From Reclinomonas americana ATCC 50394 (Eukaryota): a stretch of DNA of 64,000 nucleotides. Each line of letters begins with the position of its first letter. Within the stretch, counting starts at the first letter, position 1. A program made the translations under genes and the position numbers. The notes under the pieces were generated by a model, which saw only the letters and a program-made list of their open reading frames with translations, had not been told where the DNA came from and ran no database searches. This document shows, piece after piece, positions 1 through 64,000 of this stretch. The stretch covers positions 59,361-123,360 of the forward strand of contig PS015030.1 in NCBI GenBank assembly GCA_048213135.1, written 5' to 3'.

Positions 1-252
1 AGTGGGGGAAGAGTGGGGAAGTGAGGGGGAGAGAGAGAGGGAGAGAAAGGGAAGCGAGGGGGAAGAGAGCGGAGGAAGAGTGGGGAAGACAGGAGATAGG
101 CAAGGAGAACAGAGAAAGAGAGGAAAGAGAAGAAGATGAAGAAGAGGATGAGAGGAATGAGAAGAGGAGAGTACCAGCTGAAGAATGGAAGGCGAGAGAA
201 GAGGAAACAGACAAAGATAGACGAGACAAGAATTTTCTCGGCGTCGCGCAAC

Positions 253-1657
253 TTGGAAATCTCCATCACCACCTGCGGCTGCGGCGGGTTGCTCAAGTGG
301 TTCTCAATGTCACGCAGCACCAGAATTCGCTCATTCAGCGCAATGAACAGGTCGCCGTGGTGGAAGGCGATGCCGTTGGGGATGGTCAGGTTGTGCGCAA
401 TGGTGTACACCTGCTGCACCTTGTAGTCGGCCGTCATGGTGATGGCCCACACGTCGGTGCTGGCGTGGGGGTCCTACGCGGGGAGAGGGGTGAGGGGAAA
501 GGGAGGAGAAGGGAAGGCGACGCAAGAACGAGGACGAGATAGACACGACACTTCCAGCCAGTGCATTTCATGAATCCATGTCGTAGCGACAGGAGGCACA
601 GGCCAGAGACACTACGGCGCGTGAGACGGGGAGAGAGTGCGCGAGAGAGTACGAGTGAAAGAGACAGACAAGAAGGCACAGAAAGGCGATGAGGTACAGA
701 GAGGGTGCGTGGGATGGGAAGGATGTGAGAGAAGGAAGACGGAATGCGTGGCAGACAGATGGCGAGTGAGTGAAAGAGAAAGGAGGGAGAGAAAGAGAGC
801 GAAAGAGAAGGAAGAAAAGGACAGAGCACGTGAGAGATGGAGAGAGAAAGACACAGACAAACAGACACAAAATGTTATGAGGTAAAGAGAGGGTGGGAGG
901 GGAGGAACGAGACGGAAGGAAGAGATGCAGAATGCGTAGAAATATGGCGATAGTCGGAAAGAGAAGAAAGGGAGAGAGAGAGTGAGAGAGACAGACAGAC
1001 AGACAGACAGAAAGAAAGAGAGACAAACAGACACAGAGAGGCGATAAGGTACAGCGAGAGTGGGAGGTGGTGCGTGGGATGGGAACTGACGAGAGACAGA
1101 AAGCGAGGAAGACAGATGGCGAGAGAGCAAAAGAGAAGGCACAAAGGGAGAGAGAGAGAAAGGGAGTATGAGTGACCACGAAGAACATTAGAAGCACAGA
1201 GCAAGTGAGCAAGAGACAGACAGAGAATGAGACAGAGAGAGAGAGAGGGTGTGTGCCTGCATGTGACTCAACATTAAAGTTGAAGGAGCCAACAAAGATG
1301 GTTCCGCGCGGACTACGATCGAGCGAGCGAGAATAGGGAAGTCCACTGGCAAACAACTCGATCTTGTACCTGTCGACAATGCAAAACAAATCAATCAGTC
1401 ATCATCATCGGATTAATCAATCACAAATGCACAGAAAAAATGCACACAGAGGCAATGACCCCCACATTTTCTTTCTCACACACACACACACTCTCTGTCT
1501 CTCTCTTCTCTCTCAACTTTGAGGAGGGCAGAGGCACGCTCTTCAGCAGCACATCAATGGGCGGGTCATCACTGACTGGGCTCGATGCAGCCACAAAGGC
1601 AGTGAGGGAGAGGAGGAGAAGCACAAAGAGCACTGAGGTGCGAGGAGCGAGCGACAT
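253..1657 (-). CDS. Secreted glucose/sorbosone dehydrogenase (GSDH, PQQ-type beta-propeller) family protein; 5' part only, continues beyond window start
   Basis: Spliced exons 1657-1518, ~1369-1273 and ~473-253 give a signal peptide (MSLAPRTSVLFVLLLLSLTAFVAA) then LPSSKYKIELFASGLPYSRSLDRSPRGTIFVGS...YTIAHNLTIPNGIAFHHGDLFIALNERILVL, resembling the N-terminus of bacterial L-sorbosone dehydrogenases. GT-AG phases are consistent. Confidence 0.75.
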
Positions 1658-2165
1658 CTGCTCTCTCTCTCTCTCTCTCTCAGTGATCGGAGAATAGGTG
1701 GAGGACGCGCGGAGTTTTTGAAGGACACATTAATTAGTTGTACTTATGGTATACTATGGAAAGTGTAAGAACGAGCAGTCAACATACTGTAGTATTTGTC
1801 TCCTACTCGTTCTTCTTTCATTTTGATTTACTTAGAGTAACTGCAAATGAAAAGCCCCGTTTGTTGGTGACTGCTCGTTCCAACTTCGCACTCTATTGGA
1901 ATCATAATACGCAAGTAATACGACCTTGTATTCCACTCATGAGGTCGCAAGAGTGCAAACACTGATCTAATGAAAACAAAACACTTCATTCACCACATTG
2001 AAGTGCGTGCGACAAATGTCCATGAATCATTTGCCGACACAAACACCATGCTCTTCTCCAGACAGTTATCTTCCCTTTCAGAAGGCAAAGCCAAGCATGC
2101 CCACAAGTATAGTGTCAGCACACTGATGAATTCGAACAGAATTCGAAGCTTTAGGCCGTATGCGT

Positions 2166-2530
2166 GAACTGCAACATCACACAGCTGAAACTGCAACTCC
2201 AGTCGCAGTGGCCAAGGGGAAGGGAGGGTTCCTCAAGAACGTAGAGGCTTGCAGAGACGACAGGCAGGCGTCGACGAATTCGCGATCGCGAACGAACGCG
2301 TATACGTCGATCTGCGACACTCACACATGCAGCTGTAACTGCAACTGCAGTCGCAGTGGCCAAGGGGGGAGGGAGGGTTCTTCATGAACGTAGAGGCTTG
2401 AAGAGACGACAAGCAGACGTCGTGGAATGAAAGATCCGGACGTCGCGATCGATCGATATCTCGCGCGACACTCACACATGCAGCTGCAACTGCAACTGCA
2501 ATCGCAGTGGCCAAGGAGCAGGGAGGTCCA
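2166..2530. repeat. Tandem ~150-bp repeat (about 2.5 copies): conserved ~100-nt core with variable palindrome-rich spacers
   Basis: Core cagctgNaactgcaactgcagtcgcagtggccaagg...gaacgtagaggcttg.agagacgaca recurs at ~2182, ~2330 and ~2481. Confidence 0.85.
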
Positions 2531-2683
2531 GAAAGGCCGCGCGGGCTTGCCTCTGACGCGACAAGCACGGTCAAGGCTTGCCGAAACCCTCGTTCTGCAA
2601 CGTCGCAGATATCGAAATTGCGCCCCACTTGTCTCTCCCCTTCCCGCGCGTGTTCACCCATCCCGCCCTCTCTCCCTCTTCTC

Positions 2684-2890
2684 ATGCCTCACTGCTCCAG
2701 CGGTCACCCCATGACAGCCATGTTCAACATTCCTTCGCGTTACGGTGACTGGCCGCGATGTGACGGGTGCGGGCGCCAGTTCAACAGCACAGATGGACCG
2801 GCGGAGGGCTTCTTCCACTGTGAGCACTGCTCGGTGCCGCCGGGCTATGATTTCTGCAAGTCGTGTGCGCATGAGGATGTTGCGTGTTGA
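2684..2890 (+). CDS. ZZ/C1-like zinc-finger protein (small ORF or first exon of a longer gene)
   Basis: MPHCSSGHPM...CDGCG...FFHCEHC...YDFCKSC. A GTTGCG donor-like sequence at 2879 suggests splicing before the stop. Confidence 0.6.
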   Translation: MPHCSSGHPMTAMFNIPSRYGDWPRCDGCGRQFNSTDGPAEGFFHCEHCSVPPGYDFCKSCAHEDVAC

Positions 2891-3064
2891 GAGTGGAGGG
2901 GAAGGGAGAGTTGCATGATTTCCCGCTCACAGAGCTCTTGTGGAGTGTGAGGGGAGAGGGCATGTGTGAGTGAGTGTGCCTGTGGTGCTCTGTGTGTGTG
3001 TGTGATTCGTTGTCCGCCAATCACTGTCAGATGGGATGATGGTGTACTGTGAAACGGAACACAC

Positions 3065-3988
3065 ATGGGATCGAGCTGTCTCCTGGTGCTCTTCTCTCTT
3101 TCCAACAGCTCCTTTTTGCTTGCTGGCCAGAGAGTTGTCTTGGATCAGAGCTTAGTGGGAGTGAAGAACGAACTCTGCAGTTCTAGTCTTCTGCTGTTTG
3201 TGCTCTCTTCCTGTCTCTCTCGTTGTGACTGGCCACGGAGAAGTCTTGAAGTGGGATGGGAGAACGAGCTGTCTGTCTGGAGTCTCCTGGTGCTCNNNNN
3301 NNNNNNNNNNNNNNNNNNNNNNNNNNNNNNNNNNNNNNNNNNNNNNNNNNNNNNNNNNNNNNNNNNNNNNNNNNNNNNNNNNNNNNNNNNNNNNNNNNNN
3401 NNNNNNNNNNNNNNNNNNNNNNNNNNNNNNNNNNNNNNNNNNNNNNNNNNNNNNNNNNNNNNNNNNNNNNNNNNNNNNNNNNNNNNNNNNNNNNNNNNNN
3501 NNNNNNNNNNNNNNNNNNNNNNNNNNNNNNNNNNNNNNNNNNNNNNNNNNNNNNNNNNNNNNNNNNNNNNNNNNNNNNNNNNNNNNNNNNNNNNNNNNNN
3601 NNNNNNNNNNNNNNNNNNNNNNNNNNNNNNNNNNNNNNNNNNNNNNNNNNNNNNNNNNNNNNNNNNNNNNNNNNNNNNNNNNNNNNNNNNNNNNNNNNNN
3701 NNNNNNNNNNNNNNNNNNNNNNNNNNNNNNNNNNNNNNNNNNNNNNNNNNNNNNNNNNNNNNNNNNNNNNNNNNNNNNNNNNNNNNNNNNNNNNNNNNNN
3801 NNNNNNNNNNNNNNNNNNNNNNNNNNNNNNNNNNNNNNNNNNNNNNNNNNNNNNNNNNNNNNNNNNNNNNNNNNNNNNNNNNNNNNNNNNNNNNNNNNNN
3901 NNNNNNNNNNNNNNNNNNNNNNNNNNNNNNNNNNNNNNNNNNNNNNNNNNNNNNNNNNNNNNNNNNNNNNGTTCTTCCCTACGTCACT

Positions 3989-4031
<43 letters not shown>

Positions 4032-4450
4032 CCTCTCGTTTGCAGTTTGTTGTTGCTCAGAGTCTTTGGGCCGAGAGTTGTCATGTATCGAGGGAGAACG
4101 AACTTGTTTGCAGTCCCCTGGTGTTGCTGTGTGCTCTCTTCACTCTCTCACTCTTCCAGCAGTACCTTGCTTACTGGCCAGAGAGTTGTCTTGGATTAGA
4201 GCTGAGTGGGAGTGGAGAATAGGCTTTTGATGCTTGGGTTTGTGCGCTTTTCCTTCTCCCTCGTTGTGACTGGCCAGAGAGTTGTCTTGGAGTGGGAAGA
4301 GAGAGCGAGCGTTCTGGAGTTTCCTGGTGCTCTTCCCTTTGTCGCTGTGTGCTTTCTTCACTCTCTCTCTTCCAGCAGTACCTTGCTCACTGGCCAGAGA
4401 GTTGAGCTGAGTGGGAGTCTGCTGACGTTCTCCTGCTTCTTTGATGCTGC
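3065..4450. repeat. Degenerate tandem repeat array spanning a gap
   Basis: Motif ctggccagagagttgtcttgga...gtgggag recurs at ~3123, 3229, 4068, 4174, 4270 and 4390. Confidence 0.75.
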
Positions 4451-4629
4451 TTGAGAGTGAGCGCACTCGTTGCTCTGTCGCTGCCTCTCCCTATTCTCCG
4501 TGTGATCCCTTTCTGCTGAACCAAAGGCGACACACTCCTCGTTGCTCCTACGATTCTTCGAATTCCTTGATCCGCATTCACTTCCTCGCCCTTCGTCGCG
4601 CGATCTCCCTGTTGCAGCAGTCACTGTCG

Positions 4630-4680
<51 letters not shown>

Positions 4681-4744
4681 CTTTCTGTCTGTCATTCTTT
4701 CTTTCTCTCAGTCTGACTTGTCTCTTTCTCTCTCCGCCCCTCGC

Positions 4745-4820
4745 TCCTCCTCCTCCTCCTCCTCCTCCTCCTCCTCCTCCTCCTCCTCCTCCTCCTCCTC
4801 CTCCTCCTCCTCCTCCTCCT
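4745..4820. repeat. (CCT)n microsatellite
   Basis: Directly visible. Confidence 0.95.
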
Positions 4821-5850
4821 GCGTATCGAATCCCTTGATTCTGCTCTGAACAACGCAATCGCTTCACTCATTCTGATCTCTCTTGATCCGCATGCGCTCT
4901 TCTGCTTCAGCTTCGAGAGACTCTGTCGACGATCTTCCCTCTCCCTTTTGCTCACCCTTTCCCATCACAGCCGCGCGGTGGCTGGTGGGCCAACGCAATC
5001 GGCCGGATCTGTCACTCGTGAAGAAGCGCGTCGTGCGAGCCTGCAAAGGAGTGAAACTATTGTGTCTGCAAAAAGGGGAGAACGTTGCTGTCACGCGCGC
5101 TCTCTCTTGTCTTGCCAAGGATCGAGGGCAGAGAACGCACATGAGGTGTTTGTAACCGCTTGCGTTGCATGCCAAGGGTCATGGAGGGTCAAGGGCAGAA
5201 GGAAGGTGCTTTATTGGCCAACCTGGGGTCAAGGGCCAGAGCCAGAGGACCCACAGGAGGGTTTGTTAAGCATCCCTGGCCCGTTCCGTGTCACGGAAGG
5301 GTCGTGGATGCAAGTTTTTCGGATCAAGGGCAGCAGATAGGTGTTCAGGGTCAGGGGTCGGAGCCAGAGGACACACAGAGTTGCTGCCGGGTGATAAGAG
5401 GTCATGGGCCAGAGGTCCAGAGGTGGGTTATTGACCAACTTTGACCATGCAAGGGAATAGATGAAGGGCCAGGACTCAAGGGAGCCAACAGAAGTCTTTT
5501 TCGACCTGTCTTGGTGTCAGGAACAAGACCGACGGGCAGAGATCGTCAATCGCAGGAGCCAAGAGTCAAGAGCAGATCGTAGAAGGCGCAGAGCCCACAG
5601 AAGAGTTCTGACCAGCTTTGACCTCCGAAGTCATGGAAAGGGCGCCGAAGAAGGCCAAAAAGTTAAATACAGAGTCGGCACAGCCTCCACACTCATGGAT
5701 GTATCAGTTCAGGATCCAGGGAGATCGGTGCCAGGTTGCAATGGTCAACGCCAAAGGCTAGAGAGTGCCCACACAGCTGCCACAGAAACGTCGGTCCCAT
5801 CGTCCTCTCCCTCTTCCCTCTCCCAGATCCTCTCCCATTCCCTCTTTCGC

Positions 5851-6531
5851 ATGAGCACCCTCCCCCCCATCCGCCTCAAGCAAGCCCTCGAACTACGCGC
5901 CACTGGCGGCGAAGTCTGGGAAGCCGCACGCGTGCTGGCCACCTTCCTTTGCCAACAATCACAGCTACCACTCTCCCGCGTGATCGAGCTGGGCTCCGGC
6001 ACCGGCTTCCTCGCCATCACACTCGCCAAGGCCACTGGTGCATCAGTGACGGCCACCGACCAACGCGTCATGATCGATCTGCTGCAGCACAATGTCGTGC
6101 TGAACCAAATGGACGCCATCGACGAGGAGCTGCAAGTGCAAGTCGCCGAAGTCGACTGGCGCGAGGTCCGCACGTCGGAGGAGATGCAGCGGGCGGTGCG
6201 GGGACCGTGGGACGCTGTGGTGGCCAGCGATGTGCTGTACTTGATTGAGACGTACGGGGATCTGTTGGAGACGGTGCGCGAGTGTCTGCGAACGTCGCCC
6301 GCGCGCACGCCCTTTTTCGTGTGTCATCAGCGGAGAAAGGCGGCGGAGGAGTGTCAGTTTTTTGAGCGGGCGCTGGCTGGAGGCTTTGAGTGTGAGGTGG
6401 TGTGGGAGGGCGAGGCCAAGGCCACTGGTGCGCCCATTACGATTCACCGAATGGTGTTGAAGGATGGTGGTGGTGACGGTAGTGAGGAGGAGGTGACGGT
6501 GGCAGGGATACGTGAGTCGGTGAGTGAGTAG
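5851..6531 (+). CDS. Protein-lysine methyltransferase, Methyltransf_16 (METTL21/EEF1AKMT-like) family; intronless
   Basis: TGGEVWEAARVLA, motif I RVIELGSGTG, post-I VTATD, DW, and motif II/DxxY DAVVASDVLY. Confidence 0.9.
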   Translation: MSTLPPIRLKQALELRATGGEVWEAARVLATFLCQQSQLPLSRVIELGSGTGFLAITLAKATGASVTATDQRVMIDLLQHNVVLNQMDAIDEELQVQVAEVDWREVRTSEEMQRAVRGPWDAVVASDVLYLIETYGDLLETVRECLRTSPARTPFFVCHQRRKAAEECQFFERALAGGFECEVVWEGEAKATGAPITIHRMVLKDGGGDGSEEEVTVAGIRESVSE

Positions 6532-6877
6532 TAAAGTAGGAAAGAAGTGATCGCAACTGCCACTTCTCCGCCTCTCTATGTCTCGCTCTCACAAGGCGAA
6601 CTCAGGCTTGCCGACTTGAGTTGCGTGCGTCTGCGTGGTGGTTTCATGTCGCTTCTCACCTGCTTTCACTCACGGTTGGTGGCCCTTCAGTTCTCTCCCC
6701 CGTTCGCAGACGGCTTCCACCGACTTATCGTCTGTTTCACTCGTCGCTCACATGCCCCCTGGAACATGCATCCTGAGTCACAAATGTTGGCCGCAGAAGC
6801 CTGTGCACATGTGGCTTCTTCCTGCTTCTCATCTTTACTCCGCCGATCGTACCAGCTCACTCTCTTTGGCCTCAGCA

Positions 6878-7200
6878 GGTGCACTGCGGTACTCATGCTT
6901 TTGCAGACTCTCTCTCTCTCTCTTTTTCTTTCTCTCTCTCTTGCTTGCGCAGCACACTGCCAAATTCACGCTGCTACGTAGCAGGCTCTCTCTTTCATTT
7001 CTCACTCTCTCTTCACTATCTCTCTGACTGTGGGCGCTTGCTTATCCAGCACACTGCGGTATTCACGCTGTTGCAAGCTCTCTCTTTCTCTCTTTCTCGC
7101 TCTCTCTCTCTCATCACTTTCTCTCTCTGGCTGTTGGCGCTTGCTTGCGCAGCACACTGCCAAGTTCACGCTGCTACGTAGTAGGCTCTCTCTCTCTCTA
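6878..7200. repeat. Two-copy ~200-bp tandem duplication with CT tracts
   Basis: cttgcttgcgcagcacactgccaaNttcacgctgctacgtagNaggctctctc at ~6940 and ~7140; cactgcggta at ~6882 and ~7052. Confidence 0.8.
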
Positions 7201-7593
7201 TCAGACTCCTCCGACTTTACACATACCGTCCCCGCGTCGTCACGCCTGCTGTGTCGTCGCAGGCTGCTCGATAGCGAGCAGCATGCCTCTCAGAACGCAG
7301 ATCCATTCTGCCTCACTCGCGTCTCTGTTTCTTGCCTTGCAGAACGCGCAGTCAGACTCGCTCGCTATCATTACAGACTTCGACTGCCTACTTGCCTCCT
7401 TAATCGAGATATCGAAAAAGCTCACCTATTTCGTTCATGATTACAGCTTGTCTTCCCACTCGTCATGTCACGAGTCACTCACAGCCTCCAGCTGTTCTCG
7501 TTCTCAGCTTGCTCTTCCCCTTCCAACGTTCTGTTGTCCCGCGCCGCGCCCATTGCATTCGTTCCTGTTTGACTGTCTTGCTTACTTATCATC

Positions 7594-10500
7594 ATGAGCG
7601 ACACAGCAGCTGCTCTCCGACAGATGAACGCGCAGCTCGCAGCACTGACCGAGCAAGTGGCACAGGAGCGATCGGCGCGCCAAGAGGTGTGTGGACACAG
7701 AGGGGAGTGAGAGTTANNNNNNNNNNNNNNNNNNNNNNNNNNGATTGCGACGAGGGAGAGGGTGTTACCCTGTGCCGCAGAGGAAACTTACCAGGCAAAC
7801 ACTTGTTTTGCAGCTGGAGCGCATGTGGAAAGCGGAGAGGGAACAACAGGCGGAGGTTTGTGCGTGTCCGCCAATATACATACAAGTTTTTGACTTGAAT
7901 GTCTCCACCTCGTCTGATATCACCACCTGCCGCAGCGCATGGAGCAGCTGGAGCAGCAGATTGTTGGGCTTGTGTTGCAACTTGAGGACCGCTTGCAGGT
8001 GACGAGCTTAGTGAATTTCTCCGCCCCCTTGTTCCCATGTTTTCTGATGATGAACCGAAGGCTGTTGGAGGCGATCGCGAAACCAGTGGTGCTGCAGGTC
8101 GTGGCCGACCGGCTCAGGCAGGAGAAGGTGCCGCTTCTGCAAGCGGTGTGCAACAGGACGATGTGCGAGAGATGGTGTGTGCTCATTGAGGAGCTTGTCA
8201 AGATACTACTGTACTCACGATCACTGGTGTATCATCAGGTGTCGCAGGAGGTTCAGCTCGGCCGGCGAGTGACAGTCACTGGCATCATGGAGGACGGCCA
8301 TCAAGGATCAGGTATGCTGGGTGCGCAACAACAAGTTCACGTGCTCCTCTCTGACGAGTATGTGCGACTCAGCCGATGTGTCGGCCCGGACCGTTGTCAT
8401 CGGCGGCCTTCACGGTTTTGTCACTCGCCCGCTCCTGCATTGATCGAGCACTGCAGCGTTGTTTTGACATCATCTGATGCGTGGCAGATGCGATGAAGAC
8501 TTCAGACGTGTATAACAAAGACTGGGTGATTCGTGGTGCCGGACACTGCAAGGGCTGTGTGTATACAGCCAAAGATCAGCCCATCAACTCGATTGCCGAT
8601 CCCGATAAGTTCGCCGTGACGTTGCACGCTTGCAAAAAGTGCTTCGCGCCTGCTGCGATTCATGCTTATCTGTCGACAGNNNNNNNNNNNNNNNNNNNNN
8701 NNNNNNNNNNNNNNNNNNNNNNNNNNNNNNNNNNNNNNNNNNNNNNNNNNNNNNNNNNNNNNNNNNNNNNNNNNNNNNNNNNNNNNNNNNNNNNNNNNNN
8801 NNNNNNNNNNNNNNNNNNNNNNNNNNNNNNNNNNNNNNNNNNNNNNNNNNNNNNNNNNNNNNNNNNNNNNNNNNNNNNNNNNNNNNNNNNNNNNNNNNNN
8901 NNNNNNNNNNNNNNNNNNNNNNNNNNNNNNNNNNNNNNNNNNNNNNNNNNNNNNNNNNNNNNNNNNNNNNNNNNNNNNNNNNNNNNNNNNNNNNNNNNNN
9001 NNNNNNNNNNNNNNNNNNNNNNNNNNNNNNNNNNNNNNNNNNNNNNNNNNNNNNNNNNNNNNNNNNNNNNNNNNNNNNNNNNNNNNNNNNNNNNNNNNNN
9101 NNNNNNNNNNNNNNNNNNNNNNNNNNNNNNNNNNNNNNNNNNNNNNNNNNNNNNNNNNNNNNNNNNNNNNNNNNNNNNNNNNNNNNNNNNNNNNNNNNNN
9201 NNNNNNNNNNNNNNNNNNNNNNNNNNNNNNNNNNNNNNNNNNNNNNNNNNNNNNNNNNNNNNNNNNNNNNNNNNNNNNNNNNNNNNNNNNNNNNNNNNNN
9301 NNNNNNNNNNNNNNNNNNNNNNNNNNNNNNNNNNNNNNNNNNNNNNNNNNNNNNNNGTGAGCGTAGCGTCATCCATCTCTATGCCACAGTCAGCCAGTGT
9401 GTTGGAAAGCACCGCTGCTGATGGCAACTGGCGTCCGCGAAACAACTGCCAGTTGCGAAGCAATTGGGGATGATGTCGAAAGAGTACGAGATATCAATAT
9501 CAGCAGGTGATCATGAACGCAACGAAATTGCACTCTCCCGGATCTCTGCGGGCAAAGCGAGGACTTACAGCTTGGATAGCTGTCACGTACAAACACGGCT
9601 GGTGAGCGTGAATGCCAAACGGCAACACCACGAGTGGCGCATTCACAGTCACCTTCGACCAAGTCGAGAATCCTGTAGTCGGTACGGACACGCACTACCA
9701 CAAACAGCGATCTTGAGTAAGACAGGCACACATTACGACGCACTGTGGTGAGGTCAAGCGACATACGTGTGTGCGTGTCTTGAGCATCTTGAATGCGAAT
9801 GCGGATTTCTCGCCCATTGCTACACAGAGCTAAAAGTGAGTTATATGCTGCGCAAGTCATCCCTCATGATTGAGCTCTGACTGTACCGTGGACGTGGAGA
9901 ACAGACAACCTCGCATGAGTCGACAAGGCCGAGCGTGCTGACCTCGTCAGTGAGTGACGTCAACTCGTGACCTCGATACGACAGCGAGAAGGGCCGAGCG
10001 AACTGCGTGATGCCTGTAACACAAAGCGCTGCGTTACACGATGCTGACATTATACATATGATCTGTGAGTATGGAGCGACGCACGGCGCATGAACCCATA
10101 GACTGTGTCGAGTGGAGAGACCGTCACTGTGAAGGCATCAATACAATTTAAATGAGTGAATGTCAACACGTCGTGCATCATGATTGGTGTATAACGTACC
10201 GCTCTCGGTCGCACTTCCGCAGCGCACAGTAACTGTGATGCTGTGTACAACTGGGTGTGAGATTNNNNNNNNNNNNNNNNNNNNNNNNNNNNNNNNNNNN
10301 NNNNNNNNNNNNNNNNNNNNNNNNNNNNNNNNNNNNNNNNNNNNNNNNNNNNNNNNNNNNNNNNNNNNNNNNNGGTAGTCCAACGGTCTGTGTCGATGTC
10401 TTGCAGTGTCGCTACGTCTCCGCCGTGGCAGAGAGTGTGTTCTTACTGTGCATCTCTCAGTGTCCGCGGATCCGATCGCCGCTACAAGACGCACCTCCGG

Positions 10501-10806
10501 CGACTGGATGACGGTGTTGCCGCACGCCTCCGCCACGTGCACGCCTACTCCTACGAGTGGTGTGCCAGCACACCCATTCCCGGCACTGCACCAGGCGTTC
10601 GCGAGGTTGGCATCATGGCACAAGATTTGGAGACGGCCTTTAGCAACGCCAAGGTCGACGGACTGGTCGTCGATGTCGCTGGCACAGCACATGCGCCGCC
10701 GTACAAGCTGGTGGCCTACGAGCGTCTTGTGCCGCTGTTGATCGACGCGGTTAACGAGCACTCGGTTGTGTTGGAGGAGCTGCAAGCCAAGTTGCAGAGC
10801 GTGTGA
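7594..10806 (+). CDS. Multi-exon protein: N-terminal coiled coil, uncharacterised Cys-containing middle region, C-terminal Peptidase_S74 intramolecular chaperone (ICA) domain; joining across gaps is inferred
   Basis: Exons MSDTAAALRQMNAQLAALTEQVAQERSARQE / LERMWKAEREQQAE / RMEQLEQQIVGLVLQLEDRLQ. Last exon 10461-10806 reads VRGSDRRYKTHL...YSYEW...EVGIMAQDLE...LVAYERLVPLLIDAVNE...LEELQAKL. Confidence 0.6.
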
Positions 10807-11214
10807 ATTGATGAGGAGGGGCGCGCCTCAATCCCAGCCCCTCAGTCTCCATTCGCCACCCAACCCCCTCGCATAAATGTGTACATCATTCTTCATTCCA
10901 CCACAGGCAGACATCCCAAACACAAGCAGGCACAAAAGCACACGCCGCTAACCACTCTACAAAGAAACAAGCAGACACAGAAACAAGATTACGTTGTGAC
11001 TCTGTCAAACACACACCATCACCACCATCACCTCCACCACCCACCCACACATCAAGCTGCCTCATCTCCCCACACACCCGATACCGCATTCCTCCTCTCA
11101 CCACCCACACGCCCGCACCAAGGCACACCTGACGGGTGGTACCCCACCACGCACCAGCACCTCCCCCAAAAACTATGCAAACCAGGGAGGCGCCGGCACG
11201 GTGGGCCGTCGGTG

Positions 11215-11305
11215 GCACAATATCAGAGCACCCACACGGAGACCGCTGAGGATCTCGCACATGATCGTGTGCTTTTGCATGTGGGCGCCCGTCACAGATT
11301 GGTGC
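11215..11305 (-). promoter_or_regulatory. Predicted SECIS element (GUGA...UGAU core) in the putative GPx 3' UTR
   Basis: Minus strand reads GCACCAATCT-GTGAC-GGGCGCCCACATG-C-AAAA-GCACA(cgatca)TGTGC-GAGATC(ctcagc)GGTCTC-CGTGTGGGTGCTC-TGAT-ATTGTGC: a 13-bp helix II, tandem GA/AG core, unpaired apical As and a short helix I. Confidence 0.75.
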
Positions 11306-11907
11306 GTTTTTTTCGCGAGGTGGCAAGAGGGAAAGAGGATGCAGACAGAGGGTAGGGGGATTCTCTTCAGCGAGCGGTCGGTGTTGATGGATGGAGGTGA
11401 GCGAGAATGGCGCGTGCGCGCGACAGGAAGCGAGTGTAGCGTCGTCTGTGTGCCCCGATCTCCTGCGTCGTGTTCGAGTCGTCGCCGTCACCGCCGAGGC
11501 GGGTTACTGGGTAAGGGGAGGGGGGAAGGGTGAGAAGGGGGGNNNNNNNNNNNNNNNNNNNNNNNNNNNNNNNNNNNNNNNNNNNNNNNNNNNNNNNNNN
11601 NNNNNNNNNNNNNNNNNNNNNNNNNNNNNNNNNNNNNNNNNNNNNNNNNNNNNNNNNNNNNNNNNNNNNNNNNNNNNNNNNNNNNNNNNNNNNNNNNNNN
11701 NNNNNNNNNNNNNNNNNNNNNNNNNNNNNNNNNNNNNNNNNNNNNNNNNNNNNNNNNNNNNNNNNNNNNNNNNNNNNNNNNNNNNNNNNNNNNNNNNNNN
11801 NNNNNNNNNNNNNNNNNNNNNNNNNNNNNNGAGAGGGGGGAGGAAGCGGAGAGGGAGGAAGGGTGAGATGAAGGGGGACAGGGAGAGGGACAGGGATAAG
11901 GGAGAGG

Positions 11908-11948
<41 letters not shown>

Positions 11949-12269
11949 GCACACATACTAATACACACAAAGACGAAGAGACGAGCAGAAACGGAAAGAA
12001 ACATCAGCGAGACAAAGTGTGCAGGGTCAACAAGTTGGAGAAAGAGACACAGGAAACACGACGAGAAGTGGACAGCGAATGCAGGCGCCATCGCACGAGA
12101 AAGATCATCGCGGGGAAAAGAAAGTGTGTGGACAACAAACAAGGAGAAATTGACGGTAGGAGACACTGACAGAGTGAGTGTGCGACGATGAAGTATAACG
12201 AGGGGAGAGAGAGAGAAGTGACGAAAGTACGTGAACGCCTTCCCCTCCCTCACGCCACCCACGACTCAC

Positions 12270-13248
12270 ATTCGGCTCCGTCTTCGGTCCGTAGCGGCAG
12301 ATGAACTGGCCGTCGCGGCTGATCAGGAACTGCAGCAACAACGTCAGACACACAAAGAACACACATCGCATCGCCGTGACCGCGAGACGCACCTTGGCAA
12401 AGTTCTAGCAAGAAAACAGAAGCAGAAACAGTGAGCAACAGCGATCAACAAACGCACAAATCCACCCGATCGACGCACCCACGAAATGCGCTGTGCACAT
12501 CAACACCACGAATTTAGTAGTGCGCGAAAATTACCTCATGAGCATGGGGGAAACGCAACGCTGCCACCAGACTTGAACTTCAGCCACTTGTACAGTGGGT
12601 GAGCATCGTCGCCGTTCACCTTGATCTTGTCAAAGGCGGGGAATCGCACGCCCTTGCCGTCCATGAACTCGCGAATGTCCTGCGCGTTACCCTGCGCAAT
12701 GGCAAACGAGATGACAGTGAGGACGGATGACTAATAGAGGCATGCGAACATGCTGGGCTCACCGGCTGCGTAATGGCAAAGAGAGCGTGATAATCGATTG
12801 CAATGAGACAAGAGCACACAGATAAAGGTGAGGAAGACGGGAAGAGAGCCTGACCTCCTGGAACAAGAACCTGCATCACATACAAGCACGCATGTCAGCG
12901 CTGGTGGGGGAAGACTCATCAGCGTGTGGAAGGGAGGGCGTAACTGGTTGCACGGGAACGCCTGATCCAACAAAGGGAGACGGTAAGAGTGAGGAAAAGG
13001 ACACAAATGACGTAGGAGTGACGCGAGCGCACCAGAATGACTGCACCATGGCAAGAAAGTGAGCACGCCACGCAGATGCGAGAGGAAACAAAAGACAAGC
13101 GTCCACTCACCGAGCCCAGCAGCCTCGTGCTTGTTGTAAATCTCCACCAGTTGTGCTGCGCCAGACATACGCGGTGAGGCAAGGCAGATCTCCCGAGACA
13201 CACACGCGAGTGCACTCACCATAGTTTTTGGCAGTCAAACCTGCGCCA
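12270..13248 (-). CDS. Glutathione peroxidase (PHGPx/GPx4-like), partial; 5' exons with the catalytic Cys/Sec codon and the last exon(s) probably lie in gaps
   Basis: Ten exons splice to GLTAKNYAQLVEIYNKHEAAGLVILAFPCNQFLFQEPGNAQDIREFMDGKGVRFPAFDKIKVNGDDAHPLYKWLKFKSGGSRISWNFAKFLISRDGQFICRYGPKTEPN, containing the GPx motifs AFPCNQF, QEPG, VNG..AHPLYKWL and WNFxKFL. Confidence 0.92.
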
Positions 13249-13285
13249 AAGAAGGGACGGTACAGATGAGAAGCAAGTCGTGAAG

Positions 13286-13336
<51 letters not shown>

Positions 13337-14041
13337 AAGAGAGAGAGAGAGAGAGACGAACGAACGACGAAGAGTAGTACGACGGACGGACGGACGACGA
13401 CGAACGAAACGTAACTACGACGTACGTACGTACGTACGTACGTAACCCGTANNNNNNNNNNNNNNNNNNNNNNNNNNNNNNNNNNNNNNNNNNNNNNNNN
13501 NNNNNNNNNNNNNNNNNNNNNNNNNNNNNNNNNNNNNNNNNNNNNNNNNNNNNNNNNNNNNNNNNNNNNNNNNNNNNNNNNNNNNNNNNNNNNNNNNNNN
13601 NNNNNNNNNNNNNNNNNNNNNNNNNNNNNNNNNNNNNNNNNNNNNNNNNNNNNNNNNNNNNNNNNNNNNNNNNNNNNNNNNNNNNNNNNNNNNNNNNNNN
13701 NNNNNNNNNNNNNNNNNNNNNNNNNNNNNNNNNNNNNNNNNNNNNNNNNNNNNNNNNNNNNNNNNNNNNNNNNNNNNNNNNNNNNNNNNNNNNNNNNNNN
13801 NNNNNNNNNNNNNNNNNNNNNNNNNNNNNNNNNNNNNNNNNNNNNNNNNNNNNNNNNNNNNNNNNNNNNNNNNNNNNNNNNNNNNNNNNNNNNNNNNNNN
13901 NNNNNNNNNNNNNNNNNNNNNNNNNNNNNNNNNNNNNNNNNNNNNNNNNNNNNNNNNNNNNNNNNNNNNNNNNNNNNNNNNNNNNNNNNNNNNNNNNNNN
14001 GAAGAGTAAGACGTACGAGAGAGAGAGTAGTAGTAGAGAGG

Positions 14042-14082
<41 letters not shown>

Positions 14083-14149
14083 AGAGTAAGAGAGAGAGAT
14101 GAAGGCAAAGCCAAGATGACTGCAGGCGACGAGCAACGAAATCACGACT

Positions 14150-15190
14150 GCATGCGCTCAAAAGTCTCGAAGTCTGCGTGCACAAGGAGTGTACAACTCA
14201 AACAAGTCGACCGTGTGCAATCTATGTGGCTGTGAAGAGAAGAGAACACACATTTGAACTGTGACACGTCGACGTAGAGAAGAGTCACAAGCCGACAATG
14301 AAACGACACTGAAAAGGGCAATCTGAGCGCTTGTGAACAATGGACTCTTATTCGGCGTTGAGCACTGCGGAACACAGCCAAACAAGCACTACGGATAGCA
14401 CTCGGTGCTTGCATGTGCGCAATGAACTCTAACAAGAGGTGCAATCTGTACGTCTGTAGAGAGCACAGCGCGAGTCGACTGTAGTTTGCTGCAGAGAAGA
14501 GCGCACTCGCTGCGATACAAGATGACTGAGTGCAATCTGTGTGCGCGGGCAGAGAGGAGCACAGTAAGATGACAGTAGAGATGCACAGAAGTAAATACAC
14601 GTTGCCATGCATGTCAACTTAGTGGCTGCAAAGAGGAGCACACAAGTCTGCTGTGTGATGGCGCAGAGAAGAACACTATACAAGTCGACTATGAGCAAGC
14701 AAAGTATCTGAGCAGAGACGACCACACAAAGACGACAGCGGTGGCGCACAGAGAAGAGCACATGCTGTGATACAAGACGACTGAGTGCAACCTGTGCGTC
14801 TACAGAGAGGAGCACACAAGGATGCACAGAAGATCGCACACACGGTGCACTGCATGTCATCTTTGTGCCTGCGAAGAGAAGAGCACTAGTCCGCTGTGCG
14901 ATGACACAGAAAGGAGCACACACGCTGCCACACACGACGACTGCGCGCAAGCATAGATAACAGCACGAGTCGACTGTGGGATAGAGCACAGAACAGCACT
15001 GCGATACAAGACGTCTGAGTACAATCTGTGTGCCCGGGCAGAGAGAAGCACACATGTCGACAGTGCTGAAGCACAGAAGAGCACGCACGCTGCAATGCAT
15101 GTAGACTGTATGAAGTGAAGAGCACAAGTCCGCTGTGTGATGACAGAGACATGCCTCTCTGTGCATCTGGGCGGATAGATCTGCACGAGT
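14150..15190. repeat. Degenerate tandem satellite
   Basis: Recurrent cagagaagagcac, gatacaagacgactgagtgcaatctgtgtgc and agtcgactgt motifs. Confidence 0.8.
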
Positions 15191-16212
15191 GCTTGCTCTC
15201 ATCCCTCTCCCCAACAGTGCGTCTTTACAGAAAAGAACACACTGATATGCCTGCGCTTTATCACCTCAACTCACCTCATTTCGATGCCACGTTCACGACA
15301 AGTACCACCTTGCCTGTAATAGAATATCAATCAGTCAAAAAAACGACTCCGACAATCATCGGAGAATTACTGATCATCACACACACACACTCACCTCGGA
15401 ACGTTGACATGGGAACCACAGGCGAGCCGCCCAGCGCAGCCGCCTCAAAGTCATAAAACCCCTGTTATGTGAGTGTGTGTGTGTCATCAGTGAGACATTG
15501 TGTCGCCACTCTCTCTCTCTCACAGACAAAGAGAGGCAGCAGCAGCAACGCACTTTCTGGGACACGCTGTCCCATTCCGACGTGGACTGTGCAGCAAATG
15601 TGAGAAGCGAGGAGTGTGTGCAAACAAAAAAGAGAGAGATTGCCACCACACAAACACACACACACAAGCGCATTGCAAGAGAATCTCAGCGCACACGCAG
15701 AGTGAGAGTGACATAGGAGAGAGAGAAGAGACGCACACTGCTCCCACAACCCATTCTTGTTGAGTTGATGATGCGACTGAAGAAGGACATACGTCGGACA
15801 CACAACGTCGCAAACAACATTTCGCGCGCACACACACACACACACAGAGAGAGAGAGCGAGAGAGGTGCGCACACACACAGTGAGAGAGAGTGAAGCCAG
15901 CGGGGTTACGCACACTCCGGTTTCCCATTTCGATTCTCTCGCGCGGACGAGCGGGACATCGACGTTCATCGCGAGTTGTCGCCCACGGCTGCTCACCGGT
16001 GCATGTGGAAAAGCAGTATGAGAAGTGGAAGAGCGCATATGTGGGAGAGCGACTGCGCACATGGAAGTGACTTCGCTGGCCGGTGTTCGGTTTCCGAACT
16101 TTTTTCTTGCATTCCTCTCTTCATTTTCCCCAGAGATCGGCAACTGTAAAGGCTCCTTTCTGCGAGCGTATATNNNNNNNNNNNNNNNNNNNNCTCTCTC
16201 TCTCTCTCCACC

Positions 16213-16256
<44 letters not shown>

Positions 16257-16326
16257 CCCGCCACACATCGTGATTGACAACTCCCCTTCTTTCTCTCTCA
16301 CTCTCTTCTCTCCTCATTCCTCACAG

Positions 16327-18939
16327 ACCACCTCAGTGGCCTCACGCCCTCGTGGGACTTTGGCACCATCTACTGCTCACCCGTGACCAAGAGCCTCCTT
16401 CGACGACGCTTTGGCCTGCCCGACAGTCGCGTGGTCAGTCAGTGCCCTCGTCTCACTCTCCTCCCTCTTGCTCTCTGTCTGAGAGAGTCCCATGCAGATC
16501 GCCCTTCGCCCTGGCGAGACCCGCAGCATCGTGGACGCGCGCACAGGCAGTGTCGAGTGCCACCTCGTGGCCTTTGATGCCAACCACTGCCCGGGCTCCT
16601 TCATGTTCCTGCTCACCGACCACCGTCACGTCGGCAATGTACTGTGTACAGGCGACTTCCGATTCGATCCCGCCCGCCACAACAGCGACTTTCTCAGCCA
16701 GCTCCCCTCGCGCGTCGATGTCATGTACGTCGATGATACGTATGTGTTTCCCGGCATGGAGTTCCCGCCGCAGCATGTGGTCGCCGCGCAGCTTACGCGC
16801 CAGTTGTGCGAGGAGTACGACGGATATCGCGTGTATGTGGGCATTGATTCGCTGGGGAAGGAGACGCTGCTGGTGCAGGTGGCCGAGGCGTGTCAGTCGC
16901 TGGTGCATGTGTCGACGGCGCGTCTCTTGGCGCTGCATGATATTGCGGGGGCGGCGGAGGAGGTGCCGGAGGATTTGTGTGCGGCGAGCGTGGCGCGCTG
17001 CTTGCACTATTTCGTGGATCAAGAGGAGGAGGAGGAGAAGAAGAAGGGACGGCGGCGGCAGCAGCAGCAGCAGCAGGAGGCGCCGTCGTGCCGCGTGTTT
17101 GTGTTGCCGAAGCGGGAGTTGACGGAGGCGTTGTTGCGTGCAGATGAGGGGAAGAGAAATGGTTTACTTGGCGCTCATTCGCTGCCCCCCCACTCGCGCA
17201 GCATTGCCAAGCAGCACGCCGAGTACCCCAGTGTCGGCATCCTGCCAACCGGGTGGGCGGCCATGGGCGCACAGTCGTCTGCCGCCGCTGAACAAGAACC
17301 ACAGCCACAGCATCCGGTTCCCGACACGCCCACCACGGAGACACAGAAGACCGTGGTTTCGCGAGCCATCACCTCGGCGCTGTCGGTCGTCCTTCACCAC
17401 CCACCCGCCACCACCACCAAGCTGCTTCTGCGCGTGCCGTACTCGCTTCACTCGTCGTCCAGCGAGCTGCGCGAGTTTGTGCGGCGAGTGAAGCCGCTGC
17501 GGCTGGTGAGTGCGTCGCGTCAGGACAACCTCGCGCTCCAGCGACAACTCGGCATTCCAGCGGCACTCGGCACCGACAGTGCCAGTGGTAGTGGCGCTGT
17601 CGCGGATTGCGCCACTGGCGCCACCTCCTCCAATGGGCGAAAGGCGCGGTCGGCGGTCGGCGTGCTGCAGCCGTTGTCACCCGAGGAGTGTCGACAGGCG
17701 GCAGTGTTGAGGAAGAAGTGGTGCGTGTGACTTGCCAAGTGTGACTTCTCTTTCTGCGCAGTCATGTGCTCGTTCCTTCCCCACCGCTTCCTTGTTCAGC
17801 TATCAGATCGTTGCTGTGTGCTTGTACCTGCACTCTTTTCTTGTCTGCCAGTTGTGCTTGCCCTTGCTCCGCTGGTGTACTTCTGTTGTTGCCTATTCAA
17901 TCCGCTGCTATGTTGTGTGTCCGTCCACCTGTCCATCTCGTTGCTGTGTTTGTTTGTTTCATGCACTCTGGACTCGACTGCTAAGTTGTTTGCCAGTTCT
18001 GCTTGCCCTTCTACTCAGCTGCCCGTCGTTGTTGTGGTTGACGATTGTATGTTCAGTCTGTGCTCACTTGTCTGTACCATCCTTTTTGTCTTTTTCGCCA
18101 TTCCATTGCTTCACTGTGGTGGCTGTCGCCTGTCTTCTGTGTTTCTTGAACATCCTTAGTTTCCAAACAATGTGCTTCACTTGCCACATTTTGTTGCTTC
18201 CCTGCGTCTCTGATCCTCCTTCCCGACCCCTCCTCCCTCTCCTTCCCCTCCTTCCCCTCCTTCTCCTCCATGCTCGCTATTTCCACCTCCTTCCCCCTTC
18301 CCCTTCCCCCCTCCTTTCCCCTCATTCTCCAGTTTCCCCTCCTTCCCCCTCCTTCCCCTTCTCTTCCCCTTCTCTTCCCCCTCCCTCCCCCTCCTTTCCC
18401 CTCCTTCCCCCACCTTCCCTTCCCCCTCCCCCTCTTTTCTTCTAATTTCCCTCGCCAGGTCCAACGCCGCCATGGGCATCATCTCCAAACCCGACGCCAG
18501 CGAGGAGGCGGCCTGTGGCGGCGGCGGCGGTGGCGACCCGATGGAGGCCGGCGCAGAGGAAGACGAAGACGGCGCAGTGCTCATCAAGCTGCCCAAACTC
18601 CACCATCGGCGTCGCCATCGCGCGTCAGACCCTCCACCCCCAACTACTGCTGCTGCTCCACTTCCACCTCCGCCACCGCCACCACCACCACCAATACTGT
18701 CTCCCGCGTCGTCATCGGTATCCTCCGCCGGCCCCATGTCCACCGACGAGAACACCGAGAGTGGCGAGGGACGACGCAAGCTGCCCGAGTTCCTGCGTCG
18801 CCGGCGACACTCGGAAATGTCGGTGGACAGCCCATCGGCGGCGACCCTCGCACCGGCCGAGAAGCGGCCTCGCGCCGGCACCGCCAGCTCTGCCACTCTG
18901 CAGAAACTGGCCGCTCTGCTGCAAAGTCGCCATCGCTGA
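16327..18939 (+). CDS. SNM1/Apollo/Artemis-family (DCLRE1) metallo-beta-lactamase/beta-CASP nuclease; 5' exon not resolved
   Basis: DHLSGL...IYCSPVT, DANHCPGS, TGDFRF, YVDDTY, IDSLGKE, ILPTGW, VPYSLHSS..EL..FV. An intron from ~17721 to 18458 joins a low-complexity C-terminal exon ending at 18939. Confidence 0.88.
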
Positions 18940-19320
18940 AGGCTCACCCTCAAGGCAAAGCGATATCAATGGAAGAGGATCGCCGGCTGACGAACAACCG
19001 AAGGATCAGCCGTGCCAGCGACGAGCCGGCCGAGAGCGACATGAACTCATGGACAGATATCGAGTAAAAAAGACAACTGCCCTTCCTCCTCCTCTTAAAT
19101 CACACGCCTNNNNNNNNNNNNNNNNNNNNGACAACCCGGCCAGCACAACAACACAATAATAGAAGCCACGATTTCACTCCCTCCTCCGACGCACACGCAC
19201 GCCACGACGTTTCACGACACACACTCAAATCAGCAGCTGCATCACGCCGCCGCACACGCGCACACCAAACAAGGACAAGAGCGCCACACGCCGCCACCAC
19301 TACTGCTGTTGATGCGAGTT

Positions 19321-20574
19321 TTAGTCAAAGAGCGAGAAGCCCATGTCCTCCTCCTCCGGCTCTGGCTCCGGCTCCTTCGCCTTGGCGGGAGCAGCGGCAG
19401 CAGCCTTGCCGGCAGCCGGTGCGGCAGCCGCAGCGGGCGCAGCAGCAGCAGCGGGGCGGCCAATCGGCACCGACGACAGCTTGCTCTTGCCAGCCTCAAT
19501 CACCTANNNNNNNNNNNNNNNNNNNNNNNNNNNNNNNNNNNNNNNNNNNNNNNNNNNNNNNNNNNNNNNNNNNNNNNNNNNNNNNNNNNNNNNNNNNNNN
19601 NNNNNNNNNNNNNNNNNNNNNNNNNNNNNNNNNNNNNNNNNNNNNNNNNNNNNNNNNNNNNNNNNNNNNNNNNNNNNNNNNNNNNNNNNNNNNNNNNNNN
19701 NNNNNNNNNNNNNNNNNNNNNNNNNNNNNNNNNNNNNNNNNNNNNNNNNNNNNNNNNNNNNNNNNNNNNNNNNNNNNNNNNNNNNNNNNNNNNNNNNNNN
19801 NNNNNNNNNNNNNNNNNNNNNNNNNNNNNNNNNNNNNNNNNNNNNNNNNNNNNNNNNNNNNNNNNNNNNNNNNNNNNNNNNNNNNNNNNNNNNNNNNNNN
19901 NNNNNNNNNNNNNNNNNNNNNNNNNNNNNNNNNNNNNNNNNNNNNNNNNNNNNNNNNNNNNNNNNNNNNNNNNNNNNNNNNNNNNNNNNNNNNNNNNNNN
20001 NNNNNNNNNNNNNNNNNNNNNNNNNNNNNTACGCAAAATCGAAATGAGCGGGCGTGTTATGTAGACCAGCTTATGTAGACTATGAATGCGCAACGTCGTC
20101 CAGCTTCTTTCCAGCCACCTCGTGCACCAGTGCCTGGATGCGGTCGCGCTCGACCTCCACACCACCAGCCTCCAGAATCGCGGCAACGCGATCGACAGAG
20201 GGGTTGTTGTCGCCGGCGAGGACCTGTGTTCGTGTCGTGTGTGTGGTGTGAGTGCACATGCACATTGCCATGGCGACAGACACCCGCTCACGCGCGCGCA
20301 TGTGTGAAGAGTGTATAGAGAGAGACAGTCGCTCTGACAGAGGTGTGTGTGAAAGGGAGCGAAGAGCGGCGTGAGTGAGTGGCCGCGAGTGAGTGAGCCA
20401 CATTTGGGCGCCATCACGGGTCACCACCCTTCCCCACCACTGCTCTCCATCCACACACCCTCTCACAACAGTTCTATAAGAGTGCATGTGCGTGCACTGT
20501 GTGCTGCGGTGGTGCGTGTAAAGGGACGGGGGCCGGGGACTCACCGCCAACATGTACGCCGCGATGTTCTTCAT
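19321..20574 (-). CDS. RPLP2: 60S acidic ribosomal protein P2
   Basis: MKNIAAYMLA / VLAGDNNPSVDRVAAILEAGGVEVE...VAGKKLDD / VIEAGKSKLSSVP...Ala-rich hinge...EEEDMGFSLFD*. Confidence 0.96.
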
Positions 20575-21196
20575 GATGGAACGAGTGACCTTGTGGCAAG
20601 CGAAACGCTGTGACACGCACGACGAAAGGAAGGACAGAAATGGATGAGTGAGGCGAGGCGGGCAGGAGAGAAAACGGAAACGACGTGATCCGCGCTCGTT
20701 CACACCTCGTGGATTTCAGTGAACAAGCGACCGATGGACGTCCGATAAAATCCAGCGACGTCACTGGAAGGATGGGAGGCCAGCGCGCTGACGGCCATCC
20801 AGTGAAAAGGAATGCCCGTGCGTGAGAGAGAGGCGGCGACGCAGTGGTAAAATTGAAAACGTCGACGGATCGAGAATTCGAATCCGGATCCGGCATGCAA
20901 GGAAGAAGGCAGGAAGCGGGCTAAGGAGCGTATGCAGCTCACAGAGGGCGAGGCTATGGCGACCTTGTCACCGGCAGAGCGCGTTTGCTTGCACAGCTGC
21001 AGACAAAACCGAGGTCGACGTCGACTTCGATCCGTACTTTACACTCTGAGCCCACGGCAACGCAACATGCAGCTGTGCGACGGCCTGCGCGACTGTCCGC
21101 ACTCCACAGCGTCGCACTACGCGACGAAACCCCTCAGTTTTGTCGTGTTGTCCCACACACCCAATTTTCCTTCTGCAAGAGAGAGAGCTCGACGGC

Positions 21197-23283
21197 ATGA
21201 GTTCCCAAAACGTTCCCTTCACCATGCACTCACAACCCGTCAACGCCGCCTCCCGCGCCTCCGCCGCCTCGGCCAATTCACCCTCCGGTTCCGGTTCCCC
21301 GTCAAGCAGCGCCCGCCCGATCTCCGTGCGGAGCGCAAACTCCCAATCGGGCTCTGGTGGCAGCGCAACGGCGACAGCAGTGCCTGTAGGCTCCGCGGGA
21401 AGCGCATCGGGATCGGCTCCGCGGAGCTCGTATGAGAGAGCGCGCGCGGCGGGGTTTACACCAGAGGCCTCGTTGCAGAGATTGGGTGCGTACTGCGAGT
21501 GAGAGGGAAGTGGGAGGGGGGTAGAGAGCGCCTTCTACGCCCACTCTTTTGTGAGGATGAGTGTGTGTGGAGAGAGAGTGCTTCTCTCTTGGTCTCTCGG
21601 TCATCGAAGTGAGGAAGTGTACTTTGTGGTGAAGTGCAACAGGCTGTAGCTTCTGTCTCCCTCTGTCTCTCTCTCTCTCTCCTCCCTCCCTCCTCTCTCT
21701 CTCTCTCTCTCTCCTGTGTGTATGTGTGAGTGTCGCCTTGTACTCCTCAATCGTGATCAAAGTGTGCACCTCCAACTCCTCTCTCTTCTGTTTGCAGGAG
21801 TGAGGGAGAGCAGTGCAGTCGCGCCTCCTTTTGCTTGTCTTCTGTGATGATCGCGTGTGATACCCTGTGCTTCTTCTCTCTTGTCTGTCGACCAATGTGT
21901 GAGCATCAACTCTTCTGCTCCTCTTCTGTTTGTGCGTGGTGGTAATGATCAGCGTGCACTGGAGAGCAGTGCACCTTCAGCCTCTCTGTTGTGCGTGTGC
22001 GTTTGGGGCGCAGCGTGGGAGTGCCACTGACCGACATTTCGCACCCTCTCTCACTCACACTCTCTCGCGCAGAGAACTCGTTGGATCGCTCACAAGGACG
22101 CGCTGCGACTCGCTTTGAGCCGACACCGCGACAGCGCACAGTTGGCTTTGAGGTTGGCGGCAATGCACCGTCCTCCGGTACTGGATCATCTGCTGGTGCC
22201 TCTGCTGGTGGTGCTGCTGCTGGAGGTGCAGCGGGAGGAGGTGAGAAGGCTGCCCGGCCTCCGCGCTCGTCGCTGGCCACGTCACAGCAACCCGCGGCAG
22301 CGGGTGGCTCCAGTGCTGCTGCTGCCGCCTCTGTCACACCGTCGGCAGCTGCAGGATCGTCATCGACAAGTGCGACTCCAGCTGCTGCGTCTGCTGCCGC
22401 TCCGGCCGCTGCCGCAGGTGCCGATGGATCGAGCAAGCCGCTCAGTGGCAAGGAGCTGAAGGCGGCCAAGAAGGCGGAGAAGGCGGCGCGGAGAAGCGCA
22501 AAGAAGCCAGAGTTGCGATACAACTCTTTGCTGTTGCCTTGACTGCACAGTGGCTGATGTTGGCTCTTGCAGAGATGGTGTGTCGTCCGGTGGTCCGCCG
22601 GCGTCACACGCAGGTGGTGGGCGTGGTGGTGGCGGTGCAGGTGGATCGACGGGTTCGTCATCGTCGTCGTCGACTGCTGCGGCTACTCCTGCCGCCGCCG
22701 GCGGTGGCGGTGGAGCAGCGTCGGCAGGGGCGTCGGCGGGTGGAAGTGGTGCGGCGGCGGCAGCAGTACCAAAGGCGCGCAAAGTACGGACGCAGCTGCA
22801 GAAGAAGCACCAGTTCTTCTCGCACCTTCCGCAGCACGAGCGCGAGACGAGCATCACACAGAACATCAAGTTCTCCGACAAGGACTCGTTGGTGCATCCG
22901 ACGGTCGTGCGACTGGCGCTGGAGTACTCACAGGGCACCATCATTGGCTCGAATGCGCGCTGCCTGGCCATGCTGCAGGCATTTTGTGATGTGAGTGCGT
23001 TCTCGACAAGTGAGGATGAGTGAGGCAGTGTGATTAATCCCCTCTTCCTCAATCTCGTGCAGGCGGTGGCCGGCTGGGATCCCTCCATGGAAGACGGTCG
23101 CTTGCGCAGCGATTATGCGCGTGCCCTCATCACATATCTCGGTCACCAGATCACCTTCCTCGAGCAGTCGCGCACCAAGAGCATCGGCATGGGCAACGCC
23201 ATTCGCACCCTGAAGGCTCAAATCCAGCGCGACGACAAGTCGACCACGACCCTCACAGACGTTTCGTCCAACCCATACTCTCG
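21197..23283 (+). CDS. EIF2B4: Translation initiation factor eIF2B subunit delta; 3' part lost at gap
   Basis: Low-complexity N-terminus, KELKAAKKAEKAARR, FFSHLPQ, VHPTVVRLALEYSQGTIIGSNARCLAMLQAF, FLEQSRTKSIGMGNAIR. Confidence 0.9.
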
Positions 23284-23698
23284 NNNNNNNNNNNNNNNNN
23301 NNNNNNNNNNNNNNNNNNNNNNNNNNNNNNNNNNNNNNNNNNNNNNNNNNNNNNNNNNNNNNNNNNNNNNNNNNNNNNNNNNNNNNNNNNNNNNNNNNNN
23401 NNNNNNNNNNNNNNNNNNNNNNNNNNNNNNNNNNNNNNNNNNNNNNNNNNNNNNNNNNNNNNNNNNNNNNNNNNNNNNNNNNNNNNNNNNNNNNNNNNNN
23501 NNNNNNNNNNNNNNNNNNNNNNNNNNNNNNNNNNNNNNNNNNNNNNNNNNNNNNNNNNNNNNNNNNNNNNNNNNNNNNNNNNNNNNNNNNNNNNNNNNNT
23601 ATCAAAACCAAAAAAACATCTCGCAAAACAAATTATGGGTTCCGAGTGATGAAGAAGAAGAATCACTGTTTTTTCTCGCATGAACGGCTGTCGCCTGC

Positions 23699-24958
23699 TC
23701 ACTTCTTCGTCGTCGACGACGTCAACTGTCGCTTGAGGAAGGTCGACGGATCGCCCCATCTGCGCAAACACAAGGTCGGTAACGTGCGCGTAGCGTACTG
23801 TGAGACTGTCGAGTGTGCAGCAGAGACAAACCCTTGGCATGTTGGCGAGTCTTTCCTAATCTCCGCATTGAGGTCGCCAAACACGGTGCAGTCGCCGGCC
23901 CTGGGGTTCAGCGTATCGCAGCACAGCTTGCACTGATCGAGGCACAGTGCTCGCCACGCCGGGCACGAGTACGATCGGTGCTGCCCGACCAAGCCGCGCT
24001 CGCTCGGCGCTCCTCGGCAATCCAGCGAGCTCCACGCCGCATTCTGCAACGAGCAGTACGCCACACAAGTCGCCTTGGTCGTCGACTTGTCCTCGGCAGA
24101 CACTGCGCAACGGTAAGCCCTAACTGCGCAAGAGGGTGCGACACGCACTACATAAAGAGACGCAACTGCCGCCGACGAGGGCGACCCAGTCGACCGAGTC
24201 CACCTTGGAGCTCGAGGCCTTCTTCGTCGTGTGCACAATCGTGGTCGTGGCCGCCGGCTTGAGCGAGGTCGCCATGGGCGCAGCGAGCGGCGCCGGTGCC
24301 GTGGTCGATGTCGACGCGGCAGACGATGACGTCGTCGTCGCTGATGGCAACTGCGTGACTGGCACAGTTATTGCCGACATGCCCGTGGACCACGACGCCT
24401 AATGTTGTCACAACAATATGAGTGCGCTGCTCTGCCACCCGTCACACACTCTCTCGCTCTCTCGCTGCACAGCTGTGCTCTGACTGCGTGCGCGCTCTGA
24501 CCTTTGTCTGTTGCTGCTGCTGCTCCTGCTGTTGTGGTGCGGGTGGTGGCGCCTCCTGTGGCTGCTCCTGCTGCTGCTGCTGCTGCTGCTGTGGTGGTGT
24601 GGGTGGTGCAGCACTCACGTTCTCACACGCAGGATCGTCGCTGTCCTCCGCACACTCGCTCGGTGCTGCGTGGCCGCCATTGCTCTTGTTTGTTGTTGTT
24701 GTTGTTCACAACATCTTGATCAGTAGTGGTCTCGGCGGCACGCGCCTGCGGCGGTGTCGACGGCGGTGCGACCTCCAGACCGCTCTTGCGCACAGTTGTC
24801 GTGGGTGAGCCACTAGCACTGCCACCTGCGCCACTGCTGCCGCCTGCGCCGCCACCTGCGGCCGGAGACGCAGAGGGCGGGGTCGTGGCCACGGCCAGTA
24901 GGCACGCCGACATGGCCATGATCAGCAGCGCGGCCACCACCGCGTTGCGCATCATCAT
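23699..24958 (-). CDS. Secreted Ser/Thr/Pro/Gln-rich (mucin-like) protein with a C-terminal Cys-rich domain; apparent 1-nt frameshift near 24690
   Basis: Signal peptide MMMRNAVVAALLIMAMSACLLAVA, S/T-rich stalk, C-terminal TCVAYC...C...CPAWRALCLDQCKLCC...C...C...C. Confidence 0.6.
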
Positions 24959-25425
24959 TTGCTGTTGATGTTGAAAGGTGGAGCGCGCGTGTGCGTGTGT
25001 GATTAAAGAGAGCGATGAAGAGAGAAAGGCGGTGGGCGGAAAACCAACTCTTTTCGTATGTCTTCTCTCCTCACTCTGCTGAAAGAAAAACCAACACAAC
25101 GAAAATTCCACTGGCAAAAAAACGGTCATCGGAAACCGAGCCGCAATAAATATTGCCCTCCNNNNNNNNNNNNNNNNNNNNTGGTTGAATCTTTTTCCCG
25201 ATTGCAGGTGCACCACCGAGCCAACGAGTGCTCAAGAGGATTTTCAGGGTGGCCGCCGTCCGAAGACAAGCAGCCGGGCAGCATGCAAGACTCAGTGAAG
25301 AGACTGCTTCCGCCAAGAACGTGCATCATCGTTGCACGAGAAACCACGGCCGGTGACAAGCATGGATTTGACTGTGTACATGTTCATAACCTCACTATTC
25401 TAGCCCACCCCCTTCCCTTTTTCAA

Positions 25426-26561
25426 TCACCGCCTCCACCACATCACCCGCACATTCGCCGGCAGTGATCCATTCGTCCGCCGTACAAACTCGAGCGCCAG
25501 CTCCGGCATCGAGGTCTGCGTCTCAATCATCCGATCGACGAGCTCCTCGGTGAGGGGCATGAAGGCCGGCAACCAGCGCTCCACCCACTCGTCGTCGCCA
25601 ATGTCCACTTCGGTGGCCACGGTACCGGCCAGGCCGGCTCCGGGTTGCGGATCGAAGAAAATGCGCTGGCCACCGACAATCTCCACGAGGCCGTACAGCA
25701 CGCCATCCCACTCCACGCTGTGAAACGCCGGGTCCGGGTGCTCCCGGGTCGACTCCACTGTCGCCGGCTCCGCATTCACGTACCAAATGCCACCGTGCCG
25801 CCCCAACGACACCGTGATCCACGTCTTGCCGGAGCCGATGTCGGGTTCGTCGGGCTGCACGGCCTGGTGCGGTCCGTGGCACACAATGTAGTGCGGGTAC
25901 TGTGCGAGGAGGTTTTTGAAGAGGTGAGCCTGTCGAGCCGGCGTCAAGCGCGTCGCCTTTTGCTCCACCATGATGTCGAGTGGGTGGGCCAGTAGGCGCA
26001 GCAGCTTGATTTGCAGCGCCTCGAGTTCGTCGGCGGCCAGGAACTTCCAGCTCCCGTCCCACATGGCGTGCAGCCAGCCCATGAGTGTGTTCTGCTCGTC
26101 GTCGTTGTACAGCGGGATGTCCAGCTGCGCACCCGCAGACGGGATCCGGAGGTGAGTTCGAACATCGAAAATATTTTTTGCGCGACTTCGAATTCACTCA
26201 CCCGCTGCACAATGGCCCACAGCTCAATCGGTGTAAAGTCAAAGCCAACCGGCTGCTCCGGTAGCACCACCGTCGAAGGATCCATGGACACCGCCAGCTC
26301 ATCGTCAGGCGGCGCGCCTGACTCCTTGTGGGTGTCCTCCAGAACTTGGCGCACGAGAAGCTGGCGCACGCGGCGCGGCGGCATCTCATTCACCGCCGGC
26401 TCTACCTCCTCCAGACGCTTCTTGTCGAGAGTGTGAGGCCCCGTAACCAGGGTGACGCTCGACGGGATCAGGCTCATCTCGCTGCGCTCAGTCGCCTGCT
26501 GCAGTGATTCGAATTCTCCTGTCGCGACAACCACGGTGCGGTCGCGAAGGTCTGTCGACAT
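25426..26561 (-). CDS. Hypothetical protein (two exons, roughly 350 aa)
   Basis: Two GC-rich ORFs joined by a GTGAGT...CAG intron (~26201-26125): ...ELWAIVQR / LDIPLYNDDEQNTLMGWLH...VMWWRR*. No family recognised. Confidence 0.65.
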
Positions 26562-27203
26562 GTCCAGCACTTGCCAGTGTCTTTGTATTTGCGAGGGATG
26601 CTGTAGAAAGAGACGGTTCTGCTGCCTGCAGCTCTGCAAAAGAGGAGAGCAGCGAACACGAAGTCGAGGAAATCATGAATCTTGATCTTGTCTCCTTCTC
26701 CCTCCTTGTCGGTTCGCTTCTGTTGGCTTCTTCTCTCTGGTCAGCACTCTGCCTGTGATGATCACCCTCCAAAAGCCTCTGCAGCTGATATCCGAACGCG
26801 GATCCGGCCGCGGACGTGCCCGCGATAATCGTGATCGCGATCGTTACGATATCCAGCACGCAGTTTCGCAATCCGGATCCTGTGCGTTCGATGTGGCGCC
26901 CTCGCACCAGTATAGTCCTTCTCCCCGGCGCCTTCTTGCGCCTTGTAGCCTGTGGGGTTCGAAATCACACTAGCCGCTGAGCGATAAGTTCGGATTGGGA
27001 TCAAGTTACACGTGCACCCGTACTGCTCTCTCTCTCTCTCTCTCTCTCCCTCTCACTTTCTCTCACGCACGCACACCTCAATAGTCACTCCTGCACGTTG
27101 GTCCCCAATGCATTGCGCGCTCGCTCGCCACTCAACATTTTCGACCGTTACATCTTGGCGCGAAAACTTCTCTATTTCTTGTGTGTGGAGAGAAGGTGAT
27201 CAC

Positions 27204-28424
27204 ATGCTGCGATCGTGGTTTACCTCGCACGCACTTGCGTTGCTTCTGCTTTCGGTACTCGTGTGCTGCACTGCAGTGCACGCAGCGTACGTCTACGAGG
27301 ACGAGAGTTGCGAGAGAAGCAGTTTCTTCTTTTGCTCACACTCACTCTCTCTCACTCTCTCTCACTCTCTCTCCCTCTCTCACCGCAGACGAGACACTGG
27401 TGCGCGGCTCCTTGTTGCGTCCACTCTTCTCCTCTCCCCTCCTCACCTCTGTGACGCTGTCACTGACTCCCTGTGTGTGCACAGTGCCGATGAGTTGTTT
27501 GCCGAAGAGTTTCGCGCGCGCGATGGTGTATCAGTGCGTGCGTTTGGGTGCAACGACTCATCATATTCGTCTCTCGCGTGTACAGGGCTCTGCCGAAGAT
27601 CTTGACCAGCCCCTTCCGCACGTTCACTGGCGCCAACAACAGCCCGTCGGGTCCCTATGGCGTCTCCAGCACCCCGCAAAGTCGCATCCTCCCTCCTCTC
27701 TACAAGGACGGCATTGGGCAGCCACGCGACGGACCCAACCCGGTGAGACGCTGTTTCATCTTGCCTCTCTCTCTCTCNNNNNNNNNNNNNNNNNNNNNNN
27801 NNNNNNNNNNNNNNNNNNNNNNNNNNNNNNNNNNNNNNNNNNNNNNNNNNNNNNNNNNNNNNNNNNNNNNNNNNNNNNNNNNNNNNNNNNNNNNNNNNNN
27901 NNNNNNNNNNNNNNNNNNNNNNNNNNNNNNNNNNNNNNNNNNNNNNNNNNNNNNNNNNNNNNNNNNNNNNNNNNNNNNNNNNNNNNNNNNNNNNNNNNNN
28001 NNNNNNNNNNNNNNNNNNNNNNNNNNNNNNNNNNNNNNNNNNNNNNNNNNNNNNNNNNNNNNNNNNNNNNNNNNNNNNNNNNNNNNNNNNNNNNNNNNNN
28101 NNNNNNNNNNNNNNNNNNNNNNNNNNNNNNNNNNNNNNNNNNNNNNNNNNNNNNNNNNNNNNNNNNNNNNNNNNNNNNNNNNNNNNNNNNNNNNNNNNNN
28201 NNNNNNNNNNNNNNNNNNNNNNNNNNNNNNNNNNNNNNNNNNNNNNNNNNNNNNNNNNNNNNNNNNNNNNNNNNNNNNNNNNNNNNNNNNNNNNNNNNNN
28301 NNNNNNNNNNNNNNNNNNNNNNNNNNNNNNNNNNNNNCTCGTCCTCCGTCCGTACGACGACGGTACGACGTACGGTACGGAGACGACGACGACGACGACC
28401 GACGTACGTACGTACGTCGTTCTT

Positions 28425-28472
<48 letters not shown>

Positions 28473-31344
28473 TGGCGTTGTGGGTCCTGACGCGCACTTG
28501 GATTGATTTATGCAGCGCGCTATCAGCAACGCTGTCTCTGCACAGTCGTACAACACAGAGAACGAGTTGAGCGCCAGTGACTGGTTGTGGCAGTGGGGTG
28601 AGTATCCCTGCACAAACTCCCCCTCTATTCCTTGTCCCTCACTCGCACTGACCGACGTCGTCTTCGTTAGGTCAATTCATCGACCGTTGCGCGATGCGTT
28701 GTGTGTCTTTTCACCGGCTGGTCGTGCACTCAATTCCCTTCTTCCATTCATCATCGCAGATGACATGACGTTGACACCCGACGACCCAAACATGCCGCTG
28801 CCGATCCCGATCCCGGCCGGTGATCCGATTTTCGATCCGCAGTTGCGCCTGCCTTGCAGGCTGACGTGAAAGCGTGCGACTGTCTCTAATGCTCGTGGTG
28901 TGACACGCACAGGAACACTGGCACCAAGTTCATCGCCTTCAACCGCAGCGTGTTTGCCTCCGGCACTGGCGTGAGCAGCTCGGCGCCTCGTGTTCCGGTG
29001 CGTGCTGTCATTACTACCTCTCACTTTCATTCACCTCACTCTTGTGCTTTGCTTGCAGATCAACAAGCTCACTGCCTTCCTCGACGCGAGCATGGTCTAC
29101 GGCTCGGATGATGCTCGCGCTGCTGGTATATGTGCTACTTGACGGCGTCGATGCTCCTTGTCTTCGTCTCACACGCTTCGGCACAGCTCTGCGAACTGGC
29201 TACGACGGCCTGCTCAAGACATCGTCTGGCCCCGACGGCGACTACCTGCCGTTCAACACTGGCGGTATGCTCCCCCAAACCCGTCCCTTGTCTTTTCTCT
29301 GTCTTCATGTGCTCACGAACTGAGGTTGTCGCAGGTCTTGCCAACGCTCCCGATGGCGGCAAGAACCCCAACATGTACGTCGCTGGCGATATTCGCCCGA
29401 ACGAGCAGGTGCCGTCGTCGTAAGAACCCACTTATTGTGATGAAGTGTACCTCCCTCTCACCTCGAGTGTGCAGATTGGACTGCTGGCGGTGCACATCCT
29501 GTTTGTGCGTGAGCACAATCGCCTGGCTCGTGCCCTGAAGAAGGCGGTGAGCAGTACCCACCAATCTTGTTGCTCTTTTCTGTCAACACTTTCTCGCTCT
29601 TTTGCCCACGTAGCTTTGCGCCTTTATTCTCATTTCGTCTCTCATTATCTCTATCTCTCGCTATGTTCTCACGCCTTTGTTGTCATGGCGAGTCCTCACG
29701 TTTGTTGTTTCTTCTTTACTCTGTGGGCAGCACCCGGAGTGGAACGACGAGACTCTGTTCCAGAGTTGAGTTCGTGCTTGTCAGTCCCGAACGGAGTTTA
29801 TTGTACTCATTTCCTGCACCAACTTGCAGCCGCTCGTGCCATTGTCGGTGCCGAGATCCAGATCATTAGCTGTGCGTCTGCGTCACTTTCGTACGAGCAC
29901 CACAATGATGGTTCACTTACGACATTTTTCTGTGCAGACAAGGAGTTCCTGCCACTGATCCTGGGTCCGAAGCCCTTGCCTCCGTACGCTGGCTACATGC
30001 CCGGCGTCAATCCAAGGTGGGTCGCGCCACTAGTCGAGTCGGCAAGTTGTCGTCCACTCGTCATTCTCATGCATTCTCTCACAGCATATCGGTTCTTTTC
30101 TCCACTGCCGCCTTCCGCCTGGTGCGTTGTTGTCCATGGCTGTTATGACATGCCTTGTGTCCTCTCTCACACTGTCTGCTCGTGTAGGGCCACACAATGA
30201 TCTCGGCAAACATTCTGCGCGTCGACTCGTACTTGAAGCCCATCTCGTATGGTCCTCTGCCGATTCGCCGATCGTTCTTCAATCCGAGCATCCTCGCCAA
30301 GGAGGGCGGCTTGGATCCTGTGCTGCGTGGTCTTGCAGTCCAGCGGGTACGTTGATCATAAAGCTCGACCTCCATTCGTGCCGGATTCTCACATTCTCGA
30401 GTGGACTTGATGCGGATACACAGGCCCAGCGCCTCGATCTACAGTTTGTCGACGACAGTGCGTACTCCGCCTTATCATTCGCCAACACCATGTAGTACGA
30501 GTGACTTACTATTGTTGTTGTTGTTATGCATGCAGTTCGCAACCTGCTCTTCAAAGAGATGAATGCGTTGCGTGGATATGCGACGTTTGTCACGCTCACC
30601 GCATCGCATGTTGTACTCACACGCGGTTATCTGTGCTGTGCGCAGTCAGGCGGATCTCATGGCTCTGAACATTCAGCGCGGTCGCGACCATGGTGCGTTC
30701 TTTTCCCATAACTCATTCTTCCCGTTTCTGCTCCTCATGCCAATTTCACAGGTCTTCCCACGTACAACTTCTTCCGCTGGGCGTACGGTCTGCCGGTGCC
30801 GAAGAGCTTTAACGACGTTGCGTCCATCACCCCGCTTCACCTTCACGGCCGTCACTCCTGACGGTGATTGCTGGGCAGGTGACGAGCGACCCTGCTGTGG
30901 CGGCGCGTCTGGCCTCGGTCTACGCGACGGTGGACGACATTGATGTGATTGTCGGTGGTCTGGCTGAGGACCACATTGCAGGCGGCATGGTCGGACCGCT
31001 GTTCCAAGCGATTTTGTTGCGTTGTTTGCGGGCAGCAGCAAGACGGTCTCTTGCGTTGTGCTTCTGACCCGGTTTTATGTTTTGGTTCTCGCCACGGCGC
31101 AGGCGCGATCAGTTCCAGCGTCTGCGCGACGGCGATCGGTGGGTGCAACAGAGAACACAGCAGCGACGTTCTATCGACTGTGGAACTCACCGTCACTCCT
31201 CTCTCCCGCAGCTTCTGGTACCAGCGTGTGTTTGGCGGCAAGTTCCTCGCGCAGCTGGAGACCATTCGCCTCTCCACCATCATTCGCCTCAACAGCAGCA
31301 TCGGCAACGAAATCGACGACAACGTCTTCGTCTGGAAGAACTAA
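27204..31344 (+). CDS. Secreted heme peroxidase, peroxidase-cyclooxygenase (An_peroxidase) superfamily, ~24 exons
   Basis: Signal peptide; FRTFTGANN, WQWGQFIDHD, INKLTAFLDASMVYGS, AGDIRPNEQ, FVREHNRLA, AFRLGHT, DLMALNIQRGRDHGLP, QFQRLRDGDRFWY. The first three junctions are uncertain. Confidence 0.95.
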
Positions 31345-31507
31345 CACCCGCAAGTGCCTGTCAATGCGCCTTGCTGTCTGCTCTCTACCCTCTGTGTCTC
31401 TCCTCACGTGCGCACGCCCCCTGTGTATGTCACGTAATGAATTTGGAGCCGGATGGGACAACTCTTTCATCGTCACTCACCACACTCTCTCGTGTGTTGA
31501 AACACGC

Positions 31508-31976
31508 ATGGAGCGCCTCATTGCACACGTGTGTGACACCACCTGCAGTCGCCACTACGCCGCCTTTTCTGCGTGCGTGGACACGTGCTACATCGCCTCC
31601 CTCTCATTGCCGCCCGCACATGCCGCTCGCGAGCCGAGTCAGGCCTGTCGCAAACAGCTCGCCGACATGCAACACTGCATCTCCACGAGGTGCGCGCGCA
31701 CGTTGCGTGTGTGTGAGTGATCACTGATGTCGTCACTCAAGTGCATGTCTCCCCACTCGCAAGACTCGTCAAGCTGGAGCGCATGTGCAAGGAATCGTCG
31801 AAGCGACTTGCCGACTGCCTCGATCGCAATGGTCTCTCTCTCTTTCCCTCATTCTCCCCCCTCCCGCCCGCTCACTGCGCATGCTTTACACAGGGAACAA
31901 CGACGCTCCCTGCGCACAATCGATGGAGCTCTTTGTCACGTGTGCGCTGAGCATGTCGACACAAAAGCACGACTAG
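31508..31976 (+). CDS. Four-CX9C mitochondrial intermembrane-space protein (CHCHD5/Mix14-like)
   Basis: Four CX9C motifs over three exons: CSRHYAAFSAC, CRKQLADMQHC, CKESSKRLADC, CAQSMELFVTC. Confidence 0.75.
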
Positions 31977-33366
31977 TCGTTTTTAATGAGCGACTTGCGC
32001 GGGCGTGTTCGTCTCCGCGTTGCCGGCCGCACGCTCCCCTTCACTTTGTCCTCTACTGCTGCTGCTGCTGCTGCTGCATTGGACTCACTCGGTGTAGGGG
32101 AAGAACCGCTTGCTCTCTTCCTCCGAGCACTCGTCTTCGTCGTCGTAGCAGCAGACGTCTCCTCGTGGCCGCGTAATACAGCTGTGCTTGCTCCCATCTT
32201 CCCCTCCAAGCCTGCTCCACTGTCTTCTGTGGCTGCTGCTGCTGCTGTTGCTNNNNNNNNNNNNNNNNNNNNNNNNNNNNNNNNNNNNNNNNNNNNNNNN
32301 NNNNNNNNNNNNNNNNNNNNNNNNNNNNNNNNNNNNNNNNNNNNNNNNNNNNNNNNNNNNNNNNNNNNNNNNNNNNNNNNNNNNNNNNNNNNNNNNNNNN
32401 NNNNNNNNNNNNNNNNNNNNNNNNNNNNNNNNNNNNNNNNNNNNNNNNNNNNNNNNNNNNNNNNNNNNNNNNNNNNNNNNNNNNNNNNNNNNNNNNNNNN
32501 NNNNNNNNNNNNNNNNNNNNNNNNNNNNNNNNNNNNNNNNNNNNNNNNNNNNNNNNNNNNNNNNNNNNNNNNAGCATTCGTCAGCAGCTGCCGCACAGCC
32601 TCGACAACCATTCGCTTCTTCTTCGCCTCACTCGACACCTCCGTCAACCCTCTCCGCAGCTCCTCGGCAAAGCCGTACAAGGCCACTGCACACGCATCCG
32701 ACATGTCGTAGCTGGCGTCGGCCAACTGCACCTCACCATCACCGTCGTGGCCCTTTGCACGTCGCACCCGCGGCCACTGCACGTCGGGCACACACCGTTC
32801 CACGTGCGCATGCACTGCCTCCCATACACCACGTTTCCCACTGCTTGTCCCTCCCACCAGCGAGGCCACACTGCGCGGATGACACCACAGAGGAGGTGCC
32901 ACTGCCTGCAGCATGCGATACACGTCGAGTGTCACCATCGAGTTGAAGCGCGTCAGCTTGATCACTGTCTGCGTCGACGTGCGTCCAAACTGGAAGTTGC
33001 AGGCGCTCTCCTCCACGGCCACGTACCACGCTGGAGGCACGAGTTGGTGCTGTTGATGAGCGGCGACTTGCGAGCACACTCCCGACAACTCGACTCTCAC
33101 GCACTCGGTGAGTGCCAGCAGTCGCGCGGTCTTGGAGTCCGCCTGATCGACCATGTCGTCTGTGGAGGATGCCGAGGGCAGACGGAGGGCACCAATGCGC
33201 AGAACGCGACCTGCACGTGTGTGGGTCATTGAATAGTTGCTGTGCGATCTTGTCTCTTGTACGCTTACTAACCAGTGTGAGAGAGAATGCAGTAGCCCGT
33301 GCATCGCGTGCTCACATCGAGGCCAAGGAAGAGCGCAGAGGGCGGCAGAGCGCGCTGCCACCACAT
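31973..33366 (-). CDS. RuvC-like (RNase H fold) Holliday-junction resolvase-like nuclease with a low-complexity basic tail
   Basis: Exon 1 MWWQRALPPSALFLGLDVSTRCTGYCIL; after one intron VAVEE...TVIKLTRFNSMV...GKRGVWEAV...YDMSDACAVALYG, giving a D, E, DxxD catalytic layout. The tail frame crosses a gap. Confidence 0.8.
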
Positions 33367-33463
33367 TTACAAGAGATACAGNNNNNNNNNNNNNNNNNNN
33401 NCAGGACACCATCCTTCCTTTGTTGCTTCTCAGTGATACTTTACATTCTTTCAGCGTCTCAAC

Positions 33464-55151
<21,688 letters not shown>

Positions 55152-56503
55152 TTTGTGTGTGTGTGCGTTTTTTTGTGTCACTCTCACGCGCGCGCGTGTG
55201 TGTGCGTGTCTCTCTCCTCTCGTGCAACGAGTGTGCGTGAGAGACGAGGTGTGTGCGTGTGTGTTGTTTGCGCCCGCTCTCCCGACGCGCAACAAAGTGT
55301 GTTTTTACTTGTATTGGGGTCGAAGTCGGGTGCAAAAGACGAACACAAATATGGCGAGAACCGACTCGGTGCGTGTTCGAAGTGTATATGGTCTCTCTCT
55401 CTCTTCGTGCATGTGCTTTCCCTCCCCTCTTTCTCTCTCTTGTCCGCTTGGTCGTCGTGCATGCAGGCATGTCATGATCGCGTGCACGCGCTGCGATATC
55501 GCTCATGATCGCGGCGGCTAGAATATGCTGCCCTGTGCTGTGCGTGCGTGCTAGTGCATCTGCACGTGTCTATGATTGGTGGAGAGTGAGAGTGAGAGAG
55601 TGAGAGTAGGAGGCGGAGAGAGCAAGTGAGCTGCATTATTGTCTAAAAGATAAAGTTTCCTAATCTGGTGAGATCGTTCTTTTCTTCCTTTTTTGAATGC
55701 TGGCGGTGCTGCTGTGCTGATGTGTTGTGCTGTGCGCGCGGAATGAGGGAGTGAGGGAGTGGGGAGCGAGAGGGCGAGGGGAGGGGAAGAAAGAGAGCCG
55801 CTGTGAGACGAGACAAATCACTGTCAGATTCGTTCGCGGAGCACGCACACACTCTCTCGCGCAAGCGGGCGAGGCGGGCCTCATTGACGAGTTGCAACGC
55901 ACACGCACAATGAGAACAGAGCGAGGAGGAGGAGGATGAAGAGAAGAAGAGAACATCATGTGCTGTATTGATCATGACGCAAAACATATTTCTGGTGACG
56001 ATGATGAAGATAGAAGGGTCAGCGCTCTCCCATCAACTCACACTGGTGCATGCCATGTCACAGACAGGAAGCTTGTGTCGCCACGGAAAACTCCGCGAAT
56101 GAGTCGTCTCCCAGTGATTTTTAGCATGAAAACTCCGAGAGAGAGAGAGAGAGCAAGCGTATACGCATGCTGATACACGTGTAACACAACTGCTCGACGA
56201 CGAGAGCACTCACTCTCAACAACCCAAGCAACAGCGCTGTATCCAAATTCCAAGACAGCTGCACGACTATGAAGGAGCTCGAGTACTCGCTTCCAACCTA
56301 CGCAACATCGTTGCTGATCACGATACAAGCAGCACGACACTGCAGAGTGATAAAGAGAATTGCCGCTGAAAACACATATCAATGAGAAAGTCGAAACACT
56401 GCCGACACAAGCTCTGATGTGAAGACAAGCCCACACGCACTCCCCCCCCCTTGTGCAGCAAACATGCCCAACTGTTTCCAATTCGAATTCAATACAAGCC
56501 GCA

Positions 56504-59080
56504 TCATGAACGACGGTGAGCGCCACTGGCATTTTCGACCACTCGCAGCATCAGTGGGCCGTCGCGCTCGCGTGCCACGTTCTTCGCCTCTCTCCAGTCC
56601 TGCATGGCGCACAGAGGCGAGATAGCATGAGATGAGTGGCGGAATAGAGCACAATGACCACAACAACTCGTCCCGATACACCGAGCAAGATCAATCACTC
56701 TCTGTTCGCATTCTGCCCCTTTCTCCTCAGAATAATGTCACCGAAAGGTTGACATTTTGCATCCACTCTATTCCTTCATCCCCCCTCTCTTTCAGTCTCC
56801 CATTCACTCCTGAGAGCACAGTCCATGCATGTAATCGAGCGACGACAAAAAGGCAGACACATTGCTGAACAGAGCAACATGAAGAGCGTCGAGATTCAGC
56901 GACCATTCACCACGCACTCTGCTCCTTCGAAACCGTCTCGTCTCCGCAACTCTGTCTCTCCCCTCTCCCCGAAGAATACGACTGAGCGACAACAAAAAGA
57001 CGCATGACAGGAAGATAATAATCGCCTAAGGCGTCTCTCTCTCTCTCTCTCTCTCTCACTCAGTCTATCATCATGATCATCCCTCCCGTTCCATCTGCCT
57101 CACACTTCTTGTCCAGCCACCGTTCTTCTTTCCTCTCCCTTCTCCCTCTCTCCCTTCCCCCCAACCCCCTCTTCCCCCACCAACTCACCTGCTCCGACAC
57201 CACATCCACCGTGTCATTGTCGCCATCAACATACTGCAGTGAGAACCGCACCGGCAACTCATGCGTGGCGCCCAGCTCCCGCAGCACGTCGACCAGTGTT
57301 GTGGCCAGGGGCACGGCGACACGCTTGGCGTGCCCGTTGGCAAAGGAGAACTTGAGGCGCACGCCGTTGCCCTCCGGCTCGACTTCTTGTGCAGCGGCGG
57401 CTCCCGTGGCCGCTGCTGCCGCAGATGAAGGAGGCTGCCAAGGACCATTCTTGGGGCGTGTAGCCGCAGCCGCAGCTACTGGCGCCGTGTTTAGTGGAAC
57501 AGGATTCGCAGGTGGTGGTTGGGACGGTGGTGGGGCAGTGGAGAGCACCACGGTGACTGGAGCTTGCGGCTTGGGCGGTGGTGGGCCGAGACCGGGAATG
57601 GCGGGGACGGTGGGTGATGGGGCAGTAGAAGGGCGATTGGCAGTGGGAGGTTGGACGGGCGGTGGCGCGGTGCCTGTGAGAGAGGGGGGAGAGGGGGAGA
57701 GAGAGAGAGGAGGGAGGGAGGGGAGCTGTTGGAATCGAGAACGAGAGAAGAGTGACAAGTGCTTAGAGCTGAGTCTTAGTGTGCAAGCATGAGTGTGTGC
57801 GTGTCTCTCCCTCGGTGTGTGGGTGTGTATGAGAGAGAGAGAGAGAGGAAGACAGAGATGGAGGGTGGAAACTGAGCAGGTGAGAGGCAACATGCAGAGA
57901 GGAAGTCTGCTCGTGATAGACATAGGCAGGATTACACACACAACAAGTGAATCAATGACACGGATGTAAAACAAGGCTCAACCTGTAATGCCTTTGCGGC
58001 GACGAAATTCGACAATGGCCTCTTCCGGTCTCATGTCCGCAGGGCGATCGGTGAGGCCGAGGGCGCGAGCGGTGCTTACAAAGCCGTTGCCTGTTTTGTG
58101 TAAATGGGGAAATGTCAGAGTTGATACCGAGCACGAAGACAAGACAGGAATAATTACGCACTGTGGATGCTAATCGAAGTTAGCGGCAGACGGCTCTCTG
58201 CGAGAATGCGAATGCCTTCCTCGCCCAATCGATTGCCTGTGATGCGAAATAAGTCGGCAAAAAATGAAACACGAGTGTGCGGGCGGGGGGGGGGGGGGGG
58301 GGGGGGGGGGTGGCACACATGCAATGTCGAGGTTTTCGATGCAGGTGGCGCGGCCGTTTGCAATGGCTCGCGCGCCCTTGGGTGTAATGTCGTTGTCTGC
58401 ATTGATAATCAGCGATCCAGAGTGCGTTGTTCAGGCTGCATACGGAGACTCACGAGAGGTGCTTATCCAGCGCAGATTGACCATGCCATTGACAATACTC
58501 TCCATGCCCGCATCGCCAATGCCGGCATCTGCGAGAGGCCATGAGCGGTACAGTGCACAACCAACAACTATGGAGAGAGGGTCGGCCATCGCAACTGAAA
58601 ATGGAGAGCGTGTGCACATGGACCAGCCTGGAGAGTGCTATGGCGCCCTCGGCGCCAAGATAGGTGCCTGGTAGGAGATAGGAGTAGGTGAGGAGTAGAG
58701 GAAGGACAGGCGTGAAGGTGATGAAAGACAGGAGGGAAGTGAACGCCAAGCGAGAGAGAGAGAGAGGAGGGAGGGAGAGAGGAGGGAGGGAGGGAGAGAG
58801 ATTGAGCAAAAATGAATGTGAGATCGGCAAATCTAGTTCTACCACACAAGCTGGGCAAGAAGCGATCGGATGATGCCACGCACCTGCCACCTGCAGATTG
58901 GTCAGATTGGGAAATGTCTGCGCCACCAACACGGCTCCGGCGGGACCCAGCTTTCCACTGGTGGCGTCGAACCTGTCCACCTCGCCGCCCCACTGGTGCT
59001 TCTCCACAACGTAGCACACTCTTCGCAGATCGTCCACCTCCAGCGTTCGCCGTCCGAGCGCGCTCCAGGAGACGCAAATC
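56504..59080 (-). CDS. RI-like leucine-rich repeat + Pro-rich linker + C-terminal PB1 domain protein; start exon uncertain (upstream of 59080)
   Basis: LRR exons KLGPAGAVLVA, YLGAEGAIALS, GIGDAGMESIV, NDITPKGARAIA, NRLGEEGIRILA. PB1: VRLKFSF...LQYVDGDNDTVDVVSEQ / DWREAK...PLMLRVV. Confidence 0.8.
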
Positions 59081-60631
59081 TGTGGTGGCCGGAGGGGAGG
59101 GGATGAGGAGGGCGAAGGGGGGAGAGCAAACACAACGGATCAAGAAGACGGAAAGAATGTGAAAAGAAGACAGCGGCGCTGGAAAGAAGGCGAGAAGAAG
59201 AGAGGAACGAGGAAGAGACAAGAGATGCAACATGAACGACAGCAACAGCAGCAACAACGGAGTCACAAAACACGGACATCAAAACCTCGTGCACGCCAGT
59301 GACATCAAGAAACTTGTCGTCGAAGAAGAAGAAGAAGAAGAGGAAGAGGAAGGAGGAGAGAACAACAACAAGAAGAAGAAGAAGAAGAAGAAAGAAGAAG
59401 AAGAAGAAGAAGAAGAAGGAGGAGGAGAAGAAGAACAACAACAACAACAACAAGAAGAAGAAGAAGAAGAAGAACAACAACAATGACAACAAAACACGGA
59501 CACGAACCCTCATGCATGCATGCCGGGTGGACATCAACAAACAGATCTCCACTCTCTCTCCCTCTCCCTTCCTCCCATCGCTCACTCATCGTCTTCCCCC
59601 TCTTAAAGCACAAAAGAGCACCAGCGAAAGGCGAAGACGAAGAAGAAGAAGAAGAACAGANNNNNNNNNNNNNNNNNNNNNNNNNNNNNNNNNNNNNNNN
59701 NNNNNNNNNNNNNNNNNNNNNNNNNNNNNNNNNNNNNNNNNNNNNNNNNNNNNNNNNNNNNNNNNNNNNNNNNNNNNNNNNNNNNNNNNNNNNNNNNNNN
59801 NNNNNNNNNNNNNNNNNNNNNNNNNNNNNNNNNNNNNNNNNNNNNNNNNNNNNNNNNNNNNNNNNNNNNNNNNNNNNNNNNNNNNNNNNNNNNNNNNNNN
59901 NNNNNNNNNNNNNNNNNNNNNNNNNNNNNNNNNNNNNNNNNNNNNNNNNNNNNNNNNNNNNNNNNNNNNNNNNNNNNNNNNNNNNNNNNNNNNNNNNNNN
60001 NNNNNNNNNNNNNNNNNNNNNNNNNNNNNNNNNNNNNNNNNNNNNNNNNNNNNNNNNNNNNNNNNNNNNNNNNNNNNNNNNNNNNNNNNNNNNNNNNNNN
60101 NNNNNNNNNNNNNNNNNNNNNNNNNNNNNNNNNNNNNNNNNNNNNNNNNNNNNNNNNNNNNNNNNNNNNNNNNNNNNNNNNNNNNNNNNNNNNNNNNNNN
60201 NNNNNNNNNNNNNNNNNNNNNNNNNNNNNNNNNNNNNNNNNNNNATCAAAGACAATGGAACACAAACACCGCTGCGAACCCTCATGCATGCATCAACAAA
60301 CAGATCTCTCTCCCCATCGCTCACTCGCCGTCTTCTCCTTCTTCAAGCACGCCTCGGTCGCAATGGCCTCACACTGCTCCCGCACACTCGCACTCGTATC
60401 GACGAGCACTGCAGGCGAGCGAGAAACAGGATTGTTGCCCTTCTTGGTGGAAGAAGAAGAAGAAGAAGAAGAGTTGCCCATTTTTCGTCACAGCAAGAGT
60501 ATCGCGAAAGGAGGCACTGCTCCGGTCGGCGTAGACGATGAACTGTTAGAATGAATGAAGAGACTGGGCGCAGCGTCGTGAGTGAAAATTTGCCAGTCAA
60601 GCTCTTATCTTTTTCTTTCTTGATCATCATC

Positions 60632-61160
60632 ATGGGCGACAGTCTCCTGTTGCGTGAGACTCCACATACACTCACTCACTCGCTCACTCACATGCTTGTT
60701 TTGATGACACGCATGTCACTGATAAACTTGGACACATTATCACACTTACTCTCTCACTCACCTCACACTCTCACTCACTCCCTCCCTCCCTCGCTCACTC
60801 ACTCACTCACTCACTCCCTCCCTCCCTCCCTCCCTCACTCACTCACTCACTCAGTCACTCACTCACTCACTCATTCACTCACTCACTCACTCACTCTCTC
60901 ACTCTCTCACTCACTCACTCACTCACTCACTCACTCACTCACTCACTCGCACTCTCCCATCCACCACTCACTCGCTCACTCACACACACACTCACTTTCA
61001 CTCACTCACTCTTCTGCTGTGAGATCACACTTTCTATTTCAGAGTCGCGCACTCACTCACTCTTCTCTCTTTCTTTCTTTGTTTGTTATGTGTGTGCAGG
61101 CAGCCGAGCATCAACATTGACAACATCACCCCGGTCAACGTGGTCGGTGACGGTGAGTGC

Positions 61161-61212
<52 letters not shown>

Positions 61213-61518
61213 ANNNNNNNNNNNNNNNNNNNNNNNNNNNNNNNNNNNNNNNNNNNNNNNNNNNNNNNNNNNNNNNNNNNNNNNNNNNNNNNNNNNNNNN
61301 NNNNNNNNNNNNNNNNNNNNNNNNNNNNNNNNNNNNNNNNNNNNNNNNNNNNNNNNNNNNNNNNNNNNNNNNNNNNNNNNNNNNNNNNNNNNNNNNNNNN
61401 NNNNNNNNNNNNNNNNNNNNNNNNNNNNNNNNNNNNNNNNNNNNNNNNNNNNNNNNNNNNNNNNNNNNNNNNNNNNNNNNNNNNNNNNNNNNNNNNNNNN
61501 NNNNNNNNNNNNNNNNNN

Positions 61519-61566
<48 letters not shown>

Positions 61567-62063
61567 AGAACAGTCAGAACAACGTGTTCTTTCTCTTCTT
61601 CATTCGCCACTCGCCTTGCTTCGTTCCTCATCATCATGCACAAGTGAAGCGTTCCTTTTCTTCCTTTGAGAGCTCCGGTCGTTCGTCATACTCTCTCTTG
61701 TCATGCTTGTTGCTCTCACTTGCTTCCATCGATGTCTCTTGTTCATTCTGAGCTAGTTTGCAGTTGTATCCTCGTGCGCCTTCATCCTTCCCTTTCTCTC
61801 TCTTTCTCATTCTCCCACTCTTGTCCACCTTCCCTCCACACACGACTCACCTTCCTTCCGCTCTGCCTCTTGCACAGCTCTCGACGACGTTCTCGAGGTG
61901 GTCACGGTGAGCACACTCTCATTCCCTCCTCCCTGCTCGCACCGCGCACTCACAACTCACCCACCACCTCCTCTCGCAGGGCGCCCGCGTCGATGCCTAC
62001 CTGAACACCAACCAGAAGCACGCCGCGCTCGGTGTCAACTGGTACCAGAACCACGGAATTTGA
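60632..62063 (+). CDS. Spliced ~60-aa microprotein of unknown function
   Basis: Four phase-compatible exons (60632-60648, 61100-61152, 61878-61906, 61980-62063) give MGDSLLQPSINIDNITPVNVVGDALDDVLEVVTGARVDAYLNTNQKHAALGVNWYQNHGI*, with C/G-ending codon bias. Confidence 0.6.
60760..61060. repeat. (TCAC)n intronic microsatellite
   Basis: Directly visible. Confidence 0.9.
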
Positions 62064-62474
62064 AGCACTCTCTGTGTTTGTTTGCCTCCACACCTCTTCC
62101 TCCCCCTCTCGCCCCCCTCCATGAGTGCACTTGTCAAGTGAAAAAACTCCACGGGAGCGCCGTTTTCATTGCTGACTTGCAGTCCACATTCGGCTCCTCC
62201 TCCTTCTCAGTCAGACGTCACGTCGATCCGTTCTCGACCATCTCTCGTCTCGTCTCTTGGCGGCGCCCACTTGCCATGTTACTCACACCGCGTCGCTCTT
62301 ATCCACCGCACTCCTCTGCGACGGCGACGACAAGTGCGTGGACNNNNNNNNNNNNNNNNNNNNNNNNNNNNNNNNNNNNNNNNNNNNNNNNNNNNNNNNN
62401 NNNNNNNNNNNNNNNNNNNNNNNNNNNNNNNNNNNNNNNNNNNNNTCTTCTCTTGTCTCTCAATGTCAAGATCT

Positions 62475-62510
<36 letters not shown>

Positions 62511-63890
62511 CTACCTTTACTCTTTCTTTCTCTTTGTGTCACTCTCTGGATCTGGTCTCTCTCAGGAAAGCAAGCCTCTCTTCGTCTCCCTCTTCTCCCC
62601 CTCTGTCTCCCATCCTCCCTCTCCCTCTCCCTCTCCCTCACCCTCTCCCTCACCCTCCCCCCCCTCTCCCTTCCCTCCCCCTCCACTCACCCTCGGCGAG
62701 CACACCATCGCCAATGACGGCGCCGGCACCACTCCCACCGCCACCAGCGTGCACACAATCGCCACCAGCGCGCCAAACGACACATAAAACCCGCTCTGCA
62801 CACACACCATTTGCCACAGAACAAGCGACGGAGGTGGAGTCCGCCGAGGTGCACTGGAGGCACCAGTAGGCAGTGGAGGGATGCGAGAGAGCAGCGCGTC
62901 GAGCATCCAACTTTTTTGAGAACAGTAGTACACTGTAAATCGGAAACTGCAACTGCAAACCCGCCAGGCTCAGCGACCCCAACGAGTGTACAATGAACCT
63001 GGAGCTGGAGCGCTTGAGAGACTACGAAGAGAATTCGAAAGAACCTGGCGAAAGCTTGTGTTCGAATTCGCGATCGATATCGATATCGAAGAGCGAGCTC
63101 GACACTTTCCGAGGCTCCGAGACAACCCCAAACTGTAGCAAACCAAAGAGCAATGCAGCTGCTTGAAGGTCGACGTTATCACTGAGTGGGTACTGAAGAC
63201 TGAGATCTCAGAAGCTGGTACGAGAGAATTCGCTGCGACCGCGAACGCAAACAAAGTTGCAACAGCAGTTCCTACTGAGAACCACATGCGCGACCCGTGA
63301 CGTACACGACAAGGAATTTAGAAGCCACAGGCTCCTGAGTTCAGCGGTACTCGAGCTCCGCAAGGGATCAAAAAATCGTTTGACAAAGCTGCAAAAGTTT
63401 GAATCACCGTCGTCCACAAATCGATCACGATATCCCTTGCCGACAATGATCTTGGCACACCAACAAAATATAGACACATAATTACTTCTCCAACAGTCAT
63501 CTTCCCTTTCAGGAGACAAAACCAATCAAACGCGTGTTGGCCTCGAAGGCGCATGCGCAAATGGTGCCAGCGGCCTACGTAGACGCTGAACTCGATAAAG
63601 CTGGTTGCTGCAGCAGCGATGCGATGGTTCTAGTTGCCCTGCTGCAGGCCACCTCTGGCTGGCTGGACAGAACAAATCCGTGAAGGCAAGGGACAACTGC
63701 AAGTCGCAGCTCGCGGCTCCGTGTGCTCTCCGTTCGGGTCGTACGGCGGTCCGGATACTTGTAGGCGAAGATCTCCGAGAATTCCTTATAGCAATGGCCA
63801 ACTCAAGACAAGCCCTTCGACTTGTCCTTCACGCGTCCCACTTCAAATTCGTTTCATTCTCTTATCACACCGACAACAAAGAGGACGCAA

Positions 63891-64000
63891 ATGGTCAAGG
63901 GCGCCGACAAGGACAAGAAGCAAGAGACTGGCGCTTCCTCGGCCGCCGCCGACAAGAGCGCAGGCGGAGATGGCGCGCAAGATGCCGCCCCCGACGCCGA
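63891..64000 (+). CDS. 5' end of a protein-coding gene running out of the window
   Basis: ATG in a gcaaATG context, reading MVKGADKDKKQETGASSAAADKSAGGDGAQDAAPDA with strong codon bias. Confidence 0.55.
   Translation, partial: MVKGADKDKKQETGASSAAADKSAGGDGAQDAAPDA

Follow-up and report, generated by a model that had tools for sequence, protein, structure and literature searches.

How one U1 snRNA recognizes thousands of different donors is an open question, and non-canonical pairing registers have been demonstrated mostly site by site in human cells. A shifted register was reportedly described by Roca and Krainer in 2009 for a handful of human sites. In PMC4856993 the shifted (+1) register is presented as a way in which U1 is known to pair in human cells, and a melting table lists a shifted site in which exon ACA is followed by GUCAAGUAUA. 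The bulge +2/+3 register is credited to Roca et al. 2012 in PMC4856993 and PMC9311317. According to 10.1101/2022.06.08.495308, the Entamoeba U1 sequence ACAAAC matches GUUUGU donors, and that of Mastigamoeba, ACGUAC, matches GUGCGC donors. The literature that was searched, in which few subscription journals were represented, contained no account of GTTGCG donors as an abundant class. Such a class is described here in one window, the whole 64-kb stretch of DNA that was analyzed.

Donor classes and intron sets

Donors with G at +5 were classed as ordinary, and those combining T at +3 with G at +6 as GTT-class. The filtered set consisted of 52 introns, 19 of them set by hand in a peroxidase gene and 33 taken from a gene finder; 33 donors were ordinary, 15 (ca. 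29%) were GTT-class, and four had no G at +5. The gene finder had initially been trained on the peroxidase introns, and its donor model spans positions +1 to +9 only and is blind to exon bases. An earlier gene finder lacking splice-site models had been abandoned after it found just 9 of these 19 introns; long open frames proved unsuitable for training, since many of them were spurious in the GC-rich sequence. In the whole window 136 introns were predicted, 30 of them GTT-class; the filters removed 84 of the 136, many of which were plainly wrong (exons of 0 to 25 bases). The sample is a single 64-kb window with few genes, and two genes contributed 37 of the 52 filtered introns. The best protein matches in the homology searches displayed 31-42% identity, and a search with one 53-residue exon returned no match.

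Apart from their donor motif, the GTT-class introns appear to be short U2-type GT-AG spliceosomal introns much like those of the ordinary class. All 15 in the filtered set start with GT and end with AG, and reading through any of them breaks the frame. Their median length is 68 bases, compared to 71 for the ordinary class; the acceptor has C at -3 in 14 of 15 cases (29 of 33 in the ordinary class), and a YTNAY motif, so short as to be a weak test, lies 8-45 bases upstream of the intron's 3' end in 14 of 15 and 29 of 33, respectively. Introns of the U12 type (minor spliceosome) carry a long conserved donor motif of the RTATCCTT type, and were ruled out by the donor consensus found here, GTTGCGT. 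An introner-like mobile family was also ruled out, as the GTT-class introns displayed no body similarity when all 52 introns were compared all-against-all. All that the comparison yielded was exact matches 9-11 bases long and, between two ordinary introns, a single match of 19 bases at 95%; no match was specific to the GTT class.

Intron boundaries in two genes

An animal-haem peroxidase gene occupies positions 27204..31344 of the plus strand, with ca. 24 exons and an N gap at 27778-28337. After the gap, removal of the 19 coordinate-set introns gives one open frame of 462 codons (28516 to 31344), which can be aligned over its full length with homologues (identity ca. 51%); Pfam An_peroxidase matches single exons. 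Six of these 19 introns, beginning at 28686, 28842, 29765, 30567, 30817 and 31016, belong to the GTT class, and are preceded by C, A, A, C, C and T, respectively. An earlier note on this DNA had counted 7 GTT-class introns among about 23 in the gene; the count obtained here, which takes in putative donors of the 5' exons, is 7 to 8 of about 23.

The donor at 28686..28692 (C/GTTGCGC, the slash marking the boundary; phase 1) interrupts the His codon of GQFIDHD after its first base (C/AT). The earlier note had placed this boundary by the distal His codon of FIDHD, and the homologue alignment agrees (WQWGQFIDHDMTLTPD across the junction, versus YGWGQFIDHDLDLTPV in homologue P0123); since the following exon begins with A, the boundary cannot slide. 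In 35 of 40 homologue alignments no gap falls within 8 residues of the junction at 28842..28848 (A/GTTGCGC, phase 2), and the junction at 29765..29771 (A/GTTGAGT, phase 1) is likewise gap-free in 35 of 40. Both the donor at 30817..30823 (C/GTTGCGT, phase 0), which follows GAC (Asp), and that at 31016..31022 (T/GTTGCGT, phase 2) are met by gap-free alignments in 40 of 40 cases. The latter boundary had been claimed to be fixed by conserved residues, and this is upheld both by the alignments and by PDB chain 8s6c_A, in which the residue spacing matches exactly across the 31016 intron and the next one. Least anchored of the six is the donor at 30567..30573 (C/GTTGCGT, phase 2), which is required for the open frame and coincides with a loop indel of one residue, where 0 of 40 alignments are gap-free.

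The 5' exons of the peroxidase were placed by a parse search rather than by homology. Two putative GTT-class donors of low confidence, at 27307..27313 (A/GTTGCGA, reading A/GTTGCGAGA) and at 27414 (T/GTTGCGT, reading T/GTTGCGTCC), both on the plus strand, recur in each of the four best parses of this 5' end. The donor at 27744 reads G/GTGAGAC, and its intron runs into the N gap.

A fibrocystin-L-like giant gene lies on the minus strand (33464..55151). Its model has 5295 codons and ca. 50 exons, with doubtful tiny exons in the 5' part; Pfam TIG, G8 and CEMIP beta-helix matches fall on its long exons, its homologues reach 41-42% identity at best, and a single alignment with homologue P0005 covers model residues 2564-4887. 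The GTT-class donor at 41892..41898 (A/GTTGCGT), flanked by exons 2224 and 1947 bases long, is met by gap-free alignments in 9 of 11 cases, and its junction aligned against VSVCGFPCTVATATYSAL. At 39743..39749 (A/GTTCCGT), the sole filtered GTT-class member without G at +4, 16 of 29 alignments are gap-free and the junction aligned against PQHPEGPSATTSVCPRRL; at 34952..34958 (A/GTTGCGT), where the flanking exons have 242 and 670 bases, the figure is 3 of 9. The donor at 47353..47359 (C/GTTGCGT) separates exons of 648 and 1078 bases and has a broken read-through; further filtered GTT-class donors, with first bases at 52346, 50494 and 38772, are backed by flanking exon lengths, phase and broken read-through. 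Taken together, gap-free homologue alignments meet five of the six peroxidase GTT junctions and three in the giant gene, the boundaries so fixed being those at 28686, 28842, 29765, 30817, 31016, 41898, 39749 and 34958.

The last exon base and the displaced motif

In the filtered set, G was found at -1 in 24 of 33 ordinary donors and in none of the 15 GTT-class donors (Fisher p=2.4e-6); the four donors without G at +5 all had it. Outside the peroxidase the corresponding counts were 15 of 22 and 0 of 9 (p=0.0008), and within the peroxidase G preceded 9 of 11 ordinary donors and both donors without +5 G. It had been claimed that 27 of 28 GTT-class donors lack G at -1, with 57982 as the exception; the gene finder gave 29 of 30, with the same exception. 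The accompanying claim, that 12 of 14 ordinary peroxidase donors have G at -1, compares with 11 of 13 in our count, the difference being the 27744 donor included in the former. When all occurrences on both strands were counted with no recourse to gene models, GTTGCG appeared 53 times and was preceded by G 4 times, and GTTGCGT appeared 24 times and was never preceded by G. The association of GTT-class donors with exons that do not end in G is thus confirmed.

The background composition bears on how this association is to be read. G precedes non-donor GTTG in 85 of 580 cases (15%), and against this frequency 0 of 15 gives p=0.09 and 1 of 30 gives p=0.05. As G is scarce before any GTTG, active avoidance of G at -1 is marginal, and the contrast stems mainly from the strong preference of ordinary donors for -1 G, a preference that the GTT class lacks. 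Base counts at -1 of GTT sites (A5 C6 G0 T4) resemble those at -2 of ordinary ones (A8 C11 G3 T11), and at 9% G the probability of observing 0 of 15 is 0.24. Filtered exons not ending in G are followed by 15 GTT donors versus 9 ordinary ones.

The GTT-class consensus, N/GTTGCGT, is the ordinary G/GTGCGT slid by one base into the intron. G at +4 (14 of 15) corresponds to G at +3 of the ordinary class (28 of 33), and T at +7 (11 of 15) to T at +6 (26 of 33); G at +6 is present in all 15 by definition. C occupies +5 in 14 of 15, compared to 17 of 33 at the matching ordinary +4 (p=0.008), and +8 is C in 9 of 15. The C at GTT-class +5 is a mismatch to human-type U1. The possibility that both boundaries are slid by one base, yielding an intron of the form TT...N, was excluded at 28686 by the conserved His; in 7 of the 15 cases the next exon starts with G, so that slid boundaries would give an identical mRNA and are indistinguishable there.

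Paralogous introns in tandem repeats

Five paralogous phase-0 introns (44123..46204, minus strand) each fall where a tandem cadherin-like repeat unit ends; the units align (MAFFT), and all end at one column. A self-BLAST of the giant protein did not detect the repeats, and the DNA of the five introns displayed no alignable similarity beyond the splice signals. The donors read, on the minus strand, TTG/GTGAGT at 46204, GAT/GTTGCGT at 45528, CAG/GTAATA at 44948, AAT/GTTGCGC at 44578 and CTC/GTTGCGT at 44190. Where the exon ends in G the donor is of the ordinary type (2/2), and where it ends in T or C the donor is GTTGCG (3/3); at one and the same repeat position, donor class covaries with the -1 base.

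Predicted pairing with U1

Duplex energies were computed in three registers, either with a human-type U1 end, which may not be that of the host, or with a hypothetical end fitted to the window consensus. For the human-type end, the means over the 15 GTT sites were -0.62 (shifted), -0.28 (bulged) and 0.00 kcal/mol (canonical). The canonical register yielded 0.0 kcal/mol at all 15 sites, and the shifted register scored 0.0 at 9 of the 15, a figure that holds for the human-type end and may differ for the host's own U1; with the human-type end, no register is predicted to be stable for GTT sites. The fitted end gave -6.13, -4.76 and 0.00 for the same three registers, and the number of pairs per site was 6.1, 6.1 and 4.0, respectively. 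By mean energy, the canonical register was predicted not to be equally stable for GTT sites and the shifted one to be the best of the three, with 9 of the 15 sites at 0.0 in both of these registers for the human-type end. Under neither U1 model was the bulged helix the most stable for these sites; it was so only at 57982. This exceptional donor (CAG/GTTGAGC, 57976..57982, minus strand) opens a predicted 309-base intron in a gene with no homology anchor; with the human-type end it pairs at -7.8 kcal/mol, with CAG/G paired and one U bulged, and is probably best taken for a site of the bulged or canonical register.

In silico introduction of G at -1 changed the pairing of GTT sites with the human-type end from -0.62 to -3.57, and deletion of the extra T changed it to -1.53; the hypothetical end ranked the two changes in the same order, both strengthening the pairing. 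For this reason, U1 duplex stability alone does not explain why GTT sites lack G at -1, and leaves the 15 GTT versus 9 ordinary donors at non-G exons unaccounted for. The earlier proposal, that the first G of the intron may replace the -1 G in U1 pairing and that the exon end would dictate the choice of register, is consequently retained in part: the displaced consensus, the lost -1 G preference and the better mean energy of the shifted register are consistent with the replacement, whereas a shifted energy of only -0.62, and the better pairing to be had with a -1 G or without the T, fail to support its energetic side. No snRNA genes were found in the 64-kb window at Rfam gathering scores, and a search of the window at E up to 1 returned just sub-threshold microRNA-like matches on simple repeats.

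Discussion

GTTGCGT being the ordinary G/GTGCGT moved by one base, the best reading of the GTT class is that U1 snRNA pairs with it in the +1 shifted register, an explanation we favor tentatively, at slightly short of an even chance. The first G of the intron would fill the slot opposite U1 C9 that is normally taken by the last G of the exon, T at +3 would fill the slot of T at +2, and positions +4 to +7 those of +3 to +6. The disappearance of the -1 G preference is what such an occupation of the C9 slot leads one to expect. The cut would stay before GT, since G+1 and U+2 are needed at the catalytic stage that follows. The last base of the exon would not be read, so that GTT sites could sit where coding forbids G, for instance after Asp and Asn codons. 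As with the involvement of U1 and the register itself, we infer a route of interconversion, in which ordinary and GTT forms would arise from one another by one T gained or lost inside the intron, the frame being undisturbed. A broader formulation is possible, though we hold it with less assurance: the machinery may need a G opposite U1 C9, supplied by the exon end or, once the motif has slid, by the intron start, in a routine second class that covers ca. 3 in 10 introns genome-wide; or else the class may have a U1 variant of its own.

Among the alternatives, a dedicated factor, either a second U1 variant or another trans-acting factor, may be complementary to GUUGCGU(C) and read the site unshifted, with the last exon base outside its motif. 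The GTT motif is indeed very uniform over 7 to 8 bases, its near-fixed C at +5 is unlike the selection expected of a human-type U1, for which no stable register was found, and altered U1 recognition sequences matching unusual donors have been reported for Entamoeba and Mastigamoeba in 10.1101/2022.06.08.495308. We nevertheless consider such a factor unlikely: according to the same source, a standard U1 is present in two further lineages with a preference for C at +4, the window yielded no snRNA genes, and a single U1 accounts more simply for a displacement of exactly one base.

An improbable scenario is one of normal-register pairing, by U1 and subsequently by U6, in which one T is looped out and the lack of -1 G reflects just background composition and the places where such sites arise. 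Such a register would leave C9 free for a -1 G, which would add a stacked G:C pair (the in silico gain noted above), and weak sites should therefore favor this base at least as much as ordinary donors do; 0 of 15 and 1 of 30 were seen, and with either U1 model the mean energy falls short of that of the shifted register. In favor of the scenario are the description of a bulge at +3 (or +2) for human sites in PMC4856993, the equal pair count of the two registers, the good pairing of the sole GTT site with -1 G, and the scarcity of G before GTTG across the window.

Quite improbable, too, is a cause that acts after U1, whereby an exon lacking its final G loses contacts with U5 loop 1, a strong intron motif compensates, and the extra T serves U6 or the geometry of the active site. 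Positions +4 to +7 of the GTT class are displaced by one relative to the U6 contacts, so U6 meets the same register problem, and no gain for U6 is visible in the sequence. In its favor, U1 energies do not favor the GTT form, the consistent -1 G of donors without +5 G resembles such a trade-off, and 10.1101/2022.04.05.487178 reports, across eukaryotes, 5' splice sites of two classes whose potentials to interact with U5 and with U6 are anti-correlated. Misplaced boundaries or a small-sample coincidence are very unlikely: although the introns are predicted from the DNA, most gene-finder introns failed the filters and the peroxidase 5' end stems from the parse search, the association is significant and was replicated outside the peroxidase, the count made independently of gene models agrees, homologues meet eight of the GTT junctions without gaps, and the donor model of the gene finder could not have seen the exon base.

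If U1 does pair in the shifted register here, a rare human oddity would be a routine, genome-wide second class of donors, in which nature separates the role of the exon-end G for U1 from its role at catalysis. A genome in which ca. one third of the donors are displaced, in a manner tied to the last base of the exon, would be a large-scale natural test bed for the choice of register. Gene finders with a single donor model would misplace GTT introns, and splice models for this genome need two donor classes.

As in the human shifted register, the pairs at these sites would be displaced by one position, with the cut at GU and the first G of the intron facing U1 C9, as judged here from the DNA; unlike it, the class comprises over a quarter of the filtered introns and has a fixed GUUGCGU motif that is poorly matched to human-type U1. 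The bulge +2/+3 register shares with the GTT class one extra nucleotide right after GU and the pair count of the shifted register, but the -1 G preference that it predicts is absent. The known anti-correlation between the exon and intron sides of the donor is echoed in the -1 G of all four donors without +5 G; that trade-off operates in one register, whereas the GTT class displaces the whole intron-side motif by one base. Similarly to Entamoeba and Mastigamoeba, as portrayed in 10.1101/2022.06.08.495308, the donor consensus departs from GUAAGU and includes GUGCGC-type donors with C at +4; in contrast to these organisms, each described there with one donor class and one matching U1, two classes are found here within single genes.

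Intron set and donor classes

The whole analysis rested on the 64-kb window itself, on homologous proteins and on published papers. The GC-rich eukaryotic DNA of the window contains 19 N gaps and numerous short introns, and genes were modelled in it with a home-made gene finder that combined codon log-odds, an acceptor matrix, a length model and a donor model confined to intron positions +1 to +9; the last base of the exon (-1) therefore never influenced the choice of donor. The finder was trained first on the animal-haem peroxidase gene (+ strand), the gene in which the pattern had been seen, and then on its own output. As many of the 136 introns predicted on both strands were plainly wrong, having exon lengths of 0 to 25 bases, a filter was applied, which called for at least 30 bases and a positive coding score in each flanking exon, an intron length of 45-200 bases, an acceptor score of at least 0 and a frame broken on read-through; 19 hand-set peroxidase introns were entered irrespective of these filters. 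Fifty-two introns were kept and 84 dropped. The additional introns beyond the peroxidase lie mostly in a giant fibrocystin-L-like gene, and 37 of the 52 come from two genes of this one window. Donors were classed as ordinary (G at +5), as GTT-class (T at +3, G at +6 and any base but G at +5) or as the rest.

Donor class and the last base of the exon

In the filtered set, G was found at -1 in 24 of 33 ordinary donors, 0 of 15 GTT-class donors and 4 of 4 of the rest (Fisher p for ordinary vs GTT-class, 2.4e-6). Seen from the exon, those ending in G were followed by 24 ordinary, four other and no GTT donors, and those not ending in G by 15 GTT and nine ordinary donors. A stricter filter (46 introns) gave 21/28, 0/14 and 4/4 (p = 4.4e-6), a looser one (58 introns) 26/37, 1/17 and 4/4 (p = 1.5e-5), and the 33 introns outside the peroxidase 15/22, 0/9 and 2/2 (p = 0.0008). 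Among all 136 predictions the counts were 41/81, 1/30 and 9/25, the sole GTT-class donor with a -1 G being 57982, the very exception that the earlier note had named when it claimed that shifted donors are used almost only where the exon does not end in G.

As a background, outside donors G precedes GTTG in 85 of 580 cases (15%) and GTT in 213 of 1339 (16%); on both strands, G is under-represented before non-donor GTT, with 16% vs 29.5% G overall. Compared with a 15% background, 0/15 gives p = 0.09, 1/30 gives p = 0.05, and 0/24 for the GTTGCGT words of the window gives p = 0.02; the seven GTTG[AC]G words that do follow G all lie either antisense to genes or within exons. What can be taken as solid is that -1 G, so strongly preferred by ordinary donors, is not preferred by GTT donors; that they actively avoid it is only suggested.

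A gene at 16327-18939 (+) matches SNM1/Apollo-type DNA cross-link repair proteins (31-40% identity) and contains, flanked by exons of 635 and 519 bases, the GTT donor T/GTTGCGT at 17133 (+; the slash marks the cut), which was rejected by the filter, its 69-base intron being in frame and free of stops. Other GTTG[AC]G words follow A or T at 6620 and 22512 (+) and at 56950, 56306, 56220 and 252 (-). Each of these six has a good acceptor 48-90 bases downstream and lies outside the gene models or was not chosen by them; they may serve as donors in untranslated regions or in genes that were not modelled.

Junctions compared with homologues

Twenty peroxidase exons were set by coordinate between 28516 and 31344, which when joined give an uninterrupted reading frame of 462 codons. 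Individual exons match Pfam An_peroxidase, and the spliced protein was aligned with 75 homologues from residue 1 to about 460, the best at ~51% identity. Six of the 19 introns start with GTTG, at 28686 (after C), 28842 (A), 29765 (A), 30567 (C), 30817 (C) and 31016 (T; all +), and 11 of the other 13 are preceded by G. When the junctions were checked over 8 residues on each side in the 40 best homologue alignments, 30817 and 31016 were gap-free in 40/40 and 28842 and 29765 in 35/40. Junction 28686 spells the conserved GQFIDHD, its His codon split C/AT. The weakest of the six is 30567, where a one-residue indel in a loop leaves 0/40 alignments gap-free. The residue numbering of PDB chain 8s6c_A fits exactly across 31016 and 31139; across 28598 and 28686 it is off by no more than one residue. 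Upstream of the N gap at 27778-28337, where exons were placed by parses alone and not by homology, GTT donors at 27307 (after A) and 27414 (after T) appear in all four best parses. The counts given for this gene in the earlier note stand.

The model of the giant gene (33464-55151, -) has 5295 codons, its long exons encoding TIG, G8 and CEMIP beta-helix domains; homologues reach 42% identity, and a single alignment covers model residues 2564-4887. Further parts of it are Spherulin4-like, and it has cadherin-like repeat exons in tandem as well as an extended run of GDGSGTG-type repeats. At 45246-45528 (-), two predicted introns (45528-45432 and 45431-45246) stand back to back with a zero-length exon between them, and the 3' end of the intron starting at 45528 is provisional. 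The GTT junctions of the giant gene at 41898, 39749 and 34958 (-) are gap-free in 9/11, 16/29 and 3/9 alignments; that at 38772, in a poorly conserved stretch, is so in 1/9.

The tandem cadherin-like units align with one another, and in five of them a phase-0 intron ends the unit at the same alignment column. Where the last codon of the unit ends in G (two units, TTG and CAG), the donors are GTGAGT and GTAATA; where it ends in T or C (three units, GAT, AAT and CTC), they are of the GTTGCG kind. The five paralogous introns are no longer alignable in their own sequences. They constitute a small natural experiment, in which donor class tracks the last base of the exon in 5/5.

Anatomy of the GTT-class introns

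GTT donors read GTTGCGT (+4 G 14/15, +5 C 14/15, +7 T 11/15, +8 C 9/15) and ordinary donors GTG(C/A)GT (+3 G 28/33, +4 C 17 and A 10 of 33, +6 T 26/33). GTTGCGT differs from G/GTGCGT in the second letter alone: the GTT motif is the ordinary motif displaced by one base towards the intron interior. At GTT sites, position -1 (A5 C6 G0 T4) is similar in composition to position -2 at ordinary sites (A8 C11 G3 T11). The +5 C is more frequent than the matching +4 C of ordinary donors (14/15 vs 17/33, p = 0.008), and a C there mismatches human-type U1.

GTT and ordinary introns are otherwise alike in median length (68 vs 71 bases), YTNAY near the 3' end (14/15 vs 29/33), C at acceptor -3 (14/15 vs 29/33) and base composition; their phases (5, 5, 5 vs 17, 12, 4) do not differ significantly (p = 0.11). 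Given this likeness, and since no sequence runs beyond about 11 bases are shared among the introns, an origin of the GTT introns as a mobile-element family was ruled out. Sub-threshold microRNA-family matches at 51618-51787 and 54532-54644 (best E 0.0017, well short of gathering scores) were attributed to simple repeats and given no weight.

Pairing with U1

The best helix of each donor in the canonical, +1 shifted and +3-bulged registers was computed with ViennaRNA, using the U1 5' end listed in Table 2 of PMC4856993, which is human-type and may differ from that of this organism. With it, the 33 ordinary donors had means of -5.75 (canonical), -0.25 (shifted) and -2.47 kcal/mol (bulged), and the 15 GTT donors 0.00, -0.62 and -0.28 kcal/mol, nine of the latter scoring 0.0 in every register. 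In silico, a G placed at -1 of the GTT sites brought the value to -3.57, and removal of the extra T to -1.53. When U1 was given hypothetical bases at positions 5 and 6 that complement the local consensus, the GTT sites reached -6.13 shifted and -4.76 bulged, and the same changes again strengthened pairing (-8.90 and -8.32). The proposal that U1 pairing explains the pattern is thus supported in part: by mean energy the shifted register is the best one for GTT sites, but pairing alone gives the GTT form no advantage. The exception 57982, CAG/GTTGAG, pairs at -7.8 with one U bulged (human-type U1) and reads as a site in normal register.

Discussion

We tentatively favour pairing of U1 with GTT donors in the +1 shifted register. 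The intron's first G would then fill U1 C9, from which -1 is predicted to behave like -2, as was observed. That a dedicated U1 variant or another factor reads these donors is rather unlikely, although the very uniform motif with its near-fixed +5 C and the weak energies with human-type U1 speak for it; according to the preprint 10.1101/2022.06.08.495308, altered U1 ends match unusual donors in Entamoeba and Mastigamoeba, yet a standard U1 is kept in two other +4 C-preferring lineages. Pairing in the bulged register seems distinctly improbable, as it would leave U1 C9 free and so predict a -1 G preference, of which there was none. A cause downstream of U1 is as doubtful, if not more so: the cut falls at the same place relative to the exon, and a catalytic-stage preference for -1 G should therefore persist at GTT sites, where it is absent. 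This loss points to the U1 stage. Artefact or chance can scarcely be credited.

Shifted and bulged U1 registers are established at human sites, according to the relevant passages of PMC4856993 and of the review PMC9311317. In the part of the literature that was searched, no genome was described with a displaced donor at a large share of its introns. For eukaryotes at large, the preprint 10.1101/2022.04.05.487178 describes a trade-off of exon-side against intron-side signals, and it is seen here as well: the four filtered donors without a +5 G (GTATAT, GTGCCG, GTAATA and GTCTTT; positions 29126 and 29409, +, and 44948 and 37074, -) all follow an exon-end G, the classical trade-off of -1 G against +5 G.
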